Positions 1 to 64,000 of a DNA stretch of 64,000 nt are shown here, in pieces. The notes beneath the pieces are model-generated. The model saw nothing but the letters and a program-made list of their open reading frames with translations, was not told where the DNA came from and did no database searches. The translations under genes and the position numbers were made by a program. Where the stretch lies: positions 27,221-91,220 of the forward strand of contig JAKOVA010000182.1 of assembly GCA_029782335.1 (NCBI GenBank). Direction: 5' to 3'. The stretch is from Actinomycetes bacterium. Lineage in GTDB: Bacteria; Actinomycetota; Acidimicrobiia; Acidimicrobiales; Microtrichaceae. Each line of letters begins with the position of its first letter. Positions within the stretch are counted from its first letter, which is position 1.

Positions 1-98
1 CCCTCCACGGCGACTGACCGTAGTCTGGCGGTCCCCGAAGAGTCCGACGCCGGTCGGAACCGACGATCACCGCCGACTGGGGCGGGGAAGGACCGAGT

Positions 99-857
99 GT
101 GCCCACGACCGTGACCACTGCCGACGGCATCGCCGAGATCGTCATGGACCATCCGCCGGTGAACGCGTTGAGCGTCGCCGGCTGGTTCGAGCTCGCAGAA
201 CTGGTCGTCGCTGCAGGGCGCGACCCGCAGGTGGGCGCCGTGGTGCTGCGCGCCGAGGGTCGGGGCTTCAACGCGGGGGTCGACATCAAAGAGATGCAGT
301 CGACCGACGGATTCGACGCTCTCGTCGGTGCGAACCGCGGTTGCTACGCGGCGTTCGCTGCCGTCTACGACTGCGAGGTCCCCGTGATCGCCGCGGTGCA
401 CGGATACTGCCTGGGTGGCGGCATTGGTCTGGTGGGCAACGCGGATGTGATCGTCGCCGCAGAGGGAACCCGGTTCGGCCTTCCTGAGGTGAACCAGGGT
501 GCGCTCGGCGCGGCGACCCACCTGGCGCGCCTGGTGCCGCAGCACCGGATGCGCGAGATGGTGTACACCGCCGAGCCGATCGATGCGTCCGTGTTGGCCG
601 GGTGGGGGTCGGTGTCCAAGGTCGTGCCGCACGACGAGTTGCGTGATGCTGCCTTCGAGATCGCCGCGAAGATCTGCACGAAGAGTCGATCGGTTATCCG
701 TCGGGCGAAGGAGTCGCTCAACGGGATCGACCCGGTCGACGTGAAGCGCAGCTACCGCTTCGAACAGGGCTTCACCTTCGAGCTGAACCTCACCGGCGTG
801 TCCGACGAGGCACGCGACGCGTTCGTCGAGAAGCGAGACGCGAAGTTCAGCAGTTGA
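99..857 (+). CDS. enoyl-CoA hydratase/isomerase (crotonase fold), EchA20-like by context
   Basis: 252-aa ORF with GTG start. Crotonase-type segments present (RAEGRGFNAGVDIKEM, VHGYCLGGGIGL). Strong GC3 bias. Lies in the neighbourhood of ipdAB-type genes. Confidence 0.85.
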   Translation: MPTTVTTADGIAEIVMDHPPVNALSVAGWFELAELVVAAGRDPQVGAVVLRAEGRGFNAGVDIKEMQSTDGFDALVGANRGCYAAFAAVYDCEVPVIAAVHGYCLGGGIGLVGNADVIVAAEGTRFGLPEVNQGALGAATHLARLVPQHRMREMVYTAEPIDASVLAGWGSVSKVVPHDELRDAAFEIAAKICTKSRSVIRRAKESLNGIDPVDVKRSYRFEQGFTFELNLTGVSDEARDAFVEKRDAKFSS

Positions 858-1494
858 GCTTCGCGGCGGACGCCCCTGCCAGGGCGGAGGTCGTGTCTGC
901 GCTGCCGACACGGAAGCCCGCCAGCCGGCAGACGAGCTCGACGGCGCGTGGCAGCGCCAGGTAGCCGGCGGGCGGCTCGGTCGCCGGGGCCGACACGACG
1001 CCGTCGAGCAGCGACAGCGCGAACACGTCGAGTTCAAAGATTTGGTCGGTGAACCACAGCGCCGGTCCGAGCGGTTCGTCGAGGTGGATCCAGCGCAGGA
1101 ACGCCGCGAAACCCATCTTGAATCGCAGATCCACAGCGTCGTCGTCGCTGTCCTCGTCGGCCCGGTCGACGGTCAACCGCGGACCGTCGACCGAGATCCG
1201 GTAGGTCGTCGGGCCGAAGGGATCGTCAGCGACCTCGACGAGAGCGGCGGTGTGCTGACGCTCGTCGAACACCTCGAGATCGCGGCGCAGTTCACCGAGG
1301 GGTGGGTACACGCCGTGAGCGTCACCCGACGACAGGTGCACCACCCAGCGGGGCGGGCCGTCACCGAGGTACTCGGTGACATCTGCTCGTTCCGCACGAC
1401 CATCGACGATCTGGCATCCCGTCGTTGTCCACACCTCGTGGTGGGAGGTGCCACGCGATTCGTCAATGACGTCGAGGACCAGTGGTGTTTTCAT
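847..1494 (-). CDS. hypothetical protein (215 aa), no family recognised
   Basis: ORF 847..1812 trimmed to the internal ATG (MKTPLVLDV...). That ATG overlaps the stop of the upstream gene as ATGA at 1491-1494, suggesting translational coupling. The 3' end overlaps echA convergently by 11 bp. Confidence 0.55.
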   Translation of the reverse strand: MKTPLVLDVIDESRGTSHHEVWTTTGCQIVDGRAERADVTEYLGDGPPRWVVHLSSGDAHGVYPPLGELRRDLEVFDERQHTAALVEVADDPFGPTTYRISVDGPRLTVDRADEDSDDDAVDLRFKMGFAAFLRWIHLDEPLGPALWFTDQIFELDVFALSLLDGVVSAPATEPPAGYLALPRAVELVCRLAGFRVGSADTTSALAGASAAKLNC

Positions 1495-2603
1495 TGCAGA
1501 CTCCGATCGGTGCAGATGTCGATGACCCCGTCGACGAGCTCGCGGCGTGTCTCGGCCGCACGGTGAGGGTCGCCGAGGGTCGATCCGTTCAGGTAAGCGG
1601 CGAGGGCGAGTCCCGATACCGGATCGGCAACCATCACGCAGTTCGCGATCCCGGCGACGTGGCCGACCGCTGCGGCGGAGGCGAGCTCGGAGATGCCGTG
1701 TGCGGCGAGACCCACCTGGGTCATCAGCGTGAACTCGCAGTCGCGCCGCATCGAGCGGTCTGCCCGCGGGCCGGGACGATCGGCCACGAGCTGGGCCACG
1801 GTGTCGGGCCACGGCATTCCCGGGTGGACGTGTCCGCCCAGGATCCGCTCGATCGCTGCGGCGACACGCGCCACGCCGACCATCGAGACGAGACCGCCAA
1901 AGGCCGGCCGCGTCTCGGCGAGTTGGTGATCAACGCGTTCGCTCAGGAGCGGAATGCATCGATCGGGAAGGCCGCCGATCGGGGTCCGCACGCGAGCACG
2001 CACCGCGCCAGAGGTGGCGAGTGACGGGTCGACGATGACGTCCTCGAGGATGCCGAGCGGTCGCAGCAGCTCGTTCTCGATGAACTCGGCCGGGTGCTGT
2101 CCGGTGCTGATGGCGATCAGCGCCTCCACCACGAGTCCGGCAGCCAGTTCGCTGTACGCGGGGCCGGCTTCGTTGGTGATCGTGGTGAGGAACTCGTCGC
2201 GCTGCGCCGGTGGGCAGAGACGCCACTCGAAGGCGAATGGGCGCAACAGACCGGCGTCGTGGCGGAGGACCTCGGCGACGGTGACACCAGCGGGGATCCA
2301 GCTGCGCGCTCCGACGATGTCGGACACGACGGTGTCGGCCTCGACGAGGCCGCGCTCGATGAGCAGCGCTGCGGCGAGGCCCAGCAGGGGCTTGGTGATG
2401 CAGAACCCGCTGTGGAGGTGGGTGGTCGCCATTGGCTCGCCGCCGATGGTGGTGCCCACGGCGAGGTCGACGACGGGTGTGCCGTAGCGGGCGACCGAGA
2501 GTTGGAGGCCGGTCCCGGCGCCCGGACGGGCGAGCAGGTCCTCGGCGAGGTGAAGGAGGTCGGTCTCGAGGCCGACGTCGAGATGTTCCATCGCGGTGTT
2601 CAT
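1491..2603 (-). CDS. beta-lactamase/esterase-fold (serine hydrolase family) protein with variant active-site motifs
   Basis: ORF 1491..2897 trimmed to ATG at 2603 (MNTAMEHL...). The segment FCITKPLLGLAAALLIERGLVEAD aligns to the SxxK helix of class C beta-lactamase/EstB-like proteins. YSELAAGLVVEALIAISTGQ aligns to the YxN region. Confidence 0.7.
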   Translation of the reverse strand: MNTAMEHLDVGLETDLLHLAEDLLARPGAGTGLQLSVARYGTPVVDLAVGTTIGGEPMATTHLHSGFCITKPLLGLAAALLIERGLVEADTVVSDIVGARSWIPAGVTVAEVLRHDAGLLRPFAFEWRLCPPAQRDEFLTTITNEAGPAYSELAAGLVVEALIAISTGQHPAEFIENELLRPLGILEDVIVDPSLATSGAVRARVRTPIGGLPDRCIPLLSERVDHQLAETRPAFGGLVSMVGVARVAAAIERILGGHVHPGMPWPDTVAQLVADRPGPRADRSMRRDCEFTLMTQVGLAAHGISELASAAAVGHVAGIANCVMVADPVSGLALAAYLNGSTLGDPHRAAETRRELVDGVIDICTDRSLQ

Positions 2604-2650
2604 GGCGATTGACCCGGGGGTGCTCCCGGGTGGGAGCACCCCCGATCGGG

Positions 2651-3175
2651 TCACTTCGGGACGGTCCAGCCGATGGTCGCGGTGGCGGTGCAGTACGGAT
2701 CGGGCAGACCGCTGATGTCGGGGATGCCCTCGATGCTGACCTTGCCGCCGTTGCTGACCGTGAAGGCCTTCGGGAAGATCGTGCCGCTGCCGCCGAGCGA
2801 GTCGGGGGAGTTCCAGCTGATCGGGGACTTCACGTTGACGTTGCTCTTCCCGCCTGCTGAACCGGACTTCACCGGCCAACCCGTCTCGCCGGTCCACTTG
2901 ATGTTCGAGAAGTGGTAGTCGATCCGGTTGAAGGTCGCCTTCGTTCCGTTGGACGTCAACGTGCCACGGATGGTCGCGTCGAAGTCGAAGGTGATGTTGC
3001 CGGGAATCCCGCTGTTGAACACGAACTTCGAGCCCGAGCAGCTGAGGTTGCGGCTGATCGGGTTGCTCGCGGCCCGTGCGCCGGTCGCGGCGCCGGCCCC
3101 AGTGGCGAATGCCATGGGTGCGGCTGCGGTCGCCGCGGCGAGGACGCCGGCACCGACTCGTGTGAGCTTGGACAT
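2651..3175 (-). CDS. small secreted protein (174 aa), unknown family
   Basis: ATG at 3175 is preceded by a strong SD (AAGGAGGAG, reverse complement of 3181-3190). N-terminal signal peptide (VLAAATAAAPMAFA). Two Cys residues. Asn/Ser/Lys/Gly-rich mature part. Confidence 0.7.
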   Translation of the reverse strand: MSKLTRVGAGVLAAATAAAPMAFATGAGAATGARAASNPISRNLSCSGSKFVFNSGIPGNITFDFDATIRGTLTSNGTKATFNRIDYHFSNIKWTGETGWPVKSGSAGGKSNVNVKSPISWNSPDSLGGSGTIFPKAFTVSNGGKVSIEGIPDISGLPDPYCTATATIGWTVPK

Positions 3176-3332
3176 GTGAACTCCTCCTTGGTGAATGCCG
3201 TCTGGCGCCTGTACCGAACCAGCGATGAGCCCGGAGGAGAATGGGTATCGATAGCCACTTCGCCGGTGACCGCTCGTGGGTACCATCCCGCGCGCGGGGG
3301 GAAGAGCGACGAACGGTGCGCGCTGTCGACGC

Positions 3333-3953
3333 TCAGCGACAGTGCCCGTCGGCGTAGCGGTTGAGCTCGCCCATCGCGCTCAGCAGGCCGTCGGAGTTCA
3401 GGGAGATCAGCCCGCGCGGCGAGTTGATCGTTGCCGGGTCGTAGCCAACCGCCCGGGCATCGTCGGCAATCGCATCCGCCGAGCGGTCGAGCTGCGCCGC
3501 TGCCTCCGGGAGCTCGTCGCGGACGCCGGTGGCGGTTCGGTGGAGATAGCGGGTGATGACATCGACCGCTCGACGGGCCTCGTCGTGGGTGCCGGGCGCC
3601 GGAAAGTCGCTGAGCCAGCCGGCAAGCTCAATGAGCCGACATCCGTCGGTACCGGCCGCGTTGATCTGGGAGCTCGCCCCGTCGACTGCCTCGTCGAAGC
3701 TCGCAGGCTTGGCGAGCGTGGTCGTCGGACCGGTCGACGGCCGAGCTGTCGGCGACGACGTCGACACGTCTGTCGGGGAGCGGTCGGTGGCCGTCGGGGC
3801 TCGGTCGTTGCTGCACGCAGCGAGTGCCAGGAACCCGACCGTCGCGAGCGCCCAGCGGTGCCGCCGTCGCTGGTGTCGATCGCGGCCGTCCACGACGCCA
3901 AGCCTAGATGTGGTCCATGTGCCGCTTCGCAGCGCCGGAGAGGTTCGACGCAA
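3333..3953 (-). CDS. putative lipoprotein, unknown function
   Basis: Lipobox-like signal RWALATVGFLALAACS followed by a Thr/Pro/Ser-rich linker. Start is uncertain: ATG at 3953 or GTG at 3893. Confidence 0.6.
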   Translation of the reverse strand: MRRTSPALRSGTWTTSRLGVVDGRDRHQRRRHRWALATVGFLALAACSNDRAPTATDRSPTDVSTSSPTARPSTGPTTTLAKPASFDEAVDGASSQINAAGTDGCRLIELAGWLSDFPAPGTHDEARRAVDVITRYLHRTATGVRDELPEAAAQLDRSADAIADDARAVGYDPATINSPRGLISLNSDGLLSAMGELNRYADGHCR

Positions 3954-3980
3954 CCGCCGGAGGCCGTCTACGTTCGGGTA

Positions 3981-3997
3981 TCTGACGGGTCGTCAGA
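3981..3997. promoter_or_regulatory. candidate operator, perfect palindrome TCTGACG-GGT-CGTCAGA
   Basis: 7+7 bp perfect inverted repeat in the divergent region between the lipoprotein gene (-) and ipdA (+). The same half-sites recur at 22947..22965 and 30722..30738. Confidence 0.45.
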
Positions 3998-4061
3998 AAC
4001 CGGCGGACCCGGGTCCGAAACCGATCGACGGGGAGCGACGTTGGCCATCCCAGACAAGCGC

Positions 4062-4913
4062 ATGACCGAGAGCGAGGTAATCGGCGAACTCCGCAGCGGC
4101 ATGACCATCGGCATCGGTGGTTGGGGCTCGCGACGCAAGCCGATGTCGCTGATCCGCGAGCTGCTGCGCTCCGACCTCGAGGACCTCACGATCGTCAGCT
4201 ACGGCGGACCCGACGTCGGGCTGCTGAGTCGTGCGGGGAAGGTTCGCAAAGTGGTGAGCGGGTTCGTCTCGTTGGACTCGATCGCCCTCGAACCCCACTA
4301 TCGGATCGCACGCCAGTCGGGTGCGATCGAGGCGGCCGAATGGGATGAGGGCATGTTGTTGCTCGGCCTGCAAGCCGCCGCGTGGCGGGTGCCGTTCCTG
4401 CCGACCCGTGCCGGCCTCGGCACCGACCTGCCTACCCTCATGCCCGAGCTGCGCACCGTGACCTCGCCGTACCCGAGCCCCGACGGGGTGGCCGACGAAC
4501 CGTTGCTGGCCGTCCCGGCGCTGCACCTCGACGCCGCGCTGATCCACATGCACCGGGCCGATCAAGGCGGCAACGGCCAGTTCCTCAACAGCGACCTGTA
4601 CATGGACGACCTCATGGCGATGGGGGCGGACCGCTGCTACATGAGCTGCGAACAGATCGTTGCGACCGAGGACTTCCCCAAGTTCGGCTCGCATCACACC
4701 CAGCGCATCTCCCGGCTCATGACCGCAGGTGTCGTGGAGCGACGCGGTGGTGCGCACTTCACCGAGTGTCCGCCCGACTACGGCCGCGACGAGGCGTTCC
4801 AGAAGGAGTACGCCGCGACCGCGAAGTCCGACGAGGCGTGGGACGCCTTCCGCGCCAAGTACCTCGACGTTCCCGAAGCGGACTACCAGCGACTCGTGGG
4901 GATCGGATCATGA
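4062..4913 (+). CDS. ipdA: CoA-transferase family subunit A, IpdA-like (steroid ring C/D, COCHEA-CoA hydrolase alpha)
   Basis: ORF 3276..4913 trimmed to ATG at 4062 (MTESEVIGELRSGMTIGIGGWGSRRKPMS...). Sequence is closely reminiscent of mycobacterial IpdA. Its stop overlaps the ipdB start (ATGA at 4910-4913). Confidence 0.8.
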   Translation: MTESEVIGELRSGMTIGIGGWGSRRKPMSLIRELLRSDLEDLTIVSYGGPDVGLLSRAGKVRKVVSGFVSLDSIALEPHYRIARQSGAIEAAEWDEGMLLLGLQAAAWRVPFLPTRAGLGTDLPTLMPELRTVTSPYPSPDGVADEPLLAVPALHLDAALIHMHRADQGGNGQFLNSDLYMDDLMAMGADRCYMSCEQIVATEDFPKFGSHHTQRISRLMTAGVVERRGGAHFTECPPDYGRDEAFQKEYAATAKSDEAWDAFRAKYLDVPEADYQRLVGIGS

Positions 4914-5698
4914 GCAACGAAGCAGTCCTCGAAGACGGTGCCCCGACCCGGGCCGAGATCTGTTGCGTGGCGGTCGCCGAGTGCTTCCGGGGGGACGGCG
5001 AGATCCTCGCCAACCCGATCGGCACCATTCCGATGATCGGTGGACGGCTGGCGCGTGAGAGTTTCGAGCCGCATCTCGTGATGACCGACGGGTTCGCGGG
5101 GTTCGCTGCCAATCCACTTCCCCCCGGAGCGGATCCGGCCGACGCCGTTCTGGAAGCCTGGAACCCGTATCCGCAGATGTTCCAGGTGCTGTGGAACGGA
5201 CGGCGTCACGTGATGATGGGCGGGAGCCAGTTCGACCGGTTCGGCAACCAGAACTTCGTCTGCATCGGCGACTGGCGTCAGCCGCGCTTCCAGCTCCTCG
5301 GGTTCCGCGGAGCCCCGGGCAACACGATCAACCACACCACCAGCTACTGGGTGCCAGCGCACAACGCCAAGACCTTCGTCGAGCGCGTCGATGTCGTGAG
5401 CGGGGTCGGCAACGACCGTGCTGCGGCGCTGCCCGCCGAAGGTGGCCGCTTCCACGAACTGCGTCGCGTGGTCACCAACCTGGCGGTCCTCGACTTCGAG
5501 ACGCCCGATCGCTCGATGCGTCTGCGGTCGTTGCATCCCGGCGTCACCGTCGACGAGGTGGTCGCCGCGACCGGGTTCGAGCTGACGATCCCCGACTCGG
5601 TCCCCGAGTCGCGCCTGCCCACCGACGAGGAACTCCGCCTCATTCGTGAGGTCATCGACCCTGCCGGGCTGCGTTACACCGAAGTGCCGCGGGACTGA
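4910..5698 (+). CDS. ipdB: CoA-transferase family subunit B, IpdB-like
   Basis: ORF 4382..5698 trimmed to ATG at 4910 (MSNEAVLEDGAPTRAEICCVAVAECFRGDGEILANPIG...). Coupled to ipdA and followed by an NMO-family gene, as in the mycobacterial cluster. Confidence 0.8.
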   Translation: MSNEAVLEDGAPTRAEICCVAVAECFRGDGEILANPIGTIPMIGGRLARESFEPHLVMTDGFAGFAANPLPPGADPADAVLEAWNPYPQMFQVLWNGRRHVMMGGSQFDRFGNQNFVCIGDWRQPRFQLLGFRGAPGNTINHTTSYWVPAHNAKTFVERVDVVSGVGNDRAAALPAEGGRFHELRRVVTNLAVLDFETPDRSMRLRSLHPGVTVDEVVAATGFELTIPDSVPESRLPTDEELRLIREVIDPAGLRYTEVPRD

Positions 5699-5700
5699 TC

Positions 5701-6792
5701 GTGACGGATCCACTCGACACTCAGGCGACCCGCCTCTTCGGGGTGCGGTTGCCGGTGGTGCAGACGGGAATGGGCTGGGTGTCGGGCGCGACGCTGACGG
5801 CGGCCACCTCGGAGGCGGGCGGTCTGGGAATCCTCGCCTCGGCCACGATGACGATGCCCGAGTTGGCCGCGGCGATCGTGAAGGTCCGTCGGCGCACCAC
5901 GAACCCCTTCGGGGTCAACCTCCTTCCGGCGGTGCCCGACGCGGCGCAGCGTATCGATCTCATCATCAGCGAGGGAGTGCCGGTGGCGTCCTTCGCCGCC
6001 GCCCCCAAGCCCGATCAGGTGGCGCGGCTTCGCGACGCCGGGGTGACGACGATCGTCACCGTTGGCGCGAAGCGCCACGCCGAGAAGGTTGCGGCGATGG
6101 GGGTCTCCGCGGTCATCGCACAGGGAGGAGAGGGCGGCGGTCACACCGGATCGATCGCCACTTCGTTGCTGCTGCCCCAGGTGATCGACGCCGTCGCCGG
6201 CACCGACGTGGTCGTGTTGGGCGCCGGGGGGTTCTTCGACGGCCGCGGGCTTGCCGCAGCGCTCGCCTACGGAGCGGACGGCATCGCGATGGGCACCAGG
6301 TTCCTGCTCACCCGCGAATCGCAGGTGCCCGAGAACACCAAAGCGATCTACCTCGAAACCCCGCCGACCGGCACCGTCGTCACGAGCGCGATCGACGGTG
6401 CACCCCAGCGGGTGATCCGCACCGAGATGATCGACGCTCTCGAGCGCACCCCGACGGCGTTGCGCTTCCCGCGTGCCGCGATGAACGCCCTGCGGTTCCG
6501 CAAGCTGTCGGGCACGTCGTTCTCCGACCTGCTCAAGACGGGTGCAGCGATGCGACGAGATCAGGAACTCACCTTCGCTCAGCTCGCGATGGCTGCGAAC
6601 GCGCCGATGCTGACGAAGGCGGCGATGGTCGACGGCCACCCCGAAGTCGGGATTCTCCCGACTGGCCAGGCGGTCGGCGCGATCGACGAACTCCCGACCG
6701 TCGAGGAACTGCTGTCGTCGATCGAGGCGGATGCCCGCTCGGCGATCGGCAGGCTCTGCGGTGGCCCGAGCTCCGACGGAGGAAGCGACTGA
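5701..6792 (+). CDS. ipdC: nitronate monooxygenase/2-nitropropane dioxygenase-family enoyl reductase, IpdC-like
   Basis: 363-aa ORF with GTG start 3 nt after the ipdB stop. NMO-type N-terminus (LFGVRLPVVQTGMGWVSGATL...GGLGILA). Position matches the gene that follows ipdAB in mycobacteria. Confidence 0.7.
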   Translation: MTDPLDTQATRLFGVRLPVVQTGMGWVSGATLTAATSEAGGLGILASATMTMPELAAAIVKVRRRTTNPFGVNLLPAVPDAAQRIDLIISEGVPVASFAAAPKPDQVARLRDAGVTTIVTVGAKRHAEKVAAMGVSAVIAQGGEGGGHTGSIATSLLLPQVIDAVAGTDVVVLGAGGFFDGRGLAAALAYGADGIAMGTRFLLTRESQVPENTKAIYLETPPTGTVVTSAIDGAPQRVIRTEMIDALERTPTALRFPRAAMNALRFRKLSGTSFSDLLKTGAAMRRDQELTFAQLAMAANAPMLTKAAMVDGHPEVGILPTGQAVGAIDELPTVEELLSSIEADARSAIGRLCGGPSSDGGSD

Positions 6793-7949
6793 TGGATCTG
6801 ACCTGGTCGGAGCGCGAGGAGGCGTTCCGCGCCGAGTGCCGAACCTGGCTCGAAGCGAACGTCCCCCACGGCCTGCCCTCCGGCGACACCCGCGAGGGGT
6901 TCACGCTCCATCTGGAGTGGGAGCGCACCCTGCATGCCGCCGGGTACGCGGCGGTTTCGTGGCCGAAGGCGTACGGCGGCCGCGACGCATCGCTGTGGGA
7001 GTGGCTGATCTTCGAGGAGGAGTACTACCGGGCGGGTGGGCCGCAGCGGGTCACCCAGAACGGCATCTTCCTGCTGGCGCCGACGATCTTCGAGTTCGGC
7101 ACCGACGCCCAACGCGACTACTACCTGCCGCGCATGTCCGCGGCAGAAGACCTGTGGTGCCAGGGGTGGTCGGAACCGAACGCCGGGTCCGACCTTGCCG
7201 GCATCACCTCGCGGGCGGTGCGCGACGAAGCCGCCGGCGGATGGCGGCTGTCCGGCCAGAAGACGTGGACGACCCGCGGTGCCTTCTGCACCCACCTGTT
7301 CGGGCTGTTCCGCTCTGACGGTGACGCGGAGCGGCACCGTGGTCTCACCTACTTCCTCGTGCCCCTCGACGCGGAGGGCGTGACCGTGCGGGGCTTCGGA
7401 CGCCTCGACGGCGACGAGGGTTTCGCCGAGGTGTTCCTCGACGACGTGTTCGTTCCCGACGGAGACGCCGATCCGGCCCGTGGCGGTGTGCTGGGCGGCG
7501 TCGACCAGGGCTGGGGCGTCGCGATGGCGACGACCACCTCCGAGCGTGGCCTCACGCTGCGTTCGCCCGGCCGATTTCGGGCGACGGCGTCGCGGCTCGT
7601 CGAGCTGTACCGCGCCCGCGGCGGCGACGACCCGCTGCTCGCCGACGAAGTCGTTCGCGCTTGGATCGGCGCCGAGGCGTACGACCTCTACACGCTCGGT
7701 GACGTCACGCAGATCACCTCGGGCGGCTCGCCGGGGGCTCGGTCGAGTCTCAACAAGCTGTTCTGGTCCGAGCTCGACATCGCGTTGCACCGCGCCGCGC
7801 TCAACATCCTGGGCCCCGACGCGGAGATCGACGACGACCCGTTCATGAAGGGCTACCAGTTCGCCCTGTCCGGCCCGATCTACGCCGGCACCAACGAGAT
7901 CCAACGCAACATCGTTGCCGAGCGTGTGCTCGGCCTTCCCCGGAAGTGA
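6792..7949 (+). CDS. acyl-CoA dehydrogenase (FadE31-like alpha-type subunit by context)
   Basis: ORF 5646..7949 trimmed to ATG at 6792, overlapping the ipdC stop (TGATG). ACAD motifs present (WCQGWSEPNAGSDLA, GTNEIQRNIVAERVLGLPR). Confidence 0.85.
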   Translation: MDLTWSEREEAFRAECRTWLEANVPHGLPSGDTREGFTLHLEWERTLHAAGYAAVSWPKAYGGRDASLWEWLIFEEEYYRAGGPQRVTQNGIFLLAPTIFEFGTDAQRDYYLPRMSAAEDLWCQGWSEPNAGSDLAGITSRAVRDEAAGGWRLSGQKTWTTRGAFCTHLFGLFRSDGDAERHRGLTYFLVPLDAEGVTVRGFGRLDGDEGFAEVFLDDVFVPDGDADPARGGVLGGVDQGWGVAMATTTSERGLTLRSPGRFRATASRLVELYRARGGDDPLLADEVVRAWIGAEAYDLYTLGDVTQITSGGSPGARSSLNKLFWSELDIALHRAALNILGPDAEIDDDPFMKGYQFALSGPIYAGTNEIQRNIVAERVLGLPRK

Positions 7950-7955
7950 CCTGAG

Positions 7956-8969
7956 ATGCGCTTCGCTTTCAGCGACGACCAACTCGCGTTCGCCGACGCG
8001 GTCCGCGAGTTGCTCACCAACGAGTGCCCCCCCGAGGTGGTCCGTGCCGCGTGGGATTCGCCCGACGGACGGAACCGCCGGCTGTGGACCCAGCTCGCCG
8101 AGATGGGCGTGGTGGGGATGCTGGCGCCCGAGTCGATCGGCGGGCTCGGCCTTTCCGATATCGACCTGGTGCGCATCCTCGCGGAGGCGGGGTTCGCCGG
8201 GCTGGCTGAGCCGCTCGCTGACGTGGCGGCCGTCGTGGTGCCGGCGTTGCGTGATCACGGCGCCGCCGGACTCAGCGACGAGTTGTTGGCCCGAGTGGTC
8301 GCGGGCGAAGCCACCGTCGGGCTCGGCCTGCGATCCGACGGGTCGACGCTGCACGCCGAAAGCGCCGACGCGTTGTTGCTGGAGGCCGAGGACGGCCTGC
8401 ACCTGGTCGCCACGACCGATGTCGAGCTGTCACCGCTCAACACCGTCGACGGGGCGCGACGGCTGTCACGGGTGGTGTGGAGCCCCTCGGAGGAGACGCT
8501 CCTTGCCGGTGGTCCCTCCGCGGCGGTCGAGGCCCGCGATCGCGCTGCGGTCGCTGCCGCCGCCGAACTGTGTGGTCTCGCGGATCGCATGTTGGCGATC
8601 GCCGTCGAGTACGTGACGGAGCGCAAGCAGTTCGGGGTGCCGATCGGCTCGTTCCAAGCGGTCAAGCACCACCTCGCCAACGCAACGCTCGCTCTCGAGT
8701 TCGCGAAGCCGCTGGTGTGGCGTGCCGCCTACTCGCGCACCATGGGCGACCCGGACGCCTCGCTGCACGCGTCCATGGCCAAGGCGCAGGCGTCCGATGC
8801 AGCGGAGGTCGTCGGCGTCGCGGCGCTGCAGTGCCACGGTGCGATCGGCTACACGGTCGAATGCGACCTGCACGTGTTCCTGAAGCGCGCCTGGGCGTTG
8901 CAACGACGAGCCGGTGACGCGGCGGCGCATCGGCGTCGAGTGGCCGCGGCGGTGCTCCACGCCAACTGA
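7956..8969 (+). CDS. acyl-CoA dehydrogenase family protein (FadE32/33-like partner subunit by context)
   Basis: 337-aa ORF starting 6 nt after the preceding ACAD. ACAD-like C-terminal half (FGVPIGSFQAVKHHLA). Shorter than a canonical ACAD, as expected for heteromeric steroid ACAD partners. Confidence 0.8.
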   Translation: MRFAFSDDQLAFADAVRELLTNECPPEVVRAAWDSPDGRNRRLWTQLAEMGVVGMLAPESIGGLGLSDIDLVRILAEAGFAGLAEPLADVAAVVVPALRDHGAAGLSDELLARVVAGEATVGLGLRSDGSTLHAESADALLLEAEDGLHLVATTDVELSPLNTVDGARRLSRVVWSPSEETLLAGGPSAAVEARDRAAVAAAAELCGLADRMLAIAVEYVTERKQFGVPIGSFQAVKHHLANATLALEFAKPLVWRAAYSRTMGDPDASLHASMAKAQASDAAEVVGVAALQCHGAIGYTVECDLHVFLKRAWALQRRAGDAAAHRRRVAAAVLHAN

Positions 8970-9039
8970 CCCGTCGGCTGGGGCCACCGCCGGCGGCGGG
9001 CGTTTCGCAGCCGGATCAGCGGCTACGTAGCCTGCTGAG

Positions 9040-10188
9040 ATGCCCGAGGCCTACATCATCGACACCGTCCGCACTCCCGTTGGCAGACGGGGAGGAGGGC
9101 TCTCCCAAGTCCATCCCGCCGATCTCGGAGCCCACACGCTCGCGGCCCTGATCGACCGCACGGGCATCGACCCCGGTGCCGTCGACGACGTCGTGATGGG
9201 ATGCGTCGACACGATCGGCCCCCAGGCCGGCGACATCGCCCGCACCGCGTGGCTCGCGGCGGGGCTGCCCGAACACGTGCCCGGCACGACGATCGACCGC
9301 CAGTGCGGATCCTCGCAACAGGCAGTGCACTTTGCGGCCCAGGGTGTCATGTCGGGCACCCAGGATCTCGTGGTGGCCTGCGGGTCACAGAGCATGTCGC
9401 AGATCCCGATCAGCTCCGCGATGCTCGTCGGTGAGCAGTTCGGATTCACCGATCCGTTCTCGGGATCCGAGGGATGGCAGAAGCGCTACGGCGATCAGGA
9501 GATCAGCCAGTTCCGGTCGGCCGAGATGATCGCCGAGAAGTGGGGGATCACCCGCGAGGACATGGAAGCGTTCGCGATCGAATCGCACGAGCGTGCGATC
9601 CGCGCTCGTGCCGAGGGACGCTTCGACCGTGAGATCGTCGAGTTGGCGGGCTTGCAGGCCGACGAGGGCCCCCGCGAACCGAACGTCGAGAAGATCCGCT
9701 CGCTCCAGCCGCTCGTCGAGGGCGGACGGGTGACCGCTGCGGTCGCATCGCAGATCTCCGACGCGTCTGCGGCGATGTTGATCGCCTCCGAACAGGCGGT
9801 CGCCGATCACGGACTGCGCCCTCGTGCCCGCATCCATCATCTGTCCGTGCGCGCGGATGACCCCGTCTACATGCTGACGGCGCCAATCGCGGCGACCCGT
9901 CACGCGCTCGCCAAGGCGGGGATGACCCTCGAGGACATCGACCTCGTCGAGATCAACGAGGCGTTCGCTTCGGTGGTGCTGGCGTGGCAGAGGGACCTCG
10001 ACGCCGACATGACCAAGGTGAACGTGAACGGTGGGGCCATCGCGCTCGGCCACCCCCTCGGCGCGACCGGCGTGCGTCTCATGACGACGTTGCTCAACGA
10101 ACTGGAGCGCACCGGTGGGCGTTACGGGCTCCAGACCATGTGTGAGGGCGGCGGTCAGGCGAACGTCACCATCATCGAGCGGCTGTAG
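9040..10188 (+). CDS. acetyl-CoA C-acyltransferase (thiolase), FadA6-like by context
   Basis: 382-aa ORF. Thiolase motifs present (TIDRQCGSSQQAV, NVNGGAIALGHPLGATG, CEGGGQA). Confidence 0.9.
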   Translation: MPEAYIIDTVRTPVGRRGGGLSQVHPADLGAHTLAALIDRTGIDPGAVDDVVMGCVDTIGPQAGDIARTAWLAAGLPEHVPGTTIDRQCGSSQQAVHFAAQGVMSGTQDLVVACGSQSMSQIPISSAMLVGEQFGFTDPFSGSEGWQKRYGDQEISQFRSAEMIAEKWGITREDMEAFAIESHERAIRARAEGRFDREIVELAGLQADEGPREPNVEKIRSLQPLVEGGRVTAAVASQISDASAAMLIASEQAVADHGLRPRARIHHLSVRADDPVYMLTAPIAATRHALAKAGMTLEDIDLVEINEAFASVVLAWQRDLDADMTKVNVNGGAIALGHPLGATGVRLMTTLLNELERTGGRYGLQTMCEGGGQANVTIIERL

Positions 10189-10206
10189 CGGATCGGGTGT
10201 GGGCGG

Positions 10207-11325
10207 GTGCGTGTCCTGACCGACAGCGACATCCGGCGTCTCCGGTTGTCGAGCCAGTGGCTCGCACCGCGTCGTGACGCGCGCCCGATCGAGGTGGTCG
10301 AGCATCTCGGCGCGCTCCAGGCGCAGGAGTTGTGGAGCGGCCAGTGGTCCATCGGTGCCCGCTCTGGGGGCATCGACGCCGAAGCGGTGCACGACAGCGG
10401 CCTCGACCGTGAGATCCTCCGTACCTGGCCGATGCGCGGCACGATCCACTTCGTCCCCGCGCGTGACGCGGGTTGGATGCTCGATCTCGGTCGGACCACG
10501 GCCTTCCGCGGGGTTGAGCGTCGGCGCGAGTTCCTGAAGTTGGACGAGGCCGACGCCATTGCGGCGATCGACGTGCTGCGCGACGCCCTCGCGGAAGGAA
10601 CGCCGGTGGCGCGCAGCGAGTGTCAACGGATTCTCGAAGACGCCGGCGTACTCAAGGACCGCCGCCAGCTCTACCACTTGCTCTGGTTCGCCTCGCAGCA
10701 CGGGGCCACGGCGATCGGTCCGGAACTCGGCAAGGAGCCGAGCTACGTCAACCTCGACGCGTGGGTAACGGCGCCGCGGGCGCTCACCCGGGATGAAGCG
10801 TTGGCAGAACTCGCCGTCCGCTACTTCGCCGGCCACGGTCCGGCGCCGCAAAAGGAGCTGGCGCGGTGGAGCGCGCTCCCGGCAGCGGACGTGAAGCGGG
10901 CGGTGGCCGGCGCCGGCGAGCGCTTGGTGAAGGTCGCCACCGAGCGAGGCGAGATGCTGATGGACGCCACCGTCGCCGAAGGCCTCGGTTCCGCCCCGAT
11001 CGACCCGCCTGACCCTGCGCGGGATGTGCTGTTGCTCGGAGGCTTCGACGAGTACGTCCTCGGCTACGGCGACCGCTCGACGATGATGACGCCCGAGCAG
11101 GCGAAGCTGGTCGTACCGGGCGGCAACGGGGTGTTTCGTCCGACCGTCATCGACGACGGCGTGGTGATCGGCACATGGAAGCGCGCCACGAAGAGGGCCC
11201 ACGTCGACATCACCGTGTCGCCGTTCGGGCGCCTCGTCGCTCGACAGCGTCGCGGCCTGGAGCGGGCGGGCGCAGAGTACGGCGAGTTCCTCGGCCTCGA
11301 GGCGCGCGTCACCGTCGCCGCCTGA
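10207..11325 (+). CDS. winged-helix DNA-binding protein of the AlkZ/YcaQ-like DNA glycosylase family
   Basis: 372-aa ORF with GTG start. N-terminal RLRLSSQWL...VEHLGALQAQELW (QxQ-type motif) and TWPMRGTIHFVPA are typical of this family as I recall it. Confidence 0.65.
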   Translation: MRVLTDSDIRRLRLSSQWLAPRRDARPIEVVEHLGALQAQELWSGQWSIGARSGGIDAEAVHDSGLDREILRTWPMRGTIHFVPARDAGWMLDLGRTTAFRGVERRREFLKLDEADAIAAIDVLRDALAEGTPVARSECQRILEDAGVLKDRRQLYHLLWFASQHGATAIGPELGKEPSYVNLDAWVTAPRALTRDEALAELAVRYFAGHGPAPQKELARWSALPAADVKRAVAGAGERLVKVATERGEMLMDATVAEGLGSAPIDPPDPARDVLLLGGFDEYVLGYGDRSTMMTPEQAKLVVPGGNGVFRPTVIDDGVVIGTWKRATKRAHVDITVSPFGRLVARQRRGLERAGAEYGEFLGLEARVTVAA

Positions 11326-11398
11326 GCAACACCACCTGGCGCGGGCGGTCGGGAGCGGTTGGGTAACGTGGCCGGGCCGACTGCCCGGAGACCGCCTC

Positions 11399-12196
11399 GT
11401 GCCGACGACGGAACCGACAGCCAACAACGATTCCCTCACCCTGTGCGACATCGGTGTGCGCTTCGGGGGTGTGACCGCACTCGACGCGGTGAGCTTGTCG
11501 ATTCCCCCGGGCCAGCTCTGCGGGCTGATCGGCGCCAACGGTGCTGGCAAGACCACCCTCTTCGACGTTGTGAGCGGTGTCCGGCTCCCTGATGCCGGCA
11601 CCGTTCGCCTGGGTGGCCGTGACGTGACGCGGTGGAGCCCGCACCGCCGTGCACGCGCCGGGCTGCGACGCACCTTCCAACGCGTCCAGGTGTTCGGATG
11701 GCTCACCGTCGAAGAGAACCTCCTCGTTGCTTCCGAGTGGCGTGGTGGCGGTGGCGGGGTCGTGGCCGATCTCGTCGCGTCGCCCACTCGACGGCGTCGC
11801 GAGCGTGAGCGTCGGGAGCGCGCGCGGGAGGTGCTCGAACAGTGCGGTCTCACCTCGATCCGCGATCGCAGCGCCGCGGGGCTGCCGATCGGCACCGCGC
11901 GGCTCGTCGAGATGGGTCGCGCGCTGATGGAACGACCCGCGCTGCTGCTCTTGGATGAGCCCGCCTCGGGCCTCGACGTCGCCGACGCCCAGCGTTTCGG
12001 TGACCTGGTGTCCGGCGTTGCCGAAGGCGGCGACACCGCCGTTTTGCTCGTCGAGCACGATGTCGGGTTTGTGATGGACCGTTGCCACAGAGTGGTCGTG
12101 TTGCACCTCGGCGCGGTACTCGCAGACGGCGCACCAGACACGGTGCGCGCCGATCCGCGGGTGCTCGAGGCCTATCTCGGAGCGGGGGCCACATGA
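11399..12196 (+). CDS. ABC transporter ATP-binding protein, LivG-like
   Basis: Walker A GANGAGKTT, signature LPIGTARLVEMGRAL, Walker B LLLLDEPASGL. Confidence 0.85.
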   Translation: MPTTEPTANNDSLTLCDIGVRFGGVTALDAVSLSIPPGQLCGLIGANGAGKTTLFDVVSGVRLPDAGTVRLGGRDVTRWSPHRRARAGLRRTFQRVQVFGWLTVEENLLVASEWRGGGGGVVADLVASPTRRRRERERRERAREVLEQCGLTSIRDRSAAGLPIGTARLVEMGRALMERPALLLLDEPASGLDVADAQRFGDLVSGVAEGGDTAVLLVEHDVGFVMDRCHRVVVLHLGAVLADGAPDTVRADPRVLEAYLGAGAT

Positions 12197-12266
12197 CGGC
12201 ACTCGCGGCACCGGCCCGGCCCACCGATCTCCGCCCAATCCGATCGTCCCGCTCAAAGGAGAGCTC

Positions 12267-13532
12267 ATGAACAAGCACCGAATGGCCGTTGTCGCCGCGA
12301 TCATGGCGCCGGCGCTGTTGTTGATGTCGTGTTCCAAGTCGGTGAAAGACGACGGAACCGGAACCACCCGACCCTCAGGTGGGGCGACCACTCCGGAGCC
12401 CACGACCCGCACGACACGGGGCGTGACCGACACCTCGATCAAGGTTGGCGGCATCACCTACGCGCTCTACTTCGGTGACGCTGCGCTCGGGGTCGAGGCG
12501 CGGCTGAAGCAGGCGAACGACGCCGGCGGCGTGCACGGCCGCACCATCGAGTTCGTCGGCGTGGACGAGAACAACAACAACGAGGACAGCGGCGACCAGG
12601 ATCGGGTCAAGGCGCTCGTGGAACAGAAGCAGGTCTTTGCCCTGCTGCCGGTCATGACCGGCGGATTCGGCGGTGGTGACTACGTCGCCGAGCACAACAT
12701 CCCGATGTTCGGGTGGGGGATCAACCCGGCATTCTGCGAGGGGACCAGCGCGTTCGGCATCACCGGATGCGTGACCAATCCGTCGCTCAAGGTGGGCTCG
12801 AACGCGCTCGGCACGTCGCTCAAGGAGTTGTTCAAGGGCGACACCGACAAGACGATCGCCTTCATCGCCGAGGACAACGCTGCGGGCAAGGGCGGGCTCA
12901 CGCTGCTGAAGAACTCGGTGGAGAACCTCGGGTTCCGTGTCGTCGCTGCCGACGCGTCGCTCCCGGCGCCTCCGGAGCAGCCGGGCGATGTCTCGCCGTT
13001 CGTGAACTCGATGCTCACCTCGAACAGCGGCAAGGCTCCCGATGTGATCTACATCCAGGCGACGCTCGCCGGAACCAAGATCGCCAACGCGCTCCAGTCC
13101 GGTGGCTTCAAGGGGATGATCATCACGCCGTCCTACAGCCCGTTGCTGTTGGGCCAGCCCGGCTACGACGGCGTGTACGTCAACACGCAGCTCGGCATGG
13201 ACCCGAGCCTCCCGCCGAACGTCGAGATGATGAACGCCGTGCACGCCATCAAGGCCGACCAGAAGATGAGCCTCGCGCTCATCGCCGGCTACTACACCGC
13301 CGACCTGTTCATCAAGGGCCTCGAGGCCACCGGTCGGGACCTCACGGTCGAGTCGTTCCTCAAGACACTCAACGACGGGTTCACCTACTCGGTCGACGGC
13401 GTGGTCGGGAAGTCCACGTGGCCTGCCAACCATGAGACGCCGGTGCCGTGCAGCGTGATGACCAAGGTCGAGAACAAGCAGTTCGACTACATCCAGAAGC
13501 TCGTCTGCGGCACCAACATCACCATCAAGTGA
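12267..13532 (+). CDS. ABC substrate-binding lipoprotein, LivJ/K (branched-chain amino acid type) family
   Basis: SD AAGGAGAG lies upstream of the ATG. Lipobox LLLMSCS. Periplasmic-binding-protein type 1-like sequence. Confidence 0.85.
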   Translation: MNKHRMAVVAAIMAPALLLMSCSKSVKDDGTGTTRPSGGATTPEPTTRTTRGVTDTSIKVGGITYALYFGDAALGVEARLKQANDAGGVHGRTIEFVGVDENNNNEDSGDQDRVKALVEQKQVFALLPVMTGGFGGGDYVAEHNIPMFGWGINPAFCEGTSAFGITGCVTNPSLKVGSNALGTSLKELFKGDTDKTIAFIAEDNAAGKGGLTLLKNSVENLGFRVVAADASLPAPPEQPGDVSPFVNSMLTSNSGKAPDVIYIQATLAGTKIANALQSGGFKGMIITPSYSPLLLGQPGYDGVYVNTQLGMDPSLPPNVEMMNAVHAIKADQKMSLALIAGYYTADLFIKGLEATGRDLTVESFLKTLNDGFTYSVDGVVGKSTWPANHETPVPCSVMTKVENKQFDYIQKLVCGTNITIK

Positions 13533-13568
13533 TCGGCCGTCGATCGACATCTTGACGACTCCTCGACA

Positions 13569-16424
13569 ATGACCCAGTTCCTGAGCCTGCTGCTCGCCGG
13601 CGCGATCTCCGGTGGCCTCTACGCCATGGTCGCGTCGGGACTGGTCCTGACCTATCAGGCGTCGGGAGTCTTCAACCTCGGACACGGGGCGGTGGCGTTC
13701 GTCACCGCCCTCGTCTACTTCCTGCTGCATCAACCGGCCTCGGCCGGCGGAGCGGGGCTGGCGATCCTGCCGGCGGCGGTGATCTCGATTGGAATCGTCG
13801 CTCCGCTGCTGGGCGCGCTGCTTCACGTCGCCGTTTTCAAGCGGCTGGCGCACGCGCCGATCGCGGCTCGCCTCGTCGGGACCGTCGGCGTGCTGGTGGC
13901 CGTGCCGGCACTCGCCATCCTGGCGGTGGACATCGCCAACGACGTGTTCGACGCGGGGCTGCCGAGCGTCGCGGGTGATGCCGGAGTGGCGCCACCCGGG
14001 TTGGGTCCGACCCCACCGCGGAACTTCGTGCTGGCGACCGGCATTTCGGTCAACTCCGACCAACTCGCCATCGTCGTGTTCGCTGCGCTGTCGGCGGTGG
14101 GTCTCTGGCTCCTGCTGCGGCACACGCGTCTCGGCCTCGAAACCCGGGCCGGCGTCGATCGGGCGGTGCTCGCCCGGCTCCGGGGGATCGATACCGACCG
14201 CTCCTCGAGAATCGTGTGGGCGCTCTCCTCGATGTTGGCGGGTGCCGCCGGGGTGTTGATCGCTCCGTTGTTCGACCTGGCGCCGATGACGTTCCACATG
14301 ATCGTCTTCACCTCGTTCACCGCAGTCGTCGCCGCCCGGCTGCGGTCGATGCCGCTGACCTTCGTGGCGGGTATTGCGCTCGGTGCGGTGCAGAACCTGG
14401 TGTACGGCTACTCGCCGCAGTTCCTCGCTTCGATCTCGGGGTTTCGCTCGTCGGTGCCCTTCATCCTCTTGTTCGTCCTGTTGTTTTTCGTGCAGGGCCG
14501 TGGTGGGCGCGCGGCCGGATCGATCGTCGAGGACATCGCCCCCGCGGTTGCGGATGCCGCCGGGAGTTCGTGGCGGCGACGGGTGTCGTGGGCGCTCGCA
14601 GCGGTGGCGTTCGTCGCGATCGGGTGTTTCGTCGCTGACAGCTTCTGGAGCGGGGTGCTCAGCCGCGGACTCGTCTTGGCGCTCGTGTTCCTGTCGTTCG
14701 TCGTCGTCACCGGAATCGGCGGCATGGTCAACCTTGCGCAGGCGGCGTTCGTGACCGTCGGTGGGTTCACGGCGGGTTGGCTCGTCAACCACCAGTGGCC
14801 CTCGACCGTTCCGGTCCTGATGGACAACGGCCGGCTGACCTTCTGGTCGGCGATGGTGGTCGCAGTGGTCGTCGCGGCGCTCGTCGGTGTCGTGGTGGCG
14901 CTGCCGTCGTTGCGTCTCGGAGGGTTGACCCTCGCGCTGGCGACGCTCGCGCTCGCGTTCGTCGGTGACCGACTCGTGTTCCAGCTCGAAGGCGTCCGGA
15001 ACGGGTCACGCGGCTGGTCGGTGCGTCGGCCGGCGCTCGGGTCGATCGACCTGGCGGATGACCGGACATTGTTCGTCGTGCTGTGCGTTGTGGTCGCCGC
15101 GGTCGTGTGGGTGGTCCACAACCTCGCACGATCGGCAACCGGCCGGACCTTGCTCGCGCTCCGCTCGTCGGAGGTCGCCGCAGCGACCTCGGGCGTGAAT
15201 CCGTTGCGGGCGAAGCTGGTGCTCTTCGCCGTGTCCGCCGGGTTCGCCGGGTTTGCCGGAGCGTGGTTCGCGGTCGTCAACTCGCCGATCACGAACCGCA
15301 GTGCGCCCACGTTGCTCGGGCTCATCTGGTTGGCCGTCGCCGTGACCTTCGGGATCCGTCGGCCCGGTGGCGCTGTGGTGGCCGGTGTGGTGTACGCGGT
15401 GCTGCCGGTGGTCCTCGACGGGATCGGCACCGACTGGGGTGTCCCGTTCAGCTCGCTGCCCGAGTCGCTGCGTGCCCTCATCGCAACGCCCGAGTTGTCC
15501 GCCGCGCTGTTCGGCCTCGGCGCCGTCGCGCTCGCTCGTCAGCCAGACGGCCTCTTCGGCGCACGACACGGCGCCGCGCCGCAAGGTCGCCGCCGACGCT
15601 CCGCGCCCGACGCCTCGCCACCCGAGGCCGTGGACGTGGAGACTCCGTCACCCGCCGCCGTCACAGCGCCGGAGCGCACCTCGACTCCCGTCCCGCCCCC
15701 GCCGTCTGCGCCGCCTCCGTCCTCGACGACGCTGTTGTCGCTCCGGGACGTCGACGCGGGCTACGGCGACGTCACGGTGCTGCACGGTGTCGATCTCGAC
15801 CTCCCGGCCGGATCGGTCGTGGCCGTCCTCGGTGCCAACGGCGCGGGCAAGTCGACGCTGTGCGGACTGATCGCCGGCACCGTCGCGGCGAGCACCGGGG
15901 AGTTGCGTTTCGACGGCGCCGACATCTCGGCGCTGCCGCCCCATGCTCGGGCGCGGCTGGGCATCACCCTCGCTCCTGAAGCACGAGGGATCTTCCCGGG
16001 GCTGTCCGTCGAGGACAACCTCGCGGTCGCCTTGCGCGACCGAGCACGGATCCGCTGGGCGTTCGAACGCTTCCCGATTCTCGAAGAACGACGGAACTTC
16101 GCTGCCGACCTGCTCTCCGGTGGTGAACAACAGCAGCTCGCGATGGCCTCCGTATTGGCGGATCCGCCTCGGCTGTTCATCGCAGACGAGCCGTCGTTGG
16201 GTCTGTCGCCGATGATGACGGCGGCGGTCTTCGAGATCCTCGAGGAGCTCAAGGCCGCCGGAGTGACGATGGTGCTCGTCGAGGAGCAGGCGGGCGCCGC
16301 GCTGGCACTCGCGGACCACGCCGTGGTTCTGGATCTCGGTCGAGTGGTGTGGTCGGGGCCGGCTGACGAGCTTGATCGTGAGCAACTCGGCGCCGCCTAT
16401 CTCGGCAGCCGGACCAGCACCTGA
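13569..16424 (+). CDS. fused LivH-like permease / LivM-like permease / LivF-like ATPase (951 aa)
   Basis: N-terminus LLAGAISGGLYAMVASGLVLTYQASGVFNLGHGA (LivH type). Second permease block from about residue 330. Pro-rich linker, then an ABC ATPase (GANGAGKSTL, LSGGEQQQLAMA, LFIADEPSLGLSP). A single uninterrupted frame. Confidence 0.85.
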   Translation: MTQFLSLLLAGAISGGLYAMVASGLVLTYQASGVFNLGHGAVAFVTALVYFLLHQPASAGGAGLAILPAAVISIGIVAPLLGALLHVAVFKRLAHAPIAARLVGTVGVLVAVPALAILAVDIANDVFDAGLPSVAGDAGVAPPGLGPTPPRNFVLATGISVNSDQLAIVVFAALSAVGLWLLLRHTRLGLETRAGVDRAVLARLRGIDTDRSSRIVWALSSMLAGAAGVLIAPLFDLAPMTFHMIVFTSFTAVVAARLRSMPLTFVAGIALGAVQNLVYGYSPQFLASISGFRSSVPFILLFVLLFFVQGRGGRAAGSIVEDIAPAVADAAGSSWRRRVSWALAAVAFVAIGCFVADSFWSGVLSRGLVLALVFLSFVVVTGIGGMVNLAQAAFVTVGGFTAGWLVNHQWPSTVPVLMDNGRLTFWSAMVVAVVVAALVGVVVALPSLRLGGLTLALATLALAFVGDRLVFQLEGVRNGSRGWSVRRPALGSIDLADDRTLFVVLCVVVAAVVWVVHNLARSATGRTLLALRSSEVAAATSGVNPLRAKLVLFAVSAGFAGFAGAWFAVVNSPITNRSAPTLLGLIWLAVAVTFGIRRPGGAVVAGVVYAVLPVVLDGIGTDWGVPFSSLPESLRALIATPELSAALFGLGAVALARQPDGLFGARHGAAPQGRRRRSAPDASPPEAVDVETPSPAAVTAPERTSTPVPPPPSAPPPSSTTLLSLRDVDAGYGDVTVLHGVDLDLPAGSVVAVLGANGAGKSTLCGLIAGTVAASTGELRFDGADISALPPHARARLGITLAPEARGIFPGLSVEDNLAVALRDRARIRWAFERFPILEERRNFAADLLSGGEQQQLAMASVLADPPRLFIADEPSLGLSPMMTAAVFEILEELKAAGVTMVLVEEQAGAALALADHAVVLDLGRVVWSGPADELDREQLGAAYLGSRTST

Positions 16425-16451
16425 CGCGTCGCGGCGAGGGTGCCCCGGCGT

Positions 16452-17264
16452 TCACGTGCTCCGAGGGACGGAAGTCGCTGTGGCCGTCGCGGAGCTCGTG
16501 TCGAAGTCGCGAAGCCACAACGCGTACCACGAGGGGTCGACAAGTTTCGTGGGGTGGTGGGAGGTGAAACACGACACCGCGAGTGTCGGCAGGATCTCCA
16601 TTCCTGCGCTCAACGACCACATGACCAGCCGTGCCCACGCGAGCGGGTTCCACAGCCGACGGGCTGACCAGAGCTGCGCGAACGTGCCCGCGACGACGGC
16701 GGCGACGAAGAGGCACAGCGCCAGCACGGCGTTGCGGGCGTAGCGGCTCGGCCGGCCGTCGAGTGCCCACCACAGATCGAAGCCCACGGACTTGTGCTCG
16801 ACTTCCTCGGCGAGGTGCCACACATACATCCGGCTCACCACCGGATCCGCGCCGCCCTGGAACAGCGGGAGGTGCGCACTCGTCCAGCGGGCCAACGAGT
16901 ACGCGATGCACTCGAGCGCTGCGGTCAGCGCCAGGTTCGACGCGAGCGAGCGACGCCCGAGGCGGGCAAAGACCCAACGGAGCGCCCGCTCCACGTGTCG
17001 GACGCCGGGTGAGACCGCTCGAACCGCCGCGTTGAAGCGGCGGTGCTCGTGCTGATGGGCGAGCTCCTGGGCGGCGAACGCCTCGGCGGTGTCACCGAGG
17101 GGTCCCCCGAGCGATTTCGAGGCGAGTCGGGCCGTGCGTGCCACGAACGGTTCCGCGAACGGCATGATCAGCGAGACCGCGTTCGCTGCCGCGACGAACT
17201 CCGGTGCGGCCGGGTTCCACCACGGGTTGGTCCGCTCGTCGATACCGAACGCCACGCGTCGCAC
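16452..17264 (-). CDS. predicted metal-dependent hydrolase family protein
   Basis: 270-aa ORF with His/Glu-rich motifs (AQELAHQHEHRRF, WHLAEEVEHKSVGFDLW) and hydrophobic C-terminal segments. Confidence 0.6.
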   Translation of the reverse strand: MRRVAFGIDERTNPWWNPAAPEFVAAANAVSLIMPFAEPFVARTARLASKSLGGPLGDTAEAFAAQELAHQHEHRRFNAAVRAVSPGVRHVERALRWVFARLGRRSLASNLALTAALECIAYSLARWTSAHLPLFQGGADPVVSRMYVWHLAEEVEHKSVGFDLWWALDGRPSRYARNAVLALCLFVAAVVAGTFAQLWSARRLWNPLAWARLVMWSLSAGMEILPTLAVSCFTSHHPTKLVDPSWYALWLRDFDTSSATATATSVPRST

Positions 17265-17374
17265 CGGGAGCGGACGCAGGGGTGACGCCGGCGATGCGGT
17301 GGCGCGCGGGGGGTCGGGTGGTGCGGCGATGGGTTCCTATCGGCCGCTGATCGCCTGCCGGGAGCGGTCGGAAC

Positions 17375-17388
17375 GAGAACGTGTTCTA
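17375..17388. promoter_or_regulatory. KstR-type operator-like box GAGAACGTGTTCTA
   Basis: Matches 7 of the 8 specified positions of the KstR consensus TnnAACnnGTTnnA, with perfect AGAAC/GTTCT arms. Located 13 nt upstream of the ACAD start at 17401, in a divergent intergenic region. Confidence 0.5.
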
Positions 17389-17400
17389 CATTGATCGCCC

Positions 17401-18630
17401 GTGGATTTCGACGACACACCCGCCGAGGCTGAGTTCCGTGCCGAGGTACGAACGTTTCTCGAAGCGCATGCGTCGCTCAAACGAGGCGACGAATCCGATT
17501 GGTCACGCAACGGTGCCGCCACCGACCCCGAGGTCGCGGCCGACTTCCGGCGGCGTTGCCACGAGTGGCAGGCGTTGCTCGCCGACGAAGGGTGGGCGGG
17601 AATCACCTGGCCGAAGGCCTTCGGCGGCCGTGGGGGAACGCCAGCCCAGCAGATCATCTTCAATCAGGAACTCGCCCGCTTCGACGCGACGTCGGGGTTC
17701 CTGACCGCTGCGCTGGCGCTCGTCGGCCCGACGATCATGACCCACGGGACGCCAGAACAACAGCAGCGCTATCTCCCGAAGCTGCTGCGCGGCGACGAGA
17801 CGTGGTGCCAGCTCTTCAGCGAACCGGGAGCCGGAAGCGACCTGTCCGCGCTCTCGACGCGGGCCGTGCGTGACGGTGACGAGTTCGTGGTCAACGGCCA
17901 GAAGGTGTGGAACTCCTCCGCGCAGCACGCCGACTTCGGAATCCTCATCACCCGCACCAACCCCGATGTCCCCAAGCACGAGGGCATCACCTACTTCATC
18001 CTCGACATGCGGACACCCGGCGTAGAGGTACGGCCGCTCGTGCAGGCGCAAGGCGTCGCACACTTCAACGAGGTGTTCCTCTCCGACGTTCGGATCCCCC
18101 TCGAGAACGTCGTGGGGGAGATCGACGGCGGTTGGAAGGTCACCCGAACCACCCTGCGCAACGAGTCCTCGATGATCGGTGGCGCGGGGCAGGCGACCAC
18201 CTTCGCGGCCGTGTTGTCGACCGCCGCCCGTTGTGGTCGCACCAACGACCCGGTGGTCCGCCAAGAGCTCGCGAAGGTCTGGTCCAACGAACAGATCCTC
18301 CGCTACCTCCAGATGCGGATGCAGACGGCGGTGATGACCGGCCGTTACGAGCTCGCCGTTCACGGTTCGCTCCTCAAGAACTTCTTCACCCGGGCGCTCG
18401 CACACCGGGTCACCTTGGGCCTCGACGTGGAGGGTGCCGAGGCGATGCTGAACCACGAGGCAGAAGGCGACGGGTTCTGGCAGTACCAGTGCCTCAACCA
18501 GTTCGCCTCACGCATCGGCGGTGGCACCGAGGAGGTGCACCGCAACAATCTGGCCGAACAGGCGCTCGGCCTCCCTCGCGACATCCGCAGCGACCTCGAC
18601 GTCCCGTGGAAGGACCTCCCGAAGGGATAG
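17401..18630 (+). CDS. acyl-CoA dehydrogenase
   Basis: 409-aa ORF with GTG start. ACAD motifs present (WCQLFSEPGAGSDLS, GGTEEVHRNNLAEQALGLPRD). Confidence 0.9.
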   Translation: MDFDDTPAEAEFRAEVRTFLEAHASLKRGDESDWSRNGAATDPEVAADFRRRCHEWQALLADEGWAGITWPKAFGGRGGTPAQQIIFNQELARFDATSGFLTAALALVGPTIMTHGTPEQQQRYLPKLLRGDETWCQLFSEPGAGSDLSALSTRAVRDGDEFVVNGQKVWNSSAQHADFGILITRTNPDVPKHEGITYFILDMRTPGVEVRPLVQAQGVAHFNEVFLSDVRIPLENVVGEIDGGWKVTRTTLRNESSMIGGAGQATTFAAVLSTAARCGRTNDPVVRQELAKVWSNEQILRYLQMRMQTAVMTGRYELAVHGSLLKNFFTRALAHRVTLGLDVEGAEAMLNHEAEGDGFWQYQCLNQFASRIGGGTEEVHRNNLAEQALGLPRDIRSDLDVPWKDLPKG

Positions 18631-18632
18631 CC

Positions 18633-19439
18633 ATGCTGCTCGAATCCAAGACGGCGGTTGTCACCGGTATCGGTCCGGGCATGGGCCGCGACATCAGCCT
18701 CGCGCTCGCCCGGGAGGGTGCCGACATCGTGATGGTTGGCCGCAGCGACCGTCACATGCCGGGCGTAGCGGCCGAAGTCGAGGCGCTCGGGCGTCGCGTC
18801 GTGCAGGTCCGCGCTGACGTCGCGGTCGCCGAGGACTGCGCACGGGTCGCGACGACGGTCGAGGAATCGGTCGGGGCGCTCGACATCCTCGTGAACTCCG
18901 CGTTCCACGGCGGCCGCCACGAGCCGTTCGAGACCGCGGACCTCCAGAAGTGGCGGCGTCCGATGGAGGTCAACCACTTCGGGACATTGCAGCTCACCCA
19001 GGCGCTGCTCCCGGCGTTGAAGCGTGCGGGGAGCGAGCGGGGCGATGCGCGCATCGTGATGATCAACACGATGTCGATCCAACGGATCGAGGAGCAGGCC
19101 GGTAGCTACGTGGGCTCGAAGGCGGCGCTCGGCGGGGTGACGAAGGTGCTCGCCCTCGAACTCGGCGGCTACGGGATCCGGGTCAACTCGGTGCACCCCG
19201 GCTACATCTGGGGCGACAGCGTGAAGATCTACTTCGAGATGCAGGCCGAGGCGCGCGGTGGTGGGGCCACCTGGGAGGACCTCTACGCCGAGCGTGCGGC
19301 GGAGACGGCGTTGGGGTATCTCCCCAGTTCGGAGGAGATCGCCGGGGCCGTGGTGTTCTTCGCGTCGCCGCTCGCGCGTTGTGTGACGGGAACGTCGTTG
19401 CCGGTGAACGCCGGTTACTGGGTGGCGCCCTCCGCCTGA
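18633..19439 (+). CDS. SDR family oxidoreductase
   Basis: ORF 17907..19439 trimmed to ATG at 18633, 3 nt after the ACAD stop. TGIGPGMGRD Rossmann motif and YVGSKAAL catalytic motif. Confidence 0.85.
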   Translation: MLLESKTAVVTGIGPGMGRDISLALAREGADIVMVGRSDRHMPGVAAEVEALGRRVVQVRADVAVAEDCARVATTVEESVGALDILVNSAFHGGRHEPFETADLQKWRRPMEVNHFGTLQLTQALLPALKRAGSERGDARIVMINTMSIQRIEEQAGSYVGSKAALGGVTKVLALELGGYGIRVNSVHPGYIWGDSVKIYFEMQAEARGGGATWEDLYAERAAETALGYLPSSEEIAGAVVFFASPLARCVTGTSLPVNAGYWVAPSA

Positions 19440-19540
19440 GGGCCCATCGGCCCTGCTGAGGGTCCCCGGATTCGCGTGACGGTCTCGTTACGCTCGCCGC
19501 ATGCTCAGTCGGTCCTTCGCGGTGTAGCGCGTCGTCGTCA

Positions 19541-21232
19541 ATGGGTCAGCGGGATGACCACTCCGATCTCTGGGCTCGATACGAGGAGCTGCGGAACGAC
19601 CCCCAAACCCGGGTTGCCGACCTCCTCGATCTGAGTACCGAGCTGGGCAACCGGTTGGCGTCGGTCGACCCCACTCGGGCGATCGACATCCTCACCGGGG
19701 CGGCGGCCATCGCGGCCCGACAGCCCGCCGCGGCCGGACCGGACGCAACGCTCGGGGTGCTGCGGCTCCTCGGCGATCTGCTCGAGGCGGCCAACCGCAC
19801 CGAGGAGGCCCGGAAGGTTCGGGATGAGGAACGCCGGGTGCTCGACCAGCGGGTCCAGAGCCTGGAACAGATCGTCGATCTCCGGACCCGCCAGCTCGAA
19901 CAAGCGCTCGTTGATCTCCGTGACGTCTCGGACCGCTCCCAGCTCGACCCGCTGACCGGCCTCGCCGGCCGCCAGCGGCTCGGTGAGGTGATGGCGGAAC
20001 TCGTCGACCGTGAGGACCGGTGCGCCGTCCTCGCGATCGATCTCGATCGGTTCAGCCGGCTGAACGAGACGCTGGGCCATCAGGTCGGCGACGAAGTGCT
20101 CGTCGAGCACGCCACGCGGCTGCAACGCGCGGTGCGGAGTCGTGACACGGTGGCGAGGTGGGGCAGCGACGAGTTCATCGTCGTGATGCCCGGCGTGCAC
20201 GATCTCACCGCTGCCTCCGCGATGGCCGAGGTGATCCGCCAGGTGCTCGCCCGACCCTTCACCCTCAGCAACGGGGAGTCGGTCATCTCGACCATCAGCG
20301 TGGGGATCGCGATCGCGACCGAGCGTGTGACGGATCCGGAAGCGCTGTTGCGTGAGGCCGACATCGCGCTCGAACGTGCGAAAGCGCTCGGCAAGGGTCG
20401 GGTCGAGGTGTTCGGAGTGGAACTCGAAGCGTCGGCCCGTCATCGGTTCGACACCGAGGCGCTGCTGCGCTCAGCGCTCGATGAACACCGCTTCGAGTTG
20501 TACTTCCAGCCCGTGCACCCGAACGGCGACGGCCATCCGATTGCCGCCGAGGCACTGCTGCGGATGCACCACCCCGACGGCACGTTGCTCGCCCCGGGCG
20601 CGTTTCTCGATGTTGCCGAGGAGACGGGCCTCGCCCGACCGATCGGTGACTGGGTGATCGACGAGGCCTGTCGGGTCGCCGCGGGTTGGATGCGGGTCGG
20701 GACGCCCTTCAGCGTTGCGGTGAACGTTTCGGCGGCGCAGCTCGACGCTGAGTTTCCCCGACGGATCGCCGCGTCGTTGGCGCACCACGGGGTTCCACCG
20801 CACATGTTGGTGATGGAGCTCACCGAACACACCCTGCTCGAGGCCGACGAGGTGCAGGTACGGGCCCTCCTCGAGGTGCGCTCGAGCGGCGTGCGGATCG
20901 CGCTGGACGACTTTGGAACCGCCTATTCGTCGTTGAGCCACTTGCAGCGGTTCCCCGTCGACGTGGTGAAAATCGACAAGAGCTTCGTGGCAGGGATCTG
21001 CCGTTCCGAGCGGGACAACGCGATCGTGCGCGCGGTGGTCGACCTGTCCCAGACGTTCCGCTTCCGGGTGGTCGCCGAAGGTGTCGAGACGGCGGAGCAA
21101 CTCGATCAGCAACGACGGCTCGGCTGTCACGGCGCCCAGGGGTTCCTCATCGGCCGACCGAAGCCGGCGGCGGCGTTCGACGAGTTGCTGGGTTCGCTGC
21201 CGATGTTGCAGGCGCTGCTTGCGGCGAGTTGA
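19541..21232 (+). CDS. GGDEF-EAL protein (degenerate GSDEF site, intact EAL domain)
   Basis: RSRD-x5-GSDEF, EALLR, ELTEHTLL, DDFGTAYSSL, KIDKSF and EGVET motifs are all present. Confidence 0.9.
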   Translation: MGQRDDHSDLWARYEELRNDPQTRVADLLDLSTELGNRLASVDPTRAIDILTGAAAIAARQPAAAGPDATLGVLRLLGDLLEAANRTEEARKVRDEERRVLDQRVQSLEQIVDLRTRQLEQALVDLRDVSDRSQLDPLTGLAGRQRLGEVMAELVDREDRCAVLAIDLDRFSRLNETLGHQVGDEVLVEHATRLQRAVRSRDTVARWGSDEFIVVMPGVHDLTAASAMAEVIRQVLARPFTLSNGESVISTISVGIAIATERVTDPEALLREADIALERAKALGKGRVEVFGVELEASARHRFDTEALLRSALDEHRFELYFQPVHPNGDGHPIAAEALLRMHHPDGTLLAPGAFLDVAEETGLARPIGDWVIDEACRVAAGWMRVGTPFSVAVNVSAAQLDAEFPRRIAASLAHHGVPPHMLVMELTEHTLLEADEVQVRALLEVRSSGVRIALDDFGTAYSSLSHLQRFPVDVVKIDKSFVAGICRSERDNAIVRAVVDLSQTFRFRVVAEGVETAEQLDQQRRLGCHGAQGFLIGRPKPAAAFDELLGSLPMLQALLAAS

Positions 21233-21244
21233 CGCCGCTGACGA

Positions 21245-22003
21245 TCACGTCGGATAGGGGATCACCACATACGGCGTGCAGACCGTGGTGTTCGAGGAGG
21301 GGTCGACCTCAGTGCAGAACGCGTACTGACCTGGCGCGATCGTTGCGGGGAGCGTCCTGCGCAAGCGTGGGCCGGCGGCATCCACGGGGCAGTCGGCGGC
21401 CGTCGCGAACCCGGCGTTGACCCAGCCCGCGGGGGTCGCCTGATAGTCGCGGCCGCCACATGCGACCGTTCCGACACGGTGTCCATCGACCGAGATGTCG
21501 ATCCACTGGGTTTCGCCGGGGTGGATCTGCGCGTTCGTCGCCGTGATGACGATCGCCTGCGGCGGGTTGGGAATCAGCGTGGTGGAGGTTGTGGGCGGAG
21601 GAACGGCCGTTGACGGTGGTGTGGCTGGCGAGGGCCCCGGGCGGGGGGACGTCGGGGTGATCGCACCCTTCGACGTGGCGTTCTGCACGGCCCCAACGAG
21701 GGCCGCGAGCCCGGGCAGGCCGCCCGTCCCGCCGTCAGGGAGCGGCGCTGGAGCTGGCGGTGCCTCGGCTGCGACCGTCGTCTCGGTGGTTGCCACGGTC
21801 GTCGTTGAGGTCTCGATCGTCGTCGTGGGTCGAGGGACCCGTTTCACCGGGATGCGGATCGTGGTGGTCGAGGCATCGAGCCGGACCGATGCGGCGAGGT
21901 CGGTGGTACGCGTGCATGCGGACGCGAACGCGCAGAGCAGCACCGTCGTCACGATCACCGCACGGCGGTGCCGCGGCGCGTGGGGGCGTGCGTCGCGAAC
22001 CAT
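21245..22003 (-). CDS. putative lipoprotein with Thr/Pro-rich linker and Cys-containing C-terminal domain
   Basis: ORF 21245..22117 trimmed to ATG at 22003 (MVRDARPH...VLLCAFASAC lipobox). Confidence 0.6.
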   Translation of the reverse strand: MVRDARPHAPRHRRAVIVTTVLLCAFASACTRTTDLAASVRLDASTTTIRIPVKRVPRPTTTIETSTTTVATTETTVAAEAPPAPAPLPDGGTGGLPGLAALVGAVQNATSKGAITPTSPRPGPSPATPPSTAVPPPTTSTTLIPNPPQAIVITATNAQIHPGETQWIDISVDGHRVGTVACGGRDYQATPAGWVNAGFATAADCPVDAAGPRLRRTLPATIAPGQYAFCTEVDPSSNTTVCTPYVVIPYPT

Positions 22004-22073
22004 TGCGAACAGCGTGACAGGCGCGGACGGGGAACAAAAGGCGGCAGGTGTGGGGAGATGTACCCACGTGCCG

Positions 22074-22904
22074 TTAGGTCGGCAGTCCCTCGTAGGTGTC
22101 GAGGACGCGAAGCACATCGTCGCGTCCCGCCGAGGGGAGCCGCACCACGCACTCGGTCACCCCGATCGTGGCGAAGTGCTCCAGCTTCTCAGGTGTCGGG
22201 ATCGTGCCGAACGGAATGATCTCGACCGCTGACGGATCTCTGCCCGCAGCGGCGACCGCCTCGCGGAGCTGCGGGATGGCGGTCGCGAGACCTGATCCAC
22301 CGATCGGGATCCAACCCGCGCCGTACTCGGCGATGTGGGAGAACAGCTTCGGGCCGGCGCCGCCGCCGATGACGACGGGAACCGGCCGGTCGGGCTTCGG
22401 CCACGACCAACTGGGCCCGAAGTCCACGAAGTCGCCGTGGAACTCGGCAACCTCGTCGTTCCACAGGGCCTGCATCGCCAGAACGTGCTCTCGGCACTGC
22501 GCGCGACGGGTCGTGTAGTCGACCCCGTGGTGGGCCATTTCGTCGGCGTTCCACCCGAAGCCGACGCCGGCCCAAAAGCGGCCCGCCGAGAGATTCTGGA
22601 GGGTCGCGATCGCCTTCGCGGTCACGATCGGCTCCCGCTGGGCGGGCAGCAGGATGCCGGTACCGAGCCGGATCGTTGAGGTACGCGCTGCGGCCGCGGC
22701 GAGGACGACGAGCGGGTCGAGGGTGCGGCGGTACTCCTCGGGGAGCGTTGCCTCGCCCGTCGGTGGTGGGGTGAGGCGGCTCGTCGGGATGTGGGTGTGT
22801 TCGGGGATCCACAGCGAGGAGAAGCCGCGGGCTTCCGCCTCGATCGCCAACTCGACGACATCCATCGATCGGTCCGTCGCGAACATGGTCACGCCGATAC
22901 GCAT
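22074..22904 (-). CDS. LLM-class (luciferase-like) F420-dependent oxidoreductase
   Basis: 276-aa ORF. MRIGVTMFATDRSMDVVELAIEAEARGFSSLWIPEHTHIP is typical of the F420-dependent LLM subfamily. Confidence 0.85.
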   Translation of the reverse strand: MRIGVTMFATDRSMDVVELAIEAEARGFSSLWIPEHTHIPTSRLTPPPTGEATLPEEYRRTLDPLVVLAAAAARTSTIRLGTGILLPAQREPIVTAKAIATLQNLSAGRFWAGVGFGWNADEMAHHGVDYTTRRAQCREHVLAMQALWNDEVAEFHGDFVDFGPSWSWPKPDRPVPVVIGGGAGPKLFSHIAEYGAGWIPIGGSGLATAIPQLREAVAAAGRDPSAVEIIPFGTIPTPEKLEHFATIGVTECVVRLPSAGRDDVLRVLDTYEGLPT

Positions 22905-22946
22905 GACCGCCGACGTTAGAGGGCAGCGGTGATCCGCGCGTCCGAA

Positions 22947-22965
22947 ATCTGACGAGTCGTCAGAT
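22947..22965. promoter_or_regulatory. candidate operator, perfect palindrome ATCTGACG-AGT-CGTCAGAT
   Basis: 8+8 bp perfect inverted repeat between the divergent LLM oxidoreductase (-) and SDR (+) genes. Same half-site as at 3981 and 30722. Confidence 0.45.
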
Positions 22966-22984
22966 CCTCTGCGAAGCTCTCGTC

Positions 22985-23887
22985 ATGATTTGTGACGGAC
23001 GTGTGGTGATCGTGACGGGCGCCGGCCGTGGGATCGGCCGGGCTCATGCGTTGGAGTTCGCCCGACAGGGTGCGAAGGTCGTCGTCAACGACCTCGGTGT
23101 CGCCCCCGACGGCTCCGATCCGACCGACACGCCGGCCCAACAGGTGGTCGATGAGATCATCGCGGCCGGCGGCGAAGCCGTGGTTTCCCAGCACGACGTC
23201 GCCGATTGGGACACCGCCGGTGAGATGGTCCAGCTCGCGATCGACACGTTCGGCACCCTCGATGTCGTCGTGAACAACGCCGGCATCGTGCGTGACCGGA
23301 TGTTCGTCAACAGTGAGCAGTCCGAGTGGGAGGCCGTCCTGCGGGTGCATGTGATGGGCCACGCCGCGCCCGCTCGTCACGCGGCGAGCTACTGGCGTGG
23401 CAAGGCGAAGGCGGGCGAGGTTGTCGAAGGTCGGATCATCAACACCTCGTCGGGAGCGGGGCTGATGGGCTCCATCGCGCAGGCCGCCTACTCGGCGGCA
23501 AAAGGTGCGATCGCGAGCCTGACCCTGGTGCAGGCAGCGGAGCTCGGCAGGATCGGCGTGACCGCGAACGCGCTCGCCCCCGCAGCGCGGACGCGCATGA
23601 CCGAAGAGGCCTTCGCCGAGATGATGGCGAAACCCGAGGCGGGTGCCTTCGACGCGATGGCGCCCGAGAACGTCTCGCCGCTCGTGGTGTGGCTCGGTTC
23701 CACCCAGTCGGCGGAGGTCACGGGGCGGGTCTTCGAGGTCGAGGGCGGAATCATCGGGATCGCCGAGGGCTACCGTCACGGCCCCCGGGTCGACAAGGGC
23801 GCTCGCTGGGAGCCCGATGAGGTGGGCGCCGTCGTCGCCGACCTCCTACGCGAGGCGACCACGCCGACGCCGGTCTACGGCACCTGA
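22985..23887 (+). CDS. SDR family oxidoreductase (300 aa)
   Basis: [29 protein letters not shown] Rossmann motif. YSAAKGA catalytic motif. Confidence 0.85.
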
Positions 23888-23985
23888 GCAGGGTTCGCCG
23901 AGGTGGGTCGGGAGGCCGCGGCGGTGTAGCGTCCGCGGTGACGCGCGTACCCGCCGAGGACGCGACCGACCACAGGGACGAGCCG

Positions 23986-24387
23986 ATGCGCCGCCGAATG
24001 TTTCTCGCCAAGTTGCACCGCGCAACGGTGACCCAAGCCGACCTGCATTACGAGGGGAGCGTCACGATCGACGCCGAGCTCCTCGATGCGAGCGGCATCC
24101 TCCCCCATGAGGAGGTGCACATCTGGGACGTGACGTCGGGGGCGCGGCTCACCACCTACGCGCTGGAGGGCCCCCGCGGATCGGGGGTCATCTGCATCAA
24201 CGGTGCCGCCGCGCACCTGGTGTCACCGGGCGATCTGGTCATCATCGCGACCTTCGGCGAGATGGACGACGCCGAGGCGCGCTCGCACGTGCCGACGGTC
24301 GTGTTCGTCGACGCCGAGAATCGGATCACCGAGATCAGCGCTGAGCGGCCGGGTCCCCAGTTGCCGCGGCACCTCTCGGCGAACTGA
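23986..24387 (+). CDS. panD: aspartate 1-decarboxylase
   Basis: [29 protein letters not shown] matches the PanD N-terminus, including the G-S self-cleavage site. ORF 23938..24387 trimmed to ATG at 23986. Confidence 0.9.
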
Positions 24388-24469
24388 ATCTCTCGGCGAA
24401 CTGAATCGCCGGGGAGGGAATCTCTCGGTGAACTGAATCTCTCGGCGAACTGAATCGCCGGGGAGGGAA
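24372..24469. repeat. tandem repeat: 49 bp x2, each containing two copies of the 17-mer TCTCTCGG(C/T)GAACTGAA
   Basis: Read directly. Units are 24372-24420 and 24421-24469. The first 17-mer supplies the last panD codons and its TGA. Each unit ends with the hairpin CGGCGA-ACTGAA-TCGCCG. Confidence 0.9.
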
Positions 24470-24533
24470 CACCGGCGGAGCCGGGTGCGCAGTCCATTTC
24501 ATGGACCGCGGCGCCCGGGTCGCACGGGGCGTA

Positions 24534-25739
24534 CTACGAAAGCCGCTCGATGATCATCGCCATGCCCTGGCCGCCGCCGACGCACATGGACTCCATGCCG
24601 AAGGTCTTGTCGGATTCTTGGAGGTTGTGAATCAGGGTCGTCATGATTCGGGCGCCGGTCATACCGAAGGGATGGCCGATGGCGATCGCGCCACCGCGGG
24701 TGTTGAGCTTGTCCCAACTGATCCCGAGGTGCTTGGCCGAGGGGATGACCTGCGCGGCGAACGCCTCGTTGATCTCCACGAGGTCGATGTCGTCGATGGT
24801 CATCTTCGCTCGAGCCATCGCCTGACGGCAGGCCTCGATCGGTCCGAGACCCATGATTTCGGGGTTGAGGCCCGACACGCCGGAGGCGACGATGCGGGCA
24901 AGCGGCGTGAGGCCGAGCTCCTTCGCCTTGGTGTCGCTCATGACGACGACCGCCGCGGCGCCGTCGTTGAGGGGACAGGCGTTACCGGCGGTGACCGAAC
25001 CCTCGGGCTTGAAGGCCGGCTTCAGATTGGCGAGACCCTCGGCGGTGGTGCCGGGGCGGATGCCGTCGTCGGTCGACACGACGGTGCCGTCGGGAAGGGT
25101 CACCGGGGTGATCTCCATCTCCCAGAACCCGTTCTCGAGCGACTCGGTCGCCCGCTGTTGGGACTGAGCGGCGTACTCGTCTTGTTCCTGACGGCTCACC
25201 TGCTCGAACTCGGCGACGTTCTCGGCGGTCTGACCCATGGCGATGTACACGTCGGGGAGGCCGGCCGGTGGCGTCCATGCGCCACCCTCGCCGGCGCCAC
25301 GACTCGCGGTGCGGGCCATCGCATCGGCGAAGCGCTCGTTGGTGGGCCCGTCGTCGGCCATCCCGTTGATGAATCGCGAGACGGTCTCAACGCCGGCCGA
25401 CACGAAGATGTCGCCTTCTCCGGCGCGGATGGCGTGTGCCGCCATGCGGATGGTCTGCAACGAGGAGGAGCAGTAGCGGTTCACCGTGACGCCGGGGACC
25501 TCAGGCATTCCCGAGAGGACGGCCACAACTCGGCCGATGTTCACCCCGGCCTCACCGGCAGGCTGGCCGCAACCCATCATGAGGTCCTCGACGAGATTGC
25601 GGTCGAGGGCCGGGATCTTCGCGAGCGCGGCGTCGACGATCTGTGCAGCAAGGTCGTCAGGGCGGATCGTCGTGAGCGAACCCTTCATCGCGCGGCCAAT
25701 CGGGCTGCGGGCGGTCGAGACGATGACGGCTTCGGGCAT
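24534..25739 (-). CDS. acetyl-CoA C-acyltransferase (thiolase)
   Basis: 401-aa ORF. Motifs present: [34 protein letters not shown]. Confidence 0.9.
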
Positions 25740-25846
25740 GACGGTCCCCTCCGGGTGGCGTTCGTGAACCGGCCGACGCTACCGATCGGTGGCGAACCTC
25801 GGCCAGTCAATCGCTCCTGGCGCACACTCCCGATCTCCTCCCACCG

Positions 25847-25872
25847 CCCCGGATTTCCCCGCGCCCCGCCCC
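25847..25872 (-). other. G-quadruplex-type tract on the minus strand (GGGG-C-GGGG-CGC-GGGG-AAATCC-GGGG)
   Basis: The plus strand reads CCCC GGATTT CCCC GCG CCCC G CCCC. It is part of three CCCCGCCCCG-type direct repeats (25844-25890), about 110-150 nt upstream of the thiolase start. Confidence 0.35.
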
Positions 25873-25892
25873 GGATCTCACCCCGCCCCGTC

Positions 25893-26098
25893 CCGAACTT
25901 GCGGACGTTTCCGTCGTTGGGGGTCGGTTTTGTACGCAGGTTCGGCGGGTAGGTGCCCGCTCGTTCCGAACTTGCGGACGTTTCCGTCGTTGGGGGTCGG
26001 TTTTGTACGCAGGTTGCCGGGTGGGTGCCCGCTCGTTCCGAACTTGCGGACGTTTCCGTCGTTGGCGGTCGGTTTTGTACGCAGGTTCGGCGGGGTTG
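25893..26098. repeat. 72-73 bp tandem repeat x3 with conserved internal hairpins (REP/MIRU-like)
   Basis: Units start at 25893, 25966 and 26038. The 50-nt core CCGAACTTGCGGACGTTTCCGTCGTTGGGGGTCGGTTTTGTACGCAGGTT is identical in units 1-2 and has one change in unit 3. The array lies in the gap between the MaoC and thiolase genes. Confidence 0.9.
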
Positions 26099-26121
26099 GG
26101 AAGACCGGCGGCGCCGACCGC

Positions 26122-26577
26122 CTACGGGAAGAAGCGGCTGATCGTCTCGGCGACGCACGCCGGCCTGTCGCCGCCTTCGACTTCGACGGTCACCCGGACC
26201 ACCACCTGGACACCCTCGCCGATCTGTTCGGCGGACACGATCTCGCCCGTGGCCCGGATCTGGCTTCCTGACGGCACCGGTGCGGGGAAGCGCACCTTGC
26301 CGAGCCCGACGTTCACCCCCATCGAGGTGTTGTCGACCGTGACCAGTTCCGGAAGGAAGAGGTTGACGAGGGACAACGTGAGATAGCCGTGGGCGATCGT
26401 CGTGCCGAACGGCCCTTCCTTCGCTCGCTCGACGTCCACGTGGATCCACTGATGATCGCCGGTCGCTTCAGCGAAGCGGTCGATACGGGCCTGGTCGACG
26501 GTGACCCACTCGGTTGGGCCGAGTTGCTCGCCGACGTGGGTCGTGATCGCGGCGGGGCCGTCGATGTGGAGGGTCAC
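26122..26577 (-). CDS. MaoC-like (R)-specific enoyl-CoA hydratase, hotdog fold
   Basis: ORF 26122..27024 trimmed to GTG at 26577, which overlaps the upstream gene's stop (GTGA at 26574-26577). Sequence RIDRFAEATGDHQWIHVDVERAKEGPFGTTIAHGYL. Confidence 0.85.
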   Translation of the reverse strand: MTLHIDGPAAITTHVGEQLGPTEWVTVDQARIDRFAEATGDHQWIHVDVERAKEGPFGTTIAHGYLTLSLVNLFLPELVTVDNTSMGVNVGLGKVRFPAPVPSGSQIRATGEIVSAEQIGEGVQVVVRVTVEVEGGDRPACVAETISRFFP

Positions 26578-26921
26578 GGTTCGATCTCCTTCTGCAGCGC
26601 CGCCTGGCACTCGTCGTCGTTGGCGGCGATGATCCGTTGCACCTTGGCAGGCGACCCCTTGATCGCCTCGAGCTCGTCGCGGTGCGCTTCGATGACGTCG
26701 TAGATGCAGTTCGCGTACGAAGTAATGGCCGCACCGTGGCCCTTCGCCTTGTCCCGAAGTTGCACTTTCATCGCCGCGACCGTCTTGTTCACGTACTCGG
26801 CGCGAGTGTCGAGCTTGCCGTCGGTGCCGTCCGAGCAGCTCGGTGCGACCGCCACCACGAGGGCGAGCGTCGCGAACAACAGCGCGAGCGGCAGGGAACG
26901 GACACGGCGGTGCACGACCAC
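26574..26921 (-). CDS. small putative lipoprotein, unknown function
   Basis: Signal and lipobox LALLFATLALVVAVAPSC. Start is uncertain: GTG at 26921 is preferred because ATG at 26975 would overlap the helicase 3' end. Confidence 0.55.
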   Translation of the reverse strand: MVVHRRVRSLPLALLFATLALVVAVAPSCSDGTDGKLDTRAEYVNKTVAAMKVQLRDKAKGHGAAITSYANCIYDVIEAHRDELEAIKGSPAKVQRIIAANDDECQAALQKEIEP

Positions 26922-26947
26922 AGTGTCTCGTCTCAAGACCTCGTCGC

Positions 26948-28594
26948 TCAACCGAGTCGACCTCCGCGAAGCCACTTGTTCGCGGCGTCGAGCCGACGTT
27001 GCAGCTGCTCGTTGGTGGCCTCACTCACCTTCGCGATACCGGCGAGGCGGTTGAGCTCGGCATTCACCTGCCGATGATCCATCGGGGTGAACCGCACGAG
27101 TTCGGCGACGGCGTCGGCGTTGTGCTTCCGAAGGGCGGCGCGGCGTTGGCGAGGGGTCAACGGCGTCTCGTCCCCGTGGGAGCGGTCGTTCGACGACGAC
27201 GCGGCAGGAAGGTCGATTCGCACGTCCAACGCGGCGTCGTCGTCTGCGTCGGGCTCCCACTCGTCATCATCGAGATCGAAGATCGAGGTCACCTCGTGGT
27301 CGTGTGCGACAGCGGAGATCACCGAGAACAGTGAGAGCTGTTCACCGTCGTCGTCGGCTCGCTCGGCAGCGTCCCGATCGTCGAGCGCGGCATCGTCGGG
27401 GAGCGGGTCCTCCCCGCCGCCGCCACGGGCGCGTGAATGACGGCGCTGCTCTGCGATGCCCGCCGCCCATCGTCGGAGCCGCGGATCGTCGGGAATGAAG
27501 AGGAACGCCCGCTGGGAGCGGACCCCTCTCGTCCAGCGCACCAGGCGGCCCACTGCTTGGCGGAAGAACAGCTCCGTGGTCGTGTTCGTCGCGAAAACTC
27601 CGACTCGCAGACGCGGGATGTCCACGCCCTCCGACACCATCCGGACGGCAACGATCCAGCGGTCGGTGCCGGCAGCGAAGCGAGCGATCTTCGTGGAAGC
27701 GAGCGGATCGTCGGAGACGGCAACCGTCGCGTTCACCCCACAGGAGCGCCGCAGGATCGCCGCGATTCCGTTGGCGTGTGCCTGGTCGATCGCGATGACG
27801 AGGCCCGCCGCGTCGGGATGGTGCCGGCGAATCTCGTTGAGCCGGGAGTTCGCGTCGATCAGGACGCTTCGCAGCCAGTCGCCTTCGAGAGACAAGGCGG
27901 TCCGGAGTCGCTGGTTCGCGCGCTGGCGATCGAGTTCGTCGTCGAAGGCGGCGGAGACCGTCTCGCCGACGTGATCGACCCACTCCATGTGGCCGCCGAC
28001 CCGGGGGAAATAGACGGGGCGGACAACGCCCCGGTCGACGAGCGCCTCGCCGTAGCCGTACTCGAAATCGGGTCGGGCTTCGTCGAGGTGATACTCGACG
28101 AACGGAATGGAGGAGGTGTCGGAACGGAACGGCGTCCCCGACAACGCCAGACGTCGCGTCGCGGGCTCGAACGCTTCGAGCACGGCAGAACCCCACACTC
28201 GGTCGTCGCCGGCGTGGTGCAGTTCGTCGAGCACGACGAAGGAACCCGCCGCGAGCGTGCGCAACACGGCCGCGGAGGTGGCGACTTGTTGGTAGGTCGT
28301 CACGATGCCGTGTACGTCGCCGGGGAGCGACCCGTCGCGTGCCGACCACTCCGGTTCGAGGTGCAGTCCGAGGCGATCACCAGCGGCCGCCCACTGGTGC
28401 TTGAGGTGCTGGGTGGGTGCAACAACCACGACCCGGCGAACCTGTCGATCGGCGAGCGCCTGCGCGGCAGCCGTGAGCGCGAACGTGGTTTTGCCTGCGC
28501 CGGGCGTTGCGACCGCGAGAAAGTCCGGCCGATCAGTCGCCGCGAGCTGATCGAGGGCGCGGCGCTGCCAGGGTCGCAGTCGAATGGTCGCCAT
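26948..28594 (-). CDS. superfamily 2 DEAD/DEAH-box helicase (ResIII-type N-terminal domain)
   Basis: ORF trimmed to ATG at 28594 (MATIRLRPWQRRALDQL). Walker A TPGAGKTT, DELH box VVLDELHHAG, SGTPFR, and helicase-C part VRMVSEGVDIPRL...FRQAVGRLVR. Acidic linker and helical C-terminal tail. Confidence 0.85.
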   Translation of the reverse strand: MATIRLRPWQRRALDQLAATDRPDFLAVATPGAGKTTFALTAAAQALADRQVRRVVVVAPTQHLKHQWAAAGDRLGLHLEPEWSARDGSLPGDVHGIVTTYQQVATSAAVLRTLAAGSFVVLDELHHAGDDRVWGSAVLEAFEPATRRLALSGTPFRSDTSSIPFVEYHLDEARPDFEYGYGEALVDRGVVRPVYFPRVGGHMEWVDHVGETVSAAFDDELDRQRANQRLRTALSLEGDWLRSVLIDANSRLNEIRRHHPDAAGLVIAIDQAHANGIAAILRRSCGVNATVAVSDDPLASTKIARFAAGTDRWIVAVRMVSEGVDIPRLRVGVFATNTTTELFFRQAVGRLVRWTRGVRSQRAFLFIPDDPRLRRWAAGIAEQRRHSRARGGGGEDPLPDDAALDDRDAAERADDDGEQLSLFSVISAVAHDHEVTSIFDLDDDEWEPDADDDAALDVRIDLPAASSSNDRSHGDETPLTPRQRRAALRKHNADAVAELVRFTPMDHRQVNAELNRLAGIAKVSEATNEQLQRRLDAANKWLRGGRLG

Positions 28595-28673
28595 GGGGAC
28601 CGTCGATTCTGCCCGCTCGACGCAGGGCCCGGGAACCCGCGCGACCACGCCGCCGTGGCGGCGCTGCCGGACC

Positions 28674-29456
28674 TCAGGGGTGCTGGGAGGAAACGGCGAC
28701 GACCTCGCCGGTCATGTAGGTCGAGTACTCCGACGCCAGGAAGACCATGACGGTCGCGATCTCCCACGGTTCCGCAGCGCGCCCGAAGGCCTCCCTCGCC
28801 TCGAGCTCCTCCAGCAGTCCGTCGGGGGTCACCTTTGCGAGGAACGGGTGCATCGCGAGGCTCGGCGACACCGCGTTGACCCGCACGTTGTGCTTCGCCG
28901 CCTCCATCGCAGTGCAGCGCGTCAACGCCATCACGCCCGCCTTGGCCGCGGCGTAGTGGGCTTGGAGTTCCTGGGCTCGCCAGCCCAGCACCGAGGCGTT
29001 GTTGACCACCGCTCCCGTGCCCCGCTCGTACATGTGGGGGAGTACGGCCCGCAGGCAACGGAACGTCCCGGTGAGCGTGATGTCGAGCACCTTCGACCAC
29101 TGCTCGTCGGTCATGTCGACGACGGCCGCGTTGCCGCCGAGGCCCGCGTTGTTCATCCAGACGTCGATGTGGCCGAGTTGCTCGATGGCGCTTCGCACCA
29201 GGCCCTGCACCTGATCCTCGTTCGTCACGTCGCACAGGACGGTGCCGGGCCGCGTGCCGGTGGCGTCCGCGATCGCGTCGGCGGCCTCGGAGAGTCGACG
29301 CTCGTGCAGGTCGCTGATGACCACGCTGGCCCCCTCTTGGACGCAACGCTTCGCGAGCGAAAAGCCGATACCGGTTCCGGCAGCGGCGGTGACCACGGCG
29401 GTCTTGCCCGCCAACAGGTCGCGCGGTGCGGGTTCAGCGGGGACAGGTGCGGCCAT
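28674..29456 (-). CDS. SDR family oxidoreductase
   Basis: VVTAAAGTGIGFS Rossmann motif. YAAAKAGV catalytic motif. Confidence 0.85.
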   Translation of the reverse strand: MAAPVPAEPAPRDLLAGKTAVVTAAAGTGIGFSLAKRCVQEGASVVISDLHERRLSEAADAIADATGTRPGTVLCDVTNEDQVQGLVRSAIEQLGHIDVWMNNAGLGGNAAVVDMTDEQWSKVLDITLTGTFRCLRAVLPHMYERGTGAVVNNASVLGWRAQELQAHYAAAKAGVMALTRCTAMEAAKHNVRVNAVSPSLAMHPFLAKVTPDGLLEELEAREAFGRAAEPWEIATVMVFLASEYSTYMTGEVVAVSSQHP

Positions 29457-29495
29457 GATCGAACTCCTCGTGTCGGTCGCGTGGTCGGAGAGGGC

Positions 29496-30683
29496 TCAAC
29501 GGGGCTCTTTGGGCAGGCCGAGCGCCCGCTCGCCGATCACGTTGCGTTGGATCTGGTCGGAGCCGCCGTAGATGGTGTCGGAGCGGGTGAAGAAGAACAG
29601 CCGGTGTTCCTCGCCGAGCGCCTCGTGGGTCCCGTAGTCGCCGGCGGTGACGAGGGCGTCGGCGCCCAGGACATCCATCGCCAGCTCACCCATGTCCTGG
29701 TGGAGGTTCGCCCAGTAGAGCTTGCCGATCATCGCCTCCGGCACGAGCTCCGCGTGTTCGTCGACCGACAGCGTGCGCAGCGCGTTGAGTCGCATGATGC
29801 GGAGCCGAATGCACAGAGCGGCGATCCGTTGACGCATCACCGGGTCGGCGGACACCCCCCGAACCCGAGCATGGGCGATGATCCCGTTGAGTTCGCGCTC
29901 GAAGGCCATCTGCTGGCCGAGGGTCAGCACGCCACGCTCGAACGCGAGGGTGCCCATGGCGACCTTCCAGCCGTCGCCCGGCGCTCCGACGATATGGTCC
30001 GCCGGGGTCCGCGCCTCGTCGAAGAAGACCTCGTTGAACTCCGCGGTTCCCGTGATCTGGTGAATCGGGCGCACCTCGATGCCGGGACTGTCCATTCGGA
30101 TCAGGAGGTAGGAGAGCCCGCGGTGACGCTCGGAACCCGGTTCGGTGCGGCACACGACGAAGCACCAGTCGGACCACTGCGCGAGCGAGGTCCAGACCTT
30201 CTGACCCGAGATCACCCACTCGTCGCCGTCGAGGCGAGCGGTGGTCCGCACGTTGGCAAGGTCGGATCCGGCGTTCGGCTCCGAGTAACCCTGACACCAG
30301 TACTCGGTCCCCGAGACGATGCCGGGGAGGAAGCGGGCCTTCTGTTCCTCGGTCGCGAAGTGAATGAGCGTTGGCCCGAGAAGCCCCTCGCCGACGAGGC
30401 CCGCTCGACCTGGCCCTCCGGCCCGCGCGTACTCCTCGTGAAAGATCACCTCTTGGCTGAGCGACAGGCCTCGCCCGCCGTAGCGGGTGGGCCAGCCAAC
30501 ACAGGTCCAGCCCGATGCGGCGAGGTGACGCTCCCACTCCATCCGCTCCGGGACGAACGAGTGCTCGTCGCCGGGGCCGCCACGGCTCCGGAGCTGGGCG
30601 AACTCTCCGGTGAGGTTCGACGACATCCAGTCACGGATCTCGGTCCGGAATGCCCGGTCCTCAGCGCTGTCACCCGAATCCAC
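29496..30683 (-). CDS. acyl-CoA dehydrogenase
   Basis: ORF 29496..30950 trimmed to GTG at 30683 (alternative GTG at 30692), with GGAGAG upstream. Motifs WCQGYSEPNAGSDLA and GGSDQIQRNVIGERALGLPK. Paralogous to the ACAD at 6792. Confidence 0.85.
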   Translation of the reverse strand: MDSGDSAEDRAFRTEIRDWMSSNLTGEFAQLRSRGGPGDEHSFVPERMEWERHLAASGWTCVGWPTRYGGRGLSLSQEVIFHEEYARAGGPGRAGLVGEGLLGPTLIHFATEEQKARFLPGIVSGTEYWCQGYSEPNAGSDLANVRTTARLDGDEWVISGQKVWTSLAQWSDWCFVVCRTEPGSERHRGLSYLLIRMDSPGIEVRPIHQITGTAEFNEVFFDEARTPADHIVGAPGDGWKVAMGTLAFERGVLTLGQQMAFERELNGIIAHARVRGVSADPVMRQRIAALCIRLRIMRLNALRTLSVDEHAELVPEAMIGKLYWANLHQDMGELAMDVLGADALVTAGDYGTHEALGEEHRLFFFTRSDTIYGGSDQIQRNVIGERALGLPKEPR

Positions 30684-30721
30684 CGCGTTCACCTCTCTCC
30701 GGCAGCCGGCGCCCGACGATA

Positions 30722-30738
30722 TCTGACGACCCGTCAGA
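30722..30738. promoter_or_regulatory. candidate operator, perfect palindrome TCTGACG-ACC-CGTCAGA
   Basis: 7+7 bp perfect inverted repeat between the divergent ACAD (-) and esterase (+) genes. This is the third copy of the same half-sites. Confidence 0.45.
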
Positions 30739-30772
30739 CGCCGGAATCGACCCCGCTCTACAGTGCTGCGCC

Positions 30773-31789
30773 GTGACCTCGCCGTTCGGCCTGGGATCCC
30801 AGGACAACCTCCCGCCGCCACCGCCGCCACCGCCGCCACCGCGTCGCCGTGGTCCGCTCTCCGGGGCGCTGATCGCCGCGGCGGTCGTTGGCGTCCTCCT
30901 GCTCGTTGTCGTGGCGGTCGGCGTCGTGCGAAACGCCCGCACCGAAACACCCCGTCGGCCAGTGGCGACGAGTACGACGACCGAGCCGCCGCGACGGAGC
31001 GCGGCAGGCGCTGACGTGACGTCGTGCCCCGCCTACGAGCAGAGCTTTCCGTTGTCGCCGCTGGGTTGTACGCAACTCAGCCCGCCCAACATCCGTGACG
31101 GCGAACGCCTACCGCTGGTCGTGCTGTTGCACGGATTCAACACCTCGCCGTCGGAGGAGATCGGCGCCGGGTCCTGGGACGCAGCGGTGGTGCGACGCCG
31201 CTTCGTACTGGCAGCACCGGAGAGCAACGCCGCCTCGTGGAACGCCGGTGGATGCTGTGGGCTCTCGAAGTCGATGCAGATCGACGATGTCGCTCGGATC
31301 CGGCACCTGATCGAGGAACTGTCGCGGCGGCCACAGATCGACCCCTCACGGATCTATCTGGTGGGCGACTCCAACGGCGGCATGATGACCTACCGGTTCC
31401 TCTGCCGCGACGCTCACCGTCTCGCCGGTGCCGCGTCGATCGAAGGGACACGGGTCAGCGGTTGCACCCCGAATGCGGCGATCCCGTTTCTCCATGTCGC
31501 CGGGTTGGCGGACATGACGGTTCCCTTCGAGGGGGGTCAATCCCTCGCAGCGTGGGTGTTGGGGGTGACCTTCGCTCCGGTGGAACGGTCGATGGAACAG
31601 TTCACCGTTGCGCTCGACTGTGCGGAGCCGTCGGAATCGAAGGCGGGCAACGTGACGACGACGCGGTGGGTCTGCCGTGACGGAGCGCCGGTCCAACTCG
31701 TCACCCTCGCCGGGTGGGGCCATGCCTGGCCGACACCGAAGTGGTATCCCGCCACCGAGCAGGTGCTCGACTTCTTCGGAATCACATGA
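30773..31789 (+). CDS. membrane-anchored PHB-depolymerase/LpqC-type esterase family protein
   Basis: GTG at 30773 is the assumed start. Poly-Pro tract, then a TM helix. Family-type motifs LPLVVLLHG, WNAGGCCG and GDSNGGMMTY (nucleophile elbow). Confidence 0.8.
   Translation: MTSPFGLGSQDNLPPPPPPPPPPRRRGPLSGALIAAAVVGVLLLVVVAVGVVRNARTETPRRPVATSTTTEPPRRSAAGADVTSCPAYEQSFPLSPLGCTQLSPPNIRDGERLPLVVLLHGFNTSPSEEIGAGSWDAAVVRRRFVLAAPESNAASWNAGGCCGLSKSMQIDDVARIRHLIEELSRRPQIDPSRIYLVGDSNGGMMTYRFLCRDAHRLAGAASIEGTRVSGCTPNAAIPFLHVAGLADMTVPFEGGQSLAAWVLGVTFAPVERSMEQFTVALDCAEPSESKAGNVTTTRWVCRDGAPVQLVTLAGWGHAWPTPKWYPATEQVLDFFGIT
30812..30838 (+). repeat. 9-bp simple repeat (CCGCCGCCA)x3 encoding a run of about ten prolines
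   Basis: Read directly. Lies inside the esterase CDS, N-terminal to the TM segment. Confidence 0.9.
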
Positions 31790-32820
31790 AGCGCCGGTCG
31801 TCGTGGTCGGGGTCGGAGACGCCTGAACCGTCCGCCGTGCTCCGCTCATTCGAGCGGCCGCGTCGGCGGTGGCTGCGATGGCTGGTCGGAATCGTGGTGA
31901 CGGTGGTTGTCCTGATCGCGGTGATCGGCGGCGGGGTCGTCTGGTACAGCCGCACCCACCAGGGCATCGAGTTGCCCGCAGATGGCGGACCGCTGCCGAC
32001 GTCCGCTCCGGTGACACGTCCAAATCGACCGGGTGTGACGGTGTCGATCATGACGGTGCAGCAGGGTGCGAATCAGCGGCGTGCGTCGATTCTTGCTCCG
32101 ACTGACCTTCGCCCGGGTGAGCGCCTTCCCGTGGTGGTGCTCTTGCACGGCCACTCGGCGAACTCCGGGGTGATCGTGTCGCGGGGGGCGTGGGCTCCGG
32201 CGATCGCGGCCTACCGCTTTGTGGTCGTTGCCCCGGACGGGGTGGCGCAGAGCTGGAACGCGGGCGGGTGCTGTCGACTCGCGACCACGCTGGGCATCGA
32301 CGACGACGCCTTCTTGGACGTCGTGGTTCGTGACGTGAAACGTCGCGACTTTGTGGATCCGAGACGGGTCTTCATGGTCGGCGAGTCCAACGGCGGGATG
32401 ATGGCGTATCGCTTCGCCTGCCGGCACGGAGACGAAATCGCAGCGATGGTGTCGGTCGAGGGAACGCGGCTCGACAACTGTCCGCCGAAGCGGCCGATCT
32501 CGATCCTGCACATCCATGGCACCGACGATCGGGTGGTGCCGTACGCCGGCGGGGAGAGCGCCGCCGGCGAACTGCTCAGCTCAACCACGTTCCCCGCTGT
32601 GGAGGCGTCGATGGGACGGATCGCAGGGCAGCTCGGGTGCGCGGCGGATCCGGCGCTCGACACAGCGATCTCCACCGTGACCGTGCGACGGTGGAGCGGA
32701 TGTGGCCAGGGAGCCCATGTCGAGCTCGACACGATCGCGGGCCTCGGCCACGTGTGGCCGCGGACCGGCTCGTACGACGCCACCGAGCGCATCGTTGCCT
32801 TCTTCGGCCTCAACGGCTGA
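31786..32820 (+). CDS. membrane-anchored PHB-depolymerase/LpqC-type esterase family protein (paralogue)
   Basis: ATG at 31786 overlaps the upstream stop (ATGA). TM helix. Motifs LPVVVLLHG, WNAGGCCR, GESNGGMMAY. Confidence 0.8.
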   Translation: MKRRSSWSGSETPEPSAVLRSFERPRRRWLRWLVGIVVTVVVLIAVIGGGVVWYSRTHQGIELPADGGPLPTSAPVTRPNRPGVTVSIMTVQQGANQRRASILAPTDLRPGERLPVVVLLHGHSANSGVIVSRGAWAPAIAAYRFVVVAPDGVAQSWNAGGCCRLATTLGIDDDAFLDVVVRDVKRRDFVDPRRVFMVGESNGGMMAYRFACRHGDEIAAMVSVEGTRLDNCPPKRPISILHIHGTDDRVVPYAGGESAAGELLSSTTFPAVEASMGRIAGQLGCAADPALDTAISTVTVRRWSGCGQGAHVELDTIAGLGHVWPRTGSYDATERIVAFFGLNG

Positions 32821-33301
32821 GTGGCCGGACCTTTGATGGGTGGCGAAGCTGATGGACGGCCGCGGATGGGCGGCGCCCCGGCGGGTGGCGGCTCCGGCCG
32901 CTGCGGGTCACCCCGGCTTGTTCCACCAGTACGTCGCGTAGCTCGCGCAGCGATGACGAGCCGGACGCCACCGAGCCTTGCTCGAAGAGGACGGTGAGGT
33001 AGGTCCACAAGCTCTCGCCCACGTCGCCGGGGACCAGGACGCCGTTGGCGGCGCACCACTCCGTGACCGAACCCCAGAGAAACGCCACCAACTGGCGGGT
33101 TGTCCAACGAGTGAACGGGGTTGCCGAGGTGGACGTCTCGAACTGCTTGACCGCCAGGATGACCGTGATGGAGTCCAGCCCGAGGGGACGCCCGGTGGCC
33201 AGCGCCGCCTGAGCGACCGAACGGCGGTGCTGTCGGAGTTCGGGGCTGAGCGGTACGACACGACGTGCGGGGAGTGCGGCGGGGGCGGTGTCGGAAGGCA
33301 T
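32810..33301 (-). CDS. hypothetical protein (163 aa)
   Basis: ORF 32810..33634 trimmed to ATG at 33301. No recognisable family. Coding status rests only on frame openness and GC3 bias. Confidence 0.4.
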   Translation of the reverse strand: MPSDTAPAALPARRVVPLSPELRQHRRSVAQAALATGRPLGLDSITVILAVKQFETSTSATPFTRWTTRQLVAFLWGSVTEWCAANGVLVPGDVGESLWTYLTVLFEQGSVASGSSSLRELRDVLVEQAGVTRSGRSRHPPGRRPSAAVHQLRHPSKVRPLSR

Positions 33302-35300
33302 GGCAGGATCATCGCGGAAGCCTGTGACACTGAAGCGGGGAGGCACCGGCCACGGTCGCCGAGGGTCCGCGACCGCCCTGGTACCGTTCATGTCGTGCTG
33401 GGGAGCACGGTTTGCAACCGGTGTGCGGGACGCCAGCTTGAGCGTCGGTGAGGACCGCCCTGACGCGCTTCCTGCCGTGGTCCCCGCGGATCGGAGCGTG
33501 TTGTTCGACCCGACGCGGTTGCGCCGGTATCCGCTACGCGCCCGGTTACTCGCGGTCGTCGTTGCCGCTGCGATCCTGCTGATCGGCTGTGCCGGGGTCG
33601 CGGTCGGGGCACTGGGCGTTGCGGTCGTCCGCACACAGCAGGTGGAACGACTCGCCGTCGCCGCCCGTCACAACGTCGAGGCGACGGTGGCGCTGTCGGC
33701 GCTCCACGCTGCGGCCGTCGGAGCGGCCGTCCCGAGCGACGTCGAGCTTCGGCGAATCGAGGCACAGGCCAGGACGGCGACGCAACGCGTCGACGACGCG
33801 CTCGAACCCGAGTCCATCGCGAGTGAACGCGATGCGGCCGCGGCGGACGCCAGCGCGATTCAAGCCGCCCAGGCGTTGATCGCAACCCGCTCCGGCGGCA
33901 CGACCGGCACCGCCGTCACCAACGTTTCCACCCAGGAGCGTGAGGCGTTCGCCGCTGCAACCGCAGCGCGACGTCGTGTCGGTTCAGAGATCGAGGCGCA
34001 CCGACGCGCGGCGGTCGGCGCGGTCCGAGCGGCCCGGACCCGCGGGATCGTGGCGGTGGTCGCGATCGCCGTCGCCGGCTCCGCGGCGATCGCTGCGTTC
34101 GCTCTGGCGGTGAGCCGTTCGGCCACCCGACCATTGCGGGACCTTGGGCGCGCGATGCGTCGATTCGGTGACGGGGATCTGACGAGCCGCGGGGTGGAGG
34201 CCCCCGACGAGATCGGCACGCTGGCCCGGTCGTTCAACGCGACGGCAACTGATGTCGCCGCCAAGGTCCGCTCGCTACGCGACGACGCCGAACGCGGGGC
34301 GCGCCTGCGGATCATCGCCGAAGCGCTCGACCTTGCACAGGACGAGCCGGATGTCCATCGCATCGTCGAGCATGCGATGGGAATCGTTGCGCCCGGTCGC
34401 CCCGTCGAGTTGCTGATCAACACCGCAGAGTCGTCCGCGCTCCACCAGGTGGCGGTCAACCCCAACGGTGGGCCTCCGAACTGCCCCGTCGACGAGACGA
34501 TGGCATGCGTCGCGATCCGTCGCGCGCGGACGCTCGTGTGGGAGGGCCCGGATCAGATCAACGCCTGTCCGATGCTGCGGGACCGACCGAGCGGACCTCG
34601 CAGCGCGGTGTGCATCCCGATCAACGCGGGTGGGTCGATGGTCGGTGTTCTGCACGTCACCGGTCCGGTCGGAGAGCCACCTCCGGGGGCGGTGTCGGAT
34701 CAGCTCGCCGTTCTCGGCGGGCAGGCCGGTGCGCGGATCGGGTCGATGCGGACGCTCGACGCCAGCCGTGTCGAGGCCTCGACGGACGGGCTGACGGGTG
34801 TCGCGAACCGGCGGATGCTCTCCGCGACCCTGGCCGATCTCCTTCGGACCTCAACGCCCTTCGTGCTCGTCGTCGCCGATCTGGACCACTTCAAGCAGCT
34901 CAACGACCGATACGGCCACGAGGTCGGCGACCGCGCCCTGCAGTTGTTCGCCGAGGTGCTGCAGAACAACGTGCGCGGCCGTGACCTCGTCGCGCGTTAC
35001 GGCGGCGAGGAGTTCGTGCTCGTCTATCCGGAGATGGACGTGAAGCTGTCCATGGAGGTGCTCGAGCGGGTTCGCAGCGCACTCGCTGCGGCGGTGCGCG
35101 CCGCGAACCTGCCGCCGTTCACCGCGTCCTACGGCGTCACACACTCGTCGGTCGCGGCAGACGTCGACTCGATCATCCGAATCGCCGACGCCGGCCTGCT
35201 CACCGCGAAAGACGCGGGCCGCGACCGGGTCGTCTACGCGGACGCCGACCTGGCGATGCAGGTCTTCAACGGCCGCGGCGACCATGACGTGGAGGCCTGA
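33288..35300 (+). CDS. membrane sensor diguanylate cyclase (TM-HAMP-GAF-like-GGDEF)
   Basis: TM segments. HAMP region (RPLRDLGRAMRRFGDGDL...IGTLARSFN). GAF-like region. RGRD-x5-GGEEF active and I-sites. Start is uncertain; later in-frame starts such as 33390 are possible. Confidence 0.85.
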   Translation: MSEGMAGSSRKPVTLKRGGTGHGRRGSATALVPFMSCWGARFATGVRDASLSVGEDRPDALPAVVPADRSVLFDPTRLRRYPLRARLLAVVVAAAILLIGCAGVAVGALGVAVVRTQQVERLAVAARHNVEATVALSALHAAAVGAAVPSDVELRRIEAQARTATQRVDDALEPESIASERDAAAADASAIQAAQALIATRSGGTTGTAVTNVSTQEREAFAAATAARRRVGSEIEAHRRAAVGAVRAARTRGIVAVVAIAVAGSAAIAAFALAVSRSATRPLRDLGRAMRRFGDGDLTSRGVEAPDEIGTLARSFNATATDVAAKVRSLRDDAERGARLRIIAEALDLAQDEPDVHRIVEHAMGIVAPGRPVELLINTAESSALHQVAVNPNGGPPNCPVDETMACVAIRRARTLVWEGPDQINACPMLRDRPSGPRSAVCIPINAGGSMVGVLHVTGPVGEPPPGAVSDQLAVLGGQAGARIGSMRTLDASRVEASTDGLTGVANRRMLSATLADLLRTSTPFVLVVADLDHFKQLNDRYGHEVGDRALQLFAEVLQNNVRGRDLVARYGGEEFVLVYPEMDVKLSMEVLERVRSALAAAVRAANLPPFTASYGVTHSSVAADVDSIIRIADAGLLTAKDAGRDRVVYADADLAMQVFNGRGDHDVEA

Positions 35301-35388
35301 GCGGCGGAGGCGCCCTCCGCTGCGGACGGGTTGTCGAGCCGTCGAGGACCTACAGTCGCTCGACCCGGTTGCCGAGCGCTGGAGTGTC

Positions 35389-36897
35389 ATGTCGAGATAC
35401 GAAGCCGTCGAGTTGTCCGGGCGGTCGGTGTTGCTCGTCGGCCTCGGTCGGCACGGTGGTGGCGTCGGGGTGGCCCGCTACCTCGTCTCCCGTGGTGCGA
35501 GCGTGACCGTGACCGATGCCTTGGGGCTCGACGTGCTCGCGGCGTCCGTTGGTCGTCTGGACGACCTCTCGGGGATCACCTACGTCCTCGGTGGTCACGA
35601 CGGGATCGACCCGGAAGCATTCGACATGGTCGTGCGGAACCCGGCGGTTCGCGACGACCATCCGCTGCTCGTTGCCGCACGCCGGCACGGCCGACCCGTG
35701 CACTCGGAGGCGACCCTGTTGGTCCGAGACTTCCCCGGCACCATCATCGGCGTCACCGGCTCCAAGGGGAAGACCTCCACGTGCTACTTCCTCGCCCATC
35801 TGCTCGCCGGCACAGGAGCAGAGGTTCACCTCGTGGGGAATATGGGCGGTTCGGCGCTCGAGGCGGTCGCCGGGGGGAGCGCCGAGTCGATCGCGGTGTG
35901 GGAGGCGTCGTCGTTCCAGGTGGATGCGCTCGCGGAGGCCGGGTTGTCGGTGCCGATCGCGGTGCTCACGTGCCTGCATCCGGATCATCTCGACCGTTAC
36001 GGCGATGTTGCGGCCTACTACGCGTCCAAGGAGCAGCTCTTCACGCTGCAACGTGAGGGCGACTGGCGGGTGATGCCACCGGCCGCGTCGCTGCCCGGCG
36101 GTTTCGCAGCGTCGTCGGCCGCGAGGTGGGCGTGCGTCGGGGCGGATGACGCCACCGCGGAGTTGGCGGCGTGGCGTCGCGGCGACGTGTTGGAAGTCCG
36201 AGACTCGGCCGGTGCGGTCTCGATGGTTGCGACGACGGCGTCGTTGGGGATCGAGGCGAGCCATCGGGTCGACAACGTGGTCACGGCGCTCGGCGCAGCG
36301 TTGGCGGCCGGCGGTGACCTCGAGGTCCTCCGAGAACGGCTGGTGTCGTTGCCGTCGGTGCCCCACCGGATGGAACTCGTCCCGACCGCTGACGGCCGGC
36401 GCTGGATCAACGACACTGCGGCGACGAATCCCACCGCCGCAGGTGCCGGGGTCCGTGCGATCGCGTCGAGGGGGTCGACGACGGTGATCTGCGGTGGCGC
36501 CTCCAAAGGGCTCGACCCGTCACCACTGGTCGACGCTCTTGTGAGCTCGCGACCCGCGATCGTGCTGCTCGCCGGCGCTGAGACCGACCGCATCGCCGCC
36601 GAGCTCGCCGCCCGAGACGTGGCCGTGGTCGCCGTCGCGGGATCGATGAACGAGGCAGTCGCGCTCGCCGGCGGCACCGACGCGGCGACGGTGCTGTTGT
36701 CACCGGGATGTTCGAGTTTCGGGATGTTCACCGACGAGTTCGACCGCGGGGCTCGCTTCATCGCAGCGGTCATCCGGCGCGACGGCGTCGAGGTCGACGA
36801 CGCACTGCTGGCCCGGTTCGCGGACCCACGGCATCGCCCACTGCCCGAGCTGATCGCCAGGGGGGGTGGCGCTACGGGACGTTCCGCTGCTGGTTGA
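35389..36897 (+). CDS. MurD-like Mur ligase (UDP-N-acetylmuramoyl-L-alanine--D-glutamate ligase family)
   Basis: ORF 35284..36897 trimmed to ATG at 35389. N-terminal Rossmann-like VLLVGLGRHGGGVGVARYLVSRGASVTVTD. P-loop GVTGSKGKTST. No other dcw-cluster genes are nearby. Confidence 0.8.
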   Translation: MSRYEAVELSGRSVLLVGLGRHGGGVGVARYLVSRGASVTVTDALGLDVLAASVGRLDDLSGITYVLGGHDGIDPEAFDMVVRNPAVRDDHPLLVAARRHGRPVHSEATLLVRDFPGTIIGVTGSKGKTSTCYFLAHLLAGTGAEVHLVGNMGGSALEAVAGGSAESIAVWEASSFQVDALAEAGLSVPIAVLTCLHPDHLDRYGDVAAYYASKEQLFTLQREGDWRVMPPAASLPGGFAASSAARWACVGADDATAELAAWRRGDVLEVRDSAGAVSMVATTASLGIEASHRVDNVVTALGAALAAGGDLEVLRERLVSLPSVPHRMELVPTADGRRWINDTAATNPTAAGAGVRAIASRGSTTVICGGASKGLDPSPLVDALVSSRPAIVLLAGAETDRIAAELAARDVAVVAVAGSMNEAVALAGGTDAATVLLSPGCSSFGMFTDEFDRGARFIAAVIRRDGVEVDDALLARFADPRHRPLPELIARGGGATGRSAAG

Positions 36898-36949
36898 CCG
36901 GAGCGCTTGTCGGCAGTCGGGGGCCGGGATCTCGGTCGCTGGCTGCTGA

Positions 36950-37033
36950 GTTCGTGGTCGGCGCGGTCGAGGTCGTGGCCAGCGCGGTCGGGGTCGTGGT
37001 CGGCGCGGTCGAGGTCGTGGCCGGCGCGGCTCA
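36950..37033. repeat. 21-bp tandem repeat x4 (GGTCGTGG(T/C)C(G/A)GCGCGGTCG(A/G))
   Basis: Read directly. Copies are at 36950, 36971, 36992 and 37013. The last copy contains the stop codon (37031-37033) of the minus-strand M15 peptidase gene. Confidence 0.9.
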
Positions 37034-38281
37034 GTTGCCGTTGGTGGACCAGTGCCAGGGTTCCGACGGCAGGTTCCGGAACCCGTAGGAGCCGGCGTTC
37101 GCGCGCATCCAAGCGAACGCCGCAGATCCGCGGGTCAGGGTCCGTCCGCCCGATGTGAAGTCGATCGCCAACCCCTGCTCGTGCATCGACGAACCGGGCC
37201 GTGCCGTCGGAGGCCGACACGACGAGGCGGGTGCCTGGTAGATGGCGTAGTTCGAGCTGCCGCAGTTCGAACGGCGCACGGCGATCTGGCCGGCTGGGTC
37301 GCGGTAGCCGCCGCCGCTGAGTTCGATGCCGGCGGCGCGGGCGGCGTTGAGCAGGGCGTCGAGCTGAGAAGCGATGCTCGATGCGACACGGATTCCCTGG
37401 ACGGTCACGATCCCCGAACCGCCGGAGGTGGAAAAGACCCGAGCGGTGCCTCCCGAAGTGGAGGCCTTCTTCGATCGGTTGATCGCTGCGACCCGCTGGG
37501 CGAGTGCCCCTTGGCGGGAGATGATCTGATCCGAGAGGGCCTTGTCGATGCCGGCAAGCGACTCCGCCTCCGCGAGCGATGCGTCGATGCGATCGTCAAC
37601 CTGGGTAGCGAAGCGCTGCTGTTCCGCCTCCGCCCCTTTCAGCTCCTGGAGCCGGTCTGACACGGCGCTGCGTCGCCGCTTCGCGCGATCAGCGGCGGTG
37701 ATCGCCTTCTGGCGAGCGGAGGCGAGGGCCTCACGAACGGTTCGATAATTCTCGACCGAATCCAAGTTGAGCTCGGAGCGAAACTCCAACAGGGTTTTGC
37801 GGTTGGCAGCGTCGGTGGCGCTGCTCGCCGAGTAGATCGACCACGAGTCCTCACGGCTCGCTCGGACGAATACGTCGACCGCCTGTTGGCGCATGCGGTC
37901 GCGCAGGGACGCGAGCTCCGCTTCGGCGCGTGCTTCGGCGTCACGGGCCGTCGCCACTTCGGCATCCGCGGCGTCGGCGGCGCGTTGGGCATCTTCGAGG
38001 CGGGCCGTGGTCGACGCGACGTGATCGGACAAGTCGGCGAGGGCCGCCTGGATCTGCTTGTCGGTGGCCTTGAGCGCATTGACCTTGGCCGCGGCCTTCG
38101 CCTTGTTGGCGCGGACGCGGTTCCGTTGCGACTCGAGCTGTCGGATGCGCTGTTCCTCGGCGGACAGGGGGCGCGAGCGCGTGGTGGCGGCGGAAGCGCT
38201 CGGTGTGAAGACGGCGAGCGTGCCGACAGCGAGCGCCGCGGCAACCCAGCGAGTCGGTCGGGAGCAGGAGAATCGGTGCAT
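37031..38281 (-). CDS. secreted coiled-coil protein with C-terminal M15 (VanY/D-Ala-D-Ala carboxypeptidase-like) peptidase domain
   Basis: ORF trimmed to ATG at 38281. Signal peptide (AAALAVGTLAVFTPSASA). About 230 aa of Ala/Arg/Glu/Gln-rich heptad-like sequence. M15 motifs SMHEQGLAIDF and EPWHW. Confidence 0.8.
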   Translation of the reverse strand: MHRFSCSRPTRWVAAALAVGTLAVFTPSASAATTRSRPLSAEEQRIRQLESQRNRVRANKAKAAAKVNALKATDKQIQAALADLSDHVASTTARLEDAQRAADAADAEVATARDAEARAEAELASLRDRMRQQAVDVFVRASREDSWSIYSASSATDAANRKTLLEFRSELNLDSVENYRTVREALASARQKAITAADRAKRRRSAVSDRLQELKGAEAEQQRFATQVDDRIDASLAEAESLAGIDKALSDQIISRQGALAQRVAAINRSKKASTSGGTARVFSTSGGSGIVTVQGIRVASSIASQLDALLNAARAAGIELSGGGYRDPAGQIAVRRSNCGSSNYAIYQAPASSCRPPTARPGSSMHEQGLAIDFTSGGRTLTRGSAAFAWMRANAGSYGFRNLPSEPWHWSTNGN

Positions 38282-38421
38282 GGGGGAACGGCGGGTCGCG
38301 GGACAGTCCGGACCGTCACGAAATCGTAACACGAGCGGTCGCGCTGCCGCCGGTCGCGCGTGGGTGCTCACCTCGCCCACGATGGGGGCCTGGCGATGGC
38401 GGACGAGCACTCGGCAAGCGC

Positions 38422-39216
38422 TCAGCGTTGGCACGAGCGACACAACGTTGTGGTCCGGCCGCCGACGGTGATTCTGCTCAGGGGCCGGCCGCAACGTTCG
38501 CAGGGAAGTCCACCACGTCCGTAGCAGGCGAGGTGGTGCTGGTGGCCTCCCTCGCCGCCCTCAACGGTCTGGTAGTCGCGAAGGGTCGTTCCTCCGTGAT
38601 CGATGCCGGCCCGCAGGACGTCGCGAATCGCTCCGTGCAGACGAGCGGCGGCCGGCCTGCCGACGACGTGTCGCGCGGGGTGGATCCGCGCGAACCACAA
38701 CGCCTCATCGGCGTAGATGTTGCCCAGACCGGCGACCGGTCGTTGTCCGAGGAGTTGGGTCTTGACCGCCTGGGTGCTGCGTCGCAGCGCCTCGTACAGC
38801 GACTGTGGCGTGAAGGCCTCGTCGAACGGTTCAGGACCGAGGGACGCGAGGAGTCCCGTGTAGTGGCCGGCGCTCACGACCGCGATGCGTCCGAACCGGC
38901 GGACATCGCGGAACTCGAATCCTGCGCCGTCGGCGAAATGCCAGCGAGCTCGGACGTAGGGGTCGTCGAGGGTGCCCGTCGCTGTCGGCCGGAGAACTCC
39001 CGTCATGCCGAGGTGGATGATCAGCTCACGCCCGTCGTCGAGGTCGATGAGGAGGAACTTCCCGCGTCGACGCACGTCGATCAGCTGTGATCCGACAACC
39101 TCGAGGGCGGAGCAGAACTTCTCCGAGGGGTGCGACGTCGCGTCGACGACGTGCCGGCCGCGCAGGAGCGTCGTGAGCTGGCGGCGGACCGTCTCGACCT
39201 CCGGAAGTTCGGGCAT
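38422..39216 (-). CDS. mutM: formamidopyrimidine-DNA glycosylase
   Basis: MPELPEVETVRRQL N-terminus (catalytic Pro2). C-terminal zinc finger CERCGRP...CRSCQ. ORF trimmed by two codons so that it starts at MPELPEV. Confidence 0.9.
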   Translation of the reverse strand: MPELPEVETVRRQLTTLLRGRHVVDATSHPSEKFCSALEVVGSQLIDVRRRGKFLLIDLDDGRELIIHLGMTGVLRPTATGTLDDPYVRARWHFADGAGFEFRDVRRFGRIAVVSAGHYTGLLASLGPEPFDEAFTPQSLYEALRRSTQAVKTQLLGQRPVAGLGNIYADEALWFARIHPARHVVGRPAAARLHGAIRDVLRAGIDHGGTTLRDYQTVEGGEGGHQHHLACYGRGGLPCERCGRPLSRITVGGRTTTLCRSCQR

Positions 39217-39320
39217 CGACACATCATCGCTGTGAGCATTGTCACTCCGCCGGTTCCCCGCTCATGCATGCATCAACCCCTGGGTCGAGTCGTACACTGG
39301 GCGCTCCCTCAACCCACCGA

Positions 39321-39342
39321 ACCCCGAGCTGAATTTCGGGGT
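39321..39342. promoter_or_regulatory. inverted repeat ACCCCGA-N8-TCGGGGT upstream of the TetR gene (possible autoregulatory operator or 5' hairpin)
   Basis: 7+7 bp perfect arms located 15 nt upstream of the TetR ATG, overlapping the region just 5' of the GAGGAG SD. Confidence 0.3.
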
Positions 39343-39356
39343 GACGAGGAGACCCG

Positions 39357-39980
39357 ATGTCCGGCGAACCCGGTACCGAAGAATCCGAACTTGACACGCG
39401 CGAGCGACTCGTCCGTTCCGCGGTGGAAGTGTTCCTCGAGAAGGGCTACGGCGGTGCCCGCGTGCAGGACATCGCGCGGAAGGCCGGCTACACCGCCGGC
39501 GCGTTGTACGTCCATTTCCCGAGCCGCACCGCGTTGCTCGGCGAAGCGATCGTGATGGAGGGCGAGAGCATCATCGATTCGCTCATCCAGCACTTCTCCG
39601 TCACCCCCGGCAACGGGTCGGTGTCGCGGGCGCTCGCCGAGTACGCAACGGCCGAGAGCGGGTCGCTCGACGTGTTGTTGCTCGAGGCGCTCGCGCTCGC
39701 GTCGCGGGACAAGGAGTGCCGAGACATGCTCGCAGCGTCCTTGGACCGGTTGGAGGCGAGCATCGGCGCGCAGATCGACCTGGCGATGCAGGACTCGCTG
39801 ATCGATCCGTCCCTCGACGCCGAGACGCTCGGAACCTTCTTCTCATCATGGATCCTCGGCACGATGGTTCATCGGGCCGTGGGACTGCGCCGCACCGACA
39901 CGGAGTCGATGTTCGAACTCTGCGAGCGCATCACGGGGTCGATGCTCCCGGGCTGGACCGCCCCTGAGATCAACCCGTAG
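39357..39980 (+). CDS. TetR/AcrR family transcriptional regulator
   Basis: HTH region RERLVRSAVEVFLEKGYGGARVQDIARKAGYTAGALYVHFPSR. SD GAGGAG upstream. Confidence 0.85.
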   Translation: MSGEPGTEESELDTRERLVRSAVEVFLEKGYGGARVQDIARKAGYTAGALYVHFPSRTALLGEAIVMEGESIIDSLIQHFSVTPGNGSVSRALAEYATAESGSLDVLLLEALALASRDKECRDMLAASLDRLEASIGAQIDLAMQDSLIDPSLDAETLGTFFSSWILGTMVHRAVGLRRTDTESMFELCERITGSMLPGWTAPEINP

Positions 39981-40022
39981 GGGTTCCTCAATCTGCGACG
40001 CGGCGGCGGTAGCGTTGCCCAC

Positions 40023-40901
40023 ATGGTCACGCTGGCGGTCGTCAACCAGAAGGGTGGCGTCGGAAAGACCACCATCGCCTTGGGGGTTGCCGCGGTTGCT
40101 GCGGCTCACGGACTCGACGTCGTCGTGGTGGATCTCGACCCACAGGCGAACGCGACGACGGGCCTCGGCGTGTGGCAGCCGAGTGCGACCGTCGACGATG
40201 CGTTGGGTGGCGATTCCCCCGGGATCGGCGCACAACTCGTCTCGCCGGTCGGTTGGGACCCGTCGCTCTTCCGAGGCAGCGTGCGGACTATCGCCGGCTC
40301 CGGTGCGCTGGCCCAGCGTGAGGCGCAACTCGCGACCGATCCGATCGGAGCTCAGGACCGGCTCCGGATCGCACTCGAGGGCGTCGACGCGGATCTCGTG
40401 ATCATCGACTGCCCGCCGTCGCTCGGCCTGCTGACCGTCAACGGGCTCTTCGCCGCGGACGTCGCCGCGGTGGTCACCGAACCCGCCGCGTGGTCCGCCG
40501 ACGGCGTCGCGCAGATCCTGCGCAACGTCGCAAGGGTTTCAGAACGCCGCGGAGGTGCGCTTCGAGTCGGTGGCATCGTCGTCAACCGCTTGGGCCGGAC
40601 GCGTGACGCCCGTTACTGGGATGAACAGCTCGTCGAGTCGCACGGTGACGCCGTGATTCGTCCGGCGGTGCGGCTACGCGCCGCGGTCGCCGAGGCGGCG
40701 GCTCAGTCGCTGCCGATCCATGCGCTCGACCGTGACGGCGTTGCCGATGCCATCGCCGATCTCGAGGCGGTCGCTGCGGCGCTCATCGGTCCGATGGGCC
40801 CGTTCGTGATCTCCTCGGATGGCGCGCACGACCTGATCGCCGTCGGGGTGTCGGCCGACGCTCATCCCGCTGTCGAAGGCGTCGATCATGTCGCCCTATG
40901 A
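40023..40901 (+). CDS. ParA/Soj-family P-loop ATPase (orphan)
   Basis: Deviant Walker A VVNQKGGVGKTT. Also DLDPQANAT and IIDCPPSLG. Confidence 0.85.
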   Translation: MVTLAVVNQKGGVGKTTIALGVAAVAAAHGLDVVVVDLDPQANATTGLGVWQPSATVDDALGGDSPGIGAQLVSPVGWDPSLFRGSVRTIAGSGALAQREAQLATDPIGAQDRLRIALEGVDADLVIIDCPPSLGLLTVNGLFAADVAAVVTEPAAWSADGVAQILRNVARVSERRGGALRVGGIVVNRLGRTRDARYWDEQLVESHGDAVIRPAVRLRAAVAEAAAQSLPIHALDRDGVADAIADLEAVAAALIGPMGPFVISSDGAHDLIAVGVSADAHPAVEGVDHVAL

Positions 40902-41256
40902 CCCCAAGCGCACTCGACCGACGCCTGCGGTCGACGACGCCGACGGGTTCGCTCAGGTCGACGCGATCCTCGAGCCGCTCCCCGCAGCAGAGCTGAACGA
41001 CACCGCGGCGTCGGCTCCCAGGAGCCCCGCACCGAGCGACCCCCCATCGAGCGACCCCCCGCCGAGCAGCCCCCCACCGAGCAGTACGGACGAGCCCGCT
41101 GGTTCGGGATCAGCGGGCGACGCAGCCGGAGCCGCGATTCGGGTGGCGGGTCCGCTTCCTGAGCCCCGGGGCCCTGGGATGCGACTGGCGCTCGTGGCCG
41201 GCATCGCTGCCGCCGCAGCGGTCGCCTATGCGATAGTTCGTCGCAGGCGCAGCTGA
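40888..41256 (+). CDS. hypothetical Pro/Ser-rich protein with C-terminal TM anchor
   Basis: The ATG overlaps the parA-like 3' end by 14 nt. SDPPSSDPPPSSPPPSS low-complexity region. C-terminal LALVAGIAAAAAVAYAIV followed by RRRRS. Confidence 0.5.
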   Translation: MSPYDPKRTRPTPAVDDADGFAQVDAILEPLPAAELNDTAASAPRSPAPSDPPSSDPPPSSPPPSSTDEPAGSGSAGDAAGAAIRVAGPLPEPRGPGMRLALVAGIAAAAAVAYAIVRRRRS

Positions 41257-41262
41257 GGGTCG

Positions 41263-42612
41263 GTGCACCGCTACGACGAACGCTCCGAGCGGCTCGCCGA
41301 CCAAGTCCTCGCATATCTCCGTGCGCGTCTTGAACTCGATCCGGTCCCGTTGGACCACGGTGCTGATCCCGACGAGCTCAACCGCCTCGCGCCCAGCTTG
41401 ATTTGCGAGGAGGGCAACGACGCACAGGTCGTGCTCGAGCAGTTCGCCGAGATCCTCGCACCGCGGGTGATCTCGGTCGACAGCCCACGCTTCTTGTCCT
41501 TCATCCCTGCCGCGCCGACGAAAGCGAGTCTGCTGTTCGACGCGATCGTGTCGGCCTCATCGCTGAACGGCACCTCGTGGCTGGAGGCGGCGGGCGTGAT
41601 CCACGCCGAGAACCAGGTGCTCCGCTTCCTGGCGGACCTCGCCGGTCTCGGTCCCGGCTCCGGCGGGTGTTTCGTGTCCGGCGGTTCGGCGGGCAACCTC
41701 AACGCCCTGGTGGTGGCGCGTGACGTCGCCCGTCATCGGGGTCGTCTCCCGTCGACCCGGCGGCCTCGGATCCTGGCCTCTGCACAGACCCATGCGTCGA
41801 TCGCGAATGCCGGTCGGATCCTCGATGTCGTCGTCGAGCGCGTCCCGTCGCGCGGAGATCGCTTGCGAGGCGCCGACGTGGCGGCGTTCATGGAACATGA
41901 CGACGACCCGGCGTCGGTGTTCGCTGTGGTCGCGACGGCGGGGACCACCAACGCTGGGCTCGTCGAGGATCTCGACGGGGTCGGGCGCGTCGCCGGCGAA
42001 CTCGGTCTCTGGTTCCACGTGGACGCGGCGTACGGCGGCGCCGCACTGCTTGCACCGTCGGTGCGGGATCGATTCGCGGGAATCGATCGCGCCGACTCGT
42101 TCATCGTCGATCCCCACAAGTGGCTCTTCGCTCCGTTCGATTGCGCAGCGCTGTTGTACCGGGAGCCGGCTCTCGCTCGTGCGGTGCACACCCAGGACGC
42201 GTCCTACCTCGACTCGATCCACGAGACGGGTGCCTGGAACCCTGCCGACTACGCCTATCACCTCACGAGGCGGGCACGTGGACTCGCGCTGTGGTTCTCC
42301 TTGTGTGTTCACGGCGTCGCCGAGTACCGCGCCGCCGTCGAGTCGGCGCTCGAGCTCGCGCAGGTCGCGGCGCGAAAGATCGAACGGCATCCCCGGTTGG
42401 AGCTGGTGTTGGAGCCCGAACTGTCGGTGGTGATGTTTCGGCGCCGCGGGTGGGCTCAACGTGACTACGACGAGTGGTCCGAGCAGCTGCTGGCGTCGCA
42501 GATCGCGTTCGTCCTGCCGTCCCGCTGGCATGACGAGCCGGTGCTGCGCTTCGCGTTCCTCCACCCGTTGACCGATGAGGCCATCGTCGACGAGGTGCTC
42601 GCGACGTTGTGA
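41263..42612 (+). CDS. pyridoxal-dependent (group II) amino-acid decarboxylase
   Basis: 449-aa ORF with GTG start. FVSGGSAGNLNALVVAR and the PLP-lysine region SFIVDPHKWLFAPFDCA. Confidence 0.85.
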   Translation: MHRYDERSERLADQVLAYLRARLELDPVPLDHGADPDELNRLAPSLICEEGNDAQVVLEQFAEILAPRVISVDSPRFLSFIPAAPTKASLLFDAIVSASSLNGTSWLEAAGVIHAENQVLRFLADLAGLGPGSGGCFVSGGSAGNLNALVVARDVARHRGRLPSTRRPRILASAQTHASIANAGRILDVVVERVPSRGDRLRGADVAAFMEHDDDPASVFAVVATAGTTNAGLVEDLDGVGRVAGELGLWFHVDAAYGGAALLAPSVRDRFAGIDRADSFIVDPHKWLFAPFDCAALLYREPALARAVHTQDASYLDSIHETGAWNPADYAYHLTRRARGLALWFSLCVHGVAEYRAAVESALELAQVAARKIERHPRLELVLEPELSVVMFRRRGWAQRDYDEWSEQLLASQIAFVLPSRWHDEPVLRFAFLHPLTDEAIVDEVLATL

Positions 42613-42707
42613 GTCGCGGCTCATCGCCGTCGTCGGAGTTTACGATTGTGTGACAACGTGGCAGGATCGCGCGCTGCCGGACGACATGCGCTCGGCCGAA
42701 TCTCACC

Positions 42708-43658
42708 ATGGCGATCCATCCCACGCTCACCCGACCCACACGTTGGGCCGCTGGCTTGGTGCTCGGCGCGGTCCTCGTGGGCGGTGTGCCCGCTTCGGCG
42801 CAGTCCGGCGATGCGGTGGCCGCTGCACGGGCCCGCCTCGCCACCGCCACCGCCGCACGTCGTGCGGCCGAAGCCCGCGTGACCCGTCTGACCGCGGCGC
42901 GCGATCGCGTGGCTGCTCTGTTCGCAACGGCGTCCGCGGAGTTGGGGGCCACCGCCGCCCAGATCGCCGAGGCGCGTGAGGAGTTGCGGGAGCGTGCCGT
43001 CGAGGCCTTCATCGTCCACGGGAACGGTGGACGGCTCGCTGCGATCTTCGGGAGCGATCGACTCGAGGACATCTCGGTTCGCTCGTCGTTGATCATGAAC
43101 CAGGCGTCCGCCGCAGCGGATGCGGCGGACCTCTACCAGCAGCTCCGCGACCAGAACGACCCTGAAGTGGTGCGGCTCGGCGTGCTGCTCGACGACACCG
43201 AACGTCGGCTGGCTTCCGCACGCGATGACCTGTTGCAGACGGCTGCGATCGAGGCCGACGCAGAACGGGCGCTGACCCGTGCGATCCGTCAGGCGGCGGC
43301 CGCGCGTGCCGCGGCGGCGCGGCCGGCCGCTGCTCCTGGCGCCGTGGCGGCGAAGGCTGCGTCGAAGGCGTCGTCGGTCCGGGCAACGGCGACGCGCGTC
43401 GATCAGCCCGCAGACCAGAACGCCGCTGGCTGGGCTGCGCTCGTGAAGTGCGAGTCCGGCGGTAACTACGCCGCAGTCAGCTCGTCGGGCCGCTACCGGG
43501 GCGCCTACCAGTTCGATCAGCGGACGTGGGAGTCGGTCGGCGGTGTCGGCGACCCGGCGGCCGCGCCGCCTGCGGAGCAGGACTACCGGGCTCGTCGCCT
43601 TTACGAGCAGCGCGGCGCTCGGGCCTGGCCGCACTGCGGCATCCACTTGCGCCGCTGA
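42708..43658 (+). CDS. secreted coiled-coil protein with C-terminal Rpf-like/transglycosylase-like domain
   Basis: Signal peptide (LVLGAVLVGGVPASA). About 200 aa of Ala/Arg/Glu-rich helical region. C-terminus WAALVKCESGGNYAAVSSSGRYRGAYQFDQRTWESVGG...WPHCG resembles Rpf/transglycosylase-like domains. Confidence 0.8.
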   Translation: MAIHPTLTRPTRWAAGLVLGAVLVGGVPASAQSGDAVAAARARLATATAARRAAEARVTRLTAARDRVAALFATASAELGATAAQIAEAREELRERAVEAFIVHGNGGRLAAIFGSDRLEDISVRSSLIMNQASAAADAADLYQQLRDQNDPEVVRLGVLLDDTERRLASARDDLLQTAAIEADAERALTRAIRQAAAARAAAARPAAAPGAVAAKAASKASSVRATATRVDQPADQNAAGWAALVKCESGGNYAAVSSSGRYRGAYQFDQRTWESVGGVGDPAAAPPAEQDYRARRLYEQRGARAWPHCGIHLRR

Positions 43659-43727
43659 GCATCGAGGGCGCATGGGGCACGTCGCCGTCCCGTAGTGTCG
43701 ACGCGGTCGCAATCCGAAGGGGGTTTC

Positions 43728-45878
43728 ATGCGAGGTCTGCGTCGTGTCTGTGCCGTGGGAGCGGCTGTTGCGCTCGTCGTTTCGGCATGTTCGACCTCGG
43801 ACGATGATCGGGGGTCTGCGTCTTCGACGACCTCATCTCCGCCCCCGGCGCTGAAGGCCATCGGGGCGGACGACGCCGCTGCGCTGAGCGCACAACTCGA
43901 TGCGGCACCGGGCTGCGACCCGCTCGACACCGCGGCATGTCTCCTTCCCTTCCCCTCGAACCGTTTCACCGTCGCCGACGCGGACATGGCGTCGGGTCGG
44001 CGGGTGGCGCTTCCGCCAGGGCAGCTCGCGAACACGTCTGGTTCCACGCTCGACCCGACGCAGTGGAATCGCAACGACGGATTCAGCCCCGGCACCCCGG
44101 TACTCGCGCATTTCGAGAACGTCGATCTCGACGCCTCCAAGCTGCCCCGACAGGGTGACATCGGGGCGTCGATGGAGCCTGACTCGGGATCGGTGGTCGT
44201 CGACGCCGACACCGGGAAGCGACTCGCGCACTGGGTCGAACTGGACGCGAGCGCTCCGGACCCAGCCCATCAGCTCCTCATCCTCCACCCCGCCGCGGCG
44301 TTCCCCGAGGGGCACCGGATCGTCGTCGGATTCCGTGGGCTGGTGTCGACGGATGGCGCCGACATCGACGCGCCCCTCGCGTTCCGGGCGTATCGGGATT
44401 CGTTGGACACGCAACTCGAGGCCATCGAATCCCAACGCGACGAAATGGAGCGAGGCTTCTCGGCGCTGCGCGCCGCCGGAGTCGAGCGAGGGAAGCTCAC
44501 GCTGGCGTGGACCTTCACGATCGCGTCGGGACGCAACCTGTCCGAACGCATCCTGACCATGCGCGATGACGCCGTCGAGCGGCTGGGCGACAAGGCCCCG
44601 GCCTTCACCGTCGGCGAGGTCGTGACCGACCCGGGTGAACTCCGCCCGGGCATCGCACGTGAGGTGCATGGCACCTTCCGTGTGCCGTCGTACCTCGAGG
44701 GTGACGGTTCGCCGGGGAGTTCGATGCACTACGACGCCGAGGGTCGGCTCCCCGCGTACGCCGGCTACGACTACACGGCGGACTTCACGTGTCAGGTGCC
44801 GACGAGCGCGGCCGACGGAACGAAGAAGGCCCGCATGGTCGTCTACGGCCACGGCCTGCTGGGGGGTCGTGGCGAGGTCGAGAACTCCCAGGTCGCGAAG
44901 ATCGCTTCGACCAACACGATGGTGTATTGCGCGACCGACTGGATCGGGATGAGCTCCGCCGACATCGGCAACGCGGTGAAGATCCTCGGCAACATCTCCT
45001 CGTTCTCAACGCTGCCCGACCGTGGGCAGCAGGGGATCCTCAACACGCTGATGCTGGCTCGGCTCATGATCCGCCCAGACGGACTCGGATCGAACCCGGC
45101 CTTCCAAGGACCCGACGGTGCATCGGTCGTCGACGGCGACGAGGCGTACTTCGACGGCAACAGTCAGGGAGCGCTCATGGGCGGCGCCGCGACCGCAGTG
45201 GCCCAAGACTGGACCAAAGCGGTGCTCGGCGTTGCGAGCATGGACTACAGCATCTTGCTGTCGCGCTCGGTCGACTTCACCAAGTATTTCGCCGTGATGG
45301 ACGCCGCGTACCCGGCCCGGATCGACCAGCAGCTCATCTACGGCCTGTTGCAGATGCTGTGGGATCGCATCGAGATCGACGGCTACGCGCAACACCTCAC
45401 GAGGGATCCGTACCCGAAGACCCCGAAGCATCAGGTCGTCCTCGATGTCGCCTTCGGTGACCACCAGGTCGCGAACGTGACTTCTGAGATGGAGGCGCGC
45501 ACCATCGGAGCGGCGATTCGCCAGCCCGCACTCGCTGCTGGCCGGCACCCGGACGCGAAGCCGTACTACGGGCTGACGCCACCCAAGAAGTATCCAACGG
45601 ATCAGTCGCTGCTGGTCTATTGGGACTCCGGGACGCTGCCCCCGCCGGAGGCGAACATCACGCCGACGGCGACCGACGAGTACCGCAGCACCTGTGGCGG
45701 ACTGAGCGAGGACGAGATCGACCTCAACGCGAAATGCGCCGACTCCCACGAGAACCCCCGACGGGCTCCCGGGTCGATCCGCCAGAAGGACGCGTTGTTC
45801 CGCCCGGACGGCAAGGCGATCGATCCGTGCGACGGAAAGCCGTGCACGGCGGAGCTCCGCGAGACGCTCGACTACTGA
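43728..45878 (+). CDS. large secreted lipoprotein, probable alpha/beta-hydrolase fold
   Basis: ORF 43695..45878 trimmed to MRGLRRVCAVGAAVALVVSAC (lipobox). GNSQG nucleophile-elbow-like motif and VVYGHGLLG. Family not recognised. Confidence 0.7.
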   Translation: MRGLRRVCAVGAAVALVVSACSTSDDDRGSASSTTSSPPPALKAIGADDAAALSAQLDAAPGCDPLDTAACLLPFPSNRFTVADADMASGRRVALPPGQLANTSGSTLDPTQWNRNDGFSPGTPVLAHFENVDLDASKLPRQGDIGASMEPDSGSVVVDADTGKRLAHWVELDASAPDPAHQLLILHPAAAFPEGHRIVVGFRGLVSTDGADIDAPLAFRAYRDSLDTQLEAIESQRDEMERGFSALRAAGVERGKLTLAWTFTIASGRNLSERILTMRDDAVERLGDKAPAFTVGEVVTDPGELRPGIAREVHGTFRVPSYLEGDGSPGSSMHYDAEGRLPAYAGYDYTADFTCQVPTSAADGTKKARMVVYGHGLLGGRGEVENSQVAKIASTNTMVYCATDWIGMSSADIGNAVKILGNISSFSTLPDRGQQGILNTLMLARLMIRPDGLGSNPAFQGPDGASVVDGDEAYFDGNSQGALMGGAATAVAQDWTKAVLGVASMDYSILLSRSVDFTKYFAVMDAAYPARIDQQLIYGLLQMLWDRIEIDGYAQHLTRDPYPKTPKHQVVLDVAFGDHQVANVTSEMEARTIGAAIRQPALAAGRHPDAKPYYGLTPPKKYPTDQSLLVYWDSGTLPPPEANITPTATDEYRSTCGGLSEDEIDLNAKCADSHENPRRAPGSIRQKDALFRPDGKAIDPCDGKPCTAELRETLDY

Positions 45879-45884
45879 GCGGAT

Positions 45885-45922
45885 CCTGACCGTGGGGCCC
45901 GGGTTCGGGTCCCGCGGTCAGG
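45885..45922. terminator. imperfect GC-rich hairpin between convergent genes (bidirectional terminator candidate)
   Basis: CCTGACCGTGGGGCCCG / CGGGTCCCGCGGTCAGG arms with two mismatches. Starts 7 nt after the stop at 45878 and overlaps the stop of the minus-strand crotonase gene. Confidence 0.5.
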
Positions 45923-46634
45923 CTTCGACGTCGAACAGGCTGAGATCCGCCCGGAGGCCGTCGCTCAACTCGTCGTTGAGCGCACCACGAAGGTTGCGCC
46001 GTGTCGCCCGGAACGGGCCCGGCTGCACGCGCGCGGCGAGGTCGGTTGCGACCTCTACCGCACGGGCCAGGACGCGATCCGCGGCCACGACCTCGTCGAG
46101 GAACCCTGCTTCGGCGGCCTGCGCGGGGCTACAGATTTCGGCCGTCTGCAAGCAGCGGTTGAACCAGTGCGAGGACAAGCGATCTCGGCACAACCCGACG
46201 GCGAAGCCGGGTACCGGCATCCCGATTGCGACCTCGTTGAGGCCGATCTTGAAGGGGCCGTCGGCGCCGACGCGATAGTCGGCGGCGGTGGTGAGGATCG
46301 CACCCATGGCGAGGGCATGCCCGGTGACCCCCAACACCACGGGAACGGGCGACATGAAGATCTGGAGGGCCAACTCGGCACCCGCGCCGAGGAGGCGTCG
46401 AGCGTCACCGATGTCGCCGCCGGTCATCACCGAGAGGTCGAATCCCGCGGAGAAGCGCCCTTCGCGCCCGGCGAGCACGCAGGCCTTCGACTCGCCGGAC
46501 GCACCTTCGAGTGCGGCAGAGAGCTGCTCGAGCAGGGCGAAGGAGAGCGCGTTGGCCTTGCCGTCGTCGGCGGTGATGACGGCGACGTCGCCCTCGAACG
46601 TGGTCGTCACGACAGGAATGGAGGAGGCGGACAT
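45918..46634 (-). CDS. enoyl-CoA hydratase/isomerase family protein
   Basis: 238-aa ORF. Crotonase-type segment GREGRFSAGFDLSVM and GHALAMGAIL. Confidence 0.85.
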   Translation of the reverse strand: MSASSIPVVTTTFEGDVAVITADDGKANALSFALLEQLSAALEGASGESKACVLAGREGRFSAGFDLSVMTGGDIGDARRLLGAGAELALQIFMSPVPVVLGVTGHALAMGAILTTAADYRVGADGPFKIGLNEVAIGMPVPGFAVGLCRDRLSSHWFNRCLQTAEICSPAQAAEAGFLDEVVAADRVLARAVEVATDLAARVQPGPFRATRRNLRGALNDELSDGLRADLSLFDVEA

Positions 46635-46649
46635 GGCCGAGGAGGCTAG

Positions 46650-46692
46650 ACGACTGTTGCCCTGACGCTTGCGGCGTCAGGGCAACAGTCGT
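46650..46692 (-). terminator. perfect 19-bp stem hairpin (terminator candidate for the pentapeptide-repeat gene)
   Basis: ACGACTGTTGCCCTGACGC-TTGCG-GCGTCAGGGCAACAGTCGT. Starts 8 nt downstream of the stop at 46700 on the minus strand. No U-tract. Confidence 0.6.
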
Positions 46693-46699
46693 GCGAATG

Positions 46700-48004
46700 T
46701 CAGATCGACTCGAAGCAGGGGTTGGAACCGCTCCCGGCGGACCCGTCGGGGCAGATGGCGTCGGTGAAGTTGTGGATGCCGCTCCACGTCGAACCACTCC
46801 AACCGCCGGAGCCGAAATCGGTCTCGACCCATCCCGATCCGAAGGGTCCGCCGACGGTGCTGATACCGGTGGTGGTGGCTCCCTGGAAGTTCGCGTAGGA
46901 GAAGTCGCCGGACTCGAAGACCGCACCGGTGAGATCCGCGTTGCGGAAATCAACGCCCGACGGGGCCAGCGGATCGTTCTGAGCGAAACCCACGTAGTAG
47001 GGCGGGCCCCAGCTCAGGAACTGCTCGGCGATCGCGTCCTCGCCGCCGAAGCGTGCACCCTGCAGGTTGGCACCGTTGAAGCTCAGCCCGTAGCGGGGGA
47101 GATACGGCCATCCATCCCCGGAGTAGTCGGCGCACGAGTTGAAGCGGCTGCTGCCGATGAACTTCGAGTCGCTGAGGTCGGAGGCGCCAAATTCGCTCTG
47201 ACACATCGAGGCAGCGATCCAGGTGGTGTTACTGAAGTCGGCGTTGGTGTTGTCCCAGTGCTGCATCGCGAACTGGATGAACGTCGCGTTGTGGAACCTG
47301 CCCCCTGCCATCGACAGGCAGCCGTACCACGGTGACTCACGGAAGTCGAAGGTGGCGTCTTCGAAGTCACCCACCCGGAGGTCGAGGCCGCGGATCTCGG
47401 TGCCGGTGAACACGGCACCCTTGAAGCTCGTCTGCGCGTCGGTGCGCACGCTGCGGTTGCCTGACTGTGGCCCGTAGGACGGACCGCACCACGGTTCGCC
47501 GCGGTCGTTCCAGGCTTGCGAGCCGGCGCCGACACCGTCAGAGGGGGCGCGCGTCCCGCCGCCCCCGGTGCCTCCGATGATGGGGCGCGGCGCATCCCAG
47601 AGCTCGGTGTGGAAGAGGATCGCCCCGATCAACAGCGCCCCGAAGAGGAGGGCGCCGGAGAGGTTCGCGTTGGTGAGGTTGGCGCCGGAGAGGTTCGCCC
47701 CCGTGAGGTTCGCCGACTGCATCTGCGCGTCCGTCAGGTTCGCGCCGGTCAGGTTGATCCCGGTGAGGTTTGCTCCCCGCAGATCGATCCCGGTGAGGTC
47801 GAGGCCGCTCAGGTCGGTGATGCCGAGGGCGCTCAGGTTGCAGCCGGCGAGGCTCGCCCCGGCAACCACGTTGGGCGTCATCGTGCAGTCGGCGCCGAGC
47901 GTGATGTTCGGACTCGGACCACCGCTGCCCGGCAGCGGTCCGCATCCGACGGCCAACAGCGCCGCCAGCGCCCCCACGAACCACACTGTCACCCGTCGGT
48001 TCAT
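46700..48004 (-). CDS. secreted pentapeptide-repeat lipoprotein
   Basis: Lipobox LLAVGCG. Long run of A(N/D)L(T/S)G-type pentapeptides (ANLTGINLTGANLTDAQMQSANLTGANLSGANLTNANLSGA). A second, more degenerate repeat region lies in the C-terminal half. Confidence 0.8.
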   Translation of the reverse strand: MNRRVTVWFVGALAALLAVGCGPLPGSGGPSPNITLGADCTMTPNVVAGASLAGCNLSALGITDLSGLDLTGIDLRGANLTGINLTGANLTDAQMQSANLTGANLSGANLTNANLSGALLFGALLIGAILFHTELWDAPRPIIGGTGGGGTRAPSDGVGAGSQAWNDRGEPWCGPSYGPQSGNRSVRTDAQTSFKGAVFTGTEIRGLDLRVGDFEDATFDFRESPWYGCLSMAGGRFHNATFIQFAMQHWDNTNADFSNTTWIAASMCQSEFGASDLSDSKFIGSSRFNSCADYSGDGWPYLPRYGLSFNGANLQGARFGGEDAIAEQFLSWGPPYYVGFAQNDPLAPSGVDFRNADLTGAVFESGDFSYANFQGATTTGISTVGGPFGSGWVETDFGSGGWSGSTWSGIHNFTDAICPDGSAGSGSNPCFESI

Positions 48005-48078
48005 CTCAACCCCCCTGAGATCATGAAGTTCAGTGATGGTAACGGAGGGATCGGGGCGGCGACGATTCCACCGGGCGC

Positions 48079-50115
48079 ATGGGATCGGACAGACTGACGA
48101 ACGTGGATGCTCCGGCCGAGGCGCTGGCCCGCTTCGGTGACGGGCGGCTGACGCACCTGCCCGGCCTCGATGGGGTCCGTGGGCTCGCGGTGATCGCCGT
48201 GTTGCTGTTCCACGGGAACTTCACCTGGATGTCGGGTGGCTATCTCGGGGTGTCGTTGTTCTTCACCCTTTCGGGATTTCTCATCACTTCGCTCCTCGTC
48301 ACCGAGCATCGCAGCGACGGGTCGATCAAGCTCGGGGCCTTCTGGGGCCGACGATTCCGCCGACTGCTTCCCGCCGCATGGCTCACGATCGGCGCGGTCA
48401 TCGTGGTGGTGGCAGCGGTCGGCGACGCGGTCGACGTCGAAAAGCTTCGTGGAGACGTCTGGGCATCGGTCGCCCAAGTGGCGAACTGGCGGTTCCTGTT
48501 CGCCGGCACCAGCTACGGGGACCTCTTCCGCGCTCCGTCGCCGCTGCTGCACTTCTGGAGCCTCGCGATCGAGGAACAGTTCTACGTCGTCTTCCCCCTC
48601 GTGGTCGCCTGGGCGCTGGCGCTGGCGACCCGTCGTCGCGGTCGGCCGGAGCGATTCCTCACGGTTCTGCTCAGTGCGGGAGCGGTGGTCTCGTTCCTGG
48701 TTCCGATCCTGGGTGACCTCAGCGTTGACCGGACCTACTACGGGACCGACACGCGTGCGGGCGAGTTGCTGGTGGGGTGTCTTCTCGCACTGGTGTTCGC
48801 CAAGCCGGCGGTGCGGACCGCGTTGGCCAATCGGTTCTGGCCGCGGCTGATCGTGGCGCTCGGTGGCGTGGTGGCGCTCGTCGTGTGCGTCACGCTGTGG
48901 GTCGTCCTCGAGAAGGCGGACCCGGCGCTCACCAGCGGTGTCCTCCCGTTACATGCGGTCGCTGCCGCGGTGCTGATCGCTGCCGCGGCGCTGCCGATGG
49001 GGCCGGTCCGGGCGCTGTGCGGCTGGTCACCGCTGCAATGGCTCGGGAGGGTCTCCTATGCCGTCTACCTGTTCCACTGGCCACTGTTGAGTTTCCTGAC
49101 CAAAGATCGGACGCACCTGCCGCAGATCCCGCGCTTCGCGCTGGTCATGATCCTGTCGTTGGGTCTGGCGGAGCTGAGTCGTCGGTACATCGAGGCGCCG
49201 ATTCGGGAGCGCCGGGGCACCTTCGGGATCCGGACGCTCCAACCGCGAGCGGTTGCGCCACTTGTCGTGATCGCCCTCATCGGCGGGCCGTTGCTCGTCT
49301 CGAGCGACGGCCGTGATCGGCCCGGCTTCGACGTCGACGCCGCGCACCGAGATCTTGAACGCCTCCAGCGGGAGAACGCGGCATCCGCGCCGACCACCCG
49401 ACCCACCACGCCCGAGACGCCTCCGATCCCCAGGATCGCTCCCTTCGGGGATTCGGTCGCGCTGTCCCTCGGGCTCGTCATGGGCCTGTGGGAGCGTGAG
49501 ACCCACGAAGTCACCGGCGTGTTGGGAATCGCCGAGCTGGGGTGCGGCATCGCCCGCTACGGCCAACGGAAGGTCGTGGGCATCGAGGACACGAGGCCGG
49601 AGTGCGACAACTGGGAGCAAACCTGGAAGGCGCAGCTTCGGGTCTCGCGACCGGACGTCGCGTTGGTGTTCTCCCAATGGGAACTCGCCGACCGTCGTGT
49701 GCCCACCGTCCCGGGGTGGGGCCATGTCGGTGAAGCGCGAATCGACGAGTACTTCACCCAGGAGTTCCTTGCCGCGACCGACCTGCTGTCCGCCGACGGT
49801 GCGCTCGTGATCTGGCTGACCGTGCCGTATTTCGGGAGCGCGATCGACGATCAGCTGAGCCCCGACCAGCGGCGTGCCCACGAACCGGAACGGGTCGACG
49901 CGCTCAACGCGATCATCCGCAAGGTCGTCGAACAACGCCCCGAGACCACTCGGCTGATCGACCTCGCGGCCTGGATGAAGCCGCGGACCGAGGATCGCAC
50001 CCTCCGCAAGGACGGTGAGCACTTCAACTTCAGCTCGGAGGACTACGTCGCTCGTGACTTCCTCGGCCCGGCGGTCGTCGCGACCTGGAAGGACTGGTGG
50101 CTCGAGCGTCACTGA
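48079..50115 (+). CDS. acyltransferase family 3 membrane protein fused to a C-terminal SGNH-like domain (OafA/PatA-type architecture)
   Basis: LDGVRGLAVIAVLLFH start of the AT3 domain. About 10 TM segments. Extracytoplasmic C-terminal domain of about 250 aa containing GDSVALSLG. Confidence 0.85.
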   Translation: MGSDRLTNVDAPAEALARFGDGRLTHLPGLDGVRGLAVIAVLLFHGNFTWMSGGYLGVSLFFTLSGFLITSLLVTEHRSDGSIKLGAFWGRRFRRLLPAAWLTIGAVIVVVAAVGDAVDVEKLRGDVWASVAQVANWRFLFAGTSYGDLFRAPSPLLHFWSLAIEEQFYVVFPLVVAWALALATRRRGRPERFLTVLLSAGAVVSFLVPILGDLSVDRTYYGTDTRAGELLVGCLLALVFAKPAVRTALANRFWPRLIVALGGVVALVVCVTLWVVLEKADPALTSGVLPLHAVAAAVLIAAAALPMGPVRALCGWSPLQWLGRVSYAVYLFHWPLLSFLTKDRTHLPQIPRFALVMILSLGLAELSRRYIEAPIRERRGTFGIRTLQPRAVAPLVVIALIGGPLLVSSDGRDRPGFDVDAAHRDLERLQRENAASAPTTRPTTPETPPIPRIAPFGDSVALSLGLVMGLWERETHEVTGVLGIAELGCGIARYGQRKVVGIEDTRPECDNWEQTWKAQLRVSRPDVALVFSQWELADRRVPTVPGWGHVGEARIDEYFTQEFLAATDLLSADGALVIWLTVPYFGSAIDDQLSPDQRRAHEPERVDALNAIIRKVVEQRPETTRLIDLAAWMKPRTEDRTLRKDGEHFNFSSEDYVARDFLGPAVVATWKDWWLERH

Positions 50116-50222
50116 GACCCCGCAGTGTGGTGCGGGATCGCTCGAATGGACTCCCGGCGGTGGCGGTGGCCCGCTCGCGTGGCGGTCGCTGGCCTGGCGC
50201 GGACAGTTCGTAAACTCGCGCC

Positions 50223-52019
50223 GTGATCCTCGTTGACGCGCAGGCCGTGTCCTGTTCGCGCCCGGGACGAGCCCTCTTCGACGATCTGTCGCTCACGATC
50301 AGCACCGGTGACCGGTTGGGGATCGTCGGGATCAACGGGACCGGCAAGTCAACCCTGCTTCGGGTACTCGCAGGTCGGACTCCTCCGGAGTCCGGGGTCG
50401 TCCGGCAGGGTCGGAATGTCCGGGTCGCGTTGTTGGATCAGGTTCCGGAGCTGCTCGGCGACACGGTCGGCGCCGCGGCCGGCGGCTCGTGGGAATCCGC
50501 GGAAGTGCTCGAGCGTCTCGGCATGGGTGGGTTGGCCGATCGGCGTGTCGATCAGCTCTCGGGCGGGCAGGCGAAGCGCACCGCGCTCGCTGCGGCGCTG
50601 ACCCACGACAGCGACCTGATGCTCCTCGACGAACCGACCAACCACCTCGACATCGACGCGATCGCGTGGCTCGAGGATCGGTTGAGCGGCTACCGCGGCG
50701 GCCTCGTGCTGGTCACCCACGACCGTCACCTCCTGGACCGCCTGACGACCCGGATCCTCGAGTTGGACCGTGGCGCCTCCTACGTGCACGAGGGTGGGTA
50801 CAGCTCCTACCTCGAGGGGCGCGCCGAGCGAGCGGTCCGTGCCGCGGAGGCCGATGAGCGGCGTCGAAACATCGCCAGGCGGGAGCTCGCGTGGCTCCGT
50901 CGAGGTGCTCCGGCCCGGACCTCCAAACCGAAGGCGCACCTCGATCGCGCCGCTGCGGCAGTGGCGGTGCGTCCGGAAGCCGCAGCCCGGGCCGGTGATC
51001 TGAACCTCCATTTCGGGACCCCCCGCCTCGGTGACGTGGTTGTCGAACTCCACGGGGTCGGCCATCGATTCGAGGGCGGCCCTTGGCTGTTCCGCGATAC
51101 GGAGATGGCGCTGGATCCGCGCGAGCGGCTCGGGATTGTCGGACCGAACGGTGCCGGGAAGTCGACGCTCCTCGACATCATCGCCGGGTCGCTGTCGCCG
51201 ACGGAAGGGTCTCGCATCGAAGGGACGACCGCCCAGATCGCGGTGTTCGACCAGCGCGGTCGTGATCTCGATCCGAACCAGCGGGTACGGGACGCGGTGG
51301 TGGGCGAGCACCGCAGCCCCGATTGGCAGGACGCCGCGCTGATGGAGGCGTTCTGGTTCGACACCGACGCACAGTGGGCGGAGATCGGCACCCTCTCGGG
51401 CGGTGAGCGCCGGAGGCTTCAGCTGCTCCTGACCCTCGCCGCTCGTCCGAACGTCCTGTTGCTGGATGAGCCGACCAACGACCTCGACCTCGACACGCTC
51501 CGGTCGCTCGAAGAGTTCCTTGCGGAGTGGCCCGGCGCGCTCGTGGTCGTGAGCCACGACCGTGCCTTCCTCGAACGCACCGTTGCCGACGTCGTCGTGA
51601 TGGACGGCGGGGGTTCCGTCGCCCGCCGCCCCGGCGGGCTTGCGTCGTGGGAGCGTGAGCGACGGGCGATGCGCACGCGGCGGGGCGGCGGCATCGTCCT
51701 CGAGGCGCAGGGGGCCGGCGAGACCACCTCCGTGCAGAAACCGGCACCGCGTGAGCCCGCGACGGCGCCCGCGATGAGCCCGAGCACGCTCCGCCACCGG
51801 ATGCGCGCCGCCACACGGGAGATGCGTGAGTTGCACGACCGCCGGAGCGAACTCGAAGCGGAACTCGCGAGCGCCGCTTCGGATCCGGGGGGTCACGAAC
51901 GGCTCGCTGCGCTCGGCTCGGATCTCGCCGCGCTCAGCGACGAACTCGCAACGGTTGAGGAACGGTGGCTGACGCTCGCCGCGGAAGCAGAGCAACGGGG
52001 TCTCGCGGTCGACGAATGA
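50223..52019 (+). CDS. ABC-F family ATPase (two ABC domains, no TM domain)
   Basis: Two Walker A motifs (GINGTGKST, GPNGAGKST). Two signatures (LSGGQAKR, LSGGERRR). Charged linker and coiled-coil C-terminus. Confidence 0.9.
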   Translation: MILVDAQAVSCSRPGRALFDDLSLTISTGDRLGIVGINGTGKSTLLRVLAGRTPPESGVVRQGRNVRVALLDQVPELLGDTVGAAAGGSWESAEVLERLGMGGLADRRVDQLSGGQAKRTALAAALTHDSDLMLLDEPTNHLDIDAIAWLEDRLSGYRGGLVLVTHDRHLLDRLTTRILELDRGASYVHEGGYSSYLEGRAERAVRAAEADERRRNIARRELAWLRRGAPARTSKPKAHLDRAAAAVAVRPEAAARAGDLNLHFGTPRLGDVVVELHGVGHRFEGGPWLFRDTEMALDPRERLGIVGPNGAGKSTLLDIIAGSLSPTEGSRIEGTTAQIAVFDQRGRDLDPNQRVRDAVVGEHRSPDWQDAALMEAFWFDTDAQWAEIGTLSGGERRRLQLLLTLAARPNVLLLDEPTNDLDLDTLRSLEEFLAEWPGALVVVSHDRAFLERTVADVVVMDGGGSVARRPGGLASWERERRAMRTRRGGGIVLEAQGAGETTSVQKPAPREPATAPAMSPSTLRHRMRAATREMRELHDRRSELEAELASAASDPGGHERLAALGSDLAALSDELATVEERWLTLAAEAEQRGLAVDE

Positions 52020-52056
52020 GCCGCCGCGCCTGGAGCGGGCCTGGTGCCCGCGAGAC

Positions 52057-52926
52057 TCAGGCCTTCGAGCGGATGCGGGCGATGCGGGTCGCTGCGGCGC
52101 CGAGCAGGATGCAGCCGACGGCAATCACGAGCAGGCGCTGGCCTCCGAAGCCCGTCCGTGGCAGGGACTCAGCCTGGACCTCTCGATCCACGTTGCTCGG
52201 CGAGTTCGTCGCGGGAACGGTCGTGACGTCCAGCACGGAGGTGGGTACCTCGGCGATGGTGGTCGTGGGTGCCTCGGTGGTCACCACCGTGGTGGTGACG
52301 CCCTCGACCTCAGCGGTCGTGGTGGTGGTGGGAGCCTCGGTCGTCGACGGAGCGACCACCGTGGTGGTGACGCCGGCGACCGTGGTCGTTGTGGTCGAGG
52401 CGCACGTTCCGGTCGGGAAGTTCTGAATCGCCGAGTACGGGTTCAGGAACAGCAGCGGGCCGTGCATCGGGCCGGTCGTGGGCTGGATGCGGTCGGGGGT
52501 GTCGCCCGTCACGATGTCGAACTGTTGGGCCGCGCACGCGTCCTTGGTGAAGGTCACCACGGTGGTTCCCGCGGGGACCTCGAACGTGACGGCTTCGGCC
52601 TTCTGCTGAGGCCACGGCCAGAAGATGTTGTTCGGCATTGTGTAGATCGCGGCGGTGACCGGTTCGCAGATCGGGGCCTTCGCGTTGATCGTGTAGATCC
52701 ACTTGGAGCCACCGTTGTAGACGGCGCCGGTTGCGTTCAGGTTGGCTGCCGTTGCGCAGTCGGGCTGCTCCTCAGCAGGCGTCGACACGACGGTGATGTG
52801 TGTGGCCGCCTCGGCCGCTGGGGCGGGGGTCTCGGGCGGGGCGTCCTCGGCGGACACCGAGAGACTCCCGGAGACTCCGAGCACCGCTGCCGCCGTCACG
52901 AGGGTTACGAAGATGAGTTTCCGCAC
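52057..52926 (-). CDS. LPXTG-anchored cell-surface protein
   Basis: GTG start. Signal peptide. Cys-containing N-terminal domain. Thr-rich linker. C-terminal LPRTG, hydrophobic segment and a basic tail (RIARIRSKA). Confidence 0.8.
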   Translation of the reverse strand: MRKLIFVTLVTAAAVLGVSGSLSVSAEDAPPETPAPAAEAATHITVVSTPAEEQPDCATAANLNATGAVYNGGSKWIYTINAKAPICEPVTAAIYTMPNNIFWPWPQQKAEAVTFEVPAGTTVVTFTKDACAAQQFDIVTGDTPDRIQPTTGPMHGPLLFLNPYSAIQNFPTGTCASTTTTTVAGVTTTVVAPSTTEAPTTTTTAEVEGVTTTVVTTEAPTTTIAEVPTSVLDVTTVPATNSPSNVDREVQAESLPRTGFGGQRLLVIAVGCILLGAAATRIARIRSKA

Positions 52927-53040
52927 ATGGCGGAGGGTAACGCACCTGGGCGGCCGCGTCTCAATGGCAGGAAGATCCGCCCAAGGGGTTTGGGGGGATC
53001 AGCCTGGCGGTCAGAAGCGGGGCGCAGGATCCGGTGCCGT

Positions 53041-53391
53041 TCAGCCCCCTCTCGGCAGTGCCGCGTAGGGGAGCGACGGTACCCGAATTCGGGTGCGCGT
53101 CGTCGGGATGTCTGCCGCGACCGAGCCGAACCGCAACACGACGGGTTGCAGACGCGGGCCGAGGCGGTCGCCGTGACGTACTGCACTCCATCCGGCGGTC
53201 AACGCCACGACGGAGGCGGCGATGGCGCCGATGCCAGCGCCGCGGTGACTTGCCCACGCCGTCGCCGCGAGGGTGACGGTCGCCAGACCGGCGAGGAGCA
53301 ACGCCAATCCCACCCCGGCCAGCGCGACGCCGATGCGACGCCATCCGATGCCGTCGTCGAGCAGGTAGCCATCGGCGATTGGTCGCTGCAT
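53041..53391 (-). CDS. possible small membrane protein (116 aa)
   Basis: Two predicted TM segments and fairly high GC3. However, no SD is present and no family is recognised. It is the only plausible ORF in a 560-bp gap. Confidence 0.35.
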   Translation of the reverse strand: MQRPIADGYLLDDGIGWRRIGVALAGVGLALLLAGLATVTLAATAWASHRGAGIGAIAASVVALTAGWSAVRHGDRLGPRLQPVVLRFGSVAADIPTTRTRIRVPSLPYAALPRGG

Positions 53392-53485
53392 GAGGGAGTG
53401 GTCGACATCGCAGGCGAAGAACTTGAATTCCGCTTCGGATCGGGAATGGCCGATCGACCTCGCAGGTTGGGATCATGGAGCTGCC

Positions 53486-54148
53486 ATGACTGAAACGACC
53501 GACCTCCAACAGCGCGACGACAACGGTGCGTCCGTCGCCGTCGACTCCGGCCCGATCATCGACATCGTCCCCGCGGCCCTCGACACCGTGCTGGGTATCC
53601 GCGCGGATGAGGAGAATCCCGAGAGTCTCGGACTGCGGATCGAGATCACCGGAACCCGGGGCGTCGACTACATCTACGACCTCGCGTTCGACGAGCTCGC
53701 TAACGCCGCCGCCGATGACGTGATCGCCGAGATCGGAGCGCTCAGCGTCATCGTCCCCGCGGCGACGGTCGAGCATCTGCGGGGCGCCGTGCTCGATATG
53801 CCCACCGACCCCGACCAGGGCGGGCTCGTCATCCGCAACCCGAATCGGCCCGACCCCCTCGAGGGAGTCGAACTGAATCTCGAAGGTACGGTCGCCGAGC
53901 GGGTGCAACAGCTCCTCGAGCAGCAGATCAATCCCTCGCTCGCCGCGCACGGCGGGTTCGCCACCCTCATCGGCGTCGACGACGAGCAACGGGTGTTCAT
54001 CACCTTGGGTGGTGGTTGTCAGGGCTGCGCCATGAGCCGCATGACCATTACGCAGGGGATCGACCGGACCATCCGCAGCGCCATCCCCGAGGTGATCGAG
54101 ATCGTCGACGCCACCGACCACTCCTCAGGCGAGAACCCGTTCTACTGA
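53486..54148 (+). CDS. NfuA-like Fe-S cluster carrier (degenerate A-type N-domain plus Nfu C-domain)
   Basis: ORF 53390..54148 trimmed to ATG at 53486. C-terminal INPSLAAHGGFATLIGVDDEQRVFITLGGGCQGCAMS (CxxC Nfu motif). Confidence 0.8.
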   Translation: MTETTDLQQRDDNGASVAVDSGPIIDIVPAALDTVLGIRADEENPESLGLRIEITGTRGVDYIYDLAFDELANAAADDVIAEIGALSVIVPAATVEHLRGAVLDMPTDPDQGGLVIRNPNRPDPLEGVELNLEGTVAERVQQLLEQQINPSLAAHGGFATLIGVDDEQRVFITLGGGCQGCAMSRMTITQGIDRTIRSAIPEVIEIVDATDHSSGENPFY

Positions 54149-54195
54149 GCGTTGCCAGAAACGGCCGGTGCCGTCTGAATCAGCGACCGTCCGAA

Positions 54196-56055
54196 TCAGC
54201 GATCGGCGGCCGTGGAACGCTGCCAGGCGTGGACCTCGGCGATGATGCCGTCGGCGTCGAGTCCGAGCTGAGCGAGGATCGCCTCCGGCTTGCCGTGGGG
54301 GAGATACGCGGACGGGACCCCGAGGACCCGCACGGCCGGACCTCCGACGGGTGCGAGATCACGCAGCGAATCGGCGATCATCGAGCCAGCGCCGCCATCG
54401 CGTAGCCCGTCCTCGATCGTCACGACGAACTCGTGACGCGCGAGGTCGTGGAGCATGTCGATGTCCAGCGGCTTGATCACACGCGGATCCCACACCGTCA
54501 CCTCGACGCCCTCGTCACGCAGCCGCTCGGCGGTTTCGGATGCAGCGGCAAGCATCTTGCCGACGCCCACGAGACACACCGAGCCGTCGCCCTCGCGAAC
54601 CCGACGGGCGGCGAGGCCGGAGCCCACCGCCTCGGGGTCGGCCGTGGGCGGCATCGTCTTGGGGAAACGGATCAGTGCAGGGCCGTCGGTGCACAGATCG
54701 AGCGCATCCCCGAGCATCTGCGCCACTTCGCCGTACGACGACGGAGCGAAGACCGTCATGTCGGGGACCTTCGTGAACAGCACCATGTCGAGCACGCCGT
54801 GGTGAGTCGCTCCGTCGTCGCCGGTGATTCCGGCGCGGTCAGCCACGAACACCACCGGGAGCCGGTGGAGTCCGACGTCGAGGTTCACCTGGTCGATCGC
54901 CCGGGTCAGGAAGGTGGAGTAGACCGCCACGACGGGTCGGAGGCCGCCCATCGCCATGCCGGCAGCCGAGGTGACCGCGTGTTGCTCCGCGATGCCCACG
55001 TCGATCAGACGATCGGGGAACCGAGCACCGAAGGGCAGCAGGCCGGTGGAGTCGGGCATCGCTGCGGTGATCGCGACCACCTCGGGCCGCTTCGCGGCTT
55101 CCGCGACGATCGCTTCGGAGAACGCGGCGGTGTACGAACCCTCCTTGAGGACGGAGAGGTCGTGGAGGTTCTTGATCTCGTCCTCCATCGCGGGCGCATA
55201 GCCGCGGCCCTTCTGCGTGAGGACGTGAACCACGACCGGCCCGCCCATCTCGGCGGCGTTGCGAAGTGCCTGCTCGACGCCCGCGATGTCGTGGCCGTCG
55301 AGCGGACCGAGGTATCCGACGCCGAGATCCTCGAAGAACGCGGGCGGCTCGAACATGACCCGCAGGGCGGCTTTCGCACCGTCGAAGGTGCGTTCGAGAT
55401 AGGACCCCACCATCGGCACCTCGCTGAGGGCACGTTCGACTGCCGCCTGGCTGCGTCGGTATCGCGGATGGGCGCGGAGCCGCGAGAGGCTCTCGGAGAG
55501 ACGGGAGATCGTCGGGGCGTAGGACCGACCGTTGTCGTTGAGCACGACGACAACGTCACGACCCGAATGACCGAGGTTGTTGAGTCCCTCATACGCCAAG
55601 CCGCCGGTCATGGCGCCGTCGCCGATGACCGCCACGATCCGGTGTTGCGGTCCGCCGCGAAGGTGTTGTGCGGTGGCCAGACCGTGGGCGTAGGAGATGA
55701 TCGTCGACGCGTGGCTGTTTTCGACCCAGTCGTGAGGCGATTCGCTGCGCGACGGGTAACCGGACAACCCGCCCTGCTTGCGGATCGTGTGGAACGAGTC
55801 ACGTCGACCGGTCACGAGCTTGTGGACGTAGGACTGGTGGCCGGTGTCCCACAGGATCATGTCGTGGGGTGAGTCGAACGCACGGTGGATCGCGAGGGTC
55901 AACTCGACCGCACCCAGATTCGAGCCGAGGTGGCCGTTGCCGGAGCGATTGAGCTGATCGATGATCACCCCGCGGATCTCCTCGGCCAACTGGTCGAGCG
56001 CCGGGTAGTCGAGCCGGCGAAGGTCTGCCGGTGAGTTGATTCGATCAAGCAGCAT
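54196..56055 (-). CDS. dxs: 1-deoxy-D-xylulose-5-phosphate synthase
   Basis: 619-aa ORF. GHLGSNLGAVELTLAIH, WDTGHQSYVHKLVTGRR and GDGAMTGGLAYEGLNN (TPP-binding) motifs. Confidence 0.95.
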   Translation of the reverse strand: MLLDRINSPADLRRLDYPALDQLAEEIRGVIIDQLNRSGNGHLGSNLGAVELTLAIHRAFDSPHDMILWDTGHQSYVHKLVTGRRDSFHTIRKQGGLSGYPSRSESPHDWVENSHASTIISYAHGLATAQHLRGGPQHRIVAVIGDGAMTGGLAYEGLNNLGHSGRDVVVVLNDNGRSYAPTISRLSESLSRLRAHPRYRRSQAAVERALSEVPMVGSYLERTFDGAKAALRVMFEPPAFFEDLGVGYLGPLDGHDIAGVEQALRNAAEMGGPVVVHVLTQKGRGYAPAMEDEIKNLHDLSVLKEGSYTAAFSEAIVAEAAKRPEVVAITAAMPDSTGLLPFGARFPDRLIDVGIAEQHAVTSAAGMAMGGLRPVVAVYSTFLTRAIDQVNLDVGLHRLPVVFVADRAGITGDDGATHHGVLDMVLFTKVPDMTVFAPSSYGEVAQMLGDALDLCTDGPALIRFPKTMPPTADPEAVGSGLAARRVREGDGSVCLVGVGKMLAAASETAERLRDEGVEVTVWDPRVIKPLDIDMLHDLARHEFVVTIEDGLRDGGAGSMIADSLRDLAPVGGPAVRVLGVPSAYLPHGKPEAILAQLGLDADGIIAEVHAWQRSTAADR

Positions 56056-56067
56056 GTCGCCTCCAGA

Positions 56068-56883
56068 CTATTGACGTTCGCCGTTCCCTGTGCGCGGCGC
56101 GCTGGTCGGATCTGGCGAGGAATCGAGCGCTCGCCGCCGCCCCCCGAACGCGAACGCCGGCGCCCCGAGCGAGCTCGCGACGATCGTGATGACGTAGCCG
56201 ACGAGCCCAATCGCGACGGCGCGCTCGTCGACGACACCGAGCGCGCCGAAGAACAAGACGAAGCCACCTTCCCGAACGCCGAGGCCACCGAAGCCAACCG
56301 GCAGGTTCTGGGCGATCGCGGTGGGCGGGAAAAACGCGAGCGTCGCGACGAGGCCGACCTCGGGGACCCGCAGCGCGGTCGCGGTCAACAACACCGACAA
56401 GCACTGGGTGACCTGAAAGGCGATGCCCGCGGCGATCACACGCGCGACGCGACCAGGGTGACGGCGGATCGAGTCGATCCCCAGATGTACCGACCCGAGC
56501 CATCGCCGCCACCCGGTTGCCGTGGCGGCCGCAGTCGCCCATCGGCGTTGCGCCGCGATCACGATGATCGCGACGAGTCCCCCGAGGGCGACGAGATCCA
56601 CGGCGACCGCAACGGCGGTTGCGTGGCGCGGAAGGTGATGCAGCGACGGGGTTGCCGCGATGGTGAGCAGCGAGATCCCGGGGAGCACGAGCCAGCCGGT
56701 GAGTCGCTCCAGCGCGACCGACGCGAACGCGTCGGCCCGATCGCCGATCTGCCGACCGAGCCGTGAAATTCGCACGATGTCGCCGCCGATCGCGGCCGGG
56801 AGGATGTTGGAGACGAACTGGCCTGCGAGAAACTCCACGAAGAGCGTGCCGAAGCGGACCCGGTGACCCAACGCATCGAGCAC
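56068..56883 (-). CDS. UPF0104 / lysylphosphatidylglycerol-synthase-TM-region-like membrane protein (N-terminus probably extends upstream)
   Basis: GQFVSNILPAAIGGDIVRISRL and LPVGFGGLGVREGGF are family-typical. The frame stays open upstream of GTG 56883 and encodes a further TM segment, but has no in-frame ATG, GTG or TTG. The stop lies 12 nt before the dxs start. Confidence 0.7.
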   Translation of the reverse strand: MLDALGHRVRFGTLFVEFLAGQFVSNILPAAIGGDIVRISRLGRQIGDRADAFASVALERLTGWLVLPGISLLTIAATPSLHHLPRHATAVAVAVDLVALGGLVAIIVIAAQRRWATAAATATGWRRWLGSVHLGIDSIRRHPGRVARVIAAGIAFQVTQCLSVLLTATALRVPEVGLVATLAFFPPTAIAQNLPVGFGGLGVREGGFVLFFGALGVVDERAVAIGLVGYVITIVASSLGAPAFAFGGRRRALDSSPDPTSAPRTGNGERQ

Positions 56884-57122
56884 CTGCGACCACCGCAGTG
56901 CCTGGAACGCAAAGGCTGCGAAGAGGGTGGCGACGGCAGCGGCGAGCCAGGCGATAACGGTTCCGTCGAAGCGCGGAAAGAGCCTGTTGGCATCGAAGTC
57001 GGGGATCTGCCAAACGAGGAGCGCGAGGAGGGCGCAACTCAGCCCGATCCGACCGGCAAGGCGGAGGGCCGATCGACCGGCTGGCGCTGGTCGGTGCTCA
57101 GGGAGGCTCGGCGAGGTGGTAG

Positions 57123-58046
57123 GTGGCTCGGGGATGCGCCATTGTTGTCGTCGTGGACGACTCCTCGACGAACACGGTGCTGCGGAACACGATCGCCGCC
57201 TTCGATCCGACCGCCGGCCTCGCCGCCCGCCGAGTCGCCCTCGAGGAGGTCGAGGTCTCCGTGCTCGAGTCAGGCCACGGTGGACGTCCGTTGTTGTTGG
57301 TTCACGGGTTCACCGGCTCGAAGGAGGACTTCGGCGCCGAGGTGGTGCGGTTCGCCGAGCTCGGATTCCACGTCGTCGCGCCCGACCATCGAGGCCATGG
57401 CGCCAGCGATCAACCCGACGACGAGGCGGCCTACGGATTCGACATCTTCGCTGCCGATCTCATCGCCCTCGCGAACGTGCTCGGCTGGGAGCGATTCGAT
57501 GTTGTCGGTCACTCCATGGGCGGGATGATCGTCCAGCGGCTCGCATTGGTTCACCCCGAACGCATTGACCGCGTGGTGCTGATGGACACCCATCACGGGG
57601 CCGCCGGCGAGTTGGATCCCGACGTGGTCGAACTGGGAACCCAGCTCGCTCGGACACAGGGCCTCAGGGTGATCCACGAGATCCTGCGATCGGGCGCGGA
57701 TCCGTTGGCGAACCCGGCGTACCAGCGCCTCTGTGACACCGTCGAGGGGTACGAGGCGTGGTGCGATGCGAAGTTCCTCGCCTGTTCGCCGGCCATGTTC
57801 GCCACGATGCTGCGGACCTTTCACGAGACGGCAGATCGCCTCGAGGAGCTTCGGCTGATCGGTGCGCCGACGCTCGTTGTGGTGGGCGAACTCGACGAGC
57901 CGTTCCGGGCGGCTTCGGAGCGGATGGCAGCGACGATCCCCGACGCGCAACTGGTCGTGATCCCCGGTGGAGGTCACTGTCCCCAGTTCGAGGCCACCGA
58001 GGCGTGGCGTGCGGCCCTCGACGAGTTCCTCCTCGCCGACCGCTGA
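57123..58046 (+). CDS. alpha/beta hydrolase
   Basis: LLLVHGFTGSKEDF, nucleophile elbow GHSMGG, and C-terminal GGGHCPQ. Start is uncertain: GTG at 57123 or the downstream GTG near 57151. Confidence 0.85.
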   Translation: MARGCAIVVVVDDSSTNTVLRNTIAAFDPTAGLAARRVALEEVEVSVLESGHGGRPLLLVHGFTGSKEDFGAEVVRFAELGFHVVAPDHRGHGASDQPDDEAAYGFDIFAADLIALANVLGWERFDVVGHSMGGMIVQRLALVHPERIDRVVLMDTHHGAAGELDPDVVELGTQLARTQGLRVIHEILRSGADPLANPAYQRLCDTVEGYEAWCDAKFLACSPAMFATMLRTFHETADRLEELRLIGAPTLVVVGELDEPFRAASERMAATIPDAQLVVIPGGGHCPQFEATEAWRAALDEFLLADR

Positions 58047-58050
58047 CCTC

Positions 58051-58110
58051 CCGACCGCACCCCTCCCGACCGCACCCCTCCCGACCGCACCCCTCCCGAC
58101 CGCACCCCTC
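58051..58110. repeat. 15-bp tandem repeat x4 (CCGACCGCACCCCTC)
   Basis: Four perfect copies, read directly. They start 5 nt after the hydrolase stop. Confidence 0.95.
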
Positions 58111-58162
58111 CCGAACTTTGGGTCCTCCGTCCCGAATTCGGCACGCTCGACCCAAAGTTCGG
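58111..58162. terminator. perfect 14-bp inverted repeat CCGAACTTTGGGTC...GACCCAAAGTTCGG with a nested CCGAATTCGG palindrome (bidirectional terminator / REP-like element)
   Basis: Read directly. Lies between the convergent hydrolase (+) and ABC permease (-) genes. The 24-nt loop contains a 10-bp palindrome at 58132-58141. Confidence 0.55.
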
Positions 58163-58193
58163 ATTTGGGGCTGGCTTCGGAGAGGGGGGCTGG

Positions 58194-61007
58194 TCAGCCG
58201 ACGTCGCGGAGCGCGACCGCTGGGCGGATCCGTGCCGCGCGTGCCGCCGGTACCACCGTGGCAGCGAGCGCCGCAAGCAGCGGGATGATCGCAAGGGCGA
58301 GCACGGTCGCCCACGGCACGCGGAACTCGACGGCAGCATCGGAGAACGCGCCTGAGCGGACGACGACCAGCCATGCGGTGAGCAGCCCCAGCGAGAGCCC
58401 GATGAGGATCGCCTGCGCCGTGATGAAGGTCGATTCGAGCAGGAACGCCGCTCGAATGGTGCGAACGGAAGTCCCCATCGCTCGGAGCATGCCGATCTGG
58501 CGGCGACGCTCTCGGACCGCCCGGACCATCACCACACCGAGCCCGGCCAGGCCGATCACGAGACCGAAGCCGAGGTACGCCTGCATCAGACCGATGAACC
58601 CGGTCGTCTCGGACAGGCGATCGCGGACCAGCGCCGGAAATGTTCGAGCCGAGACACCGTTGTCGACGAAGGTCGCCGAGAGGCGACGGGCAACCATCGT
58701 CGCGGGCTCATGCGGCTTCAACCGGACGAAGAGTCGGTTCTCGACGGCGGCTGGAGCGAGGAACGAACGTGCGGTCGTTGCCCCGACCAGGGAGCCGTGA
58801 AAGGCGTAGTCGGAGCGCAGCACCCCGATCACGCGGAATGTCCGTCGCTCCCCGGCACGGTTTCGGGCGGCCACCCGATCGCCGACGCGTGGCTGCTCCG
58901 ACGCCGGAGCGGACCCTGACTGAAGAAACTCGGCGTCGACGACGATCGCGTTCGGGTCGCGGGTGAGCTCCCGGAAGACCTCCCGATCGCCGGCGAAGCC
59001 GCGAGCGCGGGCGAGCAGCGTCGGTGCGCCAGAGCGGATGAAGGAGTCGTCGACCCCAGTCATCGCCCAGCGGGTCGGCTCAGGCTGGTAGCGGTTCGTG
59101 AACTCGGCCGAGCCCCGGACCAGCCCGACGGCCTCGGCGACCTCGGGGCGTGCCCTGAGGGTCGCGGCACTCAGCGGGTTTGACGGGTTGGAATCGACGA
59201 TGAGGTCGAATCCGGCGCTGATGTCGCGAGCGCCGCTGGTGGCACTCCCGGCGAGGATCGACGCGAACGCTCCGAGGAACGCCATCGTGAAGATCACGAG
59301 GCTGAACATCGCGAGGAGCAGCCCGGTGCGGAACCGCCGGGCCAGCGGTGAGGACAGGGCCAGGTGAACCGAGACACCCCGACCCCGGGTGGTCAGATGG
59401 CGGACCAATCTCGCCCAAATGCGATCGAGGTGGGTGGCGTGCACGACCGCAGCGGCGACGAGAATCAACCCCATCTCCACAAAGACCCCGATCGACGGTC
59501 GGGACATCTGATCGGGGAACAGGGGGAACACGGCGAGGCACCAGCCCACGACGAGCGTCGCGGCCGTCGTGACGACCAGGCGGGTCGAGAACCGACGAGC
59601 CAACACGACGTTGAGCGACCACATCGTCACGACGGGTCCACCGAGAAGGAGCCACCCTGTCGCGGTTGCCCATCCGATCGCGAACGCGCCGATCCCCATC
59701 ACGGCGCCGAAGACGGCGACGACGGTGGCCCATCGTCGGCGTCGGGGTCGCGGCGGGTCCGGGAGATCACGGATCGCTGCGATCACGTTGAACCGTGCGA
59801 GCCGACCGCTCGTGGCCGCGACGGTGAGCGCGGAGATCCCCGCGCCGATCGCTGCAGCGGCCAGCAGGCTCGGTGTCCGGAGCGTCAACGAGAGCGTGAA
59901 GGGATCATCAGGGTCCCGCAGGATCCGGTTCGCCCCGGCGACCACGAGTTGGCCAACGGCGATACCGACGCCCAACCCGGCGGTCGCTGAGGACACGGCG
60001 TAGACGAGTCCCTCGATGCAGAACGACCGCCAGACCATCGCGCGTCGCAGTCCGATCGCCCGGAACACTCCCAGCTCCCGCTTTCGCTCCTCAGCGAGCA
60101 TGACCACCAGGTTCACCAACAGGAGCACGCCCGCCGTCACCGAGAATCCACCGATCGCGCTGAAGAGCGTGCGGAGGTTGCCCCCGGTGCGCTCGGCGTT
60201 GTCGAGGGTGGTCGCCTTGGCCGATTGAACTTCGGCGTCGAAGTCGCGCGTCGCACGTCGAAGCTGCCGGACGACGTCCGCCGAGTAGCGCGCCGAATCC
60301 TCGAGGCCACCGTCGTTGGAGACGAAGACCACGCCACTTGGAGCGAGCGCGGCGTCGGTCGGCGCGCGGGGCGCGGCGTCCAACTCCAGAATCGTTCCGG
60401 ACGGCACGAGCGCCGCGCAGTGGCCGGCGACCCCGACGCGAGGGACGACGCGCGCGACCCGGAGTGTGCTCGACGTGCCGTAGGCGTGGATCGTGATGGA
60501 GTCCCCGGGCGCCACCTCGAGTCGACGGGCGACGTCGTCGCGGACGTAGAGCGTGCCGGGATCGGGTTGATGGCGGATCGTTGCGAAGCCAGTGAGGTCC
60601 GGGTCGCGGCCGAATCGCCGGACCGCCGCCGGCTCGACCTCCATCACGCACGCATTGGGTTCCGCGATCGCCGCATCGCCGCGACGACCGTTGGAGAGCA
60701 CCACGCCGGCTATCTGCGCGGGGAGCAGGCCGTCGACATGCGCGATCGACGTGTGTGCGAGGCGGTCCTCGAGCTGCCCGACCCGGCGACCCAGCTCTGC
60801 CGCCGACGCACGTACTCGGACGATCTCGTCGATCGGTCCCAACTCGGCTCGGGCGATGTTGCGGATGGAGCCGTCGAAGCTGTCGCCGACGACGAATGCC
60901 GCAACGATGACGGCGGTTCCGAGGAGCGACCCGATCACCACGAGCGCAGCCTCCACCGGGCGGCGAGCGATGTTTCGGGCGGCCAGGCGCGTCGCGAGAC
61001 CGGTCAT
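58194..61007 (-). CDS. ABC transporter permease with two FtsX-type domains (MacB/YbbP-like)
   Basis: ORF 58194..61100 trimmed to ATG at 61007 (MTGLATRLAARNIARRP). Two blocks of four TM helices, each preceded by a large extracytoplasmic domain. C-terminal RAARIRPAVALRDV is typical of FtsX permeases. Confidence 0.85.
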   Translation of the reverse strand: MTGLATRLAARNIARRPVEAALVVIGSLLGTAVIVAAFVVGDSFDGSIRNIARAELGPIDEIVRVRASAAELGRRVGQLEDRLAHTSIAHVDGLLPAQIAGVVLSNGRRGDAAIAEPNACVMEVEPAAVRRFGRDPDLTGFATIRHQPDPGTLYVRDDVARRLEVAPGDSITIHAYGTSSTLRVARVVPRVGVAGHCAALVPSGTILELDAAPRAPTDAALAPSGVVFVSNDGGLEDSARYSADVVRQLRRATRDFDAEVQSAKATTLDNAERTGGNLRTLFSAIGGFSVTAGVLLLVNLVVMLAEERKRELGVFRAIGLRRAMVWRSFCIEGLVYAVSSATAGLGVGIAVGQLVVAGANRILRDPDDPFTLSLTLRTPSLLAAAAIGAGISALTVAATSGRLARFNVIAAIRDLPDPPRPRRRRWATVVAVFGAVMGIGAFAIGWATATGWLLLGGPVVTMWSLNVVLARRFSTRLVVTTAATLVVGWCLAVFPLFPDQMSRPSIGVFVEMGLILVAAAVVHATHLDRIWARLVRHLTTRGRGVSVHLALSSPLARRFRTGLLLAMFSLVIFTMAFLGAFASILAGSATSGARDISAGFDLIVDSNPSNPLSAATLRARPEVAEAVGLVRGSAEFTNRYQPEPTRWAMTGVDDSFIRSGAPTLLARARGFAGDREVFRELTRDPNAIVVDAEFLQSGSAPASEQPRVGDRVAARNRAGERRTFRVIGVLRSDYAFHGSLVGATTARSFLAPAAVENRLFVRLKPHEPATMVARRLSATFVDNGVSARTFPALVRDRLSETTGFIGLMQAYLGFGLVIGLAGLGVVMVRAVRERRRQIGMLRAMGTSVRTIRAAFLLESTFITAQAILIGLSLGLLTAWLVVVRSGAFSDAAVEFRVPWATVLALAIIPLLAALAATVVPAARAARIRPAVALRDVG

Positions 61008-61029
61008 CGCGGGGGTGCCGTCGGGATGT

Positions 61030-61731
61030 TCACGGTCGTGGCGGGCCGTCGTAGTCGACGCGGCCGTCGTGCACCTCGACGAGTCGCTGCCCGGAGGCAC
61101 CGATGTCGCGGTCGTGGGTGACGATCACCAGCGCCTGGCCGTCCGCGTTGACCTCGTGCAGCACGTCGAGGATGTCCTGCGCCGTGTGCGAGTCGAGGTT
61201 GCCGGTCGGTTCGTCCGCCCAGACGATCGCGGGGCGGGTCACCAACGCACGTGCGATTGCCACGCGTTGCTGTTCGCCACCGGAGAGCTCCGCCGGCCGG
61301 TGATCGCGTCGATGCCCGAGGCCGACCCGCGCGAGCAACGCCTCCGCTCGCGCACGAATGTTGCGATCGGATTCGCCGGCCAGCAGCAGGGGCAACTCGA
61401 CGTTCTCCACGGCGCTGAACACGGGAATGAGGTTGAAGGCCTGGAAGATGAAACCCATGCGGCGGGCCCGATGCTCGGTCCGTTCCCGGTCGGACAGCGC
61501 GTGAATATCGAGGCCGTCGATCTCGACGGTCCCCGAATCGATGTCGTCGAGGCCGGAGAGGCAGTTGAGCAGGGTCGTCTTCCCATTCCCCGACGGCCCC
61601 ATCACCATCACGAGCTCGCCGGCTCCGAGGTCGAAGTCGATGCCGCGCAGTGCGACGGTTTCGGTTGCGCCGCTGCGGTAGGTCTTGCGGACACCCCTCG
61701 CCGAGAGGAGCGGAGCGGCGCTGACGGTCAT
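61030..61731 (-). CDS. ABC transporter ATP-binding protein (MacB/LolD type)
   Basis: [24 protein letters not shown] and [11 protein letters not shown] motifs. Confidence 0.9.
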
Positions 61732-61768
61732 CGGCCGATTCTCGTCAGGAAGCGGCGACCTCGACCGG

Positions 61769-62146
61769 TCACCTCGCCTTCTCGAGGAACCGTTCCGTCT
61801 CGACGAGGATTCGGGTGACCTTTCCCGCAGCGATCAAGCCCCGCTCGTCGCGTGCGGAGACCGAGAAGATGAGGCGTCGCCCCTCGATCTTCTCGAGCGT
61901 GGCCTCGGCCGCCACGCGGTGGCCCACCGCGGTTGGCGAGATGTGTTCCACCTGGACGCGGACCCCGACCGAAGTCATCCCCTCGTCGAGGCGGTCGGTG
62001 AGGGCGATCACCGTGGCTTCCTCGAACATGCCGATGAGTCGAGGTGTGGCGAGCGTCGGAACGCTGCCCGAACGCAACGCGATCGCTGTGTCGGCGTCGG
62101 AGACCTCGATCGCGACGTTGCCGGTGATCCCGGCTTTCAGGCGCAT
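61769..62146 (-). CDS. hotdog-fold thioesterase (FlK-like thioesterase family)
   Basis: Only the last 125 codons of ORF 61769..63634 are used, from ATG at 62146 (MRLKAGITG...). TSVGVRVQVEHISPTAVGHRVAAEATLEKIEGRRLIFSVSARDE matches this small thioesterase family as I recall it. Confidence 0.7.
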   Translation of the reverse strand: MRLKAGITGNVAIEVSDADTAIALRSGSVPTLATPRLIGMFEEATVIALTDRLDEGMTSVGVRVQVEHISPTAVGHRVAAEATLEKIEGRRLIFSVSARDERGLIAAGKVTRILVETERFLEKAR

Positions 62147-62266
62147 CGGCCAAACGATACGGCCGACTCGTGTGCCGCTCCACACGATCTTGTTGCGCGC
62201 CGGGCAGGTGGCGGTCGCGGCGTACCCTGCAGCGATCCGAACGTGCGGACCGAACGAGGAGCGCCG

Positions 62267-63664
62267 GTGACCGACCTGATCGACCCAGACACCCTCCAGC
62301 GAGTATTGAGCGCGGCGCTGGGCACCGGTGCCGATTGGGCGGAGGTGTTCGCCGAGGACCGCCGATCCACCGGTGCCGTGCTCGATGACGGCAAGGTCGA
62401 GGAGATGACCTCCGGTCGTGACCGGGGGGCGGGAATCCGAGTGGTCGTCGGCGACTCGACCGGGTTCGCCCACACCGCGGATCTGAGCGAACGTGGCCTG
62501 CTCGAGACCGCTCGCATCGCCGCAGACGCCGCTCGGGGGGCCAACGGTGAGGGTCGTGTGGTGGCGCTCGACCGTCGCGAGGTGCCGTCGCAGCGGATTT
62601 CGATCGTTCCCGACGAGGTCGACAAGGCGCGCAAGGTCGAACTCCTGCTCGCCGCCGATCGCGTGGCCCGCGGTCATGACGGTGCGATCTCCCAGGTCAT
62701 GGCCCGCTACTCCGACGGGCGTCGGCGTATCCAGATCGCGAACTCCGACGGGCTGTTGACCAGCGACGATCAGGTGCGCACCACCTTCTCGGTGTCCTGT
62801 GTCGCGACGGGCGACACCGGTATGCAGACGGGACGCGAGTCGGTTGGGCACACGATCGGGTTCGAGTTGTTCGACCGCTACGACGTCGAGGAGTTGGCGC
62901 GTGCAGCAGCGGGACGAGCAGTCACGAAGCTGCGTGCGCGCCCGGCGCCATCGGGGCAGATGACCGTCGTCATCGGTTCCGGCGGCGGCGGGGTCATGTT
63001 CCACGAAGCCTGCGGCCACGGTCTCGAGGCGGACCTCGTGGACAAGGGTGCGTCGGTGTTCGCTGGGCGCATCGGTGAGCAGGTCGCATCGCCACTCGTG
63101 ACCCTCGTCGACGACGGGACGATGGGCGGCGAGTGGGGGTGTTTCGCCGTCGACGACGAAGGCCACGCCGCACAGCGGAACGTGCTGATCGAGAACGGCA
63201 TCCTCGTCGATTACATGTGGGACGGGCTGCGGGCACGCAAGGAGGGTCGCCGCAGTTCCGGCAACGGCCGACGTCAGAGCTATCAGCACCTCCCGATGGT
63301 GCGAATGACCAACACGTATCTCCTCGGCGGAACGTCGCGGCCCGACGACATCGTCGCCGACACCGACTCCGGCGTCTACATCGCACACCTCGGCGGAGGG
63401 CAGGTGAATACGGCGACGGGTGACTTCGTGTTCGGGATGACCGAGGCGTACCTCATCGAAGGCGGGCGGATCACCGAGCCGCTCCGCGAGGGAAACCTGA
63501 TCGGTAACGGACCGGCGGTCCTGCGAAATATCGATGCGGTCGGCGACGACTTCGCCATGGGGCCACCCGGGACCTGCGGCAAAGACGGCCAAGGGGTGCC
63601 CGTGGGCGACGGCGTACCGACGCTCCGGGTTCACGGCCTCACGATCGGCGGCACCGCCGCGTGA
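62267..63664 (+). CDS. tldD: TldD metalloprotease
   Basis: ORF 61685..63664 trimmed to GTG at 62267, with GAGGAG upstream. HEACGHGLE zinc motif. Sequence is TldD-like throughout. Confidence 0.9.
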   Translation: MTDLIDPDTLQRVLSAALGTGADWAEVFAEDRRSTGAVLDDGKVEEMTSGRDRGAGIRVVVGDSTGFAHTADLSERGLLETARIAADAARGANGEGRVVALDRREVPSQRISIVPDEVDKARKVELLLAADRVARGHDGAISQVMARYSDGRRRIQIANSDGLLTSDDQVRTTFSVSCVATGDTGMQTGRESVGHTIGFELFDRYDVEELARAAAGRAVTKLRARPAPSGQMTVVIGSGGGGVMFHEACGHGLEADLVDKGASVFAGRIGEQVASPLVTLVDDGTMGGEWGCFAVDDEGHAAQRNVLIENGILVDYMWDGLRARKEGRRSSGNGRRQSYQHLPMVRMTNTYLLGGTSRPDDIVADTDSGVYIAHLGGGQVNTATGDFVFGMTEAYLIEGGRITEPLREGNLIGNGPAVLRNIDAVGDDFAMGPPGTCGKDGQGVPVGDGVPTLRVHGLTIGGTAA

Positions 63665-64000
63665 AGGCAGAAACGCTCCAGGCGATCTGCGATCGGGTCG
63701 TCGCGTCGGGAGGGCCGGGTGAGGAAATCGAGGCCGTCGCGATGTGGTCCCGTGACACCGAGGTTCGCGCGTACGAGGCGGCGGTCGAGTCGTTCACGTC
63801 GGCCGAGTCGGCGGGCGTCGGCGTTCGAGTGGTCCGTGACGGGCGCGTCGGGTTCGCGTGGGCGGGCACCTTTGAGGAGTCGGCGGTCCGCGAGGCGTTG
63901 GCGGACGCCCGCGACAACGCTCGCTTCTCCAGCCCCGACCCCCTCGCCGGTGTCGCGGCACCCGATCATGTCGAGCCGGTTGCCCTGACGCTGCACGACC
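63661..64000 (+). CDS. pmbA: PmbA/TldE protease partner (5' partial, runs off the window)
   Basis: GTG at 63661 overlaps the tldD stop (GTGA). Translation VKAETLQAICDRVVASGGPGEEIEAVAMWSRDTEVRAYEAAVESFTSAESAGVGVRVVRDGRVGFAW is PmbA-like. The frame is open to the window end. Confidence 0.8.
   Translation, partial: MKAETLQAICDRVVASGGPGEEIEAVAMWSRDTEVRAYEAAVESFTSAESAGVGVRVVRDGRVGFAWAGTFEESAVREALADARDNARFSSPDPLAGVAAPDHVEPVALTLHD

Follow-up and report, generated by a model that had tools for sequence, protein, structure and literature searches.

Which regulator controls the ipdABC operon in the 64-kb stretch of actinobacterial DNA analysed here (the window; 68.5% G+C)? In mycobacteria, the ipdABC genes belong to the targets of KstR2, together with echA20, fadE30-33, fadA6, and fadD3, and the box of this regulator reads AnCAAGnnCTTGnT (Kendall et al., 2010; PMC3068626). 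The window contains no copy of the strict box and none of the core CAAGnnCTTG. A sequence-only reading had instead drawn attention to a palindrome that matches no KstR2 box, with identical half-sites, TCTGACG and CGTCAGA, set 3 nt apart and present in three copies, none elsewhere in the window, at a chance expectation far below one per 64 kb. These claims were borne out. The pattern TCTGACGNNNCGTCAGA gave three exact matches in the window, no further site with up to two mismatches was found there, and 0 of 100 dinucleotide-preserving shuffles of the window contained any match. Allowing three mismatches added three sites, with coordinates within called genes, against 7.25 expected by chance. 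As copies with up to two mismatches are missing and those with three occur at chance level, sites in the window are either perfect or absent. The three sites are:

Operator 1, 3981-3997, TCTGACGGGTCGTCAGA / ATCTGACGGGTCGTCAGAA, exact match flanked by the lipoprotein gene and the ipdA operon
Operator 2, 22948-22964, TCTGACGAGTCGTCAGA / ATCTGACGAGTCGTCAGAT, exact match between the LLM oxidoreductase and SDR genes
Operator 3, 30722-30738, TCTGACGACCCGTCAGA / ATCTGACGACCCGTCAGAC, exact match between the acyl-CoA dehydrogenase (ACAD) and esterase genes

All three sites lie in divergent promoter regions, 20-87 nt from the start codons, a range slightly wider than the 20-80 nt first given. The base directly 5' of the core is A in each case (ATCTGACG). 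A perfect 7-N3-7 palindrome in three divergent promoters has the form of a short inverted-repeat operator at the promoter of regulated genes. The centres of the two 7-bp half-sites are 10 bp apart, which places them on the same face of the helix and fits a TetR-fold dimer touching two successive major grooves. A promoter scan found no sigma-70-type promoter around site 1. The tet operator, tetO, is bound by a TetR-fold dimer and, like the motif, consists of two inverted half-sites of ~7 bp that start with TCT and end with AGA. The likeness is purely geometric. The centre measures 1 bp in tetO and 3 bp here, the half-sites are unrelated beyond TCT/AGA, and the biology differs.

The genes around the sites were annotated with Pfam and NCBIfam, and the result agrees with the gene pairs lipoprotein/ipdA, LLM/SDR, and ACAD/esterase that had been named from the sequence:

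3336..3893, reverse strand, lipoprotein of ~186 aa with a signal peptide and lipobox in its translation; start 3893, 87 nt from site 1 on its left
4041..10188, forward strand, putative ipd operon of closely packed or overlapping genes
4041-4913, forward strand, ipdA, gene 1 of the putative operon; TTG start 4041, 43 nt from site 1 on its right
4910-5698, forward strand, ipdB, gene 2
5701-6792, forward strand, ipdC/NMO, gene 3
6789-7949, forward strand, ACAD, gene 4
7956-8969, forward strand, ACAD, gene 5
9040-10188, forward strand, thiolase, gene 6
22074..22904, reverse strand, F420-dependent LLM-class oxidoreductase of the TIGR03619 type (Pfam Bac_luciferase, 1.5e-50); start 22904, 43 nt from site 2 on its left
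22985-23887, forward strand, SDR of the PRK07791 type, 300 aa; ATG 22985, 20 nt from site 2 on its right
23938-24387, forward strand, panD (aspartate decarboxylase)
28674-29456, reverse strand, SDR downstream of the pimC-like ACAD
29496-30692, reverse strand, pimC-like ACAD; start 30692, 29 nt from site 3 on its left
30773-31789, forward strand, PHB-depolymerase-like esterase; GTG 30773, 34 nt from site 3 on its right
31714-32820, forward strand, alpha/beta hydrolase

The LLM oxidoreductase scored 240.6 bits with NCBIfam TIGR03619 (cut-off 166.9). The panD gene may be co-transcribed with the SDR gene before it, and this gene order recurs on the Logan contigs L001 and L002 (L-numbers denote loci fetched from other genomes and metagenomes for comparison). 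The lipoprotein gave no Pfam match. Its homologues adjoin ipdA in L128 (3278-3835), L129, L131 (1341-1904), L132, L144 (1007-1567), and L150 (3321-3869). In this conserved protein, a lipobox and a Thr-rich linker are combined with a conserved C-terminal domain that contains two Cys. It may serve the pathway in substrate binding or uptake and is a possible member of the regulon; it is not a DNA-binding protein and was rejected as the regulator. The esterase at site 3 has an N-terminal poly-proline run (ccgccgccaccgccgcc..., encoded at 30805-30850), probably a linker after a segment that acts as signal or anchor. Ahead of the thiolase gene 24534-25739, the gap contains a 72-nt tandem repeat (25889-26094; 2.8 copies, 94% matches) and a 22-nt repeat (25844-25895).

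A scan of other genomes for promoter enrichment and an inspection of orthologous promoters had both been proposed as checks on the palindrome, and both spoke in its favour. An exact-match scan of reference genomes, one per GTDB species, returned at least 120 loci; the matches listed came mostly from Streptomyces, Kitasatospora, Actinomadura, Actinoallomurus, and MAGs of Acidimicrobiia/Microthrixaceae. Among these matches, at loci with at least 64% G+C, a confident gene start lay within 130 nt of 84 of 101 sites, 37 of the 84 had a gene start on both sides, and 5 of the 101 sites fell inside ORFs. At the listed low-GC loci, such a start was nearby at 2 of 20 sites; these sites look like chance hits and provide an internal control.

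The first genes adjoining the listed sites (n = 129) were LLM (17), SDR (10), ACAD (10), AMP-binding acyl-CoA ligases (6), Amidohydro_2 (6), ECH (5), CoA-transferase III (3), NMO (2), and ChsH2-OB (2). Outside the window, LLM (16) and SDR (9) were the most frequent neighbours among the matches listed, and the neighbour families elsewhere are those found at the three window sites. The flanking base beyond the searched core, which the search left free, was A or T in 86% of cases (175 distinct sites, from genomes with ~70% G+C), and this preference extends the operator to W-TCTGACG-N3-CGTCAGA-W. A literature search for the half-sites and the N3 forms found no paper with the motif. Several Streptomyces LLM promoters carry paired sites ~60-70 nt apart (L013 3282/3342, L024 4002/4064, L081 7547/7607, and L108 7215/7285), and a pair 22 nt apart precedes an isochorismatase-TetR operon in L218 (9264/9286). 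Such double operators suggest that each divergent promoter has its own site or that binding is cooperative.

For the promoter of ipdA, we collected 80 metagenomic loci with 65-82% protein identity, of which 78 had usable upstream sequence. The motif, with up to two mismatches, was located 18-109 nt upstream of ipdA in 36 of these 78 loci (16 perfect, 14 with one mismatch, and 6 with two), while the remaining 42 had at least four mismatches; the distribution is thus bimodal. A site anywhere in the locus was found in 53 of the 80. Orthologues of the site-3 ACAD gave a similar picture, with a perfect site at the same position in L027, L102, and L105 (77%, 62%, and 59% identity, respectively). The esterase partner is also retained in L027, a Microthrixaceae MAG locus that is the nearest named relative of the window among the loci fetched and shares 77% nucleotide identity with the stretch 28674..30692, over 2 kb. 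We conclude that the three palindromes are very probably functional operator sites. The motif regulon is conserved across Actinomycetota (among them Acidimicrobiia, Streptomycetaceae, Actinomadura, and Mycobacteriales-type MAGs) and is old and widespread.

A candidate for the regulator emerged from the ipdA loci, a subset of which has a strongly conserved TetR gene next to the echA20-ipdA operon. The N-terminal region of the protein reads ...RAVDGRVPGRRGLATRQ-LLDC...YRDLKVTDITRAAGTSPATFYQYF..., its recognition segment is GTSPATFYQYF, and precomputed Pfam assignments give the architecture TetR_N + TetR_C_38. The family comprises more than 5000 homologues (E <=1e-10) and occurs in Mycobacteriales/Frankiales MAGs, Actinomadura, Spirillospora, Streptomyces, and Acidimicrobiales MAGs, a distribution that agrees with that of the motif. 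The closest solved structure is an unrelated TetR (E = 4e-7), and neither KstR2 nor KstR chains were among the PDB matches at E <=0.01. NCBIfam has no named model for the protein, and a literature search for PF19352 / TetR_C_38 gave no matches.

The motif recurs at the promoter of this candidate gene. In six Mycobacteriales-type loci (L157, L158, L169, L195, L205, and L206), a copy with 0-1 mismatch separates echA20-ipdABC from the TetR gene or an SDR-TetR operon, and in the first four of them it lies in the divergent region shared by the echA20-ipdA operon and TetR. In the Mycobacteriales MAG locus L205, a one-mismatch motif separates echA20-ipdA-ipdB-ipdC from a divergent SDR-TetR operon; the TetR start carries another site, and 5 kb off two divergent ACAD genes flank a perfect one. 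In the Acidimicrobiales MAG locus L217, a two-mismatch motif occupies the 28-bp gap ahead of an LLM-isochorismatase-TetR operon; L218 has two tandem sites ahead of its isochorismatase-TetR operon and three others within 10 kb. A motif with 0-2 mismatches thus stands at the promoter of the TetR gene or its operon in L157, L169, L195, L205, L217, and L218. A degenerate copy overlaps the TetR start codon in L043, L204, and L203. The ATG is embedded in AACTGACGGTATGCCAGAA in the Actinomadura loci L043 and L204, which have six other sites within 9 kb, ahead of CoA-ligase, amidohydrolase, and CoA-transferase genes. In the Streptomyces loci L203 and L208-L216 it is embedded in GCTGACGGCATGACAGG, and the site there has four mismatches with one half-site intact. 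The shared form of this degenerate operator in Streptomyces and Actinomadura is CTGACGGyATGmCAG (L203 9985-10005; L204, L043), and a start codon inside the operator points to a leaderless or near-leaderless, autoregulated transcript. The form annotated by NCBI is shorter (211 aa), its start lying 4 codons further downstream. The suggestion of TetR-like geometry made from the sequence gains backing from a candidate of TetR_N + TetR_C_38 architecture with the motif at its own promoter.

The same Streptomyces loci connect the family to a named gene. In L203 and L208-L216, the TetR gene adjoins a glyoxalase-like gene, an AfsK-like kinase gene with PQQ repeats, a small ORF, and an AfsR-like SARP gene, the order in L203 being afsR-like / afsS-like / AfsK-like kinase / glyoxalase / TetR. 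We take this neighbourhood to correspond to the gene order SCO4421-SCO4426, which would place the TetR at SCO4421, and presume that SAV3818 of S. avermitilis may be its orthologue. Both features of the SCO4421 group, the TetR_N + TetR_C_38 architecture and the Streptomyces afsR-afsS-afsK-kbpA neighbourhood, are present in these loci. The order in L203 fits the description of SCO4421 as a TetR 'located close to afsK (SCO4423)' that is induced during sporulation and whose deletion had no phenotype (Salerno et al., 2013; PMC3878966). By synteny, rather than by sequence comparison, the Streptomyces coelicolor member of the candidate family is SCO4421.

According to Table S1 of a 2026 DAP-seq atlas (bioRxiv 10.64898/2026.06.06.730586), SCO4421 has 60 peaks in S. 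coelicolor; the range is 48-205 among eight other Streptomycetaceae and 19-63 among eight other actinomycetes. So many peaks suit a regulon with many sites, and in-vitro sites that are conserved across actinomycetes are in keeping with the many motif copies per genome. The text of the atlas does not treat SCO4421, and in its accessible text and tables we found neither a motif nor a target list for SCO4421, nor its name among the factors with validated sites (bioRxiv 10.64898/2026.06.06.730586). Two other factors from the atlas, SCO4167 and SCO5170, were set aside as the regulator, as synteny indicates SCO4421. The accessible literature yielded no published operator, ligand, or target set for this protein. 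What is published on SCO4421, which lies next to kbpA/afsK, concerns in the accessible sources its sporulation-specific expression and the phenotype-less deletion (PMC3878966); the link to the motif is one that we infer.

The TetR_C_38 / SCO4421 family probably supplies the regulator of the motif. The strongest competitor is that the sites are genuine lipid-regulon operators bound by another transcription factor, of the TetR, GntR, IclR, or MarR type, with the TetR_C_38 gene merely one of the targets. Co-localisation alone cannot separate target from regulator genes, most sites have no adjoining regulator gene, and the Streptomyces TetR start has only a degenerate site. Among the matches listed, no transcription factor gene was found among the first genes next to 121 perfect genomic sites, so that co-localisation is the exception and not the rule. 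Against this stand three features of the TetR_C_38 family: it is the only transcription factor family found repeatedly with the motif, the association spans several distant lineages with differing local gene orders, and the family's distribution parallels that of the motif. The in-vitro binding repertoire listed for SCO4421 is, moreover, conserved and among the larger ones (bioRxiv 10.64898/2026.06.06.730586, Table S1). We therefore regard another binding factor as unlikely, though it is the one competitor of some weight.

Other candidates were considered and dropped. The only transcription factor of the window, a TetR encoded at 39357-39980, is ScbR/AcrR-like, lacks the motif upstream, and is unrelated to the candidate; no regulator orthologous to Rv3557c was found in the window. 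Of the ORFs that flank the genomic sites, those of 281-297 aa encode an enzyme-like protein and those of 150 aa a membrane protein, and those of ~120 aa are probably spurious antisense reading frames. SRTF1 of Nocardioides simplex is a local regulator that binds a 22-bp palindrome beside its own kstD genes. The conserved motifs of McGuire 2012 comprise only KstR and TAC-N6-GTA, and the latter is unrelated. The window encodes no TetR_C_38 member, and the 3.5 kb upstream of it contain neither a TetR gene nor an additional motif site; the source genome presumably encodes the TetR_C_38 protein.

The palindromes could also act as nucleic-acid hairpins, that is, as an attenuator, a terminator, an RNA stability element, or a REP-like repeat. 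Each site can indeed form a 7-bp stem with a 3-nt loop, with minimum free energies of -11.6 to -15.7 kcal/mol and z-scores of -1.7 to -3.4. From Acidimicrobiia to Streptomyces, however, the stem sequence stays invariant and the loop varies freely, and the commonest variant places CATCAGA across from an intact TCTGACG, which breaks a pair without compensation. Moreover, the sites precede start codons in divergent promoters instead of lying 3' of genes, the region scanned around site 1 shows no T-run behind the site, a comparison of the window with Rfam gave no match, and the A/T preference of the flanks reaches beyond the stem. A hairpin function is thus very improbable. Least credible of all are divergent KstR2 (or KstR) operators, for although ipdA, ipdB, ipdC, the ACAD genes, and the thiolase gene at site 1 match the content of the KstR2 regulon (PMC3068626), AnCAAGnnCTTGnT and TCTGACG have no half-site in common, the window lacks both box and core and just 2 of the 80 ipdA loci contain the core, the candidate TetR matches no KstR2/KstR structure at E <=0.01, and many of the loci that carry the motif, such as those in Streptomyces, have no ipd genes.

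Taken together, the best explanation in our view, with a probability of about 0.7, is that the palindromes are lipid-regulon operators bound by a repressor of the TetR_C_38/SCO4421 group. The proposed system resembles KstR2 (Rv3557c) of Mycobacterium and Rhodococcus in being a TetR-type repressor with short palindromic operators in divergent promoters, and its targets include echA20-ipdAB-ipdC, ACAD, and thiolase genes. With regard to the KstR2 target genes, site 1 adjoins ipdA, ipdB, ipdC, two ACAD genes, and a thiolase gene; the genes next to sites 2 and 3, and next to most of the sites found in other genomes, are different ones. The two systems differ in the operator (7-N3-7 TCTGACG/CGTCAGA vs the 14-bp AnCAAGnnCTTGnT) and in the regulator, as the ligand domain of the candidate is of the TetR_C_38 family and its similarity to KstR2 structures is not detectable. 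The motif regulon is also far larger and extends in Streptomyces to loci without ipd genes. In L157, L158, L205, and L206, an SDR gene is divergent from echA20-ipdABC, as at the Rv3549c/Rv3550 KstR2 site of M. tuberculosis, and the motif in the SDR/echA20 region of L205 is the counterpart of that site. An operator of another type together with an adjacent TetR gene indicates an apparent non-orthologous displacement of the regulator in these loci.

The KstR box is TnnAACnnGTTnnA. At 17375-17388, the window contains gAGAACGTGTTCTA, which differs from this box by one base and ends 13 nt short of the GTG (17401) with which an acyl-CoA dehydrogenase gene begins. The window may therefore carry a second, different type of lipid operator.

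The mechanism that we propose for the TetR_C_38/SCO4421-group repressor is as follows. A homodimeric helix-turn-helix protein would bind W-TCTGACG-N3-CGTCAGA-W and shut off both flanking transcription units at each divergent promoter. The targets would be the ipdABC-ACAD-ACAD-thiolase operon and the lipoprotein gene at site 1, the LLM oxidoreductase and SDR genes at site 2, and the ACAD-SDR unit and the esterase genes at site 3. A dimeric regulator of lipid/steroid genes other than KstR or KstR2, as already supposed in the sequence-only reading, is supported by the conserved sites and the recurrence of the same enzyme families; binding of the motif by the TetR_C_38 protein is what we infer from the shared loci. 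Distances of 20-87 nt to the start codons, and sites overlapping the regulator's own start, favour repression over activation and suggest that the repressor also autoregulates its gene, by precedent in the family. A pathway metabolite held in the ligand domain would release the repressor. As the regulon consists mostly of CoA-thioester enzymes, an acyl-CoA thioester is the most plausible inducer and hence the presumed ligand.

Acyl-CoA-responsive TetR repressors of fatty-acid degradation include FadR/YsiA of Bacillus, FadR of Thermus, and PsrA of Pseudomonas. Like these, the proposed system would use one TetR dimer and palindromic boxes for many beta-oxidation-type genes, with derepression by acyl-CoA to be expected. 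It differs from them in the box sequences and in the family of the C-terminal domain, and F420/LLM oxidoreductases, amidohydrolases, and steroid-ring genes figure prominently in its regulon, as opposed to the classical fadAB/fadE content. Neither the operator nor the assignment of its regulator was found in the searchable literature, and both are novel in this sense.

In the lineage of the window and in some Mycobacteriales-type MAGs, the system would hold the echA20/ipdAB promoter, the place of KstR2 in Mycobacterium and Rhodococcus. We lean towards the wider view that a global, pan-actinobacterial repressor of the TetR_C_38/SCO4421 type governs a regulon of acyl-CoA, F420-oxidoreductase, and steroid-ring genes and has replaced KstR2 at echA20-ipdABC in Acidimicrobiia and some Mycobacteriales-type lineages. 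The HIP/ipdABC module would then not be wired to KstR2 everywhere. A large lipid/steroid-ring regulon would thereby obtain a precise operator and a candidate regulator across classes of Actinomycetota, including the poorly studied Acidimicrobiia, whose Microthrix relatives matter in lipid-rich wastewater. The 19-bp consensus can be used at once for regulon annotation in thousands of genomes. If the assignment is true, SCO4421, an orphan regulator beside afsK, gains a function, an operator, and a target set.

Follow-up and report, generated by a model that had tools for sequence, protein, structure and literature searches.

Short REP-like repeats are among the commonest noncoding features of bacterial genomes. 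Two of the described kinds, the REPs of Escherichia coli and the mycobacterial TRIT motif, have been ascribed RNA-level roles in cis, the latter consisting of repeated GC-rich hairpins that follow stop codons at the 3' ends of Mycobacterium genes. The MIRUs, in turn, are oriented with the operon in which they lie, and their short frames overlap the stop and start codons of the flanking genes. To our knowledge, the only established route by which REPs multiply is through the RAYT transposases, described mainly from Proteobacteria. REPs are 20 to 40 bp long, with a GTAG or CGTC tag left unpaired at one end (PMC3733652), and their stems measure 5 to 13 bp (PMC3116915, PMC3337134, PMC3733652).

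Here we analyze a tandem array that lies between a MaoC-like dehydratase gene and a thiolase gene in a 64,000-nt stretch of DNA (the window, positions 27221 to 91220 of contig C55) from a metagenome-assembled genome (MAG) of Acidimicrobiia (Microthrixaceae; 3.19 Mb, 310 contigs, 75% completeness, 67.5% G+C), hereafter the source MAG. The array probably arose by insertion and local amplification of a REP-like selfish palindromic repeat, termed F1, which occupies intergenic regions in Microthrixaceae and some other Acidimicrobiia. F1 and the REP/BIME/REPIN-RAYT systems of Proteobacteria have several properties in common: (i) short palindromes are present in tens of intergenic copies, which are clustered and favor gene 3' ends; (ii) the repeats are lineage specific and vary between species; (iii) copies flank a single-copy cognate gene; and (iv) occasional copies lie in frame within replication or repair genes. 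In contrast to REPs, however, F1 has a 53-nt core with a 24-bp stem and is devoid of the unpaired GTAG or CGTC tag; the gene that it flanks encodes a wHTH-DUF559 nuclease and not a Y1_Tnp (RAYT) protein; and its clusters are head-to-tail arrays and not the inverted doublets of REPINs. F1 therefore works like REP/REPIN but fails the defining features of size, GTAG/CGTC tag, Y1 transposase, and inverted doublets (PMC3733652, PMC3116915).

The original prediction likened the array to MIRU or REP-type elements, of which the REP-type dispersed element holds and membership of the MIRUs does not. Compared by description, MIRUs and the F1 array are both made of tandem 50- to 100-bp units in actinobacterial intergenic DNA, with copy numbers that probably vary by slippage, but F1 has a period of 73/72 nt and is found in convergent as well as divergent gaps; its units are palindromic hairpins that occur in either orientation and follow no frame logic, so MIRU membership is unsupported. 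Set against the general description of TRIT, F1 differs in sequence and lineage, extends to promoter regions as well, and occurs as pairs around a nuclease gene. The integron attC sites are comparable only in how they work: each is an imperfect palindrome whose conserved ends contain AAC...GTT and whose center varies in sequence but keeps its pairing, and internal mismatches distinguish the two strands, whereas F1 has no integrase, cassette array, or common orientation and is dispersed among housekeeping genes.

Structure of the array in the MaoC-thiolase gap

Within the window, Tandem Repeats Finder delimits the array at 25889 to 26094 (period, 72; 2.8 copies; 94% matches; score, 377). The three tandem 72- to 73-bp units with a shared 50-nt core that had been described for this locus were reproduced, with matches to the core beginning at 25893, 25966, and 26038 (0, 0, and 1 mismatches, respectively) and none in 100 shuffles. 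The units run head to tail at a spacing of 72 to 73 nt, and each contains a 53-nt imperfect palindrome as its core. The features of the locus, in order of position, are as follows.

24534 to 25739, minus strand: thiolase gene, downstream of the array
25778 to 25793, no strand assigned: operator-like palindrome GCTACCGATCGGTGGC, upstream of the thiolase start, placed by comparison with orthologous gaps
25844 to 25895, plus strand: C-rich 22-bp tandem repeat, 2.4 copies, adjoining the 5' side of the array
25893 to 25945, plus strand: F1 unit 1, 53-nt imperfect-palindrome core (CCGAACTTGCG...CGCAGGTTCGG), 74.2 bits with the R1 covariance model
25946 to 25965, plus strand: linker 1 (CGGGTAGGTGCCCGCTCGTT)
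25966 to 26018, plus strand: F1 unit 2 core, 63.9 bits with R1
26019 to 26037, plus strand: linker 2
26038 to 26090, plus strand: F1 unit 3 core, 71.4 bits with R1
26122 to 27024, minus strand: MaoC-like dehydratase gene, with its TAG stop codon at 26122 to 26124, 31 nt from unit 3

Each unit had been expected to form an 11-bp outer stem (CCGAACTTGCG with CGCAGGTTCGG, including one T.G pair). This stands for units 1 and 3 but not for unit 2, whose 3' terminal triplet is GCC as opposed to CGG and whose outer stem is cut to 8 bp; unit 3 differs by a single G-to-C change, which falls in the region of the loop. Of the two smaller hairpins noted earlier, GCGGG...CCCGC does occur, beginning at 25945 with the final G of unit 1, and GACG-TTTC-CGTC is likewise present in the sequence but is not kept in the F1 family, in which columns 16 to 19 vary. 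The GT-rich strand of unit 1 is the plus strand, on which the unit folds with -34.4 kcal/mol (z = -3.0 against shuffles) versus -24.1 kcal/mol on the minus strand, and the plus strand of the array, taken as single-stranded DNA, has a z score of -2.8. The fold of unit 2 shows no gain over shuffles (z = 0.06). On the mRNA-sense strand, single units give -24 and -18 kcal/mol, and the whole array folds no better than its shuffles (z = 0.09). The view of the array as noncoding and structured is supported.

Two other identities were considered for these palindromes and dropped: a LexA SOS box, suggested by the GAAC...GTTC termini, has half-sites 4 nt apart and not 45 nt as here, and the "spacers" of a supposed CRISPR would be 19 to 30 nt long and near-identical within an array.

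The gap that holds the array measures 382 nt. Metagenome contigs with an orthologous thiolase (83 to 91% identical) preserve the same MaoC-thiolase neighborhood. On four of them, the gap is 76 to 112 nt long and repeat-free, with nothing in it but a ribosome-binding site and a GTTACC-N4-GGTAAC palindrome, and on two others, a single hairpin of a different subfamily directly follows the MaoC stop codon. The exact thiolase protein returned no record in a search of other assemblies. The palindrome GCTACCGATCGGTGGC corresponds to the GTTACC-N4-GGTAAC motif of the orthologous gaps (loci L171 to L175 and L196), about 45 nt before the thiolase start. This palindrome is likely to be an operator, which makes a regulated promoter proper to the thiolase gene probable. 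The operator-like palindrome and the ribosome-binding site ahead of the thiolase gene make it more likely that the array separates two transcription units; hence, the array does lie between the MaoC-domain and thiolase genes, as proposed, but "intercistronic" is a doubtful term for the gap. Lying immediately behind the MaoC stop codon, with the thiolase control region still to follow, the array would act at most as a weak 3'-end stem-loop for the upstream transcript, a role that is possible but unsupported, and it may have no effect.

As a separate observation, the MaoC-thiolase gap of a related species (L165; Ga0182743_1007863) holds an unrelated tandem repeat of about 45 nt (CTCCGCTTCTTCGTGCTCCGT...), from which it appears that this gap gathers repeats repeatedly.

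F1 is a dispersed family of palindromes

A BLAST search with the repeat unit gave 36 matches in the source MAG, iterated nhmmer searches gave 38 distinct copies of the 53-nt core at 22 loci, and a covariance model gave about 40 copies. With about 40 copies here and the family present in many related genomes, the array is not a sequence lacking copies elsewhere. The original prediction asked whether such copies are always intergenic; according to a codon-usage gene caller trained on the MAG, they are so at 21 of the 22 loci. Ten of the loci are head-to-tail arrays of 2 to 5 units with periods of 71 to 91 nt, all units of any one array share one orientation, and inverted doublets do not occur. 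In the source MAG, a C-rich leader and a G-rich tail of about 8 nt accompany every copy, as such flanks do most members of the family, and partial duplications comprising the right arm plus tail trail many copies; a census of solo arms with 8-base patterns recovered mostly chance matches, together with partial "right arm plus G-tail" tandem duplications beside full copies. Short C-rich or G-rich tandem repeats adjoin F1 copies also on contigs C213 and C127.

A dnaE2-like gene outside the window (C129:60176-63616; 1146 aa) codes for PHP, Pol III alpha, finger, HHH_6, and OB-fold domains. Its frame stays open across two F1 units (period of 72 nt, or 24 codons) and about four 18-nt tail repeats, an insertion that separates the HHH from the OB domain without a shift of frame and reads ...SEVASDSVVEGRFSTQVREGSGV... 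twice, followed by REGSGV repeats.

Beyond the source MAG, most F1 members are single copies. The MAG SJ36 ("Microthrixaceae bacterium"), which belongs to the same genus, has 54 copies within the retrieved loci; a pattern scan that covered a single genome from each species also gave 10 copies in ant_bin.168 (Acidimicrobiia) and 14 in SMAG_U12272. Singletons occur in a few further Acidimicrobiia MAGs, and matches in unrelated phyla are single and chance-like. BLAST across 60 relatives was positive for F1 only in the genus mate; the R1 covariance model, built from 93 copies, was needed to reveal the wider family beyond the reach of BLAST and detected F1 in 28 of the 79 genomes from the taxonomic family, representing 16 of 33 genera. 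One of these 28, the complete genome G008 (4.66 Mb), has about 40 diverged members with tandem arrays of its own.

Two further observations concern arrays and assemblies. Another hairpin family (CCGAACTTGTACG...CGTACAAGTTCG) forms 5- to 6-unit arrays, their periods being about 67 to 100 nt, in regions 1153200-1153800 and 4633200-4633600 of G008 (C1; loci L159 and L160), so that tandem amplification of such palindromes is not confined to the source MAG. F1 copies lie about 100 to 600 nt from the ends of contigs C236, C289, C107, and C15 of the source MAG and C102, C80, C43, and C135 of SJ36, which suggests that short-read assemblies break at the repeats and that copy numbers are underestimated.

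Compensatory changes preserve the hairpin

Across the family, the F1 fold is a single 24-bp hairpin with a 5-nt loop, paired through the core to its ends (CCGAAC/GTTCGG), in which TGCG...CGCA is invariant and a CCG.C...G.CGG core is constant. An alignment restricted to the genus (A1) showed no covariation excess, with 74.4% of cells paired versus 74.2% after shuffling, and RNAalifold kept merely 6 invariant pairs in it. With 93 copies from nine MAGs, however, the covariation score was 0.226 against 0.145 ± 0.007 in shuffles, and double-sided changes numbered 241 against 151 ± 9.5. Neither value was reached in any of 500 shuffles, and slid partners scored far lower. Columns 17 to 22 with 40 to 45, 26 with 36, and 28 with 34 display three to six pair types each. 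Covariance analysis, which had been recommended as a check on the predicted structure, thus finds covariation across the nine MAGs but none beyond composition within the genus. The pairing of the hairpin is preserved via compensatory changes; the signal is partly inherited subfamily structure and shows maintenance, not how the hairpin is maintained.

Probable gains and decay, and growth of arrays in place

Two loci bear on how the copies arose. In addition to the MaoC-thiolase gap, clpC in the source MAG is accompanied by F1 both upstream (two units) and downstream, and these copies are absent from a genome of the same genus (ClpC 96% identical) and from two outgroup genomes of another genus. 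As the orthologous MaoC-thiolase and clpC intergenic regions are empty in relatives, parsimony points to lineage-specific gains, which we infer here from the comparison of species. Units are 93% identical within arrays versus 78% between loci, from which it follows that arrays grow in place after one insertion.

The copies of the source genome are also the most degenerate, retaining on average 14.8 of the 24 Watson-Crick pairs, compared with 18.1 in SJ36, 19.9 in SMAG_U12272, and 21.0 in ant_bin.168. The data fit two readings alike: F1 here may be an orphan population in decay, or it may be served in trans, possibly by the enzyme associated with a sister family that shares its termini (F2; see below).

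Palindrome pairs bracket wHTH-DUF559 nuclease genes

The Y1_Tnp domain of the RAYTs (PF01797) was absent from six repeat-bearing genomes in searches that did detect the positive controls. A different kind of gene was found between palindrome copies. The source MAG has four DUF559-like genes, each bracketed by palindromes and none (0 of 4) by F1. One of them (C55:3718-4683; 321 aa), located 22.5 kb upstream of the start of the window, matches AbiEi_4 and DUF559 and is exactly bracketed by two copies of F2 (C55:3600-4745) in direct and not inverted orientation; a different palindrome brackets each of the other three. F2 has the consensus CCGAACTTTGGGTC..CCCGAATTCGGG..GACCCAAAGTTCGG and at least 21 copies in the MAG, and it is like F1 in length, in its CCGAACTT/AAGTTCGG termini, and in its C/G-rich flanks. 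The window contains one copy.

58111 to 58162, no strand assigned: F2 copy (CCGAACTTTGGGTC..CCCGAATTCGG..GACCCAAAGTTCGG), with termini and length as in F1

A C-rich 15-bp microsatellite (CCTCCCGACCGCACC, 5.5 copies; 58031 to 58114) is fused to this F2 hairpin just past a gene end.

Bona fide F1 copies (48 to 60 bits) are found on both sides of a wHTH(AbiEi_4)-DUF559 gene in SMAG_U12272 and ant_bin.168. F1-like copies (CCGAAAcTGCGTGAGTTGCCGTCGC-loop-) bracket homologous genes in three genomes from two other genera, and the bracketing copies of G008 have an inner GTTTCCGTCG core in common with F1. The bracketed genes code for proteins of about 310 to 330 aa with AbiEi_4 and DUF559 domains, one gene being enclosed between two palindrome copies in each case. 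Given tens of copies among thousands of genes, the repeated bracketing of one gene family is not due to chance. In the literature that we searched, no paper connects DUF559 or AbiEi with REP, REPIN, or RAYT.

No F1-bracketed nuclease gene was found in the source MAG or SJ36, both of which are 75% complete; what F1 brackets in these two are genes for ClpC, a methyltransferase, and two membrane proteins. A gene of 1 kb that lies between repeats at which assemblies break may readily drop out of a bin, and the absence could reflect either incompleteness or real loss. Because the assembly holds no nuclease gene bracketed by F1 and its copies are more degenerate than any others, F1 in the source genome is probably orphaned or served in trans, with decay and replication slippage as its main present sources of change.

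Gene context and alternative explanations

The F1 loci of the source MAG include 5 in convergent, 3 in divergent, and 12 in codirectional gaps. Pooled over several genomes (n = 84), 33 are convergent, 40 codirectional, and 11 divergent, compared with a background by number of intergenic regions of 14.7, 70.5, and 14.7%, respectively. F1 is thus enriched about 2.7-fold in convergent gaps and is not enriched in divergent ones. That copies favor gene 3' ends would be expected equally of a terminator or stabilizer role and of tolerated insertion.

One might accordingly suppose that the hairpins have mainly an RNA-level function in cis, as terminators or as 3'-end protective stem-loops (stabilizers or insulators), their spread being secondary. 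We regard this as unlikely. The convergent enrichment and the many G008 copies that begin 15 to 30 nt past a stop codon speak for it, whereas 11 of the 84 loci lie in divergent, promoter-bearing gaps, including the one upstream of clpC, and two units lie in frame within the dnaE2-like gene. The array itself is suitably placed, 31 nt past the MaoC stop codon and upstream of the operator-like site of the thiolase gene, but the orthologous gaps function without a hairpin. The compensatory changes that keep the stem are also in favor of such a role, and against it stand the folding of the mRNA-sense strand, on which the array is at chance level, and the energies of the single units on that strand. 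The hairpins have no U-tract, and a scan for intrinsic terminators found only one weak site, within a unit and on the nontranscribed strand, at chance level. Finally, the bracketing of nuclease genes is left unexplained by a cis-acting RNA function.

It is very improbable that F1 is a MITE, notwithstanding its conserved termini (CCGAACTTGCG/CGCAAGTTCGG), its intergenic copies, and the differences in its presence between species. Direct repeats around 76 copies, sought as target-site duplications of 3 to 6 bp at offsets of 0 to 11, matched the shuffled controls. F1 is palindromic throughout and not at its ends alone, and at 53 nt, it is far below the usual sizes of MITEs. The 75%-complete MAG showed no insertion sequence that could be the parent of F1 by its terminal inverted repeats, nor was any longer element with F1 termini seen except for the nuclease cassette. 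Slippage, and not repeated insertion, is what the identical linkers of the head-to-tail arrays suggest.

The original prediction drew attention to a strand asymmetry, namely, a G-U pair on the plus strand opposite a C-A mismatch on the minus strand, as a hint of function as plus-strand RNA or at the DNA level. The asymmetry is real in all copies of the source genome, which have 2.34 G.T pairs versus 0.16 A.C mismatches per copy and a G+T content of 65%, but other genomes show next to none of it (0.5 versus 0.4 and 0.86 versus 0.79). Within codirectional gaps of the source MAG, the GT-rich strand is sense in 8 cases and antisense in 4, and copies also lie in convergent and divergent gaps. Being genome-wide in the source genome, nearly absent elsewhere, and without fixed orientation, the G.T excess appears to be inherited from a GT-rich founder copy, and the occurrence of F1 in either orientation relative to its neighbors argues against a plus-strand RNA, a function that is accordingly not upheld. 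That the array gives rise to a stable small RNA, read from the plus strand and antisense to the MaoC-thiolase transcript, is hardly credible: the better folding of the plus strand (unit 1 and the array as a whole) and the G.T excess favor it, but a promoter scan finds no promoter-like site, matches to Rfam over 25500 to 26400 (E <= 10) include nothing relevant and are at chance level only, the fold of unit 2 is likewise at chance level, the GT-rich strand has no fixed relation to neighboring genes, the asymmetry does not extend to the copies of other genomes, and tandem copy number and linkers vary freely across loci.

A possible partnership between palindromes and nucleases

We return to the reading of the array as an insertion of a selfish, REP-like palindrome that was amplified locally; in this genome, it looks like a worn, locally duplicated copy and not like an RNA gene. 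Counting against this reading are the direct orientation of the F2 copies around their nuclease gene, the failure to find an F1-bracketed nuclease gene in the source MAG and SJ36, and the lack of excess covariation within the genus. How such palindromes multiply may be approached by analogy with the RAYTs. The wHTH-DUF559 nuclease would bind and cut the extruded F1 hairpin or its CCGAACTT/AAGTTCGG termini, and this cutting would seed new copies, as RAYT does for REP/REPIN. We tentatively propose, rating this at somewhat less than an even chance, that F1 and its sister families are nonautonomous partners of single-copy wHTH-DUF559 nucleases, with one palindrome family for each paralog, and that they form an independent counterpart of the REPIN-RAYT system with an enzyme of the restriction endonuclease fold. 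F1 in the source genome would then be an orphan whose enzyme has been lost and which is decaying and expanding only by tandem slippage.

Implications

F1 has practical consequences for the genomes that carry it. It appears to break MAG assemblies, with several copies at contig ends, and it can mislead annotation by extending open frames and by lying in frame within genes such as the dnaE2-like gene. More broadly, F1 represents a long-hairpin family from an uncultured actinobacterial lineage that behaves like the REPs and yet has an unrelated nuclease as its partner. If the enzyme truly maintains the repeats, similar partnerships between hosts and repeats would have more than one origin, and a testable role would fall to a large "domain of unknown function."
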